Shown piece by piece: positions 1 to 64,000 of a stretch of 64,000 nucleotides of DNA. This DNA comes from Entomortierella parvispora E1425. Taxonomy: Eukaryota; Fungi; Mortierellomycota. The translations under genes and the position numbers were made by a program. A model generated the notes under the pieces. It was not told where the DNA came from, ran no database searches, and saw only the letters and a list, made by a program, of their open reading frames with translations. How positions within the stretch are numbered: position 1 is the first letter of the stretch; each line of letters starts with the position of its first letter. The DNA lies in the NCBI GenBank assembly GCA_020891255.1, contig BQFW01000005.1, forward strand, positions 1,302,001-1,366,000. Direction: 5' to 3'.

Positions 1-1179
1 GGGAGGGACGATTGAGAAACAACCTTTACGTTTACTGCAGGCTTTTTCTTCGGTCCGTTCAGTCTCCATCGCCGGAACAACATAAGGCAAGCACAAAGTC
101 TCTGACATCCATTTTTCCACAAATAAAAAAAAAAAAAAACTTCCACCACCACTGTGCGATGCAGTAGCGAAAGCTGGAGTCACAATCTTGTTGACCTTGC
201 AATGGGCTCGCTTGTGAGGGCCGGATTGTTGCAACCTTTTGGTTCGCATGTTAAAGAGGGAGAGTGCGGCACATTCATCACTACTTTGTGTTGGACACAA
301 TGCGAAATTCTCGATCCTCAAAAAAAAAAAAGCGGGCTTGGATTCCACCTGACAATTTCAGTGGCTCGCTCTGTACCAACCATGTCCAACCTTACGTCAA
401 GCCCCATAGCAGAACAAAAGCTCTCAACTCACCAGCAACAGAAGCGTGTCTACAACCCTAGTAGCGTTTACGATCCTGCCACTCCAAACCCTGCCACGCC
501 AATCAAGCCCAAACAGCTCGGCTCAACCAATGTGACCACCTCCCCTTAAAAAAAACTCCATTCACAGCTCCTTCTACACTTGTCTGACTTCTAGTCCTCT
601 CCGCTGTGATGTTGCTAATGTTGGTTTGTAAGTACTCACAAGTCAAATCTACTTTCTGTGTCGTCAGTTACAACTGATTGCCATATTAATAAATTTTCTC
701 TTGGTCATTTCTACCTAGTGTGGTTGCTCTTCCCTTGACCTTTATTATTGCATGGCACGAATCGGTGGTTTGAAGACTACCGATTGATCCTTCAGCCGCC
801 GCTCAACAGTTAGTTTCTCAAGAACAGCGGCTTTGTCTTCGCTGGCTGTAACCTGACAACCTGTGGATCTAGTAGAGGTCGGTGGTTGGTCTTCCTCCTC
901 CTCCCTCCTCCTTCCCCTCCTCAGCGTTGTAAACGCCAATGCCAATTTCCAGGCCCTCTTCTTCAGTGGAATAGGCGAAGCTAATTATTGTTTGTTGGGC
1001 GCCTTTTTGTTTTTGTTATTCACGTTTTGTTTGGAAATGTCTCGCGCAACTGACTCACTTCTCATTTCATTGTTCACTTGGTCGTTTCATTATATCTTGC
1101 CATGCCAAGCCCAACATCCTTCACAGAGCACAGCGACCATGAAGATGATAATCATTCAACGATAAGCGACAGCACTACT

Positions 1180-1245
1180 TGTCCCTTATGTGGAGATGCG
1201 TTTTCAAACTCGGGCAGTCTTCGGAACCATAAAGCCAGGAGCCAC
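1180..1245 (+). pseudogene. Isolated C2H2 zinc-finger coding fragment, probably the 5' part of the degraded PIF1-containing locus
   Basis: ORF 1078-1503 contains CPLCGDAFSNSGSLRNHKARSH (C-x2-C-x3-F-x5-L-x2-H-x4-H). No convincing intact gene around it. Confidence 0.45.
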
Positions 1246-1524
1246 GATGGTGAACGCAGGAGAATCTGGCCATTGAAGTGCCTTTGGTGTTCTATCCCCC
1301 CCTATAATGAAGATGGATGGGATGGGCGTGCCTGCGCAATTGAAGAAAAGAAAATGTTAGCAGATGAAAACAAGCGTTCGTCAAAGCACAATGGGCCAAG
1401 TCTCTGGGACTTACAAGGGTGCAAGGGCGATGCGTGTGTTTTTGCCAGCCATTACGTCCAGCCCGCGAATAGATTTTTTTGTGCGGAATTGAGTGCTCCT
1501 TAACTGACTTGCTTTATTTTGGAT

Positions 1525-1641
1525 ACGGTGTGAAAGCCAATCTTTTACATGCGCTAGAACCAATCTGTAGAAAAGACCGCTGCGGGATACCTTGTATACA
1601 CGGTGTGAAAGACAAATTTTTACATGCTCTAGAACCAATCT
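1525..1641 (+). repeat. 42-bp direct repeat, 75-bp period
   Basis: 1525-1566 vs 1600-1641, 38/42 identical; in frame (GVKANLLHALEPI / GVKDKFLHALEPI). Confidence 0.8.
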
Positions 1642-1869
1642 CCCGATGGCATCATCAGATAGCTGCAACTGAGGACTATTATGAGCCAAGGTATCAGGGT
1701 CCCAGGATCTGACCTTGCCACCGAAAAATGCTCCAAATGACCCTAAAAACATCAAGTCGACCCCACGCTTCAGGGGTTTAGCACGGGGGCCCCCTTTGAG
1801 GTCATGGCCGGATTCCGACGGGGAGGAGGCCGGACAGGACCCCCCTGTATTCCAGCTCGGTGTGGAGCA

Positions 1870-2830
1870 GATGGCCCAACATGGGCTATATTTTTCTGGG
1901 CTATATTTTTTCACGGGCGCAGCTGGCACAGGAAAGTCGGAGTGTTGAAGGAGCTCTGTCGTCAATTAAAGGCAACCACAACGTACGAGTCTGTGGTATT
2001 GGCACTCTCCGGCATCGCTGCATTTAATGTCGGGGGATTGACGCTGCATCACTTTTTCGGCGTCTCGGGGGCCCGTCCTACCGGTTAGTCTGCGAATGTG
2101 GAGGCCTTTATCCCGAGTCTGTTCCAGACCGAATGGAGCCTTGTGAGAATCAGGACCTAGGGAAGAAAGCCTTTCCTTGTTCTCGATGAGAGTTCGATGG
2201 TCTCGAGAGAGATGCTGGATCAGATCAGTCAATGTCTTCAGGATCTCAGTCGTGTCGCAGGCCGTTGTGGAACCCTTCGGAGGAATCCCTTTTGTTATCT
2301 TTGCTGATCTGGCTCAGCTGGAGCCCTTTCAACGGTCGAGACGGACCACCGCGCTCGGAGAGACTATGGACACTGACGACCATGACCAGTGGATCTTTTG
2401 TTTGGCCCACTTTGATTCCTTTACGCGTCTCACCCTGTCCACTTCGTGTCGTCAAGCCAAGGACAACTCCTTCTTTGCCTTTTTGCAGATCATTCGGCGA
2501 CAACCCCAGACACAAGAAGAAGCCAACTATATCTGGGGGATCTTGAAAGGCAGGTACAATGTTCCGTTACAAGGAGGTGCAACCGAGCTCAGCTCCAGAA
2601 GGATAGAGGTGGACCGAATGAACAACGCCGTGTAGCCGTGTACGCAACAAGTAGACCCGAAGACAGGATCGACTTGATGGCGGTGGATTCTCGAAAGAGC
2701 AGCGCGACCGTCGACTCGTTCTCCGACTGGGTCGAGTACAGGACAGGGCTTACCACGGTATTATGGGCCTTTACGGTGCCAAAGTCATGATCTCGGGCAT
2801 CATCACTTCAAAGTTTTGTCCCAAGTCCCA
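1870..2830 (+). pseudogene. Degraded PIF1-family (SF1B) DNA helicase
   Basis: Motifs occur in order across frames: FTGAAGTGKS (Walker A), ALSGIAAFNVGGLTLHHFF, LVLDESSMVS (Walker B), PFGGIPFVIFADLAQLEP, LSTSCRQAKDNSF, GAKVMI. At least two in-frame TAG stops and several frameshifts. Confidence 0.85.
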
Positions 2831-3225
2831 ATGTTGAACGTTGACCCCTCACTTTTTTTTTTTTTTTTTTTTTTTGTGCCTCCCCGTGCTAGAGCCATGT
2901 GCGAAACGCATTTTCTTAACCAAATTATGACGTCGACTTTGCTCTCGATTGAATTGTGCTGCTTTCTAATTGGCCGGCCCCGTGCAACGCCGTTACTTAA
3001 CGTCCCTCTACACGACCCAAGAGATCGCAACGTGGATTTCAAATCCCTGTTCGGCCGTAGTCCTCGATGCCTTTGATAAATCTGTCCGCCATGATGCTCG
3101 CAAAAAGACTATGGGCTGGGAGAAGTCTATCGGGGTTACTGGTGTGAGCAAACGTACCAGACCTGAGGAACCGGGTACCCGTACTGGCGGATACGGAGAA
3201 TGAAAAAAAAAAGATACGCGCTTTA

Positions 3226-6200
3226 TTATTGCACTGCGCCAGCTTTCGACACAGGTGCCGGAGCAGATGCAGTTGCTGTCACAACAGTGGCGCCGTCGTT
3301 AGTCGTAGGGACGCCAGTATTATTAATATTCTGCTGGTTGACGTTACGGTCCTGTTCACCGTCCTTGATAACCGCCACGGCCGCTGCCTGATTATTAGCC
3401 TTGGCGGCCTTCTCTCCATCTCGGAGCTGGAGCTTCATTTTTTCAATCACGGAGAGGTACAGGAACAGCTGGCCCTCCTGGTGGACTACCGTCTTGCGAT
3501 GTTTGATGATCTGAGCCTTCATGGCCTCGACCTTGGCCGCATACTGGGCTCGGAGAGCCTTGGCCGCCTCGGTCTGATCCTGGATCATGTTTTCGTTCAA
3601 CTGAATCTTTTCCAACAAACTGTTGCGTTCTTGCTCCATCTCTTCCAGTTGCGCCACTAGATTGTCAAATTGTTGCTGCTGACGGCGCGTGCTGGTGGAC
3701 TGGGCCAGATCGTCCCGACGACTGCCAGCTCGGGTGGAAGAAGATAGAGACAGCTTTTCAATCTGTTTGTCTTTTTGCTGCACCTGTTGTGTGAGCTGTT
3801 GTTGTCGCTCCAAGGCCAGATCGAGATCCTGTTGGAGTAATCTCTGTTGATCCTCCATCGCCTGCCGATCTTGCTCCATTCTCTGCATTTGGTCTTGCAT
3901 GGTCTCTAGATCGCCATCGCACTGTTCCAGTTGTCGACGTTGTTGCTCCAGATATTCATCCTGGTACGACCGAGACTCGAGGAGTTCCAAATGCTCTTGC
4001 TTCAATTCTCGGACCTTGTCTTGCAATCTCGTCACGACCTCATTCAGGGGTAGCTCACGGATCGCATCTACATCCGCAGCTGTCAGAGGTTGGGGCACGG
4101 GTGGTCTTGGACGATGACCTTCTTCGGGGTCTTGGTCGTCGTCGTCTTCATGTTCCTGCATCATTTGGGCAGCTGCATGGGCAATTTCTTCCACCTCGAC
4201 CAACAAGTCCTGCAAAGTGTTCGTCTCAAGCTCCACTTGATGTCCATCGTTCCGTCTGGACCATTGCTGCTGCTGCTGGAGAAGGTTCAAATCTTCTTCT
4301 TTGTGATTCAAAAGAGTCTCTAGGTCTGCAGCCCTGTTCCTTTCTTCATCAAGTGCCTGGCGTGTCCAGTTCAGATCCTTGGACAATTGCGTAAACTCGG
4401 CCTGCAGATCCTTGATATCCAGACCCATGTCATCAACCGCGTTTCGTGCCAAGTCTCGCTCCTGCTCCACTTGCTGGATCCGATCGTCCTTCTCTGCCAA
4501 CAGATGCTGCTGGTCCTCCAGTTGTAATTCTAGCTCATGAATCGCGGCTGCCTGCGCTTGTACAGAGGCCACCGAGGTGGTGGCTGACTTTGCAAGCTGG
4601 ACCCTCTGCTGATCCAGTTCTGCCTGGAGCTGTCGGATCTTGGCTTCACTCAATTGACTGGATTCCTCTTGGGACTCGAGCAACATCTGGATCCGGTTCT
4701 GGTGCTTCCGACTCGATTCCTTCTCCAGCGTCAATTCTTGAATAATTTCCTTGAGTTCAGTCTGGCGGTGCTTGAGTTCCTTCTTGTGCTGATCCCTCAT
4801 CTCTTGCAGATCCTGGTCCCCGTTCGCCTCTTGGACGTTCAACTGGACTTCTAAAGAATGAGCCCGCGCCTGGAAAGAGTCTAGCTGCCGTTGTCGAAGG
4901 TCCAGGAGATCATCGCGTTCCTCAAGGGTAGCCTGCAACTGCACAATCTGATCCTCTTTGCTCTGGAGTGTTTCGACCAACTCGTCTACTCTAGCTCGGA
5001 CTCGGGACCGTGCCTCCTGATCTTCTGCATTCAGATCCTTCTCTCTCCGAAGATCCCGCTCCAACTTTTGGTTTCTATGTACATGTTGCGCGATCGTGGC
5101 TTTACTTTGCTCTTCTTGTTGGGCCATCTGATCCCTCAGCTCCTGGAGTTGACGTCGAAGAGCCATATTCTCAGAGACCAACAGTTTCGAATCCCTGTCT
5201 CCCTCCCGACGGGTCAATGTGCTGTCTAGGGTCGACTGGAGCTCCCGCTGCTTCCTTTGAGCTTCCTGGGTTTCCTTTTCCAACCGCGAGCGCTCCTGGG
5301 CGGCTTCTTGTGCCTGTTGTCTAGACGTTTCTAGATCCTCAGCATACTTTTCAGATTTACTCAAAAGTGCCTGAGCCTGCTCAGAGAGTTCCTGTACCTT
5401 GGCAGCATGCTCTGCCGTGGCGTTTCGTTCTCGCTCTAAATCCTCTCGGAGTTGTTGTTGCAGGATATTACTTTGGTCCAACATGACCCGAGCCTCTTCT
5501 AGTTCCAATCGCTCCTTCTCACGTTCCAGGCGATCCAACCTGTCCATCTCTTCCTCCTCCTCATCCAGACTCAAGTCATCGTCCTCCAGACCGTCCTGAT
5601 GGGACAAGACAAGGTTGTGTTCTTGAATCATAGACTTGAGTTCAAGCAGTCGACGGTTGTTGGCCTGAACAGCTTGGATCCTTTGGTCCAATTGCTGCTC
5701 ATAGATCCGCATCCGCTCCTGGATCTGCCTTGATAGAAGATCTTTAGGAATCAGACGCGAATTCGTCCCCGTCCCTGCAAGAGACAAGAGTTCGCTTTCC
5801 AGTGGCTGTCGGATCAGTTCCAAAGACGCATCCGGTGAGGGTGTGGGTGCGATTCCACGAGGGTTGGGGATAAAGATGGGACCTGACAAGACCCGAGGAG
5901 GTGGAGGTTGACGTGTCATGGACGATTTTTCCTTGTAAGAATCATTCTTTTCGTCCCTGGCTCCCTGTGATCCAGCATGTTGTGTGGGTGACTGACCCTG
6001 GAAAGCGTCCTTGAGACGTTCTGGGATGGAGCTCAAAGATGCCGAGCGACGGTCTGGAGCATTGGATTCTGGTGATGATATACTCGATCGAAGAGTTCTT
6101 GAAGGGTGTTGGGGTTTGGTGTCCTCACTTTCTGTTTGATTCTTTGCGGCTGTTGGAGCCGGTGTTGCTGTGGATGCAGAAGTCGCTGTGGCGGCGAGTG

Positions 6201-6986
6201 CCGAGAAAGGTGGGAATCTGCCTGATTTCCGTTTCGAAGGGGATTTGGGCGAATGAGCTACATCTCTTTGAATATCCAGTTGACGCTGCCAGTCCTTGTT
6301 GTCAGAGATACGGCGGGTCTGGGACATGATGGAACGGGGATCGGTTCCTGCACGGGTGTCGAGCATAGTCATGGTCGTGGTCAAGGATGAATTCGGATGG
6401 GTGGAGGTCCAGACCACCGTGTCCTTGTCGTTTGGGTATGGATACACGGCCCTGAACGCGTCTCCAGAGTGTTTTCCAAAGGACGACAAGGGCGATGAAG
6501 AGTACGAGGGTGAGGAAGCCTTCCGTTCGCCAGCTTCACTTGTCGTCCCGAAGCTGACCGATGGACTTGACTCTGCATTGGTTCTGCGGTTGGTGTCCAG
6601 CTGTCCAGGTTGTTGAGGAGAATGTTTCTTTGACAATGCTGAATTCCGCACGCGAGTTGGAGATGTCGATGTTGGTGATCCTGTGGGTAGCAACAGAAAG
6701 GTTTGGTTGCAGGAGTGTTAGAAAAGAGGACGCATGCTCTCAAGCGAAAAGAATCCTAATCGCAAATGGAGTTTATGCTACGCGTTTGATTGCAGATGGA
6801 TGGACTCTTTCAATTACCAGACGACGTGTTAATTCCGGCAAGAGACTGATACTGATGAGAAGACAGCGATGGGGCTCGTCCTGAGAGCGACTTTGACAAG
6901 GCGCCATGTCCGGTAGCTGGGGTATCGTTGGGGGGTGAAGTTTTTCCTGAAGGTGCAGGGGCAGCAGGTGCTGTAGTCCGGAGCAT
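3226..6986 (-). CDS. Large coiled-coil protein (~1,207 aa) with Ser/Pro-rich disordered N-terminus; function unknown
   Basis: Model complement(join(3226..6680,6818..6986)). ATG at 6986; phase-1 intron with GTAATT donor, CTAAC branch point and CAG acceptor. The track ORF starts at TTG inside the intron. Long E/Q/L/R heptad-rich region. Confidence 0.8.
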
Positions 6987-8644
6987 GATGAATAAAAGTA
7001 CACAAACGGGGAATCAAAAATGAGTCAAAAAAGAGTCGATGGGAACGGACGCGTCTGCTTGCTCGTCCAAGTGTCCCGGAGGTCGAAGGCAAGAGAGCAA
7101 GTGAGTGAGGCGAGAGTCCTTGCAGCGATGCAGCGTTGTCCGATGGGTGCAGAGATGATGCTTGGTGTTGATGATCGGCCAGAAAGCAGTGTGCAAGGAA
7201 CTACCGTTATTAAGGGGCGCGCGAAAAGGAATGTGTGTTGGTCCCATGGACCGACCTCGTGCAGGGAAAACAGAAGAATGATCCTACGACAAGCCTCTGT
7301 CCCTTGAATTGCCAATAGCTGCAGAGAGATAGCAAAAAGGGCATATTGTAGGACAGTCATGAAGAGTTTAGACAGAGAGGATTAACTCCAGTAGCCGATG
7401 CTCCTTGAAAAGAACACGCACAGCAAACAGAGCTCAACGCGCTCTCTAGAAGCCGTCTTTCTAGGAAGCTAGAAAGGACTACAGCAAGTAACTGTGCACA
7501 ATTACACCGTGCCGTCCTGTTGATACCTTTCTCCCAAGGAATATTGCCGCGGACAATTGAAAAGAGATTACCTAACCGGTCCATTCTCACAGGGAGTCAA
7601 AGAAACGGGGGGGGGAACAAACTAGCCAGGGCTGTGTACATTTACCAAGGAAGCATGTGGTCCACCCCCTTGAGGCCACTTGTTTTCGACGACCATCGGG
7701 CCAACAAGACGCAAAAAAAAAAACAAAAACACATTCTCACGCGCGCGAACGAGTTATCGCCAATAGCACATTCAAACGCGTCGGCACTGATTGTTGTGCA
7801 TGTCTACTTTGCCACTAATGCTCCATGTTTTCGTATCGTCAACAGCGCGATGGAGATAAAAATAGCCGTAAGCTGTGTTTGTTTTCGCTCTGCCCTGAGA
7901 AGGACCTTGTCCAGACGCGACAAAAAGACAAAAGGAGGTTCGTGCAACAATGGTCCAGAGAGCTGTGTTTTTTGAGAGTGCAAAATAAAAAATCACTCAT
8001 TTGGCAGGCTCCCTGACAACATTGTCGAGGATACACTTTCTACGGCTGGACTGGATAGCACTTATTGATGTAGACAAAACCCGCGACGCGATACGACCAG
8101 GAACCCTGGAATGGCCAGAGTCCTTGCGATTCGAACAACCCATCCGGTTTGCGCCCCAGCGTGTGAGTACATACGCTAGCGGCTCTGGAATGGTGGTGTC
8201 TTTTTGTTGAACTTGTGTCTTTGTTTGCATGCATGAGGGCAAAGGTCGCACAACCATTGACTTGTTCCTGTTTGTCGGGATGGGACCTCCCCACCCCCCG
8301 CCGGCAGAATACAAAAGAGAAAACACAAGAAAGCTGCCCGCCCTGGCGCGCGCTCTCTCGTTTGTCGTTTGTGGCACACGATTTGCACAAGTGAAAGGGA
8401 AGAAAGAAAAAAACCACCGCACGTTGCTCTTTGACCGTCTTTGCCTTCAGTGCCCCCGATCCCGCGCCCCGGTCGATGCATCTTCCCTTCTTCATCCTCA
8501 TTTGCACCCCTAATTCATTCTCATCTTTCTCTCTTTTACATTCTTCCTTTTGTTTTGATTGTGGCGACATCTGCGGTCGAGTGTCACTCCTCCCCCTCCA
8601 CCTTCCCTTTTTTTCTTTTTTTTTTTTTTTTTTATCCTGGAAAG

Positions 8645-11600
8645 ATGCTTCAAAGGATATTCACGACCAAGAACGGGGCGGCAGCCCGTTCCAGGTCTCC
8701 ACTCCTCTTGTTCATCCTCCTTCTTTTCATCGCACCCCTCACAGTCTTTGCAGACACCCCTCCCAGCCCTCGACGACTCCCCGCCTTTGCTAAATTCAAC
8801 AACAAGTTGTATCTTCAGGGCGGTTATAACGCAACAGATTATGTAGGCCAATTGATGTCCCTGGACCTCTCAGTGAACTGGCCCTCCAGTGCCCCTGCAT
8901 GGGACACCTCTCTGCCAGCCGGCATCATCACCTCCCGACATGGCATGGCCGCCATCCCTCGAAATTTCTCGGCCGGGTTGGGCAACAGCACTCAGGGCTA
9001 CTTGCTCCTCGTCGGGTCGTCCAACAACATCACCGCCTCGTTTTGGAATGCCTATGATATTCAACAAAATCGTTGGTCCTCGGTAGCGGTGACGCCCAAA
9101 GCCCCCTTGACTGCCGCGGATTCCTTTCCACATCTGCAGGGGCAGTCGGTAGTAACAGACCCAAGTACAGGCTACGTCTATGTGGTTGGCGGTTACTGGA
9201 ACACGTCGTACAATCGATTGATGATTATGGATCCCTCAACAAGGACTCTGCTGAGTTTTGAGACCGTTACAAACAAGACAAGTCTGACGAGTGAGAGTGC
9301 CGTCTGGTCCACCGCCAGGAACACCATCCTGGTCTTTGGAGGGTCAGTGGCCCCACCCAATGTGGCGGCTGGCATCTCACTGGCGACAGTGCAAGAATAC
9401 AACCCGGCAACGGCCGTTTGGTCGTCCTTGGTATGTAGGGGATTGGTCTGTTTGCTTTACACTCTCCGTCGCTCCCTCCGCCCTCTCTCCATGTTGTTTT
9501 TAAGTGCAAAAGATATCTGTCAAAGGATACAGCGGAAGAGCAACTTTGAAAGAAAGAGAATTTCGCTCTCGGAGGAAATAGAGCCGCTCTCAGTCCAATT
9601 GCTGATGTCTGTGCCCACTTGTCCCAAATCTAATAGGCAACCACAGGCGACACCCCCGCTGGCCGCATGGACCAGTGCGTAGCTGCTAGTAAGTGGAATT
9701 TCGAAACTTTCCCCCCTGCTCCAAGAGACCTCCACTTTCATCCCCTTACTGTTCGCCCTCACGCTTTTTGCACTTGGTTTAAATGTCATTGACAGCACTG
9801 ACCGCCTTTTTGGTTTTTTCCTTGCAGGTGATGACGGAACAACAATGATTTTATTTGGCGGCTCCAACGGTGGCACCACGTTCTACAATTCCATCTACCT
9901 CTTCGATGTGGCCACCGCAAAATGGACTCAAGGAACCCCTGCTCCCAACTTCCGGACTCGAATGGCTTGCGCGTACAGTCAAAACCAGTTTGTGGCCTGG
10001 GGTGGATCCAGTGGAGATGATCGATCGACCATGTTGAACACAGGACCCGTCATTTACGACATTCAGTTTGACAAGTGGTCAGGAACCTATAGTAGTACCC
10101 CTCCCACAGCCCCCCCAGCACCCTCGCCAGGCAACGGTACTGATAGCGGAAGCTCAGGCGGTGGCAGCGGCGGCAAGAGTTCAGGGGCTGTCATTGGAGG
10201 AGCCGTAGGGGCTGTGGTGGTGATTGTAGCAGTGATTGGGTTCATCTTTTACAAGAAGAAAAAGAATAGAGCTCAAAAGGCATTCAGTGAAGACGCCAGG
10301 GTAGCTGCTTCCCTCGCCGCTGACGGAGATAACTCTTACCACAACCCCAAAGGTTCCTCAGACGATAGCCCTCCACCATCGACAGCGACCCCCGATGGAG
10401 CAAAAGGTTTTTACGCCAACAAGAAGAGTACACCCTCTAATGACTACTTGATTGCATCCAAGAACCGGCGACAACAACAGCAGATGTTGTATCAACAGCA
10501 ACTGCTACTGCAACAGCAACAGGAGCAGCAGCAACAGCAGCACCCTTGGGTTATCAACACTGCAACGACACCCAAGGCAGATGCGGTGACAATGGCTGGT
10601 CTCCTGTCGGAATCGAGGCCATACACTGGGTACACGGACGCCTATTCTGAGCACGACGAGCAGCTGTCGTTGGTGCCACCCAGCTCTAACTGGAGCAGCG
10701 TGAGTGGAAGCCGACCCCATTCTGGCACGGGTCTATTGACAAACGACGAAAGAGGTGCTGCAGCTCAAAACAACTCTAACGCCTTTGTGATCCACCACCC
10801 TCTTCAAAAGCAGGGAGGCTCTAACCCGTTGCCGCCTGCCATTCCCGAGACCCCTCCTTTCCAGTCGACCCTCGCTGCTGCCGCTGCTGGATTGGCCTCA
10901 GCCCTTTCTGCCAACAACAGCTCTCAGTCCGGCTCGGTAAAGAGTCATAGTGGCCCCATCCATATCCCGACCCACAGTCAGCTCAACACCATGATCTCTG
11001 GCCCAATCCCCAACGCGCAAAACCAAATGCTCAATACTGCCAACTTTACAAGCTCCAACCCAAGCACGGGTTCCGCTATGAGCCTTGGCACGGGTCCCTC
11101 TCAGGGTATCTCGCCTCCTATGTCGCCTGTAGGTACTGCGTTCTCATCCGACCAGCAAGTGCAGCAACAGTTGCCTCGACAGATGTATGCGGGCAGTGCA
11201 GGAAACCGCAGCATCAGCAGCGAGATTGGTGTTCCTGGACAGTTCAAGCAATTGGGCAATTACCAGCCACAACCTTACCGACCTGGCCCTTACCAACCGG
11301 GCTCTGCCACTTCCTCCGCTGCCATTTCAGTGCCGGGTTCAGTCACAGGATCGCAGTCGAACCCGTACGCTCCACCTTCAAGACCCTATACAGCTGCGGA
11401 CACAGCCGCCTCGTCCTCTTCTGATGACATCCAACATCCCATGCAACAGCAACAGCAACAGCAACAGCAGCAGAAGCAGAAGCAGCAGAAACAGCAGCAG
11501 CAGCAGCAGCAGAACCGAGCCATGAACGATCAGAGTAACAGTGACGCGTCCCGCCCTCGATCGCCCTCTGCGTTGTTGAAGGACACGGACGAGATGTATG

Positions 11601-12217
11601 GCGCATCGCCTAACATGAGTGCCCTTCGGGACTCGAAGAGTCCTCAAATTTACCCCGATATTCTGGCCTACTACGCTGCCACTGCGCCCTCGACCCCTGC
11701 CTTGGCCAACAAGTCGTTTGATGGGTTGGATGCGAAGCAACAGGAATTGCTTCAGCAGCTGTACCAGGAGCATCAACAGCAGTTGCAGCAGTTGCTCCTT
11801 AAGCAGCAGCTGCAGCAAAGGGAACAAGAGCTGGAGTTGCAAATACACCAGCAGCAACAGCAATTGCAACAGCAACAGCTAGAGCTTCAACGGCAGCAGC
11901 AGCAACAGCTTCAACAACAGCAGCTCCAACAGCTACAGTATCAGCTACACCAGCAAGAGCTTCAGGAGCAGCAGCGGCAGCAGCAGCTACGACACTACTT
12001 GCCTTCTGGAATGCCTTCTGGACAGATGTCTGGTTATAATGCGCAAAAGGAGGCTCAGATGGCGGCTATGGGTTATAACGCGCAAAAGGCGGCCCAGATG
12101 GCGGCTATGGGCCAGGGCCGTAGCGAAGGGTACCGGTCTCCGTCCCCGTCCCGTGGTCCGCACTTGTACGTGGCTGGAACCCCCACGGACTATGTAGCGC
12201 CACCCCGCAAGTACTAA
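8645..12217 (+). CDS. Kelch/galactose-oxidase-type beta-propeller single-pass membrane protein with Q-rich cytosolic tail
   Basis: join(8645..9430,9637..9688,9828..12217); GT-AG introns keep frame. N-terminal hydrophobic signal, kelch repeats (LYLQGG, VYVVGG, ILVFGG, MILFGG, FVAWGG), TM segment VIGGAVGAVVVIVAVIGFIFY followed by KKKK, polyQ tail. Confidence 0.85.
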
Positions 12218-12534
12218 ATCGTTTGCGATAGACCTTCCTTTTGAATAGTAACAAAAAATAATACATTGATATGATTGCCAAAGCACACAGCATTGGGTCA
12301 AAGTGAAGAGTGTTGCTGTCAATTTTCATACTTCATATCCGCCAAGGTAAAAAAACCAAGCCACCCAATACGATCTGAAAATGGCAGTCACGAATTTTTC
12401 ATCCCGGGTGTCCAGGAACCGAATGCAGCCAGCAGCGTGTGCATGCGAGTCAATGACCAGATCTTGATTCTCCGTTGCATCCATCCTTCGATCCATCTCC
12501 TCTCCTTTATATATAATCCGCCCTCCTTTCCATA

Positions 12535-13733
12535 ATGCAAGCTGCCGCCGCCTCATCTCTCCGCTTCGCCTCGCGTCGCCACTTCTCTAGCTCGGCTGTT
12601 GCCCGCTCCGAGCAGGCTGCTGCCCCTGTTGTCACCTACAAGCGTCCCGTCGGTGGATTCCGTGGAGGGTAAAAAAAACAGGCGACATCAAAATGACCTT
12701 CGGACCAGGAACAGATCCCCTCATCTGCCGAATGGACGTGTTTGACTTGGGGGGATTACAGGAACGGGATTTTATGGATGAGAACCTGGTTTCACGGCGA
12801 TCAGCATCTCGTGCCTGAAGACGATGATCAGCCTTTATTCAGGAACCAGGGAGGTTTGGGCTTTTGACCACCCATGGACGCGATTTTGATAGAGTGGAGT
12901 GTGCTACTCAACAAAGGCTCTTTTGTCCAGGGAGGACAAGGAAGTGGTCAAGGTCATGAAGGACCCGACACCCCGAAATGCCGCGGTTACTTTGAGTCTT
13001 GAGGAACCACACTTTCCTCCGCTCCCTCTTTGGCATCGCTACCCTTGACTTTCCGAGCAAATGATGGTGGCTAACAATTACCTGGAAAACCGGATGGAGA
13101 TACTGCATCTGGAATATAAGAATAGACGTCTTGGATATTCCGACTGGAATCATCAGGGCTCCACAAACGTTACCACACTTTTACGATTACTGATCGACCA
13201 TTCATACTTTTGCATTATCTTTCACAGCATTCTCGGATTTTTGATCGGAGCCACTGCTGCCGGTGGTGCAGGATACTACTACCTCTTGGAGGAATACCAG
13301 ACTGCCTCCAACCTTCTCTTGACCAGCGTTGAGGACTTGCAGACTTCCACCAACAAGGTATACACATTTCTTGGATATGAAGTCTTTCATATCCGCGGTC
13401 TAGCAAAAAAGCAATTTCTCCGCAGATGCTGGTGTACACGTCTGCGATTAAGGTGTAGAACCACCCACGTATATACCTGATACTTACTTCGTTCTTTTTT
13501 GATTCTCTTTGGTCCTCTAGGTCCGTGATTATGCCAAGAAGATCGAGTCTGTCGAGGCTGAGTTGAAGTCGTTGAAGGCCAAGACTGCCACCGTAGAACA
13601 ATTGAACGACTTCAAGGCTGACGTCAAGAAGGTATACGACGGCTTGAACATTGAGCACCTCGAGCTCAAGTCGCACGTCTGGGGCTTGGAGATGGATCTC
13701 CAGAAGGTCCAGCAGCAGGCTAAGGAGGTTTAA
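12535..13733 (+). CDS. Small conserved-type fungal membrane protein, probably mitochondrial
   Basis: join(12535..12668,13228..13357,13521..13733) reads MQAAAASSLRFASRRHFSSSAVAR (presequence-like)...RPVGGFRGGILGFLIGATAAGGAGYYYLLEEY...coiled coil. Splice phases are consistent. The track does not show it as one ORF. Confidence 0.8.
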
Positions 13734-14188
13734 AGAGATAAAGGAGCAACAATAACGTACCAGGACTCGAGGACATTCTTTTTATCAGAGGACTGTTCCT
13801 TCATCCCTTCTCTCCACACACACTCTCTCTCCGCCTTTCCTCCCGCCGACGATGCCATATACACCGATGCATATCCAAACTCATAGATCATGACCAAAAC
13901 AGATCCCAAAAAAAAATTGCCGTACCAACCCCCTACTCTGACAAACTAAAAAAAAAAGAGCCAAGATGTAAAAAGTACAAGGTGCTTGTGATGTGGTAAA
14001 GGTGGATGACACTGGTGCTGAGAGAGCCTTTACCCATCGTCAGGATGGATCGACATATTGCTGCCGTGCGCCACCAAATGGCTGTCTCTATGGACTTTCT
14101 TGAATTATTTTTCCACGCGTCCAGCACGCGAAGAGTTTTTTTTTTATATCTCTCTTCCAGTCCCCATCTGATTCATCTCGTGGCCATC

Positions 14189-15412
14189 ATGACACAGGAA
14201 CACACAAACAGTAGAAATGGTAAATTAGCATCACCATGTGCTCATCCGGATCACCTTGTAGACTCAAGCCATGGCCCACATGATCATCCTTCACCGCAGC
14301 AGTGGCAAGATCATCCAATTGCCATCAGGGACAAGGACTTTGACCTGAGCCACCTTCCCCTTCGCAAGGTCTTTACACTTATCTTTATCCATGACCAAAA
14401 GAATGAGCGGGTATTGTCAAGTTCTTTTTCGTTATCGTTTAGGTCCCCTGCCCTCTTTCCTTCTATGTTGTCGACTATTTTTTCACTTCAAAGTCAAGGT
14501 TGCTTACCTCTCTCCCCACCTTGATTGTAGCTCTTGCTCGGAAAGAAGGTCCGCGGTCCGTTGACGGGCCAATGGAACGGATTTGGAGGAAAAGTCGAAC
14601 GGGGTCTCGATCTGTCCATCGCCGACTCTGCAGCACGAGAGCTTTTGGAGGAGGCCTTTCTGGAAGCGCCCCTGTTCCCCGTCGGATTTGTTCAGTGGGT
14701 CGTCAGTCCACAAGATGCATCCATAAGCGGATCAGGAGAACAGGCCAAGGACTCGATCTATCGGGACATCATGGTTGTGTACAAAGCCCATTCTTTTACC
14801 GTCCAACAATCACAATGCACAGTCTCATCCTCCATCGCCGCCACCGCAGGCGCAGACGGCACGACCAACCTGCAGGAAGAGTTTTTGGCAAGCGATGAGA
14901 TGGCACCGGCCTGGTGGCCAGTTTCAGACTTGCCCTGGGAACAGATGAGGATCAACCACAAAGTCTGGTATCCGCTTCTGCTCGCGGACCGAGTCTACAG
15001 GGCCGTTTATTGGTACCAGACGCACTATAGCGACTACGACCAAGAGAGATCCAAAAAACAGAATGGAAGCAGTACAAAAATTGGAACAGGGGAAACCAAG
15101 GCGGGGGGTACGAATGCTCAACGAGAGACAGCCAAGGAGATTTGGGTTGAGGATCTGGAGAAGCGTTGCATCCAGTTTGGACCCGAGGTCCACAACAATG
15201 GCCCCACAGGGACCTTGCCCATCCAGGAGGTTCAGACTCGACAAGAGCAGCGACAACAAGAACAGGCACGACTGGATGAGTTTGCGAGAGGACTGGGATT
15301 TTTGAAAGAGGACGGTAGATTAGAGCCGACATACTACGAGTCATTGGATGAAGTTTGGATGAGGCAGGCTATTGCAAAAGTAGAAATGAACTGGCTGGTC
15401 GTCCCGAAGTGA
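14189..15412 (+). CDS. Nudix hydrolase, MTH1/NUDT1 (8-oxo-dGTPase)-like
   Basis: join(14189..14410,14531..15412). WNGFGGKVERGLDLSIADSAARELLEEAFL matches the Nudix box with the MTH1-type WNGFGGKVE lead-in; later SDEMAPAWW and LPWEQM. Confidence 0.85.
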
Positions 15413-15569
15413 ATAAGATATGAGTTATTAAGTTTGCAGACATTGGTATGGCATACTGGCATCCTACACCAAATTTCGAACGCCATAGCATTTCTATTAC
15501 ATAGGATGGATACCAGTATGACACACCAATGCCTCCAAACTAAATTCAAGTAGTCTATAACTTACAGAT

Positions 15570-17030
15570 TGAACCTGAACGGAGACTTCATCGAAACGCC
15601 AAATTGCAAAATATTTGCCCACGCCAACATTGAATCGGCCTTCGAGCTGTTTGAATCTCCACGATGGGGATGGATAATGTTGTGCAAGCTAGAGGCAGTA
15701 TCAGACCGATATATAATAAATACAAAACAGCTGAAAAAGATGCAATAGATTCTAAAACCAAAACTTATATGACCATAAGGACAAGTAGAAATGGGCGTTA
15801 CTGTGGCTCGTTCCAATCCGTATGTAAATGTTGTTCAGAACAGCATCAAGGTCCCCTCTGCCCTTCATTGATCTCTTCGACAGCGCGATTAGATCATCCA
15901 GCAACCGGCTTGTGTCCTCGTCAGCTTCTTGTAGTTGTGGCAACCATCACATTTGTTTGCCCTCTTTTAAATCCTGACTTGAAAAGTGGCTTCTCTCTTT
16001 AGGATCCTTCTTCCGTTTCAAGTCCTTCTTTGGAGAATGGTGCTTCGAATCCTTCAAATCTTCTTCAGCTGTAAACAGATCCCATATCCCGGTGAGAGCG
16101 ACAAAGCCGCGTCTAAGGCTAAGGCATCTTGTTTGATCAGATTTTGATTTTATCGCCATTTCGCTCCGCGTTGATTCGAGCTGTTCTAGTGCGAGAGAGT
16201 ATCGCGATTCTTTGGTCGGTAGCTTGATATTTTGACCATGAAACTATGGCTGTAAGTTTTTGATGGTTATTTTCTTTGAAAACGCAAATGACGCCAAAGT
16301 AAAATGAAAACCCCTGTATAAAGCGATCGGCGCTTACAAGGGCAAGAGCAGATGATGCCAGAGTATGCCATGGTTCCTTAAGTGTGACTTTGTTGGCATC
16401 AGATGTATCATTGAGTGGCGAGGATGACGAAACGGTTGACTGACACATGGACGATGCTGTATCAAGAACAATCGGCGATGAGCGATGGCCGGTATGGGCT
16501 TTCTTTTGGATGTGATCAATCCACCCATTACTCTCATCGGTTTGGCGGCTATTGATAGCTCCACTGCCCTTGCTCATGTCCGATTGCAATGGGCGCAGGC
16601 TGTCTTTAAGTTGATCCGAGGAACTCGAGCCAGCGTTGATAGCCAAATGATCAGAATCAACCTGGAAGACAAGGAAAGAAGCGATGAGAGAAAGTTGTTC
16701 TCTGCAATAGGCTTTGGGTTGAAACTGTCTGCGGAAAACACCTCCAAGCCTTCAACAAATCCCTCGGTATCGCCCCCATGATCGACAGCGTAGTCTTCTG
16801 GTCCAAAGGATGGGATGTCTGTTATAAAAGAATCGGTCAATTTTTAAACAGTCTTCCATCTTCTCAGATCCCGCCGTTGTCCGGAAGCTATCTGGTTTCT
16901 CGAAGTCCTCCAAAGGATTGGGAGCATTGGCATCACTTGTTGGCCGGTGCCATATCGGGGTGCACGCAGAATTAGGGAGACGATAGCCCATTGGTAAACA
17001 GGCGTAACTATGTAGAAAAGTAACAAAAAG
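15570..17030 (-). pseudogene. Possible degraded gene remnant, unidentified
   Basis: Several abutting protein-like ORF pieces in different minus frames (16574-16840, 16137-16646, 15947-16159, 15752-15943). No family recognised. Confidence 0.25.
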
Positions 17031-17084
17031 CAAACTATCAGTCAGGGTCAGCTATATCAACCTTTGTACAAACAAAAGGGGTGT

Positions 17085-17540
17085 GTATGCCCAGTGACAA
17101 TCCACACCCCGTTACAAGACCTGTGATGTGTATGCCCACTGACAATCCACATCAAAGTGGCATCTCCTGTGGTCCAGTGACACTTCAAGAGTATAGGGAT
17201 CGGAGAAACTGGCAAGGATCCTCGTCGCACCCCTACTGAGCCCCGGATTACATTCTCCAGCTCAGTTGAGCACTGAAACCCGGAAAAACAACCACTGCCT
17301 CCATCAACAATCTGCATCTCCTGTGGTCCAGTGACATTTCAGGAGTGTAGAGATCAGAGGACCTGTCGAGGATCCTCGTCACACCCCTACTCAGCCCTCG
17401 AGTCTCATTCTTCAACTCCTACGAGTACTGCAGGCATACTGTAGCCTAAAAAAACCTCGAGTGTGACGCATATGCCCACTGACAATCTGCATCCAGATGT
17501 CTTCCCCTGTGGTCCAGTGACACTTCAGGATATGCAGAGG
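17085..17540 (+). repeat. Three degenerate copies of a ~155-190-bp unit
   Basis: Core CCTGTGGTCCAGTGACA(C/T)TTCA(A/G)GA recurs near 17165, 17318 and 17505; ATGCCCA(G/C)TGACAATC recurs near 17087, 17132 and 17472. Confidence 0.75.
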
Positions 17541-19376
17541 TCAGAGAAGCAAAAGCTCTCGCGACATCTCTACGCGACCTCCCACTCGCTTTTGAACTAC
17601 AGAACATTACCTTGTTGGTCAACTTGCGGACGGATGGACGCTCGGTGACTGTAACTGAAGAAAAAGGCGAATGATACAGAGGAGAGGGTGATGATGATAC
17701 AAAGAGGAGGGTGTTGATGATCGCCATGTCATTGGCACCTGCCTCCTTGTCGGCGGCCTCTACTTCCTCCTCTTCTTCAGCCATCTCTTCTGCCTCCTCT
17801 ACTTCCTCCGCTTCCTCCGCTTCCTCTGCTTCCTCTCCTTCCTCCATATCGACGTCCTCCATATCAGGCTGGCCTACGGCTTCGTTTTCAGCGTCATGTG
17901 AGCAAGACGTTTCGCCATTGTCGGTGGGCAGGGGAAGTTGGAACGACCGTCTTTTCCGGTGTGCTCTCATTGCCCAAATGGTGTGCGGCTAGACAGTCGG
18001 TCTACTCTTCCTTAGGTTCTCCAGCTCTAGAAGATCAAGTTCAAGGATATGATTCTTCAGAGCATCTGCCACCTTCTGCCGGGCTCGACGATACTGAGAA
18101 GGTTTCGTAGCATGTACGTCCATAACGTTTGAATCAACCTATCACCGAGAGTATGTCAGGTAAGCTGCTTGAAAAAAAAAAAAAAAAAACAGGTAGCAAG
18201 TTCCTGTGCATAGCAGAATAAAATTAGGGGAGTACCTGTTCTCGAGGATTCCTTCGCGCCCTTTTTTCTGGTCGTGGTGTTGCTCCATTGTCCTGAAAGG
18301 AGAGACAACCAGCATCATGTCAGGACGCGTACATCTTGGTCTCCCAGTCAACTGTCAACCCAGCGCAAACGCACCGATGCCTACCGAGTCATTGGGATGT
18401 CGTCGACCTGGAAACTGCTCCTGCTGTTGAGATTGTTCCGATTGTTGGTCCTGTTCGTGCAGTTGAGTTTGTCCGTTCATGGCAGCAAATCTATCCTGAA
18501 CGCGTTTCTGAGATTGCTGTTCCAGGGGTTGAAGTTGTTGTTGCGGGTGATGCAGCTCCTGTTGCAGTTGCTGGTACTCGCAAAGGAGAGTGGTGGTTAT
18601 TGATGGAGGATAGGGATGGTGGCTTGGGGTGATGTAGGAAAAAGGTGGGTGCACCAAGGCTTTGGACGACTGCGCTATTGTCTTCGAAAGTTTCCGAGCC
18701 ACATACATTCAGTCAGCAGTGAAGCTCACGAGCGAGTGAGGTCCTGTACAACTTGCCTGCATGTGATCTCATCACTAGCATGAAATGCTGGCTTGGCTTC
18801 GGTAACTACATGGCCACTGGAATGCCTGGCTAAGGCCCTCGAGTAGTCCCAGAGTCACATACATGCTGCCATATAAAGGTCTCTTGCGCAATTGCGAGAC
18901 CTTACATGGTGATGGAAGGAATCCAACGCGCCTGCATGTAACTCATATCTGATATAGCCCACAGAGGAGAGATATCAGCACGTAGGGAGGTTGGTCGGCC
19001 CCATGCACCCTGACCAGAAAAAGAAGGATGGTGAAACGGAATTAGAGAGAGGAAAATACACAGGAAGGCGTGCTGCCTGTGTGGGAGCGAGCTTCAATGT
19101 ATGTTGATGACAGGAGGCAGCACCACGATGATGAGTCACTGGCGACAAGAACCGTGATGATGTTGGGACGTGCGAATAGATGCTCGAGCAGGACGAATGG
19201 AGGATTGAATGGATGGTCTAGGACGAGGGAAAGGTGGATCATGAGAAAGCACGCGTCGCTCCTCACCCAGGGCAATGCGTCTTGACTGCTTCCACGGCAT
19301 CCCGCTTTTTTTGTGCTCTCACGCCGTATCATTACGTCCAGCGACGTATTCATGGCGTGGATTGTCCTTCCTAGCG

Positions 19377-19448
19377 ATCAACCCGTCTCCTCTCAGTCAA
19401 CCAGCCCGTCTCCTCTTAATCAATCAACCCGCCTCCTCTCAATCAATC
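19377..19448. repeat. ~23-bp minisatellite, 3 copies
   Basis: (A)TCAACCCG(T/C)CTCCTCT(C/T)A(G/A)TC-like unit repeated three times. Confidence 0.7.
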
Positions 19449-21529
19449 GTACCTGTTTACACGGCTCTGCTTTATCCTCTCCTCATCCGCCCAGAGCCGT
19501 GTGCGTTTCCTTAATGCGGATAGCACACGGAGTGTCTCATCCTGTCATGCATTAGTATCCTGCTCTCGCTCTGCTTTTCATCTCCAGAGAGCGTAGATAC
19601 GAGAGCTTGAGTTCTTTGGGTGTAATATAACTAGTTCTGCTGACATGATGTCAATCAGACCGTCCGACCCGCTTTTGTGGTATGATACGGTGGGGCGACC
19701 CTTGCATCAAACCATGAATTCTCGTCAAAGGATGTGTGCAGAGAAGAAGGCAACTGTACTTTGTTATCGTTGCCTTGTTGTTCTTGAACAACAAGGTGAG
19801 TGTCCTCTTTATCACGTCGGCCCATGACCTCGTCTAGAGGCGTTGACCACCATATGACTGTCCATTCCTAGCACATTTTGCTGTGTGCAAGGGGTGGCCG
19901 TCAGGTCGTTGATGAGCATGGGTTTCAATGACTGTAGCCGGAGATGTCGTCAGAGACGGGAGGAATAAGTTAACGCCGAAAGTTCTGAAGATTTTTGGCC
20001 TGTTTCTACTTTTATGCAATAAAGTACCTTCAGCCAGAGGGGGACTACAGTGAAGACAGGCTAGAACAAGACGCGCGGACAGAGTTGAGCAAGTCGACAA
20101 CACCGAGAGAACGGGACTTACCCAGGAAAGACAAGCTCAGGGACATCTACGGACTCTTAATCACGACGACTGTGGAAGAGGCCATCCTGGAGGCATGAAC
20201 TAGCTTGGAGGGCATGGGTCCTGTCCTCAAATAAATTTCCCCTCACCTTTTCTTCTTTCGACAAGTTCGTGGCATCGTCAAGACCGCAATTATAAGTACA
20301 ATTGCCCTATGTACCCTGTTCCTCAGTCTCTACGCCCTGCATTTATTTTCTTATATCGACTACATCCATTCTTTGTCGTGATTCCTCTCGTACTATCTTC
20401 TACGAAGCACTCTCGACAATCTATTGTTCATTGTCCAAAAGACTGGCCAACCCATCCGAACCACTTGGCGACTCTTCACCACCGCCCTTACGTTGGTACT
20501 CCGCTTCGCTCGACTTTCTATTCCTCTCGCACATATCCGGCAAGTCTCGCGTCGACTGCATAAAAGAACACTCTTCGGATCATTACCCTCTCACTTTCGA
20601 TCCTCCCTTACATTCATCGGTACCTTCCTAGCGCTCTTCTTACTCCAACTTGGCCTGACTTTCTCCCCCTCGTGGTTGATCCACTGGTTTTGGTTGTTCT
20701 CGTCATCCTTTTTCTTCTGGTTATAATCGCTATTTTCCTACCAGCTGGTTTTCAGAAGTAAGGAGATACTTCGAGTCGTCTTCCGTTGGAAAGTCGCTGT
20801 CCTCAAGTTCTCTCTCTCTCGCCGCTGCCAGACTCGCCCTCAAATTCATCTCTATCACCTTCAGCAACCTCGAAGACCACTACTCAGCACTCCTCCACTA
20901 CTGCAGTCACTACATCCTTGTCAGCCTCCACAAGACCACGAGAGTCAGTACCGCCATCTCAGCTTCCTCAACAACGACCACCGCTGTTCCCTATTACCCA
21001 GAGTCTATAACTATATCCCAAGCTTAAGAAACTCCATATATTCACCAAGAAACAGCAGCCACTACGATCCCCTTCTCAACTATTTCCACTATAAACGCTC
21101 TTTCTTGACCTTCACGGCAACATCACTTCTATCACCCTTTCAAACCTCTAACTCTCTCTCTACACGCCATTCCCCACGATGAGTGAAGACATCACCACAG
21201 CTGATACCAGCGAGGTGTACGCGACACAAGTAGAGACAGAAACAACTCCCCAACCAACTACGTCCTCTACTTCGGCCAGCCCAACGGCCACAGTGTGCCC
21301 GGAGGGTGACACCACTAGTTGGCAGTCACACGATCCACCCCACAGTTCATGATTGCGTGGCACAGCAGAAGGCGAAGCACGGTGGATGAAATATAAGGTT
21401 GCCCTTTTTTCACCAGCTCCCCATCCTCATGCCCACAGTTTCCCAACTCTCCCTCCACTCCCCTTTTTCAGCGTCCCAACTTTCCTAATCAACTATTCCC
21501 CGCCCTCTATACAGCACCGTTGAGCACTC

Positions 21530-24500
21530 ATGACTATCCACAGTACTAGTCGGGTCCTACAACCCTTCCGACTTGCACCTGAATCCGTTGTCGAACAGGG
21601 CGGAACCAGCAGCAACAGCATCAACGAAGGCGACATTCATAACATTAGTGCCTATCAGGACCCTCAATCCGGACAATATTTCGTGCTCTGGCAGGATATC
21701 AAACTCGTGTATAATTGTGTGGACTTTATCAGAGATAGCGAGGACGGATCGCTGGTGCCGTTCATGAATGTCATCAACACTCTGGAACTGTAAGTGCTGT
21801 TGACCGTGTGATCTTCCTTAATCCTTGAATGTGCACGTCTTATTCCTGGACTTTACTAACAGATGAATGAACTTGTCACTGGTATCCCCTCCTGTAGACT
21901 AAGGCCCAAGAGGATATTGCATCATCCAAACAAGGTGTTGGACGTGGTTCTGTCATCTCAATCGCCCAATCTCAAGAGAGGGCCTTCCATATTGAAGCGC
22001 GATGACAGTGATGCATTGTTTTCAGAAGCCGCAATGGCTGGAAGGCAAGGCTCAGTCTCATCCTTTCAAGAACTCCAGCAAGAGCATATTCAGGCGGTCC
22101 TTACGGGACAAGCCCAACAGGCAGACGAGATCAAAGTCGACATGGCGAAACATTTTGAAAAGATGAAGGTCGAAACGGACAAGATCCAAGAGTTGCAGCA
22201 GCAGATGATGGACCGATTGGCCAATATTCAAGCTCAAATCCAAGCGGTCATGGTTCAAACGTACGAGCTGCACGAGTATCCCATCCCAAGACTGTTCATC
22301 ATCCTCCCCAAAATACCGCGCAGAAGGGATGCCCTCTTGAAACCATTCTCGAATCAATTTCGACTCTACTTTTTGTGCGAGTGCGGCGCCCACACTACTC
22401 GCGAAGGGTCTCGGAAGACGGACAGGGTGCACTTGGCCCACCACCCTGGATATGACATTGAGAGGCCCACGGAGTTCTTCCAAAAGTACGGACCCTATGT
22501 CCTCGCAATCTTGAGAACAGTCCAGACTGGTGCATGGTTGATGGGAACTGTGATTGATAACCTGCAGCACTCGACTTTTGCGCGCGATCTAATGCACGCC
22601 GAAGAAGGACTGGCTTTCGCGAAGAGGGAGCACGAGTTTTATACCAATAGTAATGTTGCAAAAATGGTGAACAAAACTACCAAGTACTTGGAGCACACGA
22701 GCCAAGAACATGACCGTCGAGGACTAAGGGGAATGCACGCCAGCAGAGCCGTGAGCCAATCCATAATGAACGATACACAAGTCATTGAAAGCGTAGAGCT
22801 GAAGCACCTGGACCGCTATCTCTCATGTGTGGATCCCAGACGAACTTTTGGTGACCTTCACCGGAGCGTGACCAAGGACGGGCACGTCAAGTGGGTCTGT
22901 CGGACGCATTTCAGACAAAACTACCGCGATCAGGCCTTGGAGCGCCTGCGCAATGTCGTGGTGGAGAACCGTGGAGTATTTGATGAGTACCGTGAGAAAG
23001 TCACGATTCGATTGGCCAGCAAGACTCTTGCGAACGGATTCTATGCAGCTCTGATCCAAGCTCACATTCAAGAGCTGGATATCACGTTGGCATGGGATGT
23101 CACCATGCAGGACCTCACCGTTTTTGTGGACAACATCCTCAAGTCAACTATTCTTTCGCTGAGCATGGATGGCTGGGATTTTGAAGGATCGTATGGCGAT
23201 CTGAGCAATCGCAGGCACCGCTTTGAACCCTTGATCCGCCTTTTGACAGACGGGCAACTTCAAGTACTCCAGCTCAGGCGATTCTCAGAACTCTTCAAGC
23301 GGATCTCCAGCCTTCCGAGCGTCGAGTCCATACCGGCACTGCGCTCGTTGGATATTTGTAGGACGGAAAACTATCATGAGTTACTCCCCGAATTGATCAA
23401 GAAGTGTATAGGATTGCAGAGACTAGCCATTCACTCGGACTACAGCTCTGAGATAGAAGAGATCTTGAGCGCAGGACGTAATCTGAGAGAGCTGCGTGTG
23501 GCCTACGGTCAAGCCTCGATCGACACTGTTCTTTCCTTAATCGACAAGGTGGTAGATATCAAGAGTACCGCTCACAGACTCCAGCACGATGATCAGTGCA
23601 GCCTAAGTTCGCTGGTCATTACAGGAAGAGACTTTGGAATATCTGTCGCCTTTGCCGCTGAAAAGATCACTCAGCTTGTTATTGATCGGTGGGAGAGCCA
23701 AGCCATGCAGCCGATACTGGACAGATATGGATGGGCCTTGAACGAGCTTGATCTTTCTGCCTATCAAGCATCCGAAACTCGAGCGCGACTAGAGGATGGC
23801 AAGAAGGATTTGCACACCTCCCTGAACTTGGGTCGGTGGGCACACTCTCTGGAACAGCATGGATCTCAATCTCGATCCCTTTTGGCGTCTGTCAAGTTTA
23901 ACGGATCGCTCCTAAAGCCCCGAAATCAACCTCACATTTTATCGATCATTGAATTGTCGCCAGGATTAAACGACATGAGCTTGATCTTGGGCGACAAAAG
24001 ACTCCGACCAAGGCTGTGGTCGCCTGATTCCAAGGAAGAGCAGGCACCTCCATATTCTTTGATTGATTCTGACAGCTATCCTGAAGACTTGCAGCAGCAA
24101 CTACACAAGGAGGAGACAGAGTGGTGCTTGAACCACTTGGCCTCCAAAGCAACCAAACTGGAATTGATTGGCTCAGCCGCCATCCACCAGACCATCGACT
24201 ATTTACTACGTGGAGGCCAAAAGGGTCTCCTCCCCAAGCTGAAAGAGCTCCGCCTAGTGGTGGATGATAATCTGGACCCCATGCATTCCAAGAGCATCGA
24301 GGATCTCCACACCGAGCAGTTTGAACAACTTCTCAAGTCCTTGGATTTCACCGTTTTGACCTCTCTGGTCATCGACCACTTCCAGTTCAGTCAAGAGCAC
24401 TGGGAACTGTTATTGCAGCATTTGCTTCAGCATGGTCATTTGGAGAAGGGTCCAACTCCACCTCCTCTGCCCCTCGCGAACTTGGAGATTCGGTCAACGC

Positions 24501-24592
24501 TTTTTTTTGATGACGCTGATGTGGAGGCACTGCGGTCTCAATTGGCCACTAAGGCCCCAACGGTGCACCTTGATGTATTACCCAATGTCTGA
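21530..24592 (+). CDS. Mortierella-type modular protein: N-terminal header domain, coiled coil, YELHEYPIPRLF domain, RNI-like leucine-rich repeats
   Basis: join(21530..21789,21898..24592). Exon 1 encodes QPFRL...DPQSGQYFVLWQDI...VPFM; then a Q-rich coiled coil, YELHEYPIPRLFIILP...RLYFLCECG...GHVKWVC, and LxxLxL repeats to the C-terminus. Confidence 0.8.
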
Positions 24593-25337
24593 TTGACTAA
24601 ACTGATAGTACTGCCCTGATCCAATAAATGCAAGCGCGTCGCGTTCAGTCTTTATGTTGAGTCAAACAACATTCCAATCTCGGATGTTTTTTTTTTTTTT
24701 TTATTTTATTTTTGTCGACGTGTATCCCCAAACACCACTCCATCTGGCTTGAAGTGTTTCAGCAGAGGTGTGGTACTGTTGACCGAAGCGAGGCGGGCTC
24801 GTTTCGGAAAGCGGTCGGGACTCATATTAAAGTGGCGATAACGAGGAAGAAGCAGGTATGAAAAAGTTGATACGTTAATAAGAAAAGGGAGATGCAACAT
24901 AGAAGGAGCTCATTTGTCATCGCGCCCTTGTTCGAACGCGTGCGCCACCATCCTCCACTCAGGAGAATTGAATGCCAGTCACGCGCCCGCTGCTCAGCCA
25001 CAAACATTAATGTATGCGCGCGTCTTTTTTTCTTTTTTGCTCAGTGTTGTTTTGTGCCCCAAGGACCCTTGCCCATCTCTGCAGTCCACGTCTTCTTAGC
25101 ATAGAGCATTTCCTTCATCCTCACCCTCATTCGCCCTAATTATTTCTCCGGGACTTTGCCATGGACTCCAATCCCGCCCACAGGTACCACCATTGTCTGC
25201 TCTTTGGCTCATCCTTCATGTCGCGTTAGACGTCTCGGTCTGCAAACCATGACAGGATGGCTGCTTTACTTTTACTCCTGTGTAGACTTTCCCGGGGACA
25301 TGCACTCACCCAGCTCGTACTTTTGAATTAACTTAGA

Positions 25338-28300
25338 ATGGATGCACTGGAGCGGCTAAAGCAGTTTCGATACAAGAAGCAACAGGAAGCAGCCAGTGCA
25401 GGAGCCAATGGTACCAGCCCTTCGACGATCAACCCATCCTACAGGAACATCAAACACACGCCGGCTGCTGTTGTACCGGCCAAGAAAGAACCCGCTATCC
25501 TGGTCCTTGCATCTTCAGATGCCGAACCAGACGATGACAGCGATGCGGAGCTGAGAACCAAAGTCAACAATATGTCAACTGGATCTCCCCTACGTGGCTC
25601 ACCCAAGCCGTCCACCATCTCATCTCATTCTTCGTCCTCGAGTTCGCCTACCTTAAGTCGCAGTAACTCTGGCCAGTCATCTGCGGGACTGCAGAGACTG
25701 TCAACTATAAAACCTCCTACGTCATCTTCCGTTCAAGGAGCGGTGCCATTCAAGAGTCTGGTAGGAGCCTTTCGATATACTGGGGATGGTGCCTCGTCTT
25801 CAAGTCCTGTTCCTGTGCCTGGAGAGAGCGATCATGATCTGAGTAGTCCAGAGGCCAGCGATGGGGACGTGGTCATGCTAGATGATCGGTCATCCTCAAA
25901 GTCCAGCTACAGCGTCTCCAAGTCGACAAAACGCATTTTGATCAGGAGTGACGACGACGACGAGGATCACAGTGCTTCTTCTACACCTAAACCCAGGAGA
26001 CGTTTGGTCCGCAAAGGAGGTTCAGTTCCTGATGAAGACGAGCAAAAGGATACTTCTGAATCTAAGAAACGCCGGATCAAGAGAGTCATTATTGACTCGG
26101 ACGACGAGGAAGATGACATGGCTCTGGCAAAGGCGATCGAACTGTCCATGGCTAGCAACCGTTCTTCGAAATCGCCCACAAAGTGGGTGTCTGATGAGGA
26201 AGAACTTGGCGACGACATTCTATGGGAGACCGCTATGGACAGGACTTTGGCGCAGCTGCAGACTTCTTTCCCAAATGTCTCGTTTGATGATTTAAAGAAG
26301 ACTTTGAAGGAATCTGGCGGGGATTATTCGGCAGCTGCGAGCAAATTGGCGTCGACCTCAACTTTGTCTCTATTTGACTTGAGTGCTTCTCCGAAGAAAT
26401 CAATTTCCTCAACATCATCGCCAAAATCACCATCGTCATCATCATCATCATCACCGTTCAATCGTTTCAAAACAGAGGCGCCACCTTCTTCCGCAAAGTC
26501 GGTAGCTCCGTTTTTTGCCAAAAAGATCGCCTCTACATCCAAGTCATCTGTCCAAACCATCAGGAAACCCCCTATCGTCAAGGAGGAGAAGAAGAGGAAG
26601 CCCATTGTCGTCAATGAAATTTCATCCGACGATGGAGATGAGGACGATTACGACGGACCCACCAGCAATTATAGAGCCCAGGATCGTAAAGAGGAGCGAG
26701 CCTTGCAGTTCTTCAACGAATCAACCCAACTGGAGCTTCAGGAACTCAGCGGATGTTCAAAATCCCAGGCGAACCTGGTCATTGGACTGCGACCCTTTGA
26801 TAATTTTGATCAGCTCTGTGTTATCCTTCGGAAGACCAAAGGTGTCGGCGAAAAGATTGTCAACAATTATTTGACGACTACAGATGCGATCAGGGCCGTA
26901 GATATGATGCTAAAGACTGTCGATCGTGTTCGGGAAGATCTTGTCGGAACCTTGAGTGTCTGGTGCGGAGAAGAGCATGGGCAACTGTTTGCAAATGCAT
27001 CGTCGAGCAACAGCATGGAAGTCAAAGAGAAAAATGAGGAGGAAGGAGAGGACGAGGAACCTGGCATGGAGCTGCTGGATATCAACATTGAAAAACTGGA
27101 AGGAACCCCTGCAGGCCGGAAAGCAATGGAGGGCTTTATCAGGAGACAACCTAAGAATATGGCACCTGGATTCCAACTCAAAGGATATCAGCTCTTGGGT
27201 ATCAACTGGCTCGCTCTTCTCTGGCGCAAAAAGCTCTCGGGAATTCTTGCAGATGAGGTTCGTTTTCTATTCATGTGAATTGTGCTGACCTTTAAGCATT
27301 CGTTGGCCTACAAAACTAACGCGATTTTTTTTCCTTTTTTTTTTTTTTTTTTTTTTTTGTTCAGATGGGTCTTGGAAAGACAGCTCAGGTCATTGCATTC
27401 CTTGCTCATCTCAAAGATATCAACGAGGATGGCCCTTTCCTCATCATCGTCCCTTCATCGACCCTATCAAACTGGCTTCGAGAATTTGAAAAGTTTTGCC
27501 CTGAACTGGATGTCCGATGCTACTATGGAACGCAGGCAGAGCGCGAAGAGCTTCGCGAAGAGCTGGAGGATGACCCTACATATGATGTTGTGGTGACGAC
27601 CTATACGGTGGCGACAGGCAACAACGACGAGCGCAAATTTTTGAATAGGAGGAACTTCAAGGGAATTGTGTTAGACGAAGGTCATATGGTCAAAAACTGC
27701 ACCAGTATGCGATACAAGCAGCTGATGAGCATCAAGACACCCTTCCGACTATTACTTACAGGAACGCCTCTTCAAAACAACTTGGAAGAACTGTTGTCGT
27801 TGATGATCTTTATCATGCCAAAATTGTTCGCAGAGCACGAGGAGGTCCTGCGCACCATGTTCAAGGTCAAGGTCGATGCACAGAGCGAAAAATCCACACT
27901 GCTGTCTCAGGAACGTATCTCGCGAGCAAGGTTGATGTTGGCCCCATTCGTTCTCAGGAGAAAGAAGATTCATGTACTCAAGGATCTACCAAGGAAGGTT
28001 GAGCGTGTGATCTATTGCGATCTGGATCCGGATCAGAGGGCACTTTACGACAACATCATTGTGCAGAACAGTGAGACGATCCAGTTAGACGACGACAGCT
28101 CATTGGATACCGCAGCAGCGGCCTTGAGCGCAGTAGAGTTGGACGGCTTGGGCGGAAAGGCCAAGGAGAAGGCTATCAAGGCAGCAGCCAAGAAGCCAAC
28201 TGCAGCCGCCGTCAAAAAGAGCAATAACGAGTTGGCGAATGTTTTGATGCAGCTTCGTAAGGCGGCAGATCATCCCATGTTATTCCGAGAGTTGTATAAG

Positions 28301-29486
28301 GACTCGGATCTGAAAAAGATGGCTAAGGCGATTACCAAGGAGGTTGAGTTCTGCGACTCTAATATCGACTATATCGAAGAGGACATGTCTGTTATGACGG
28401 ATTTCGAGCTCCATCGTCTGTGTAAACAGTATAAGGTAAGATGTACACCAACGCCAGAAGTTGTTTCTGAATGCATTCTGCGAGAAGGCACTGACTTTTA
28501 TTTTTTAATTCTTTTTTTTTTTTTTTTTTTTTTTTTGACAAATAATAGAGCGTCAACAAGTTTGCTCTGCCAGAGGATCAATGGATGCGTGCTGGAAAGG
28601 TCAATGAGTTGCAACGTCTTTTGCCAAAGTTGATTTACGAGGACAAGTCCAGGATTTTAATCTTTTCCCAATTTACTATGGTCCTGGACATCTTGGAGCC
28701 TGTGATGAAGACTATGGGATTCAAATACTTGCGATTGGATGGAGGAACCAAGGTCGAGGAACGCCAACCTATGATCGACTCGTTTAATGACGACGAGTCG
28801 TACAAGGTTTTCTTGCTGTCAACTAAAGCTGGAGGGTTCGGTATCAACTTGACCGGTGCCAACGTGGTCATCATGTACGATTTGGATTACAATCCTCATA
28901 ACGACAAGCAGGCCGAGGATCGAGCTCATCGTAAGTTGCAACTATTTTTGATCACAAATCCATAGTGGCCCTTGAATTTGAGAGTATGTGAATGCAAAAT
29001 ACTTACTTATTTGTATCTCCGGGCAATGCTTTAGGTGTCGGGCAAACCAGAGAGGTTGAAGTCATCCGACTACTCGGAAAGGACACAATTGAGGAGCAGA
29101 TCTACCAACTCGCCAATTTGAAACTGAAGCTGGACCATCACGTCAGCAACGATGATGCGGCGCTTGCAGCGGCGGCTGGAGGCACCGGCGGTGCGTCAGA
29201 TAACTCGTCTTCTGCATCAGGCTCTTCGACCCCAAGTGCTGGAATCTTGAGTTTGTTCAAGCAAAACTGGAAGGCGACGCATTCTGCAGCCCTGACCCGA
29301 CAGGAGGAAAAGAAGGCAACATCAACGACAACGTCTGCGAGCCCGAAGAACGATGTATCAAAAGGATCGAATGAACGGGAGGACAAAATGACTAAAAAGG
29401 GAAAGGAAAAGGAGACCAAGAAGACGAGAAGTAGGAGCGTGTCGTCATCGTCGTCTTTGTCAGATTGGGATGATGATAGCTCATAG
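25338..29486 (+). CDS. FUN30: SNF2-family chromatin remodeler, Fun30/SMARCAD1/Fft3 subfamily
   Basis: join(25338..27257,27365..28435,28549..28930,29035..29486). LADE|MGLGKT (motif I), VLDEGH (II), LLLTGTPLQNNL (III), ILIFSQFTMVLDILE, LSTKAGGFGINL, QAEDRAHRVGQ; CUE-like segment LQTSFPNVSFDDLKKTLKESGGD in the N-terminus. Confidence 0.92.
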
Positions 29487-29715
29487 AGTCACACGATGTC
29501 ATTGCGTAAACACAATGATACCACAATAAAATCAAAAGACGCCGAGCGCGTGTGCACCTCTCTTTGTTCATTCCCTCACCCTCAGTTCTGTATGCGAGCA
29601 TACCATGGCCACACGATTCCCATTCCTACTACACCAGGCACACTCGCATGAGACGACTTTCTGGTCACTCACTGGAATGGACAAACTTCATCCTTTTCCT
29701 CTTTTACTCATAACC

Positions 29716-31025
29716 ATGTAGTCTTTGTGAGCCACGTCCTGCACCGCAGGCTCTTCAGTTCCCGGAGATTTTGGAACGAATCTTCTTTCATCTCAGGGAG
29801 TACCATATACGATTTGTCGTCTCGCTTGTCTCTCGCCATTGGAGAGATGTCGCTCGCTTATTTGTCCATAAGTCGCTGTACTGGTATGCAAGCGAGGGTA
29901 CCAGCCTAGGACAACAAGGGGACCATCTCTCATCTTTCCACCTCGCCAGCACGCTTATCTGCAAACAACACTTCACACACTTTATTTATATTGGCAGGAG
30001 AGGGTGAGGCTGAAGAAGGATTTTCATGCCTTCCTATGCCAATCGCCTCATCTAGTCCACCTCAGAGCAGAGACAGTCATCAGATGTGATGGTTTGGACC
30101 CTAATCTGTTTCTACCCTCTCGCAATGGCGTCTCGACCTCTTCGGCGGATCCTCTTTTGGAAACAAAACATGATGCAGGTCACCATCCGCTGCTGTGGGC
30201 TAGCCGACGCCTCCCGACGCTTCATATTCAATTTGAAATAGATCGATGGGAAAACTTTCGGCAATGGCGACTGATTTATGGATATATCTCCCGACTCTGT
30301 CCACAACTACAGGAACTATATATCAACATGAAGACGACCTGCTGGGCTCTCATTACCGGGTCGGACCCAGGGCTTGAGGCGATTGACGTTGACCATCCTA
30401 ATGGAACGAAATGCGTCCGAGCTAAAGCCATTGGTGGCAGCAGACTTGAGCTGGATGGGTCTCCTGAATCTCCAATTTCACGATCTAGATCCAGAGCGAC
30501 CGCGGACTCTTGCAGAACAAAAAGCATGTGGAAGATCCAGACACCTCTGAATTCAGAACTCTTGCTCTTGAGGAAGATCCAGCGCAGCAATGGCGACAAA
30601 GTTGTACGATTTCAGGTCGTGTGTTGAATGGAGCCGAACCAACGCAATTGACTTATAGGGATGAGATAATCGCAGTGGACCAACTTCAGCAGCGGCGAGC
30701 GATCAAGACTATCTTTGGGAGGAGAGGCGACGGAGGCTTTAAGAAATTTGTTTCTCGTTTGCATGGGCTCGTGAAAAGAAAACCGTTACGTAGACGACCC
30801 GTTCCTTGCCAGGCTCAGCTGGCTTCTGAGGTCGACAGCCTTCAAATGTCAGTGCCAGTGCCGTTTCCAAAGGAGAGGGTTGTTATTGAAGGCGTCGATA
30901 TCACAGATCTAGGTGAAATCTCTGATCTCGATATCTGTTATCAAACTCAACCGCCGTTTGATCCGACAACATCAAGGAGAGAATATGGTGTGTGGCCGCT
31001 ACTGGAAACGATTGTCACCGATTGA
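29716..31025 (+). pseudogene. F-box protein pseudogene (Mortierella-type expanded family)
   Basis: ALQFPEILERIFFHLREYHIRFVVSLVSRHWRDVA is an F-box motif. ATG at 29716 is followed directly by TAG, and the body is split over ORFs 29771-30007, 30004-30627 and 30510-31025. Confidence 0.75.
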
Positions 31026-31443
31026 CATAAGAGAACAAGGGGGAGTTTCGCATTCCAAAATGAGGTTAGATCTGTTTCGAAGCATCAGACCAGATGTGCG
31101 GATGCAATCCGAGATTACACCACTCCTCGATGAAATATTTTGATCACAATATGCAAAAAAAAAAACACGAGATTTTCATGTTCATTTCGATCATAGTAAA
31201 GGCTCTGACCATCGCTGTCTCTACAATAATCGTGTATGCGTTTGAAATGAGACACAAGATATGGGTCGTTTATTCATACGCTGTTGCAGGTATCACTTAT
31301 TGTTGGAGATGTGGCACTGAGTTTGATGACGAGAAAAGAAATAGAAAATAAAAAACATGTAGATCACGGGATCTCCGGGAGGGCTCCAAAACAAAAGGAA
31401 CGCGTTGGCCCCCAGAAGAGTCCTTACAGCGAAAAAAAAAGGA

Positions 31444-32217
31444 TTAGATCCACTTTTTGCGCAAAATGTTCTCTTTTCCCTTGGTCTCTGAAGCAGCTGG
31501 CGTGCGGTTAAAGTAATTTGATCCGCTGCACAGGATCTGAGTCTCTGTTCGAGATCGCTTCGGGCGTCTTTCGTCGTTGCTTGGATCCGATGAGGTCCTG
31601 CGGATACGAGTTGGAACTGGGATGCGCGAAATAAATGGGCGTGGCTTGTTTTCTGTTCTCTTGAAAGTGGCAGGACTCATATCCGGTTTAGGTGCAAGCA
31701 CAGCGGCTCGGATCTCTGGGGTTTTCTCTTTGATACCGTCCTGTGTGATTTCAGAATCTTTCAAGCTTACGCTGTTGTCTTCTTGTCCGCTTGCCAGCAC
31801 TGTCGTGCTCAAGGGGATTCTTGTCATCTCTTGCTCTTTGATAAAATGCTCTGGTGACACGTATTTGGGGGGTACCATCTGGTCCTGTCCGATAGAGTTA
31901 CAGCCAGAAGAGGGCGCAGAAACAGAGGTAGTATGAAGTTGGTTTGTGATCTCGGACAGCAGAGAGGGTGTGTAGACTCTCTGGGGAGTGGAAACCAAGC
32001 TTGGATACGTCTCCACTTCCACAAAAGAAGGGCCAGCAGGGGTGAGTGGCCACGGTGAGCTTGCCTTTCCCTGTCGAGCCTGCTCGCTCACTCGGCTGTG
32101 CTCTTCAAAAATAGCCCACGGCTTGGCGCGCTTTTCTCGAGAGCGCTGGAACATAGCGACGGTGTCCCGGAAAGAGAAAGATGCTTGTGGGCACGAAGGA
32201 TTCGACTGTTGAGACAT
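31444..32217 (-). CDS. Hypothetical low-complexity protein (257 aa)
   Basis: ATG-initiated 257-aa ORF, S/P/T/R-rich, no recognised domain. Confidence 0.5.
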   Translation of the reverse strand: MSQQSNPSCPQASFSFRDTVAMFQRSREKRAKPWAIFEEHSRVSEQARQGKASSPWPLTPAGPSFVEVETYPSLVSTPQRVYTPSLLSEITNQLHTTSVSAPSSGCNSIGQDQMVPPKYVSPEHFIKEQEMTRIPLSTTVLASGQEDNSVSLKDSEITQDGIKEKTPEIRAAVLAPKPDMSPATFKRTENKPRPFISRIPVPTRIRRTSSDPSNDERRPKRSRTETQILCSGSNYFNRTPAASETKGKENILRKKWI

Positions 32218-33668
32218 GCTGATAAGATGAGGTTAAACTGGTAGATGGGTCTGCGCGTAAAAAGACTCGCGTCGAGAGAAAGTGAGCAGGGTTGGCTGGA
32301 GCGGGGTTCAGTGGGGTCTTGGCGGTGCGTGGGAAGAGAAAAACGACTGCGGACCAAACTGAACAAACGTCCTGATGACGCCGCCTTGTCACGTGTGCAA
32401 ATACATGTGCGCGTCTCTTGGAAGTCGCCAGGTTGGGGGTCCCACGACACAGAGCAGATTCGCAGACTAAACATATTGTTGCGATGATGCTGTGCTGGAC
32501 AGAGTGACTGCTGTTGCAAGGACCTTCTTTCTGCTTTATGAAAAGCCCTCAGTCAAATCAATGCTAGTCTCCGAAGGCAATACGAGTGTTGACGACTCTG
32601 CAGTAGCATATTTGTGGGGCACAATGCAGCGAATTCTATGTGAGGAGTGAACATGCTGTAAAGATCCTTGGTACATGTCGGTCCCCATCCACTAGCACGC
32701 TGCATTCATTCACTTCAGAGAGTTTGTCTGCTTATAGGTCCTTTCCCTCGTTATCGTCTCCAGTTTTCAGTTCATCTGTCGATCATCCATCCACCTTCAG
32801 GGTCCACTATTTGATTATATCAGCTCAGCGAGAAAAGAGATCAGGGGGACAAGGCCATTCCGGCCGTTGTGTTGATGGCTTTGGATGAAAGGAGAACGAG
32901 CACAAAGAGACTGGAGTCCAGAGATGCAAGGGGACTTGTGGGTACATGGTCATCGTTGTTTCTTGCGAAGCAAGCATAGAAGCGTTCATCCTGATTACTC
33001 TCGTGTGTAAAACATGGATGCACATCTCAGCCCCATCTTTGCTGCTTTACAGCCATATCATTCTTGACCAGTGTGGCCCCAACTCCATGGGTGATGGCAG
33101 ACTGCAAGCCGTTTTTTTTTTTGCCTTTGTATTTAAGCTCGCCTTTTTTGCTTTTTTCGCTTTTCTTCTTTCCTTCTTCTCTTCCTCACCCCTCTCCCTT
33201 CTCCCCTCCACCTCCTCCTCTCCTCTACAGTCCGGCCGGCATAGCAAGTTAAGTTTTCACTTCCAGCCCTCCTCTCCCTCCTCTCCCTCCTCTTTCTCCA
33301 CCTCTTCCGCCTCCATCCTTCCCCCAAGACCGTTCTTTGCTCTGTGCTTTCCACTGCGCCTTCCTTGATTCTCATACACCCCTTCACAGTCCAGCCATAT
33401 ACCCTTCCACAGTACAGACCTTCCGTAGCAACTTCCGACCACAAGCACCTCAAACAGAAACCTGTGGGGCTCGTCTGACAGCGCTCCCGGCTGTGTCCAC
33501 AACACTTTCAGCACTCAAAACATCAAGGCAAGTCTGAAAAAGGCACGCTTCTGGTTTGTTTACTTTTGCTTTTTTGACGCGTTACTAACCCCCACTCTCT
33601 GCTTTCTCGTTGTCAACAGGTTCCGACAAGACAGTCGATGTCTCATTATGAAGCCAGAGTCCTTTGAA

Positions 33669-35410
33669 GTCTCGACTGCTCTCATGTCTAGAGTCAGCCA
33701 AGGTACGGCAGTGTGTGTTTGTGTGATTGAATCGAGAGGCACGGCTTGGAGGCGACGTGAGCGGGGCTCTCCAACTGGTAGCGGATGAGTTTTGGTTGAT
33801 GTCCGAGTGCTGTTTGGTCCTTTCCACCTTTACCACCCCTAGTCTGTCCATGGCATAGACTGCGGTGCGTTTTCAGTACCCTCCTCTCTCTTTTTTTTAT
33901 TATTGTTTTTGTTTGTTTATTATTGCTTTCCTTGAAGTGCTTTCTCTCCCCCCTCTACCCCGGCATTGTGTGGACTTGCCCCTGGCCGTGTTGACCCTTC
34001 CCCGCCAGAGGTCCCCTTTTCCAAGTTTTCCGGACCGCCCAGACTCTTGCGAATCGTCGGCAGGCACTCCCTTTGAAGTTTTTCTCCCTTTTGTGCATTC
34101 TCGGAATGGTCCTCCCCTTCCACTTCGGTGTCAGTATCTGTGGACTACCATCTTGCTCGTGGGTTCATATCCATATGTCCCACATCCTTCCTTGTCCAAC
34201 TCCTTATCAGGACTCGAGGCAGTTCTGAGCGCGGCTGTAGCAGCCACTTCTCTCGGTCTCCCCTGGTTATCTCGTGGGCAAGATATAAAGCGGCTGAAGG
34301 CCCGCAGCTGTTCCCACCTTTTGTGTGGGAGGGGCCGACTGCTCATGGCGATCAGTAAGGTGTATCGGAGAGGGTTAATAGTGGATCTAAGGAGCTAGTG
34401 CGGATTTTGTCAACATCATACACTGACCGTTACATTTTTTTTCTTCAGTCTTCCTAGCTCTTTAATAGAGATGCGAGAAATCCATGCAAAGAAGCCACTA
34501 CAGAACAGCTGGCTGAAAGTTCGATTTGCAAGTCGACGGAATGGTGCCCTTGATGTCTCGACTGCTCTCAAGTCTAGAGTTAGCCAAGGTACGGCAGTGT
34601 GTGTTTGTGTGATTGAATCGAGAGGCACGGCTTGGAGGCGACGTGAGCGGGGCTCTCCAACTGGTAGCGGATGAGTTTTGGTTGATGTCCGAGTGCTGTT
34701 TGGTCCTTTCCACCTTTGCCACCCCTAGTCTGTCCATGGCATGGACTGCGGTGCGTTTTCAGTACCTTCCTCTCTCTTTTGTTTTTATTATTGTTTTTGT
34801 TTGTTTATTATTGCTTTCCTTGAAGTGCTTTCTCTCCCCCCTCTACCCCGGCATTGTGTGGACTTGCTCCTGGCCGTGTTGACCCTTCCCCGCCAGAGGT
34901 CCCCTTTTCCAAGTTTTCCGGACCGCCCAGACTCTTGCGAATCGTCGGCAGGCACTCCCTTTGAAGTTTTTCTCCCTTTTGTGCATTCTCGGAATGGTCC
35001 TCCCCTTCCACTTCGGTGTCAGTATCTGTGGACTACCATCTTGCTCGTGGGTTCATATCCATATGTCCCACATCCTTCCTTGTCCAACTCCTTATCAGGA
35101 CTCGAGGCAGTTCTGAGCGCGGCTGTAGCAGCCACTTCTCTCGGTCTCCCCTGGTTATCTCGTGGGCAAGATATAAAGCGGCTGAAGGCCCGCAGCTGTT
35201 CCCACCTTTTGTGTGGGAGGGGCCGACTGCTCATGGCGATCAGTAAGGTGTATCGGAGAGGGTTAATAGTGGATCTAAGGAGCTAGTGCGGATTTTGTCA
35301 ACATCATACACTGACCGTTACATTTTTTTTTCTCATTCAGCCTTCCTAGCCCTTTCATAGAGATGCGAGAAGTCCATGCAAAGAAGCGACTACAGAAGAG
35401 CAGGCTCGAA
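33669..35410. repeat. Near-identical tandem duplication, ~888-bp period
   Basis: ~33669-34520 vs ~34556-35410. Identical shadow ORFs recur at offset 888 (33920-34123 / 34808-35011; 34128-34358 / 35016-35246). Confidence 0.93.
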
Positions 35411-35570
35411 GTAGATTTACCAGTCGACATGGTCACACTTGGTCCATGCAGGGGCTCTCATTTTTCCATGTGTACTCTGTCACGCAAACTTCGTTCAATA
35501 AAGTTGTTTTATTTTTGAAGACATATCGAAACTTGAACCGTGCCTTCATCCCGCCGATCCATACTCCTCA

Positions 35571-36490
35571 TTATGACCACGATGGACCCACATGCCTAAA
35601 AACCCAAGATTCCATGTCCATTCCTTCTTGTTTACAGCTGATATTGACTGATGCATATAGCTTGTATCCTTGGGTTCGGAAAGCTGCCAGAAGTCTACAC
35701 AATAAAAGTCGCGACTGAACTGTGTGTTCCTTGGATGTATTGAAGAATGGGTTCCCATTCATTTTGAATTGGTATGACCCCTCATGATCGCCTTCTTTCT
35801 GAATGCTATTTCCATGGATGCAGTCAACCAAAGATAGTATCAGAGTTAAAAGACATCTTTTTTTTTCATTTGGTACATGTCTGATTGCTCTTGTTATCAT
35901 ACCCCTTTGACCAGTTCTTGGCAATGACATCGCGGACAAACGCTGTGAGGACCAATGGTGCATCAATGAGTCGGACCACGTCCGTCTTGTTGAAGCTCAC
36001 TGCAAACATGTCCACGTTTCTGTCGACCACACTGGCTCCCAAGCCAGGAGTCATCCTCTCAAAAAACATGGCGTCCAAGTCTACAGAGTCCTTGCTCACA
36101 TCTGCAGCCTGGATCAAGTTCCATCCCCGCTCCACCATCGTCTTCAAAAGCCGGTAGAGTAACCGTCTTGATTTGACGCCTTCCGATCCAGATCCAACCC
36201 AAGGATAGCCGCTCAATTTGAACTGATGCGCGGGCGGGATCCGCTCCTCCTTTTGGATCGGACCCCAAGCATCCAGGATTGTCTCCCGGATAGAGTCAAT
36301 CAGGTCAAAAGGTGCCTCAATGAGCCGAATCTTGTCGTTGCCGTGTAACGAGATGCAGCAAATATCGGCCGAAAGATGATGACTCTCTAGCGAGACCGCC
36401 GAGTAGTCGGGTAGGTCAGACGAAGTCCCAGCGTCGTCGATATTGGCTCTGTGGGTGAAGGTGGTTGTGGTATCGTGTACTTTTCCCATG
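35571..36490 (-). CDS. Uncharacterised protein made of two tandem homologous alpha/beta domains
   Basis: complement(join(35571..35805,35903..36490)); GTATGA...TAG intron in phase. Internal repeat: DKIRLIEAP...WGPIQKE...FKLSGYPW...SRRLL / DVVRLIDAP...WSKGIQKE...FKMNGNPF...SRLLL. Confidence 0.8.
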
Positions 36491-36899
36491 GCGTGAATGG
36501 GTTTTGCTTTTTGGAATGAGCGGGGAAAACTTTTTTGTTCCTGTGATGAGGGCGAGCAATGAGAATGAGTTGGCCGAGAATGCATCGCCAAAATTTTCTT
36601 GGGCTTCAAAAACCCGGAAAGTTCAAAGGTGTCGACTTTTGGTTGCCCCAGCCCAAGGCTAGCGCAGCCTATCAACGCTAAAGAAAATTCAGGGTGGAAG
36701 GAAGAGAACAATGGCATGCATCGTTGAAACAAGAAATAGTTGTAGTAAAAATATTGGGATATATTTTATGTAATATATTTTGTCCGCATAAAAACATTGA
36801 GGATGCCGAATAAAAAAACATGAGGAAGGAAAAGAGAAAAGTATGTGCAAGATGGAAAGAAAAAAAAAAGGAGGACAAGGGAAGACAGGATGGACTATC

Positions 36900-39800
36900 T
36901 TATCCAAAGAGGGCGCGCAAGATCAAGTACAGGGTCGATCCAATGAAACGAATGGCACTCAGACCAGCCACAGACCAGAAGATCATGGACAGGTAAGGGT
37001 TGAACATCTGGTTCTTGCTCAAGGCGGCGCCAACGGCTGGTTGGCCGCTCGACGTGACCATGGTCATGACAATGATCAAGGCCGCGTTCGTGAACATCCA
37101 GGTAAGAACCAGACGGGTACGGAACATCTTGTAGTAATCCTCCTGCTTTGTCTTCTTGTCACGCTTCTCCTTCACATGGTCAGGACGAACAGAGAGCTCC
37201 TGCATGTTCAATTGATAAATCGCATCGACATCCTCGCGAGACGTGGGCTTCTCCAGCTTGATGACCTCTTGGCCATCCTTGCCCGTGACCTTGGTTGCAC
37301 CTCCCAACTCCGCGGCCTTGTTGTCTCCCTTGGTTCCCCAAGAGACATCGTGCGTGTTGCAGAAAGCATACACCATCAAGATGTTGATGTACGCAGGCAA
37401 CAAGAACAAATAAGACAAGAAGGAGGTAATCATATGCCAGGGCTCAAAGTGCATGCACGATGAGATGATGTACAATCCATAGGTCGACAGCATGGAGATG
37501 ACTGTGTCACGGAAAGGCCCCTGCACCTTCATCAATTCGATCATCTCGTGGTAGTCACCCCAGACGGGTGATACAACCGCGTAGACTGTGGCACCGGCAA
37601 GGTAGAGCATGAATCCCATAATAACGGCAAACATGAAGATGACCAGGATGAAAATCATGCGCGAACCCTGAGGACGATTTCCAAGAGAGCAGATAAAGAC
37701 AGTGATAATGGCAGCCAAGTAGACCTCACGCATCACCTCGAATGTGATGTTACCCCATTGGCCAAACGGTCTGAAGGTGACGCCAGCACTGTCACCAGTG
37801 TTGCCGGCAGCCTTGGTCAGGAAGTAGAAAGTCAGGTAAAAGTTGGCCAGCGAGAACCAGTTGAAAACCAAGTTGATGGCGCTGTACAAGAACTCAACCA
37901 TGAGGATAATCTTGCGGAAGAAACCCTGGCCAGAAGTCAAGATGCGGGTAAAGTGGGCCAAAGAGTAGAAGGCAGCAAAGAAGGATCCGTTCAACCAACG
38001 ACGACGCTGCGAGATGAACTCTCCGATTGAATCAGGGACATCGGTCGAGGCCTTGGCAGACTTGACGTATTTGAGCAACCATGCCTCGTTCTTCTTTGCA
38101 ACCAACTCGAAGCACAGAATACGATCCTCGGCCAAGTACATGTTGGACTCAAAGATACCAGCGTCACCAGAGGTGTGCATGGTCTCGCCCTTGAAATAGG
38201 ACGAAAGAGGTCCCACGCCTGGCGATGAATCTCGGAGCGCCTTGTATCTGTAGGCAGAGAAGGCTCCTGGCAAAACGGAAATATAACCAAAAACCGACTC
38301 CAAGGGCTTATCCAAAATGTTGGACATCTTGTACTCAAAGTTCTGGGAAGCGACCAAGGGGTTCAACAAGTTGGAGCAGTTGGGTCCAAGATCGGCGCAA
38401 ATCTCTCCACAGGCACCTCCGATAGACGAATCGCGGTCAAAGGCCTTCCAGAGATGGTAGATACTGGTTCCTGAGGGCTTGGTTCCGACATCGAGCAAGA
38501 TGCAGACGTTGGGGTTGAGCTGAGGAGCAAAAGCGTTGAAGAACCAACGATGCGAGTTCAACTTCTTCTTGTTCTCCTCCTTCAAACAGAAAAGGATTTG
38601 AACAGGAACAATACCGCGATCGGCGCCACGGATCTTGAGGTCCTGGTCTACCATGACCTGCGAGGTGTACTCGTAAATGTGAGCAGTGACCGGCTTGCCA
38701 GCGACCGTATCCTTGGCAATGCCCTCCTGGTAGGCACCCATGGCAGCGAGAACCTTGAGCACACGGGGGTGGCACTTCTTACGACCGTCAGCCACAACAC
38801 AGACGACGACCTTCTTCCAACCATCCTTACCCCAAGTCTTGGACTTGGCTCTCGTGCACAGATGGGCAATGTTCTTCATAACGGAACCCATGGTCTTGAT
38901 GAACAGTTCATCATCCTCGTTATACATGGTCATGACAACAAAGAGCTCGGTCTGGCGCTTGTAGATGGTGGGTCGAAGAGTATAACGCTCCTTGAAAAAG
39001 TCGTTGGGGTCACATGTGGCGGCGGTGTAGCGCATGTACTCGAACTCGCGTTCACCCTTGAAGTGCACGTTTTGGAGGAGTTGATGAGGGACTGGGCAGT
39101 CCATGACCAGGTTACCATCGGTCAGAGGAACATGGACAACCGACTATGACAAGGGTAAATAGATTGAACCAGCATCGCGTTAGTAGGAGAAAAATCCGGG
39201 TTGCTAAACTTGATCATGCTCAACGGAAAATCATTTGTTCGTCATCCACGCCTCCCACAAGGTGTCCAACAAGCAAGGCCAAAAAAACCCCGTCGTTATA
39301 AATAAAGGCACCACGCAAAACAAGGCTCTCAAACGCAAAGAAAGGAGCATCTTGCACCTTTTCAGGATAAGGGAGACCCATCGTGGAGAAGTAAAGCCAC
39401 ACTCTCGCAAGACGGAGAGTCCAATCCTGTTCTGAGAGCTGCCTTCCCATCTTCACGAAAAGGGAAAAAAAATGAAGATGAACAAAAAAACAAAAAAAGT
39501 CAAGGACCTACCCTGCGGTTCATCGTTGTTGCTCTGTCGAGTTTTGAGGCCATCCTGGGCATCAGTCCATTGTTTCCGGAGGGTGGAGGACGACCACCGG
39601 CTCTGCCTTGGTTGCTCATCAAGCCGGCGTTGTCATCCTCGTCAATCATGTCGTATCCTTGGTGGCCAACATAGCCGCCACCGATGCCTCCATGGTAGGC
39701 GCCGGGGCTGCTATTCGGTCCAGGGTAGCCGACGGGCTGCTGAGGGGGGTATGCCTGGTTGTTCATGGGTGAAGTGGGTGATCGCTGACTGTGGTTCGTT

Positions 39801-39934
39801 GGGGAGCGGGCTGGAGGTCCCGCGTAGTAAGGTTGCTGAGGTTGGAGGGGCTGGCTGCGAGGAGAAGTTGGGCCACCACCGTATTGGTTTCCTTGAGGAG
39901 GAGGGTATTGAGAGTTGCCGTTGTATCGGGACAT
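36900..39934 (-). CDS. chs: Chitin synthase, division 1 (class I/II-like), GT2
   Basis: complement(join(36900..39143,39512..39934)). [30 protein letters not shown]-type motif ([13 protein letters not shown]), [40 protein letters not shown], multiple TM helices. Confidence 0.95.
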
Positions 39935-42520
39935 GGTAGGAAGGGGCGACACGCGTGCGGGGGCGGGGAGAGGGTTTTATAGGATTCTAAACAGAAGGTC
40001 ACAGTCGATGTGTGCTATCCCTGTTTCATACAGGAGAGGAGACGGGCAGTCGTATAACAAAAAGGGTCAGCATGGGTACATGGGCGGAGATGATGCAATG
40101 CATGATGAAGCAATGGACCATGGCGTGAGACCACAGAGCTGATTGCATGAAGGACCCACTCCCTCCCCCATGGGACGAATGCTTACCTGATTGGACGAAT
40201 GGAAGTGTCAGATGAGAGAAAAAGGAAGGTCTGTATGACTGTATGAGAGGACTCTGCGGGGTCTGGCGGTTGCGAGAGAAATGAATTGAGGCGATATGAA
40301 TGCAGGGGGGAAGGGAAGGTACAGCAACGGATTGCGGCAGGGAAGAACGGGAAGGAGGAAGGGGAAGGAGGAAGGGGAAGAGGAATGAGGATGAAGGTGA
40401 TGGTGGAGGTAGGGGACTCTTGCGGGGTGAAGAAAAGAGAAAAGAAAAAAAAAAAAGGAAAGGAGAAGAAGAACAGAGGCAGTTCATTTTCTTCGCTTGT
40501 TTTGTCGTCCCTGTTCGTTTCGTGCTCCCGTCTCAATGCAATTTGGCGGTTGGACACAAGCAGACAAACAGACTTGCACCAACGGCCGCGCTCATCTTCC
40601 CTTTAGAGTCTCTGGGTGGGCGGGGGAGGAAATATGGATTGGAAAGGGCAATAATGCGGCCTCATAACCTAATGACAACCTAAATGTGCTTTTGGAGTAG
40701 TGGACTGTCTCGTCTCGACCTTGAAGGATCTGGGCGTCTGTGTGATGGCTAGTCCTTTTCTTCCTCCAAAGTGTAGCTGGTGGGATTGATGTTGCACAAA
40801 TAAAAACAGTCTAAATTTAAAGATGGCATGCTACGAACCGGGTACATGCCCATGCCTCTGTCCTTGATGGACTCGATCTCCTTCAGCCGCTGAATGCATG
40901 CTTGACGCCATTGAAATTCTAGGAAATGAAGAGATTGGGCCTGGCGCTTTCATCGAGCCCCCCTTTCAATCGGAAGAAAGAAAGGGTTGGCAAGACAGCA
41001 CCAAGACAACGATACATTGCGATGGAATGGACCGCCACTTGGCGGATACATCGCCCAAGGCACATGCCCTCTCTGTTGTCCGCCCTCCCCATTTGAAAAT
41101 GTCTCTCGCAAATTAAGCTCTGCCGGGCCAGGCACACTCCGATAAATTTGGATGGGCCAATCAGAGCGCGTGAAGGAAATGAAATTTTCTTTGGCTGCCC
41201 CTGTTTGATTTCTTGGATGGCGCCGATGGTACGCTCGCTCCTCACTTTTGTTTTATCTGCACCAGCGGCAGAGGTTTTTTCACAAGAACGTGCTCCCAAG
41301 CGTGTGGCTCTGCTGATGCCGCTCCGTCAGTCTTTCGTGGTGGCGGTGCGATCACCAGGAAACTGTCCGGTTACGTTAAAATGCACTGTCTGGACTATTC
41401 AAAAGGAGCCTCAAGTTTTCAATTTAGGCGGTTACAGGCCCTCTAATGAATCCTCTTACCGCAGCCAGCCACTTTTTTTGGACCCTACTCCATGAACCAA
41501 ACGTTCAGAGAGATCGACGTTTTGTTCCATCATACTTCAGGGTCGTAAGACTCACCCCTTCGTTTTATTTCCCGGGACAGACGCTTTGCTCCATCACATC
41601 CTTGTTTCACCTACGCAAGTGTAAGAGACGCTTGAACATTGACCTGGGATTTGTCAGTCGTCATCGCTAGCTCTTGTCGCTCGTAATGGAGATTGGCCAA
41701 GCTTTTATTTGAACACTCTTGGACGTCGAAGATTGTTTCAACACTGAGCGCCTATGAGGTCGAACAGTTGATTCACAGGACCTCCAGTTGATATCCCTCA
41801 GCAGCTGCTTATCCTATCCCAAGGTTGCTCACGCACACCCAGCCCCTAGAATGCCTTGACAAAGCACTAACCACAAAACAGAGCTTGCTCCACCGCTGTG
41901 GGCTGCTTGTTTGTTGGTGCGGGAGAACGAGGACAGCTCAGGGTGAACCTGGTGGATTGGCGTCACCCTGCCGTGGGAACAGGGCGGCGTTGAGTGGGCA
42001 AACAGAAGGAGCTCTTGGAATGGGCACTGCGAACGCAAGCAAAGGAGGGGAGGCGTCCGAAAAGGGTGATTAGAGTCCATGTGGTACTCGATTTGGGTTG
42101 CACCTACAACACCTTCAAGGTTTTCTATTCGTCAAGGGCAAAAGAAATCGCTCAACCCTCTCGTTCACAGCAGTGACTCGATGCTGCGATCAAGCTTTGC
42201 ACCAAGGAGCAACTAAAGTCTTTCTGCGCCGCACATCCCCCTGCCAACTTGTTCACCCTTACCATGAAGAATTTAGCAGGGGTCGACCAAAACAATCTGG
42301 CCTAAATACCATGCGCCTTGCCTTCTGAAAAACACAGTAGTGGCAAAGTGACTAGGCGGAAATACATTCTAAATATACACACCTCAGCCAAGGACGCCTT
42401 TGACTTTTTTCGGCTCTCCCTTGTCCACCTCCCTCACACGACAATTTCGAAAAGAGAAACACCGAGGCTCAACAGAGAGGAGATTGAAGAAATAAACAAC
42501 AATGATGCTGGTCGTGTGAG

Positions 42521-42527
42521 TATAAAA
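42521..42527 (+). promoter_or_regulatory. TATA box of Cys-rich paralog 1
   Basis: TATAAAA in context GGTCGTG..TATAAAAC, conserved upstream of paralog 3. Confidence 0.55.
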
Positions 42528-42750
42528 CAGAAAGAGGATTTTTTTCTGGTCGTGTGCCTCTTCTGTTCTGATATTCCCTCTTTCCTTCTTTCAACAGCCA
42601 CATTGCATCCCTCGGATCCTCTTCACCCCTTTTCTCTCTCTCCATCCCTTTTCTCTCTCTCCATCCCTCGGATCACAACTCTCCCCACCCCAAACACAAG
42701 TCATCAACCACCAAAAAAAAGCGCCTTCCACTGCACTACACATCACCACC

Positions 42751-43152
42751 ATGTCCGTCAACAACACTGCCTTCATCTGCCAGGAATCTTTCCAGCCCAA
42801 CAACGTCACCTCCTGTCTTCGCTACACCAAGCTCAAGAAGTGCGTCAAAGATGGTCAAGCCAACCATCTCAACTTTCTCTGCGTCGACGCCAACTCGATT
42901 GCTGTCGGTGGATCCGTGACTCCAGCACCCGCCAACATGACCTTGACTCCCTTCATGTGCACCCTCGAGTCTTGCCCAACTCAGGCGCCAGAAAGCAACT
43001 CGACCAAGGGCAGTGGCGATGGAGGCAAAAAGAACAGCACCAGCAACGGCAAGAGTGCAGGTACCAGAGCATCAACGGTCTCTGAAAAGACTTTGACCCT
43101 CTCTGGCGCCCTCGTCTTGGCCTTGCTTGTCTCCCAAATGGTCATCTTCTAA
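42751..43152 (+). CDS. Small 6-Cys protein with C-terminal hydrophobic tail (paralog 1)
   Basis: 133-aa ATG ORF; Cys spacing and C-terminal LVLALLVSQMVIF shared with 45627-46013; several N-x-S/T sequons. Confidence 0.8.
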   Translation: MSVNNTAFICQESFQPNNVTSCLRYTKLKKCVKDGQANHLNFLCVDANSIAVGGSVTPAPANMTLTPFMCTLESCPTQAPESNSTKGSGDGGKKNSTSNGKSAGTRASTVSEKTLTLSGALVLALLVSQMVIF

Positions 43153-44356
43153 AGTTCTTGAAGGGAAACTCTTTTTCTCCCCATTCCTCCTCTAATTTCT
43201 TTCGACTCCCAGTCCTTCTTGTATAACACAAAACTAACACGACTACATTCATAATACAACCAACTCTACCGGGTACCACCATGTCATAATCAAAGTCAGA
43301 GTAACATCATCCGGCAGCGGACGTTCCAATAAAAAAAAAGATTCTCAGAAAATCGCGAAAGATCTTCCGAGACTAGCGTGAACCTGTGAACTCCACCTTC
43401 AACGAGCCGACATACTCTCATTTCATGTTCCTGGAAGAGAATAAGTATTAAAGTATTAATAAGAGCCTGGTTGTTTTCATGGCCACTTAAGACAGGGTTG
43501 ACAGGGGATATGAGAAGTAGGAGGCCTTTAAGCGGCAAGACTTTTCGATGGAGTCGGCCTCACTGTTCTACATCCATTCTCAATAGCAAATACACGTAGT
43601 CGCTCGTCAGTGACATTACCTCGCGCCGTTTCTATACCCCCATCGCCGAAAATGTGATCATTGCTCTTTCAGCAATAGACTCTTAGAAACTAAAGACGAA
43701 TGGAAGCTGGGTGGCTGCCAGCAAGGGGAGGGAGACTCGAATGTCTATCTGGGAAAGCACTAGCACTATTGTCTTTGGGAGATTTCTGGGCGTGCGGGAT
43801 TTCCTCTTCGCCAACATTCAGTCGCACTACGGGGTTTGTTCCGGGTAGTCTCGACCCAGCCCTGTCTCCTCGCTACGTGACCTGCCCGAGGTGGCCATGT
43901 CCTCGTAGAGGGGAGTTTTTTTTTTTTTGAGATGTACTCATAGAGGGTCTGGAGGAAAATGTGGCCCCGGAGATGATGCTACACGCCGTAATAAAATCAG
44001 CAAGTTGGTAACTTCGATCAAAGAGGATGGGCACAGAGGAAGAAAAGTACCTGCACTCACTCGCCGCTCACCTTCCCGCCGGCGTGGGAGATAGTGACGA
44101 GTCCACCAAGAAGGGTAGTTGTGGACCATGTGCCCAGTTTAGCTCGCCTACTTGGAAAGCCAGAGGTCATTATTGCTCGCTCATCAAGAAAGTTTGGCCT
44201 CGCCTCTTCTCGCTCTGTTCCCGAGAGCAAGAACTCTTGCGCTTATTCACACATTTCTTGTCTGCCTTCACAAATGGATGACAGGACGTCCCTAAACACC
44301 GTGCTCCTTCGCCCGCCCCAAAAATCGGCGAAGAGAAAAGTTTACGCCACAGTGGT

Positions 44357-44650
44357 CTCCGCTACAGATCTGCTGAGAAGTGCATTGAAGAGGGTGTAGC
44401 CAACCGTCTTCACTTTGTCTATGTTGAAGGTGATCCCCATAATATTCCCGTCATTGGAACTTCTGTACCCTCTCCAGACAACTTGACGCATCCGTTACTG
44501 TGCTTCTCCAGAGTTGCCCAATTCAGGTTCTGGACGACAATTCGACCAATAACTCAGTCGGTGTAAGCAGGCACCAAGGCATCGGTGATTTCTCGAACTA
44601 TCTTCGGAGTCCTCATCCTGGCCCTTGCCATCCAAATGGCCCACTTCTAA
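44357..44650 (+). pseudogene. Frameshifted third paralog of the small Cys-rich protein
   Basis: Not called by the track. Reads LRYRSAEKCIEEGVANRLHFVYV...PSPDNLTHPLLC / LQSCPIQ...NST / AGTKASVISRTIFGVLILALAIQMAHF*, with two frame changes and no clear start. Confidence 0.75.
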
Positions 44651-45441
44651 GCTCTTCAACGAGAGCCTTTTGTTCCACTCTTTTCCCTTGATCTTTTGAC
44701 TTCAAAATCTATACCACACATGTCCCTACACGACCATTCAGAATAACACAGTTCACCGTGTTCTACTCTCCAAGCAAACTCAGAATGACGCGACTAGGAA
44801 ATGGCAATAAAAAGACTCTCAAATCAGCAATATCTTGTGATACCAGGTATATCATATACAGTCACGGGAGCTCGCAATTCATTCAGCGGTCAAGCTCACT
44901 TGGTGGATACCAAAAAAAACCCCCTATGATCTGGTTGATTACCATGGCCGGTGATAAAGCTGCACAGGTGTATGTTTACGCAGTAAAAATTGAGAGGGCG
45001 GACTCTGAGGGACTTATATCAACGCCCGCCAAAAGCGTCCAGTGTCCAGAGAAGGTGATTCGGTCCATGTGGTGCTGCATCCCGAGGTTTTGTTCATGAC
45101 AAAAGCCCTGCTGCAGGCTCCCTCGCCCCTTCTGTTATTCTTGAGAGCAATTGAACTCATCTTGTTCTGTCCATTCCCAGGCCAACTCTGCACTCCTGCA
45201 AAAACAGACCGGAAAGGGTCGATCAAAACAAGACAACTGTGAGCAGTGCGTATGTTCAGCCCTCGCCAGAATTGGCGAATGGGCTAAAGCCCATGCCACA
45301 TGCTCACTCCCTCGTCCAATGATGTCTTCTACCTCTTCGATACTCCCTTGCCCATTTTCCACATCCTTCCTCTCCCAGCTGCAGCACAAAGTCGAACGTC
45401 AAAAATGATCAGAGTGGGAAAGGTGCGCATGGTCGTGAGGA

Positions 45442-45448
45442 TATAAAA
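45442..45448 (+). promoter_or_regulatory. TATA box of Cys-rich paralog 3
   Basis: TATAAAA in context GGTCGTGAGGATATAAAACG, matching 42510-42530. Confidence 0.55.
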
Positions 45449-45626
45449 CGAGAGACTCTTTTTTTAGTTGAACGGGGTTTCCATTCTTACACTTTTCTGT
45501 CCAACAATCCATTACATCCATACATTCTTCATCCTGAATCCGAGTCTTCTACACTCTCATCCAACAGATATACTTCACCAATTGCCAAAGAAGCTCCCAT
45601 ATTCAGAACACATTCACTAGACTACC

Positions 45627-46013
45627 ATGTCCTCCGCAAACAACGACACCTCCTTCATTTGCCAGGAATCCTTCCTGCCCAACAACGTTTCTACCTGCCT
45701 CCGTTATATCGATACCCCTAGTTGTGTTCAAACCGGTCGAGCCAGCCATCTCAACTTTGTCTGTGTCGTAGCCGACCCTCATGTGATCGGTGTCTCTGGA
45801 TTCTCCCTACCCCAACCAGACAGCTTGACATCGAGTCCGTTCTTGTGCACCCTTCAGAATTGCCCTATTAGAGCCCAGGACTACAACGCAACTGCCAGCG
45901 GCGTAGCTGGCACAAACGCAGGCACTGCGGCATCAAAAGTGTCCAAAAGTTCTTTGACCTTCTCCAGCGTCCTCGTACTAGTCCTGCTTGCATCCCAAGT
46001 GGCCCTTTTCTAA
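45627..46013 (+). CDS. Small 6-Cys protein with C-terminal hydrophobic tail (paralog 3)
   Basis: 128-aa ATG ORF; FICQESF.PNNV..CLRY....CV..G.A.HLNF.CV...PF.CTL..CP shared with paralog 1. Confidence 0.8.
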   Translation: MSSANNDTSFICQESFLPNNVSTCLRYIDTPSCVQTGRASHLNFVCVVADPHVIGVSGFSLPQPDSLTSSPFLCTLQNCPIRAQDYNATASGVAGTNAGTAASKVSKSSLTFSSVLVLVLLASQVALF

Positions 46014-47446
46014 ATCCCTCAAGGACAAAAAATTTACATAAAACAGAAATTTACACCCAAGGGCCTTGTCATCATCAAAGTTAAAGTAACAACACCTAGA
46101 ATGGGTGAGATGTCCTCCAACAAAAAGAAAAGAAGCCTCGAATCGCGACAAGACGTGCAATCTGCATCTGTCTGACTTTATTTGGACTCGATTGTCGCAC
46201 ACACCTATCTGAAAGAGAGCGAAGGCAGTGCTGCTGACCCTAGAGCCATAGATGCCTAAATTCACCAAGCAGTCTCAATAGAAGTATCAGGCACCCACGC
46301 TGAAGATCTGCCCTTGATTCTCACCATCCCGATAATTGTTCAGGGAGGTCTATTCTCTTAAAATCCACAAGATACCCTTGCTTTATCATTCAATCTAGGC
46401 TTTTGTTTTGGATCCAACTGTCCACGTTCACGAGTTCGGTCTGAAGACCAGCATTTGCAAAGAGATATTATTAAAACACGAAGTGTTGTTTATTCCAATG
46501 CTTGATAAAAGTCTGTACAACTAATAGCAATAAGCTTAACAGGTTCCACAAACGGTATACGATTCCGAAGCGCCTGATCATACAAGTTCATTGCATTCTT
46601 GACAGATCTGCTGACACTTACGAGTACCGACATCGCAAAATGACTCTCCAGTAGTGGCTGTAACCGGCTAATTTTTCTTAGGCGGTCAATTGGTTCGCAC
46701 TAACAGTTCTTCGCCAGCTAAACTTGACCGACGAACTTCTTGGTTAAGCAAATGGTTGTTTTGACGTTAATTTCGCCGAAGTTTTAGTCAGCGGGAGACA
46801 TGGTCAAAGAAATCTTAGCCCGCGGTTAAATGGGCCATTAAGGGTGAAATGGAGAGTTTTTGTCTGTTCTTTCAGTTGCGTTGCACTGATTGAAGGTATT
46901 GCACTGTTGTGAAGCACAGAGGCGTCTGGCCTTTAGCAATGGTGTCCGACATTTAAAAGAGAAAACTTTTTGTTTTTTTCTTCGTCAAAATCGCGTGTGA
47001 TCGTCTGATGGACGAGGCAGTGGAGATTTTTTTTTTTTTTTTTTTTTGCAACATTTTATTTGCTATGTCGAGCCAAAGAAGTGAAGTGCGAGACCAAACT
47101 ATCTACAACCTGAGCAAAGCCGCGTGGTCCAGACGACAAATGACCCCGGATCCCCGCGCAACAAATGCCACGGCTCGTCACCGTGTAATAAAGAAGAAAA
47201 CAATGGCACATTTGACGATTTGGGAAATAGTTGTCATTTTAATTAAGGGCTGCGGTGACGTCATATGTGTGGCATGGAAATGGCACAATTGCTTCTATGG
47301 CTCGGAACGTGACTTCTTGCTTGACCCCTTCGAAGTCCGACAAGGCCCGCCATCGTCAATCGAACAATGGACAATGGACAATGGTCAATCGACAACTGGT
47401 CAATCGACGCGCCGTTGACTTTAAGTCCCTTTATTTGATCCATCCA

Positions 47447-50200
47447 CTACTGACAAGTCCGCCCGGTGTTCCCTGAGATAAGACCCTTGATCTCCAACAC
47501 AGTGTTTCTTAAAGCCGCCACAGTACTTTTGAGATACTCCAAGGTACATTTTCGCCCCTTTCTCGCCTCCACAGTCGCAACAATTTGATTCGCCATATCT
47601 TTCAGTTCCGCCTCATTGTGTTCAAATTCAGCAAGGACGGCCTGTTCTCTGGCAGCCCTACGAGCTTCTTGCTCCTTGGCCCGCTGTTGGTCAAGTTGAA
47701 GCCGGAGCAAGGGACCAATCCCTGCTTCCAGATCGGGACCAAAGATGTCTAGGTCTTGGTTGGCTTGCTCCAGGGATTCCCCAATAGCAAGCTCATCAAC
47801 AAGCACATCCTCGGGGTCGTCAGCTGGCTCTCCTGTGTATGATATCTTCATGTTTTCGTGAAATCTTTCCACAAGGTACATGTGCTTACATGGCAACAGA
47901 TGTTGGCGGTAATCAGAGCATGTGCATGCAAGGATGAGATTGAAGTCTCTATCTACACGGATTGAATACCATGTAGCTGCAGATCGAAAGGATTGAACAT
48001 CAAACTAAGGAAGTGTAGGGTGATAATATGAAGCTGTTAAGCAAGTGACCGTGATGAGAGCAAAAGAAAAACTTGCAACAGCAAGTGGAGGTACCTTGAT
48101 GGCAGGGAGCTGTAATCTAACCATCTGAATCGCAGTGGTATGCTCCAGACCCATCGCTTTACTCTTTTCTTTCTTTGTCATACGTCGACAGTGGTCTCTC
48201 AACAAGATTTCGGGAGATTTTTGAACAAAGTGTCCTGAAAATCGATATCCACTTTTCCTTGCAATATAAACACCAAGTCATCGGCACGTAAATTACGCCT
48301 CTTTTGCAAATGCCGTCTCTTCAATGTCTTGTGCCAGGACTCCACAAGGTTGTTAGTATTTGTATGTTGATAGTCCTAGTTTAATTTGAAAGAAGTGCTG
48401 AAATGGTTAGAGAGTAAAGGTCATACAAACTTGACTCGACTTTCAGTCCTTCTGCAAACCATGGCCTACTTTACTTTTCTTATGTACAGCACCCACTTCA
48501 CTTTTTTCTCAGGTGTCATCCATGCTCTCAAGTAACTGATCATCTTGTCGTATTTTTTTGTATGTTTCTGTGAAGCTGTCCCATCTTCTAGCAAGCTCCT
48601 CCTCAGTTTCGGCGGTTCGGATCCGTTTCAGTGGCCCACGTAAATCATTACAGACTTTGACCTGTTGCAACATGAGAATTAATTGCTTCATCACAAAATC
48701 TGTTACCCGGGCGGCAACGCACTTTTCTCACACACTTACTCCGTACAGTTCCTTGGATTTCCTCTCCCACGCTTGAGCAACATGGAATGTACAATAGTAA
48801 ATATCTACCGAGGTCATGAAGGCCTGATATATCGCTTCTGACTCCGCCTGGGAGCAATCCACCATGAATTTGGTTGCATTGATACCACAGTGATCGGAAA
48901 CCCATTTTAGCCAGAGTCTCAGAGTATTTCTAAAAAAAAAAAAAAAAGGCCATTTAGTTCATTGTTGCATCCTCAGAATGCAATGGATCAGTTGTGGTAT
49001 ACTCTGAAACTTACATGGATTCTGAATTGCAGACCATAAAAGCCACGGGCACTCCACAGTTTGCCTGACGATCTCGGACAAGGAGGGTGAAAAGGTACGC
49101 GGAAGGGCACGTTTTTTTATCCTTAGGATCAGGTAACAGTGATTTAACTGTCTTGTGAGTAGAGTCCATGCACACGATCCCCGTGTTCCTAGCCATAATC
49201 TGGTCAACGAAGTAACATGGATAGTGTTTGTAAGTGGGAGTATGGTATGGGAAACACAGACATCAAAAAAGCAATGCCTACCTCCAGCTGAAATTTGGTA
49301 GACCAGGCAAAGAAGTAATTATTGTCGATCCCTGATACTTTCGGGACGAACGTACTCTTGCCACCATGTGCTTGAATATCATTCATCCAAAGTTTGATAC
49401 TCAGGGTGGGGTTAATACTTTTACGGGACAAAGACGTCTTTGAGCGGTAGATGGCAGATTTTACATGCTTGTATTTCATGTATGCAGCAGGGCTCAACGG
49501 GCTTCCTGGTGTCGTGCTCGCGAGCTAAATCACAGCAACGGAAATATGAGTACATCAGTTGGAAATACCTCTTCACTGATTAACGTTCAAAGTCTGGGAC
49601 CTTGCTTACCAAGGACATCGCTGCCTGGTTAACTGGACGGAGAAGATCTTTAATTGAAGTCCACCTCTGGTTGTTCTTTGCCTGGGACTTGGTCCACATC
49701 AATTCGTTTCTGCTCAATGGAATTCTGGCTCGTGCTTCCGCGGAGTCGTCATGATTGTGTCTCCATTGATACTCTACAACCACAAGCTCTCTCCCTACAG
49801 GCTTTTTTCATCCGGATAGAAACAGGACATCTCTGTCCAACGGATGTGCGTTTGATGGTCAAATTATCATTGATCTGCCTGTACCTTCTGCATGTGAAGC
49901 GGAAACTCCAATCGAACCTCTTTTGTCCCCCTGGAGCGCTACCAAAGGGAGGTGCAGGGCGGTAGGTTGGAAGTAAGGCGTTTGGGTCACCTTTCAAGAG
50001 ATGGTGATTGCATCCTCCTTCAACACGATGTTCAATTGAATTGCTGTCCGCTCTCGATGCCAAAACGTTTTGAATTCCTCGATGGAGAGTGATGCCCTCC
50101 AGATCTCGTGCTCCTGAGAAATGTTGTTGGGCGTGTATATCTCGCGGGGATCAAAGTCCTCGGGCTGCAGGAGGATGTCCTTCACTCGAAGGCTGGCCAT
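47447..50200 (-). CDS. MULE (Mutator) DDE transposase with N-terminal Zn-type DNA-binding region and C-terminal SWIM finger; spliced, four 1-nt frameshifts as assembled
   Basis: FTC...CPVSIRM...WRHNH (WRKY/GCM1-like); CMDSTHKT (D1); KFMVDCSQAE (D2); YYCTFHVAQAW (CxxH); TNTNNLVESWHKTLK (E); CTCSDYRQHLLPCKH (SWIM). Several GT-AG introns. Frame slips near 50065, 49803-49808, 48218-48222 and 48165-48168. Confidence 0.88.
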
Positions 50201-50555
50201 GGGGCATGCAATGGAGCAGGAGGCAAGAGGACAAACGCGGGAAGCGCGGTGGCGGGATGCGCGGCGGCGGGAAGGCGGGAAAAAAATGAAAACAGGAACA
50301 CAAACTATTTTGTGCAACCAAGTGGCTTGAATTTGAACTGGGAACAAAAGTGGTGGCAAAAAATTCCCACTCCCATCCTTCCTTCACCAGGATTCTTAAA
50401 AGACACGCCTTTCTTCCCAACTTCCTTCTGCTCTGTCGCTCCTTCTGACCTCCCCTCTTCCACCCACCCTCCCAACCACCCACATATTTTTTTATACACC
50501 TTTACTTCCTCGCTCAATCCCTGGTTGCCCTTTATCTTCCGCCGGGCCTTTTGCT

Positions 50556-53500
50556 ATGGGCGTCCCTTTCTTATGGCCGTTCGTCAAGAAGAAGGGATAC
50601 TTCCCCGACGTTCTTTCCAACTGCCCCCAGCATTCTCGGCCCCCGAATACAACCTTTCATGTCGATATTTTGGGCTCAATGTACCCTCTCATTCGCCGCA
50701 CATTCCTCAAACACGACCCAGTGATGGCCAATTCCATCTTCGAGATGAAGCTCCGGTCTCTTAAATTTCCTCCAGCAACGACTCTTCTCTATATGGACGG
50801 ACCATCCCCAGAGGAGAAACGCGCAACAAGAGCCTTGCGTGAGGCTCGTTGCTCAACATCCCTGACGAAAGCGGACTCGCTGTTGCATGAGATGGAGGAT
50901 ATGTTTCGGCAGAAAAAGAAGCTCAAGAAACAGCAATTCAGGAAACTCAACAAAGGGCTTAACGCAGCATTTTATCTCTCTGCCGACCTTCGCGAGTCGC
51001 TTGCTCAATTCTTAATAGCAAAGGGCTGGAGTGTCATTCAATGTCCATCAGAGGCTGACATCCAGATTGCACTCAATTGCCGCACTGAGGATATTGTTGT
51101 CTCTGGTGACAGTGATAGTCTCGTCCATCTTTCTTCGATCACTACAATTTGGAGGCCACTTGCCAGGGGAGGATACCTTGAGTACGACGTCCCGAAGCTG
51201 TTAATACATTTGCAGCTAACCAGGGCGGGTCTCACAGCTCTTGGTGTTGTTTGTCGGAACGACTACTCCTGCAATTTGAAGCAAATGGGCATAGTCACCA
51301 ACTATGAGGTCCTCCAATCATTGCGTGACAAAGGTAACATCTGTTCTATGTACTTTTGGTCCCTCCCACCAATGCATTGCCATGATGGATGCCTTAGTAC
51401 CAACTAACAGCCCTATTTTGTGAAGACCCCCCATTAGATGTCAACGAATTGATTCGTGCCTATTTGACCCATCCGGAGGTGATCATTAAGGATCCTGGCA
51501 ATTCATATTTCGACTCGGCCCTGAAGGTATTTGCCCGACAAGAATTTACCTTTTGGGATCAAACTCTGCTGCCCCAAGCCTGTTATGAGGATACGATGAA
51601 TCAGCCGCGTTCTTCCCCGTCTCTGACAGAAATAACTGCGAGGCTGAGAAGTTTGCAGAGCCAACTCAAGACTGTTAGGAGTGAAGGGTATGGACTTTCT
51701 TCATTTCACTCAGCACTTCAGCACTTGAAAGCAAGACTGTGTTCTCCAGTCACTAACAAGGTATCATTATCGTCTTCTAGGTCCTCTTCCAACCTGCCCG
51801 TCGCCCATACTGGCGATATTGAGTATAAGTTTAATCGGTACAACACTGTCGACAGTCAACCTGCAATTTCGCCATCTCCTCACGCGTCTGGCAGGAAATA
51901 CAAATATCGCCAGCGGTACGCCATCAAAACGAGGTCCCGCATCATTGAGCACGACCCCCCAGATGTTCTGAAGCAGTACACTTTAAAGCCGTGGACAGAA
52001 CCTCCCCCTCGACCTGTGCTTCCCACCACAACGAAATCAAGCGAGAGTGTGACAAAAGATCCGCCTAATTTCCGGACAATGGATAAGATGCGGCTTGTCA
52101 AGGAGCTCCAGCGGCAACATCCCCTTCGAGTCATGGATGTAGGCACTCTAAACGCGAATGTCACTCGAGCTCTACAAAGGACGTTGCTTCCTGCGTCACA
52201 TTTGCCTCGAATTAAGACCTGCTTGTCAAATGTTGCACGATTGGCGACAGCGACGAAGAGGGCATGCCAGCTAGCAATAGGGCAATACTTGGAGACCCTG
52301 TCTATGGATAATCTTGACAAGAATGACAAGCTTATCCTTGGCATGTTGTGCAAGCCCTTCGTTGCCGGAGACAAGCTTCCTGCTGAGGGATCTGCTTTGG
52401 AAGACAACGAGGATCCAGGAGAACGCAATGAGCTCAATACGACCAGCGTCGAGGCAGATGACGAGATGTTTAAGAAGAACAAGTCTCTCCAGTTTTTTCT
52501 TGTCACTTCTGTCGAGCATTTACAACTCGGAACCTCCGAAAATGTCACAGACAGCAAGATTGGCTGCATTTAAGGCCAAATACAAGCCTCATTCGACCGA
52601 TCAATCGTCTTCCACCGATCAATTGTCTTACACCGACCAAACGTCTTCCAGCGACCAAACACCCTCGGTTGAGCAAAAAAACACCGCATCGAACGCTGAC
52701 AAGGCAAAGGTGAAGAAAGAAAAAGGGGGACTCGGATTCAGTGTGTGCGGTTCGCGAATTCCTGATCAAAGCAAAGGACTTCTTGCCTCCGCAGAATGGC
52801 AATGGTAAATTTGATGTCATCAAGTGCTTACTATGACTAAATGGTTTGTCTGCATGTGCCTGAGCGTCTCTATTCTCTATCTAACATGTTATCGTTTGGT
52901 CTCCTCGTCCTCATATCGATAGCGGCAGGGCCATATCCTTCTTCTTCTGTTCTTCAATCAACTGCGCTGAATCTTACTATTGAGTATATGAAGCACTACA
53001 AACATGGCTCTCTTGATCTTTGCAAAAAGGTAACAATAATAGTCTGCGCCTGCTGCCGATTTCGGGTTAATATTTCTTTCTCTCAAGTATTAATGACCTC
53101 CTCGCGTGCTCCTATTCAGATTCGTGCTCTTAAGAAGAAGGGTATACTGCCTCCGAACACGGTGGACAATATCGATTTGAAGCTATCTCCAGTGGAGAAC
53201 TTCATCATCCTAAACCGAATCACAGGGTCCAAACGATGTGTTACCCCGATATCACCTATGGACAGCACGTTTGTTAACATCTCAGAGCTTGACTTGATAA
53301 AGCTCTTCTGGCAGGACCAGGCCTTGAAAGAACAGTTGCAGAAATTCGCCTTCCATACGGTTAACGTCCATCGATTCGAGAAAATCACCCAAGATGTTGT
53401 TGCGATGTGGCTAGGATATTCCAAGCCTGGCCTACTCATCAACAGCCTCTTGTCCGACATCGGGGGATACAGCGCGGAAGAGAGAAAAAAGAAGAGGAGC

Positions 53501-54898
53501 TTCTCAAGGTCAGCAAGGACCATGTCACTTCCAGAAGTTATGACTCATCTGAGCAACATATCTCAAGCGACCTTCGATCCCAAGACCTATGCCGCCAACG
53601 GATATCTCCTACGAGGGTCGATTAGGACAGATGGATTCCGTCTTCAAGTACTTGGGTTCAAACTCAACGAGCTGAATTGTGTGAAGTACCGCCGTCTTGC
53701 TCCAGAGAAGCTACCTGACCGCATTGCCTCTACTTTGGGTGGGTTGGATTACTATCTGACGGAGATCAGGAATGTCGTCAAATCCAAGGAAGATGTCCAC
53801 CGACTCTGGGGCGATGGCGTCGATCCTGAGAAGATCAAAATATTGGGAATCGACTTAGGACAGGCCTTCGTTGTTGGGGCTAGTGCTATCTTACCTTCAC
53901 AAGGTGGAGCAACTGCCATTCCTGCGAAGCAGCGTTTTTTCAACCTGTCCGTAAAGCAAAAGGCCGTATACCAACCTGTCTTTAGACACAGAAGCTGGCT
54001 AGAGCATAGGAAAAAAAAAACTTTGGGAGGAACACTGTCGGTTGCCGACTTGGAATCGAGTCTACCACCTGTTCGTGGTCCAGAGGCATCTATCAAGGAT
54101 TACGTCCAGCATTTGAAAGAAAAGGGTGCCCCGCTCGAACAGTTTTATGACAATGTCGTTCTGAAAAAACACAGATGGAACGCCCAGAAAGCCAAGGTGG
54201 AAGAATATAGGCTTATCGCAAACCAACTTTTGAGTCTTGTTGGAGGGTCATTGGGATCAAAAAGAGATCCCGAAAACAAGGTTGTCATTGGTATTGGTCT
54301 TGGTGACTTCTCCTCGACAATGAGATTGTCCTCCCTCCATGGGACCTTTCAGTCATACTTTGTCCAAAAGGTATAGTGCTCTGGTCCTTTTTTATTTTTT
54401 TTTATTTTTCATATCATTATATCAAGTTTAACATCAATTGCTTTCTAGGCACGGTCGCTTGGATACATAGTGGTTGGTGTTAACGAGTATTACACCTCCA
54501 AAAAGTGTCCGGGCTGTGAAAACTTCGTCGGCCAAGTGAACATTCGACGGCTGTACTGTTCCTACTGTAAGACCTACTTTCACAGAGATGTGATGGGTGG
54601 GCACAACATAGCGAATGTTGTTCAGGGGCATATTACCAAACAGCAACGGCCTCGTTACCTTCAACCTGTGGATGCAGAAGGGAAATATCCGTGGGAGGAT
54701 GGTCGTGGGGGCAGACGTGCTACGGTGCTCAGCGCACAGAGGGTACCTTCTTCCCCCGAAGCCACACTAAGTGTCAAATCCACGGCTCGCGGAGTCAAAC
54801 GAAAGGCGCCACTCAATTGGTCAGAGGGAGGACAGGATCAAGTCAAACGACAAATGGAGAATGACCCCGATCAAGTCAAGCGAGAAGCAGAGGAGTAG
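50556..54898 (+). CDS. FEN1/XPG-type PIN nuclease fused to Fanzor1 (TnpB-like RNA-guided RuvC nuclease), ~1,310 aa; two +1 homopolymer frameshifts as assembled
   Basis: Model join(50556..51333,51438..52804,52923..53029,53120..54370,54449..54898); splice phases agree after removing one T in 52493-52498 and one G in 52725-52729 (exon 3 may start at 52929). PIN: MGVPFLW, HVDILG, YMDG, PSEAD, SGDSD, RNDY. Fanzor: IRTDG, ILGIDLGQ (RuvC-I D), VIGIGLGDF, VNEYYTSKKCPGC (RuvC-II E), CSYC, HRDVMGGHNI (RuvC-III D). Confidence 0.88.
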
Positions 54899-55093
54899 AT
54901 ACTTATTTTAGTCAGTCCATTTTGTGTATCAGCAAATACATCGGGCTGAGTTTGGGAAGTGGCGGGGTCTGTGCGATGCGTCATCTTCGGTGACGTGTCA
55001 AATAGATTCAATTGTGCCACTTCCGTGTGGCATTGGAAAAAAGTTGTCAAGATTTTTGCCCATTTTGGCGTGACAACCAATTGATGATCCACC
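54899..55093 (+). ncRNA. Putative Fanzor omega RNA scaffold
   Basis: Directly downstream of the Fanzor stop. Hairpins at 54924-54941, 54979-54995 (C-UUCG-G loop), 55015-55032 (6-bp perfect stem) and 55043-55077 (7-bp stem); closing helix TCAATTG 55008-55014 with CAATTGA 55078-55084. Confidence 0.55.
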
Positions 55094-55670
55094 TTATTAT
55101 ATTATAGGCGCACATCGCGTGATGTCACCGCATTTCTGTTACACCTTCCCCTTTTAAAAAAAAGATACCATGCTGCTGCTTGAAGGTTGTGACCATGTCC
55201 GTGCAATTGTCCAAGTTGCTGACTGGGAGCCATTCATCAGCCTCGTTGCCGTAGCCCTTGAATGAACCAAGAATTGGTGTTGTCTGCGGTAAAACGGTAT
55301 TTTAAAATTTCGTCCACCTCGCACTCTTCTTCGCCGTCGATCAGTGTGGTTTCGGGAGGTGCTACGACTCGAGTGCCAAGGGGTTCAACAGGGGATGGCA
55401 AATAGGGACGGAAAGTAGCGACATGGAAGACGTCGTGAATCTTGTATAACTATGGCAGCTTAACGCGGAAGGTGACAGGTGAGTGCTGCTCCAAAAGTGT
55501 AAAAAGACAAAGGAGCTGGGGACGCAACTTGTCAGCTATTCTGACATTGTCGGCCGGGATGGTAATGTTGGTGGCACGCAACAGAATCTTATCACAAACT
55601 TTGTACTTGTGATTCGATATTGCCCGAATTTTCTGATGATCTCTGAAATGTTTAGTGCCTGGAAGCCAAG
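55094..55670 (-). mobile_element. Truncated, degraded Ty3/Gypsy chromovirus fragment (integrase C-terminus, chromodomain, PPT, start of 3' LTR)
   Basis: Colinear with ~62660-63260. PPT AAAAGGGGAAGG (55144-55155, minus) followed by TGTAACAG at 55143. Chromodomain frame is disrupted. Confidence 0.88.
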
Positions 55671-55859
55671 GAGACGAAGGAGGTTTAATCGGCAGATATG
55701 ACTAGCATCTTTAATATGAGAATAGTAATAGTGACTACAGTCCTCCTCCATCTCTGTCAACAGAATACTGTATAAAGTAGGATGAGCTACGGCTGTGGAT
55801 GTTACCATAGACTCGCACGCAGATCTCATCCAAATCGGAGAGTTGAACCATTTATCTGT

Positions 55860-56444
55860 TTACATTTGACACGCCAATCCGTGAGCATATCCACAGCATC
55901 CACCAAAGTAGTTATCGGCTAGGCAACAAGTTTGAGTGGTGTCAACCTCTCCTAGTTTTCTTCCTCCGGTCTTGCTTCGGAGTCTTCGTGTTTTGCTGAT
56001 TCCGACCGGTCTTACATAGTCAGCCCAAGGGTTATGTTCTTCAGCATAAGCGTAACCGTAATTATATGCATTGGCCTCTGGAGAGTTCGGCCCGTAAACT
56101 GCCTCAGGATCAGTTGTGCCAGTATCACAAGGTAATCTCCAACTATGATAAATCGCGATAGCAGTCATGACAGATGGCTTGACGAAGCACAGAAGTGTTG
56201 AACAAAATGCAACTGCCCCCGCGCCACAAAGAGGAGTATTTTGAACACCGACTTGCAAAGTACAGGCTCCTCCTATGGCCGTCGAACAGGATATAAGGTT
56301 GGAGGCCTTGCATGCTGTCGCCAGCTCATGAGGCTTATGACCACCAGGTGTAGTGGCGTTGTGGCCAGACATCAGAGTCGTATTGTGGCTAGATGCCTCT
56401 GTCAGCGAGAGAACTGTGACAATAGCCAGTATCTTGAACAACAT
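55860..56444 (-). CDS. Secreted small cysteine-rich protein / peptide precursor (194 aa, 12 Cys)
   Basis: ATG ORF with signal peptide MLFKILAIVTVLSLTEA, a 6-Cys segment, basic linker KTRRLRSKTGGRKL and C-terminal CC..CC..C segment. Confidence 0.7.
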   Translation of the reverse strand: MLFKILAIVTVLSLTEASSHNTTLMSGHNATTPGGHKPHELATACKASNLISCSTAIGGACTLQVGVQNTPLCGAGAVAFCSTLLCFVKPSVMTAIAIYHSWRLPCDTGTTDPEAVYGPNSPEANAYNYGYAYAEEHNPWADYVRPVGISKTRRLRSKTGGRKLGEVDTTQTCCLADNYFGGCCGYAHGLACQM

Positions 56445-57531
56445 GAAAGCGATACCTAAAGAAGAAAAGTGAGGTTAGATAGAGTTAGATACCGAAGAAA
56501 CAGCTGCATGCAGAATCAGATAAAACTGAATACTATGTACTTTGGGAAGGGTTTGGAGAAGATGTAGAATTTTTGGACAATGGGTCCATGACTATTTATA
56601 TTAATTCTGGAGTTACTCTGGAGTTACTGTAAATTGTACTCGTTGGTGAGTTTCTTTTTCACACCCTGACAACTAACTGTGGTGGAGAACGCACTCTGTC
56701 CTGTATAGAGGTGTCTAGCCAGTTCTCCTTACTTGTCGTTCAGCTGTGCTCTAGCTCTTTAAGGTTCAGGGGGTGAAGTTTAAGGTTCAGAGGTACATGG
56801 GCGCGTTCACAGCGATATGTGAAGACACTTCCCAAAGACGCGTCTATTTGTCGGCCCTTCCGTCAGAGAAGACACACAAACAAAAGCAAACCACAAGGAT
56901 GGGTGGATGGAAAAACAAGAGCATCGGATAACAACCAATAGCGGTCAAGCGGAACTACTTTTTCTGGGGTGCTCTGCTACCTTTCAATTACTTCAAATTA
57001 GCGATTCGTCCACAAAGTTCCCAGAGGGGTCTATTTGTTGGCCGTCTGACGGATACCGATGAAATTTTAGGTGCCTGTTGGTCGGTCTGTACTGCAACTC
57101 CTCGCCCGCTACCCTACGCCCTCGTTGTTGAATCTATGTAACCCGTTTTGAATGAGCAGCGTTTGGGGGGAAAAGATTGCGGTATTCTATTCATCACGCA
57201 GCTAAGGGTAACATGTTTACTTGTCGTCTGTGTTCTTCAATCAACTCGACTTAACGATGGGCAAAAAAAAGGGTGGCAGACCCCTGGAGACAAACACACA
57301 AGAGAATCGGATAACGGCAGAACGGGATTTGTCTGTTTGTTGACAGCAATGTACACAACATTCAAGCAGGCACAAAAATATAACACAGATAACAGGACAG
57401 AACTGATGGCTGTTTTGGGTCACATGCGTTTCTCACGCGTAGGGAGAGAGCGGCATCGCGGAAGTGTCTATTTGTCGTCCGATCCGACATCTCCTTGTCG
57501 TCTGATGCTCCTATTTGTCGTCCAGATTTCT

Positions 57532-57603
57532 GCACCGCGCCCTGGTCATGCACCGCGCCCTGGTCATGCACCGCGCCCTGGTCATGCACCGCGTCCTGGT
57601 TAT
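57532..57603. repeat. 18-bp minisatellite GCACCGCGCCCTGGTCAT x4 inside the MITE TIR
   Basis: Four units here; five units, inverted, at 60472-60561. Confidence 0.92.
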
Positions 57604-57903
57604 CCACTGCAAGGAGTAGGCTGTAGCATCAATGAGGATGAGGAGTGGAACGTGTCTACTTGTCGTCTGGTAAGAGAGCCCCTTCCTTGTCGTCGCAATT
57701 ATTGGCCGTTCCTACAGTCCACACCCACATCGAGTGAAAAATTTCAGTCGATGTGGGTGTGGACTGTACTGTGGGAGAGCCTCAATCCGCAAAGACACAC
57801 GAAACGATCAAGCTTAGGAAGTTCAACACGAGAAATGCAATTGCGTCCGTGGATAAAAAGATATTGACCGACGGTTTCATGGAACTTCTGGTTTCATGGA
57901 ACT

Positions 57904-58016
<113 letters not shown>

Positions 58017-58267
58017 GGTGTTCCCAGGAGTGGTCTTATGATCAAGCTCAGTCGATAATCGATCGCGCCCTGGTCTAGCTAGTCTAATAGACACGTTCCA
58101 CTCCTCGTCCTCATTGATGCTATAGCCTACTCATTGCAGTGGATAACCAGGGCGCGGTGCATGGGCACGGCGCATGACCAGGGCACGGTGCAGAAATCTG
58201 GACGACAAATAAGAGCATCGGACGACAAGGAAGGAGATGTCGAATCGGACGACAAATAGACACTTCC

Positions 58268-58396
58268 AATAGTATAAGTTCAATAATAAAAAAACGCCTC
58301 TATGACCTTCGTGCGAGCATTCTCCCTCTCTATATACGATCCGAACACAATCCCACTGACGAGCTGAGTCGCCTCCGGCTTCCTCATTTTAATTGA
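58268..58396 (+). pseudogene. Fragment resembling the RNase H C-terminus of a DIRS/Ngaro-type retroelement (second copy 62404-62532, minus)
   Basis: Reads SIIKKRLYDLRASILPLYIRSEHNPTDELSRL*, similar to the retroelement RNase H end motif (I.S..N.AD.LSR); cut off exactly at the MITE end. Confidence 0.5.
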
Positions 58397-58513
58397 ATGA
58401 CATCAGAGTAGAACTAAAGCAAAAAATGCAAAACACTGGAATAAAAGAGGCTGCTCAGTTTTCAAATTGAAGTATTTCTTGGTTTGCGGATCGTTGCACT
58501 TCTCTAATTCAAA

Positions 58514-59198
58514 TTACTTACAAACAGCTCGTGTCCTTCGGGATCCCACAAAGAGGGGTCTTTCAGTTCCAATAATCTTGTATAGGATAATGAGAAAGTA
58601 GGTAATGTGGACCAAAGGATATGTGTAAAAACTGTAGGCCATGTGATGGTATTGCTCCGCAAAAACAAGCGAGATAATGACATCCAACGGAAGAAGAAGG
58701 AATATTCGAATTCTCCACGTCTCTGAACCGTCATAATCTTCTGGAAAGACAATTACAGAGATTATGATGGCTCCTACCACGCACATGAATAAAAAGGAAG
58801 GTAGTTGAATGCGAAACTTGCGGCAATATTCAATCGACCGATGTTATTTGATGAGCGGAGTGGTAATATGGTATCATTTCCTGCTCAAAGTTACGCGGAC
58901 TTACCACTGTGCAAATTGCGACAAAGGCGTAACTTGAAATTAAGAGTGTAAAATGAAAATCAAGCGTATCGTCTGCTTCACACGAAAACCATTGGTATAT
59001 GACCACAATGGTACACATGATAGTGAAAAGAGTGGTCGAATAGCTAGGATAGTGCGGGAGCCATGAGCCTCCATGTCCATTCGTTGAGGGGGAGCTCACT
59101 AATGTTATGATCTCATGTCCTGATTTGAGATCTAGGTGTGAGGAAAGAAGAATGAAAAGAGCAGCTGCATTGGTGACTTTTTTAACTGACGGTTTCAT
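58514..59198 (-). CDS. Possible small spliced multi-pass membrane protein gene (inverted second copy ~61602-62286, plus)
   Basis: Hydrophobic ORF segments separated by GTGAGC/GTAAGT-type donors and a TATA-like element upstream of the ATG; exon model not resolved. Confidence 0.3.
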
Positions 59199-59953
59199 GT
59201 TTGAGGTGGGATAAAGCGAGGGGGAGCTGTACAGATGGACCTCAGTTATATACACGTTCTATTCAGTAGATTTGTGAGCGACCAGGCAAACTTCTTTTCA
59301 TTTCATTTCTGCCTCTCTGTTGACACTGTGTCAGAACAGCCATGCAAACTTTCTTTTCCCTTTTTTTTTCTCCCATATCTTGCGGCCGGATATGTCTGTG
59401 TTGTTGGTCGGCGCCAGCAGCTCCTTATTTGTCGTTCAGCTGTGCTCTAGCTCTTTAAAGTTCAGAGGTACATGGGCGCATTCGCAGCGATATGTGAAGA
59501 CACTTCCCAAAGACGCGTCCATTTGTCGGCTCTTTCGTCAGAGAAGACCCACAAACAAGAGCAAACCACATGGATGGGCAGATGGAAAAAACAAGAGCAT
59601 CGGATAACAACCAACAGCGGTCAAGCCGGACGACTTCTGAGGTGCTCTGCTGGACGCATGTATTTGTCTGCCGACCCCGGCATCTCCTTATTTGCCGTGC
59701 AGTTGTGCTAGCTTGAACAACAAGGTTCAGGGGTAAATTTCAAAATAAAGTTCAGAGGCACATGGACATTTTACGGACACTTCTATTTGTCGGGCCTTCC
59801 GTCAGAGACGACAAACAAATAAGATGGAAAAGCAAGAGCATCGGACAACAATCAATAGCGGTCAAGCGGGACTACTTCTGGGGTGCTCTGCTACCTTCCA
59901 ATTACTTCAAACTGGCGAATCGCCCACTGACAAAGTTCCCTATAGCGATACCG

Positions 59954-60633
59954 GGAAGTGTCTATTTGTCGTCCGATTCGACATCTCCTTCCTTGTCATC
60001 CGATGCTCTTATTTGTCGTCCAGATTTCTGCACCGTGCCCTGGTCATGCGCCGTGCCCATGCACCGCGCCCTGGTTATCCACTGCAAAGAGTAGGCTATA
60101 GCATCAATGAGGACGAGGAGTGGAACGTGTCTATTAGACTAGCTAGACCAGGGCGCCGATCGATTATCGACTGAGCTTGATCATAAGACCACTCCTGGGA
60201 ACACCCTCTATCTCTCTCTCTCTCTCAGTTCCATGAAACCAGAAGTTCCATGAAACCGTTGGTCAATATCTTTTTATCCACGGACGCAATTGCATTTCTC
60301 GTGTTGAACTTCCTAAGCTTGATCGTTTCGTGTGTCTTTGCGGATTGACGCTCTCCCACAGTAGGAACGGCCAATAATTGCGACGACAAGGAAGGGGCTC
60401 TCTTACCAGACGACAAGTAGACATTTCCACTCCTCATCCTCATTGATGCTACAGCCTACTCCTTGCAGTGGATAACCAGGACGCGGTGCATGACCAGGGC
60501 GCGGTGCATGACCAGGACGCGGTGCATGACCAGGGCGCGGTGCATGACCAGGGCGCGGTGCAGAAATCTGGACGACAAATAGGAGCATCAGACGACAAGG
60601 AGATGTCGGATCGGACGACAAATAGACACTTCC
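59954..60633. mobile_element. MITE copy 2 with 9-bp target-site duplication (MULE-type)
   Basis: GGAAGTGTCTA at 59954 to TAGACACTTCC at 60633; flanks GCGATACCG (59945-59953) and GCGATGCCG (60634-60642), 8/9 identical. Confidence 0.85.
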
Positions 60634-62613
60634 GCGATGCCGCTCTCTCCTTACGCGTGAGAAACGCATGTGACCCAAAACAGCCATCAGTTTTGTCCTG
60701 TTATCTGTGTTATATTTTTGTGCCTGCTTGAATGTCGTGTACATTGCTGTCAACAAACAGACAAATCCCGTTCTGCCGTTATCCGATTCTCTTGTGTGTT
60801 TGTCTCCAGGGGTCTGCCACCCTTTTTTTTGCCCATCGTTAAGTCGACTAGATTGAAGAACACAGACGACAAGTAAACATGTTATCCTTAGCTACGTGAA
60901 GAATAGAACACCGCAATCTTTTCCCCCCAAACGCTGCTCATTCAAAACTGGTTATATAGATTCAATGATGAGGGCGTAGGGTAGCGGGCGAGGAGCTGCA
61001 GTACAGACCGACAAACAGGCACCTAAAATTTCATCGGTATCCACCAGACGGCCAACAAATAGACCCCTCTGGGAACTTTGTGGACGATTCGCTAATTTGA
61101 AGTAACTGAGAGGTTGAAAGGTAGCAGAGCACCCCAGAAAAAGTAGTTCCGCTTGACCGCTATTGGTTGTTATCCGATGCTCTTGTTTTTTCCATCTGCC
61201 CCATCCTTGTGGTTTGCTCTTGTTTGTTTGTCTTCTCTGACGAAAGGGCCGACAAATAGACGCGTCTTTGGGAAGTGTCTTCACATATCGCTGCGAACGC
61301 GCCCATGTACCTCTGAACTTTAAACTTCACCCCCTGAACTTTAAAGAGCTAGAGCACAGCTGAACGACAAATAAGGAGCTGCTGGCGCCGACCGACAACA
61401 TAGACATATCCGGCCGCAAGATATGGGAGAAAAAACAAAGGGAAAAGAAAGTTTGCATGGCTGTTCTGACACAATGTCAACGCAGAGGCAGAAATGAAAG
61501 GAAAAGAAGTTTGCCTGGTCGCTCACAAATCTACTGAATAGAACGTGTATATAACTGAGGTCCATCTGTACAGCTCCCCCTCGCTTTATCCCACCTCAAA
61601 CATGAAATCGTCAGTTAAAAAAGTCACCAATGCAGTTGCTCTTTTCATTCTGCTTTCCTCACACCTAGATCTCAAATCAAGACATGAGATCATAACATTA
61701 GTGAGCTCCCCTTCAACGAATGGATATGGTGGCTTATGGCTCCCGCACTATCCTAGCAATTCGACCACTCTTATCACTATCATGTGTACGATTGTGGTCA
61801 TACACCAATGGTTTTCGTGTGAAGCAGACGATATGCTTGATTTTCATTTTACACTCTTAATTTCAAGTTACGCCTTTGTCGTAGTTTGCACAGTAGTAAG
61901 TCCGCGTAACTTTGAGTAGGAAATGATGTCATATTACCACTCCACTCATCAAATAACATCGGTCGATTGAATATTGCCGCTAGTTTCGCATTCAACTACC
62001 TTTCTTTTTATTCATGTGCGTGGTAGGAGCCATCGTAATCTCTGTAATTGTCTTTCCAGAAGATTATGACGGTTCAGAGACGTGGAGAATTCGAATATTC
62101 CTTCTTCTTCCGTTGGATGTCATTATCTCGCTTGTTTCTGCGTGGCATTACCATCACATAGCCTACAGTTTTTACACAAATCCTTTGGTCCGCATTACCT
62201 ACTTTCTCATTATCCTATATAAGATTATTGGAAATGAAAGACCCCTCTTTGTGGGATCCCGAAGGACACGAGCTGTTTGTAAGTAATTTGAATTAGAGAA
62301 GTGCAACGATCCGCAAACCAAGAAATACTTCAATTTGAAAACTGAGCAGCCTCTTTTATTCCAGTGTTTTGCATTTTTTGCTTTAGTTCTACTCTGATGT
62401 CATTCAATTAAAATGAGGAAGCCGGAGGCGACTCAGCTCGTCAGTGGGATTGTGTTCGGATCGTATATAGAGAGGGAGAATGCTCGCACGAAGGTCATAG
62501 AGGCGTTTTTTTATTATTGAACTTATACTATTGGAAGTGTCTATTTGTCGTCCGATTCGACATCTCCTTCCTTGTCGTCCGATGCTCTTATTTGTCGTCC
62601 AGATTTCTGCACC

Positions 62614-62726
62614 GTTGCAATAGGAGTATCGAGGGTGGAGTGGAGACAAGAAGTGAGTTTTATTATATTGCAAGTTTCTAGCTTTTGTAGGTACACATCG
62701 CGTGATGTCACCGTATTCCTGTTACA
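62614..62726 (-). repeat. 3' LTR (short or truncated) of the Ty3/Gypsy element
   Basis: Starts TGTAAC at 62726 right after the PPT (62727-62738); the first ~35 nt match 55110-55143; abuts a truncated MITE TIR near 62614. Confidence 0.6.
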
Positions 62727-62736
62727 CCTTCCCCTT

Positions 62737-64000
62737 TTAAAAAATGATACCGTGCTGCTCTTTGAAGGTTGTGACCAAGTCCATGCAGTTGTCCAAGTTG
62801 CTTACTGGGAGCCATTCGTCAGCTTCTCTGCCGTAGCCTTTGAATGACACTAGGAACTGGTGTTGTCTGCGGTAGAAGCGGTACTTTAAAATTTCGTCCA
62901 CTTCATACTCCTCTTCGCCGTCAATTACAGTGGGATCCACGGGGGCAGGAGCTCGAATGCCGAGTGACTCCGGGGACGGCAAATAGGGTCGAAAGGTATC
63001 AACGTGGAAGACGTCATGGATTTTGTAGAATGGTGGCAGCTCGACGCGGAAGGTGACAGGTGAGTGTTGCTCCAAAAGTGTGAACGGGCCAAGGAATTGA
63101 GGTCGAAGTTTATCGGCTGGTCTGATACTGTCGGCAGGGATGGTGATATTGGTGGCACGCAGCAGGACCTTATCGCCAACCTTGTACTTGTGATCCCGTC
63201 GTCGCTTGTTTGCCTGTTGCTCCTGATGATCCTGAGCACGCTGCAGAGCATCCTGGGCCAGGGCAAGGGTGGTCGCCTGCTCAGTCAGGAAGGTATCGAC
63301 AGTGGGGACTGAGCTGCTGGGTTTACCGAGGAGAGCGGTGGGGAGACGAGGGTGCTGGCCAGAGTTGAGGAAGAACGGCGAGTATCCCGTGGATGCATTG
63401 ACAGCGTTGTTATAGGCGAATTCCAGTGACGGAAGGAGCTGGTCCCAGTTAGACTGCTTGTTGTCAATAAACGCTCTCAACATAGTCTTCAGCGTCTTGT
63501 TCATAACCTCTGTCTGCCCATCCGTCTGTGGGTGGTAGGCGGTTGACAGTGCAAGTTTGACATCCATTAGCCTGTGCAACTCTTGCCAGAATCTACTAGT
63601 GAATCGAGTGTCGCGGTCCGAGATGATGGATGTTGGTGTGCCATGCAGCTTAAAGATGTTGTCAAAAAACTGGTGGGCGACGTCGACGGCTGTGGCAGAG
63701 GTAGTACTGGGGACGAAGTGAGCTTGCTTGGTCAGCTTGTCGACAAACACTGTGATGGCGTCAAAATTTCTAGCTGTGGGCGGAAGAGGGCCGATGAAGT
63801 CCATGGTGACTACCTCCCAACGTTGCGAAGGAATGGGTAGCGGTTGCAAGAGTCCAGCTGGTCGATCCTGTGAGTCCTTGTTCCTTTGACACTTCTCGCA
63901 GGTTGCTACATACTGCTGGGTATCCTTGGCGATGTGGGGCCAATATACGAAACGGCGCAGGTTGTCGTAAGTCTTTTGAAAACCAAAGTGTCCAGCAGTG
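62737..64000 (-). mobile_element. Ty3/Gypsy chromovirus pol, integrase plus chromodomain; runs off the window end
   Basis: Open frame: CEKCQ (Zn finger), VTMDFIGPLP (D), IISDRDTRF (D), DGQTEVMN (E), QFLGPF (GPF/Y), EEYEVDEIL...FLVSFKGYG...WLP (chromodomain), followed by PPT. Confidence 0.95.

Follow-up and report, generated by a model that had tools for sequence, protein, structure and literature searches.

A single gene of Entomortierella parvispora E1425 encodes a protein in which a FEN1/EXO1/XPG-type nuclease domain is followed by a Fanzor1-like core. This identity and architecture are very likely correct. The gene (50556-54898 of the window, which here means the whole 64,000-nucleotide stretch of DNA that was analysed) consists of six exons and lies in a Mutator-like transposon (Table 1). 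The joining of a FEN/EXO1-type nuclease and a Fanzor1 in one protein is apparently undescribed, a statement that rests on absence from the literature searched and is not proof.

Table 1. Features of the element and of the FEN-Fanzor gene, in window coordinates
Feature	Position	Strand	Content	Basis
TSD, left copy, 9 bp	47267..47275	.	GTGTGGCAT	Identical to 55025-55033
Whole element, 7,749 bp	47276..55024	.	MULE-type transposase and FEN-Fanzor genes head-to-head	TIRs, TSD, contig breaks
Left TIR	47276..47298	+	GGAAATGGCACAATTG...	Repeat search, 26 nt, 85% complementary
MULE-type transposase gene, multi-exon	47447..50200	-	Limits approximate, start codon inferred	Minus-strand ORF pieces
Exon 1	50556..51333	+	FEN1/EXO1/XPG-like nuclease core, aa 1-259	X2 splice joint, profile and model matches
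Exon 2	51426..51687	+	End of nuclease domain, start of linker	X2 contig joints; P0043-EXO1 alignment
Exon 3	51781..52804	+	Linker, start of Fanzor core (about aa 440), Ser/Thr/Gln low-complexity stretch; two surplus assembly bases (52493, 52720)	
Exon 4	52923..53029	+		X2 contig joints; homolog P0128
Exon 5	53120..54370	+	Fanzor REC/WED, RuvC-I, G1116	630 homologs, alignments, counts
Exon 6	54449..54898	+	E1153, C4 zinc ribbon, RuvC-III D1187, basic C-terminal tail, stop codon	Pfam Cas12f1-like_TNB, alignment to 9b0l_P, residue counts in relatives
Structured 3' untranslated end, candidate omega-RNA scaffold	54899..55024	+		RNA fold -54 kcal/mol, z -4.48
Right TIR	55002..55024	-		Repeat search and 16-nt core
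TSD, right copy, 9 bp	55025..55033	.	GTGTGGCAT	Sequence read directly

A spliced gene with two nuclease domains

The five introns (51334-51425, 51688-51780, 52805-52922, 53030-53119 and 54371-54448) are all bounded by GT..AG, and all five occur as joints in spliced contigs from X2, a public run on the same sample as X1. This run is labelled 'DNA?'; the sole ground for reading it as cDNA is that none of the five introns, which the X1 DNA contig retains, is present in its contigs. The first X2 contig (50490-53871) has four introns removed and joins the 5' nuclease part to the RuvC part; the second (53873-55024) has the fifth removed and extends to the end of the element. With X2 read in this way, the gene is not only intact but also spliced and expressed. 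Its frame depends on two corrections to homopolymers of the window, both of which are assembly errors. An extra base at 52493, within a T run, is missing from the X1 DNA contig and the X2 cDNA-like contig, and another at 52720 is missing from contigs of X1, X2 and X5. The corrected open reading frame is free of stops over 1,289 aa, and the homolog P0128 reads without interruption through the junction of the two halves. An earlier note, made from the sequence alone, had proposed one spliced gene of five exons and four introns encoding ~1,310 aa after two homopolymer corrections. The positions of its pieces, the corrections and the single gene (the first X2 contig crosses 52490-53120) all held; the exon count held only in part, the in-frame intron 51688-51780 having been added, and the length was revised as given above. 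Public annotations split genes of this kind or misname them as 'Rad2 nuclease', 'putative transposase' or 'hypothetical protein'.

By profile and fold, residues of about 1-330 form a FEN1/EXO1/XPG-type metal-dependent 5' nuclease domain; 5' nuclease activity is inferred. The family profile A3, compared with the PDB, matches FEN-1 (E 1.2e-11), Rad2 (1e-9), FEN1 (1.5e-9), EXO1 (1.9e-7) and XPG (4e-7), and the window sequence alone matches Rad2 (E 1.3e-4). Pfam XPG_I scores 18.4 bits on the window copy, below the cut-off of 24.9, and is above it in the relative P0030 (30.2 bits). The model of exon 1 (pLDDT 90.6) matches EXO1 (TMq 0.75, rmsd 2.9) as well as FEN-1, and residues 2-307 of the homolog P0043 are aligned by VIA-align with residues 2-317 of EXO1 (Z 22.6 over 273 residues). 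A PIN-like fold with a helical arch and H2TH region is present, as judged from the exon 1 model and P0043. The best fold matches are DNA complexes of EXO1 and FEN1, and the matches also include XRN-type and viral host-shutoff nucleases.

The active-site carboxylates, numbered on the corrected protein, are D37, D81, E166, D168, D185, D187 and D236, and are taken to be equivalent to those of FEN1. Together with the gateway residues K88 and R95 they are kept in 88-100% of relatives. The domain thus resembles the Rad2 family (FEN1/EXO1/XPG) in its PIN-like fold (Z 21-23 to EXO1 and FEN1), its seven carboxylates, its N-terminal MG start, its two-helix arch and the Lys/Arg pair at +7/+14 from the second Asp, a spacing that we take to be that of K93/R100 in human FEN1. 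However, it is only 14-20% identical to the cellular enzymes and cannot be assigned to a subfamily, and it lacks the C-terminal PCNA-binding tail, in place of which stands the Fanzor. By fold and by language-model features, giant-virus flap endonucleases resemble it as closely as the cellular enzymes do, or more so. The patch KKKLKK, which had been read as NLS-like, falls in the nuclease domain's predicted helical arch, so that its status as an NLS is not clear; that reading was set aside.

A partly disordered linker joins this domain to the Fanzor1-like core (about residues 440-1200, the start being taken from AFDB ranges), in which the RuvC site is of the rearranged-glutamate type and a zinc ribbon is present; RNA-guided cleavage by it is inferred. 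The RuvC triad consists of D968 (53852-53854), E1153 (54485-54487) and D1187 (54587-54589), the last preceded by R1186. These are conserved in 92-98% of relatives (D968 in 229/234, E1153 in 71/77, R1186-D1187 in 69/73), and the zinc ligands C1160, C1163, C1177 and C1180 in 85-96%. Pfam TNB (PF07282) matches with 37.6 bits against a cut-off of 26.3 (E 2.5e-9). The canonical RuvC-II site, located by an alignment made by eye, is occupied by G1116, and glycine is kept there in 165 of 168 relatives. E1153 lies 37 residues downstream of it (the Fanzor criterion being about 45). In a family profile search, VNEYYTS aligns with VNEYLTT of the mimivirus Fanzor2 (9b0l_P), whose E467 has been mutated and validated as the alternative catalytic glutamate (PMC10530073).

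The window's Fanzor core alone, searched by sequence against the PDB, found no solved Fanzor, and it differs from the solved enzymes to the extent that no single-sequence similarity is detectable. The match to the Fanzor1 fold comes instead from P0043, 33-45% identical, and not from the window's own protein. The full-length model of this homolog (pLDDT 80.4) matches SpuFz1 (E 7.5e-9, TM by target 0.5) and PpFz1 (2.6e-6). The assignment to Fanzor1 is based on these fold matches together with carriage by a DDE transposon, without a phylogenetic tree.

The earlier note's reading of both domains was largely upheld. The N-terminal FEN1/EXO1/XPG carboxylate set held by profile, fold and conservation, and the structure and profile searches it had proposed for this end gave matches to the FEN/XPG superfamily. 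At the C-terminus the full RuvC triad and the CxxC...CxxC pattern held, the residues being present and conserved; so did the Fanzor type (Glu moved to VNEYYTSKKC, Gly at the usual site), through the alignment to E467. The structure search matched Fanzor1 at this end, on the homolog model.

The host transposon and a candidate omega RNA

The element is a Mutator-like (MULE) DNA transposon with two divergent genes and perfect ends. Position 55024 is a breakpoint in the contigs of X1, X2 and X5 alike, with differing sequence beyond it. The terminal inverted repeat measures 23-26 nt, and the window contains two perfect copies of its 16-nt core and no more. Read depth over the element is 317, against about 70-75 for the flank contigs, and the stretch is absent from other strains of the species. 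No further copies were found by tblastn within the window. At the insertion site, a TGACGTCA motif lies to the left of the TSD.

The transposase gene is recognized from fragments, which include pieces homologous to the upstream genes of three related loci (L001, L002 and L005). Pfam found nothing on the window's fragments beyond a sub-threshold match of SWIM (E 0.002, 18.1-18.8 bits vs a cut-off of 19.6), obtained on exon fragments only. The orthologous exon in L002, also scanned as a fragment, matches MULE (PF10551) with E 5.8e-4 and 20.7 bits, against a cut-off of 27.6, and compares with MULE clusters at an atlas score of 0.96 with 173 shared features. On the evidence of these fragment scans, with their sub-threshold scores, MULE precedes SWIM, which is the expected order. 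The L002 element, from Actinomortierella, has a perfect 9-bp TSD (CACAAACTG) and TIRs with the same CACAATTG core. The TIR motif was also sought in L001 and L004-L008, where no convincing ends were found.

The case for the structured 3' end as a candidate omega RNA rests on folding, three sequences and contigs, with no small-RNA data. A terminal hairpin (54955-55024) finishes at the element end, and a similar hairpin with a UUCGGUGA motif is found in L002 and L005, giving three genera in all. A cDNA-like contig runs past the right end into the flank of the window locus; the contigs over this end could equally represent read-through of the mRNA 3' UTR. Rfam gave no match to the element, and the 3' region of L001 folds no better than shuffles (z 0.42). 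The P0049 locus, which carries an 80% identical piece, is situated at the end of a contig and says nothing about the 3' end.

Distribution and relation to known systems

At least 50 database proteins, spread over 11 genera of Mortierellomycota, combine both parts, and in all of them the nuclease comes first; the search for intact fusions that the earlier note had called for thus returned the same order of domains. Among proteins of at least 900 aa, 38 of 46 hold both parts. A word-based search with P0043 gave six matches only. A MULE-type transposase gene is paired with the fusion gene in four loci. In L004, L006 and L008 the fusion is kept with no transposase gene, and the protein may therefore also act outside transposition. 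No natural fusion of a Fanzor to an XPG, PIN or flap nuclease was found in the Fanzor literature searched, which is incomplete, and within it the earlier note's statement that no such Fanzor had been described held. The 677-aa Mortierella Fanzor in the supplement of PMC10432273 is a different one.

The protein shares with Fanzor1 (SpuFz1 of Spizellomyces punctatus and PpFz1 of Parasitella parasitica; PDB 8gkh, 9cey, 9cf0) a split RuvC with its glutamate beside the zinc ribbon, the TNB zinc ribbon itself, introns in the gene, carriage by a eukaryotic transposon with TIRs and TSD, and, at the right end of the element, a candidate structured RNA. It differs in being about twice the usual size and in having an entire further nuclease domain N-terminal to the core. 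Most Fz1 proteins have 600-700 aa, the sole exception noted being a 100-aa RuvC insertion (PMC11423790). Fanzor1 genes in MuDR-type elements with 9-bp TSDs were reported earlier from Mucoromycota (PMC3627910); those elements of 2013 had no transposase, whereas the window element is an apparently autonomous MULE with a transposase gene.

In IS200/IS605, TnpB is a guided nuclease encoded by the transposon; it takes its guide from the right-end flank and is proposed to restore the element after excision. The fusion is likewise transposon-encoded, and by inference would share the source of the guide and the role. In contrast to TnpB, it is partnered with a eukaryotic DDE (MULE) transposase, has an added 5' nuclease, and belongs to an element with a TSD rather than a fixed target motif. 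Engineered Cas9/Cas12-exonuclease fusions tether a programmable cutter to an end-processing nuclease and alter the outcome of repair. The earlier note had called the present protein their natural counterpart; its architecture supports this, with the same tethering of two parts, while the activities and function are inferred. It differs from them in being natural, transposon-borne and conserved across a fungal phylum, and in having a FEN/EXO1-type domain.

Possible function and significance

In the proposed mechanism, the structured transcript end beside the right TIR would serve as the omega-RNA scaffold, with a guide taken from the flanking DNA. The Fanzor part would make a guided double-strand break at element-free copies of the insertion site, and the tethered 5' nuclease would trim or resect the 5' strand at this break. 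Repair would then proceed by homologous recombination with the filled copy rather than by end joining, and the element would be restored or spread. As a whole, architecture together with inferred guided cutting, resection and homing, this is the best explanation and is favoured by a modest margin. The role in resection and homing, taken by itself, falls a little short of being favoured; it is inferred, since neither nuclease centre has a demonstrated biochemical activity. The placement of the two active sites relative to each other is not established by the AF2 model. Self-resection that biases repair toward homing, as the earlier note had suggested, remains an inference that is neither confirmed nor refuted. 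A bolder reading, in which a natural two-nuclease guided 'cut-and-resect' system drives autonomous Mutator homing, is tentative and leans slightly toward the doubtful.

The alternative that survives best, and remains possible, is that the FEN-like domain acts in the R-loop or on RNA and not in resection. One possible substrate is the displaced non-target strand, cleaved as a 5' flap; another is the long transcript, from which the domain might free or trim the omega RNA, sparing the RuvC for target cleavage. The FEN family is structure-specific and some relatives act on RNA (the XRN-type and viral host-shutoff fold matches); the candidate guide RNA, being part of the 3' end of the fusion gene's own transcript, would have to be processed; and the conserved gateway Lys/Arg pair is consistent with flap threading. 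However, RuvC alone cuts both strands in the described TnpB and Fanzor enzymes (PMC10432273, PMC10530073), and the top fold matches are to the EXO1 and FEN1 DNA complexes. The present data do not separate flap cutting from exonucleolytic resection.

It is unlikely that the 5' nuclease serves Mutator transposition, acting on gaps, flaps or hairpins at donor or target, and is only co-translated with the Fanzor. Accessory nucleases and helicases are known in eukaryotic transposons (PMC3627910), and the transposase gene is paired with the fusion gene in the four loci noted above. However, the parts are fused in every complete relative, in constant order, which argues for functional coupling, and the fusion is kept in copies without the transposase gene. 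That the two halves are separate genes, or a dead pseudogene whose apparent fusion reflects frameshift read-through, is all but excluded: the assembled window does contain two frameshifts, a stop at 52571-52573 and an other-frame ATG near 52543 that could begin a second gene, but the frameshift bases are missing from independent DNA- and cDNA-type contigs, a single spliced contig crosses the junction, the corrected reading frame is uninterrupted, P0128 is continuous over the same region, and both halves occur in dozens of single gene models.

Eukaryotes are not known to have RNA-guided DNA endonucleases other than Fanzors, which are under development as compact editors; those so far described have a single nuclease and a length of about 600-700 aa. 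The guided cut-and-resect reading, if true, would make this protein the first natural enzyme of its kind and a eukaryotic scaffold for HDR-biased editing, and editors meant to steer repair away from end joining and toward recombination might take the family as a natural template. Here a Fanzor family that is phylum-wide, expressed and apparently mobile has gained a complete 5' flap/exonuclease domain, the activity of which is inferred. Retention of this second nuclease domain across the phylum suggests, therefore, that selection has coupled guided cutting to end processing, both activities again being inferred. The family would provide a direct test of the role of Fanzors in eukaryotic cut-and-paste transposons, namely whether they bias repair toward homing.

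Transcript and reading frame of the fusion gene

The fusion gene is an expressed gene within a mobile element, and it encodes two nucleases whose catalytic sets are both intact. It occupies 50556-54898 on the + strand, where four long open reading frame pieces are spread over three frames. The first piece shows weak Pfam matches to XPG_I, XPG_I_2 and XRN_N, and the last matches the Cas12f1-like TNB zinc ribbon above the Pfam cut-off (E 2.5e-9). Neither of the middle pieces has a Pfam match, and no second copy of the gene was found within the window. Contigs of four public sequencing runs were aligned to 50400-55100. In X1, a DNA-like run whose sample contains 96% of the stretch, a single contig spans 50400-55024 and retains all introns. 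Contigs of X2, a run of the same sample labelled 'DNA?', lack five segments, each with GT..AG at its bounds. One of these contigs (2,987 nt) joins 50490-51330, 51423-51686, 51780-52803, 52922-53027 and 53118-53871, and a second joins 53873-54368 and 54447-55024. Because the five segments are missing, and DNA should also show the intron-containing form, X2 is probably cDNA-derived, although this is a reading from intron absence in a run of uncertain label.

A base at 52493 (in a T run) and another at 52720 are missing in both X1 and X2, and the latter is also missing in a third run, X5, so the two frameshifts are homopolymer errors of the window assembly. Removing the five introns and the two extra bases leaves an uninterrupted open reading frame of 3,870 nt, coding for 1,289 aa. 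An earlier note, made from the sequence alone, had proposed five exons, two homopolymer corrections and ~1,310 aa. Both corrections held and the model held in substance, with the in-frame second intron overlooked. The note named absence of read-through over 52490-53120 as grounds for refutation; the spliced X2 contig spans this stretch.

Same-sample contigs show that the window carries three lone extra bases in homopolymer runs (50487, 52493 and 52720), two of which disrupt the frame of the fusion gene. Similar false frameshifts may exist in other genes of the E. parvispora E1425 assembly. The cDNA-like contigs of X2 also end at 53872, and depth changes from ~1,011 upstream to ~1,827 downstream; additional copies, or transcripts with the 3' part only, could account for this rise.

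Window coordinates of introns and element features
Feature	Position	Strand	Basis or remark
Intron 1 of fusion gene	51334-51425	+	X2 contig joint
Intron 2 of fusion gene	51688-51780	+	X2 contig joint, in frame
Intron 3 of fusion gene	52805-52922	+	X2 contig joint
Intron 4 of fusion gene	53030-53119	+	X2 contig joint
Intron 5 of fusion gene	54371-54448	+	X2 contig joint
Multi-exon gene	47447 to ~50200	-	pieces resemble MULE transposase, then SWIM finger
Left terminal repeat, GGAAATGGCACAATTG...	from 47276		read directly; partner ends at 55024
9-bp flanking duplication, GTGTGGCAT	47267-47275 and 55025-55033		identical, read directly

The two nuclease domains

Searched against solved structures, a profile of 22 family members of the N-terminal nuclease (A3) matched FEN-1 (E 1.2e-11), yeast Rad2 (1e-9), human FEN1 (1.5e-9), EXO1 (1.9e-7) and XPG (4e-7); the window sequence by itself matched Rad2 at E 1.3e-4. 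Fold matches of the AlphaFold model of window exon 1 (259 aa, pLDDT 90.6, pTM 0.86) include archaeal FEN-1 (E 3.5e-9) and human EXO1 (TM 0.75, rmsd 2.9 A). In the full-length model of P0043, a relative from Dissophora globulifera, residues 2-307 superpose onto EXO1 2-317 (Z 22.6), and the nuclease part also matches FEN1 (Z 21.9), XPG (Z 21.1) and GEN1 (Z 17.0). Among relatives that cover the respective positions, 88-100% retain the seven carboxylates (D37, D81, E166, D168, D185, D187 and D236), and likewise K88 and R95, which lie 7 and 14 residues past D81. In human FEN1, K93 and R100 follow D86 at the same spacing. Giant-virus flap endonucleases match the domain about equally well. The domain is of the FEN/XPG type, with no single subfamily assignable; its activity is inferred.

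The best solved match of the C-terminal core (profile A1) is the mimivirus Fanzor2 (9b0l_P, E 1.3e-4). In this alignment VNEYYTSKKC of the window protein pairs with VNEYLTTKTC of 9b0l_P, whose E467 was demonstrated by mutation to be an alternative catalytic glutamate (PMC10530073). The canonical RuvC-II site, a proline or glycine in Fanzors (PMC10530073), lies in VVIGIGLGDF in the window protein. Core residues are conserved among relatives (D968 in 229/234, G1116 in 165/168, E1153 in 71/77 and D1187 in 69/73). The P0043 model (mean pLDDT 80.4, pTM 0.63) has fold matches to human FEN1 and EXO1 at 6e-10, to Spizellomyces Fanzor1 at 7.5e-9 (TM by target ~0.5) and to Parasitella Fanzor1 at 2.6e-6. 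Nuclease-free TNB-domain proteins of 600-912 aa from AlphaFold DB clusters align to this model beginning at residue 305-536, mostly ~400-450, and the Fanzor core is therefore taken to start at ~430 in P0043 (~440 in the window protein).

The earlier assignments of an N-terminal FEN1/XPG domain and of a Fanzor-type rearranged glutamate, with glycine at the canonical site, both held. The structure search proposed for the C-terminal half did return Fanzor1, on the model of the homolog P0043.

The mobile element and its 3' end

The inverted repeat pairs 47273-47298 with 55002-55027. Contigs of three runs all stop at 55024 and then continue into differing sequence, and contig depth is 317 within the element versus ~70-75 in the flanking pieces; several near-identical copies of the element would fit this pattern. 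In other strains under the same species label the stretch is absent, or only a diverged 3'-half copy is present (X5, share 0.03). This copy covers 52592-55024 at ~92% identity and also breaks at 55024; different sequence replaces intron 3, and there are several small gaps.

The multi-exon, MULE-like gene of the - strand has counterparts in Dissophora (L001), Actinomortierella (L002) and Mortierella sp. AD094 (L005), where it likewise stands upstream of the fusion gene in head-to-head orientation. An L002 exon matches MULE at E 5.8e-4, under the Pfam cut-off, and MULE clusters in the atlas at 0.96. A perfect 9-bp duplication of different sequence, CACAAACTG, flanks the L002 element, whose terminal core CACAATTG is the one present in the window element. 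A 744-aa gene with no Pfam match (L002 1454-3999, - strand) lies just beyond its left end. Fanzor1 was reported in 2013 from MuDR-type elements with 9-bp duplications in Mucoromycota (PMC3627910); however, those elements lacked a transposase gene. Full-length fusion genes also occur at L004 6001-10409 (Entomortierella), L006 6001-10229 (Mortierella sp. GBA35) and L008 6001-10175 (Linnemannia hyalina), where neither a transposase gene nor recognisable terminal repeats were found nearby. These copies could be non-autonomous, decayed or domesticated.

In both the window (47254-47264) and L002 (4289-4297), the target-site duplication is preceded on its left, at 2-3 bp, by a TGACGTCA palindrome; the left flank of L005 (2889-2896) contains ACGTCAT, and TTTGGCGTG occurs to the right of both the window element and the L002 element. 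These flanking motifs might mark a preferred target or TAM, or the elements may have inserted into a related element's end. Contigs of X1 and of another run, X3, break at 55093 (window 55034-55093), and one X1 contig connects the element's left flank to 55062 with three other bases in between. It seems likely that the element is nested in the right end of another repeat, ending ...CCAATTGATGATCCACC at 55093.

Between the stop codon and the element end lie 126 nt whose predicted fold is much more stable than that of shuffled sequences (-54 kcal/mol, z -4.48); the 3' end of one hairpin coincides with the element end. Folding of the L002 end gives a comparable result (z -3.2). A UUCGGUGA-capped hairpin ~28 nt from the end is common to the window, L002 and L005, with compensatory change in 7 of 17 predicted pairs (three sequences only). 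One cDNA-like contig (record 11) runs past 55024 into the flank of this locus. An Rfam search gave no match. Resting on folding, on three sequences and on contigs that could also be mRNA read-through, the structured 3' end is a lead to a possible guide (omega) RNA and not a demonstration of one.

Possible function, precedent and distribution

By analogy with known TnpB and Fanzor systems, the end of the transcript is inferred to act as omega RNA with a guide read from the flank, and the Fanzor half to cleave matching sites without the element. The FEN/EXO1 fold of the N-terminal half, and its strict fusion to the Fanzor, lead to the inference that it may process the 5' strand at the break, favouring recombination with a filled copy. 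Alternatively, this half could cut flaps inside the R-loop, process the guide RNA, or serve the Mutator reaction itself; the data do not discriminate among these possibilities.

The literature searched contained no paper pairing Fanzor with XPG, a PIN domain or Mortierella (flap matches were prime-editing reviews), and no additional nuclease domain is mentioned in the principal Fanzor papers. One paper gives most Fz1 as 600-700 aa and singles out a 100-aa insertion in RuvC as the exception. The earlier claim that no Fanzor with an N-terminal FEN1/XPG domain had been described holds within this literature. Because the supplement of PMC10432273, only partly searchable, includes a different, 677-aa Mortierella Fanzor, members of the fusion family may go unremarked in published tables.

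Sequences of the family are public, yet misnamed. With the 511-aa RuvC piece as query, a full HMMER search returned 630 proteins with E <= 0.001, and many long matches contain all four window pieces in the same order. These include P0047 (Actinomortierella ambigua, 1,310 aa, annotated 'Rad2 nuclease'), P0043 (1,166 aa), P0057 (Entomortierella parvispora, 1,191 aa, annotated 'putative transposase'), P0036 and P0028. P0128 from Mortierella claussenii is uninterrupted over the junction, matching the frame changes caused by the two extra bases of the window. HMMs made from alignments of both domains were used to scan 264 collected proteins; both domains were found in 50, with the nuclease N-terminal in every case. 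Among the 46 proteins reaching 900 aa or more, 38 had both. Sixteen fusion proteins appear complete (1,092-1,500 aa). All named relatives are Mortierellomycota (Mortierella, Linnemannia, Podila, Dissophora, Actinomortierella, Entomortierella, Benniella, Haplosporangium, Gamsiella, Lobosporangium and Modicella). AlphaFold DB clusters covering both domains are A0A507C583 (855 aa) and A0A1Y2GEP5 (1,083 aa). The first of these has accession numbers adjacent to those of A0A507CQ46 and A0A507DPP8, and the three clusters matched the nuclease, the Fanzor or both at 17-31% identity. We take this accession range to belong to a chytrid; if so, the fusion would exist outside Mortierellomycota.
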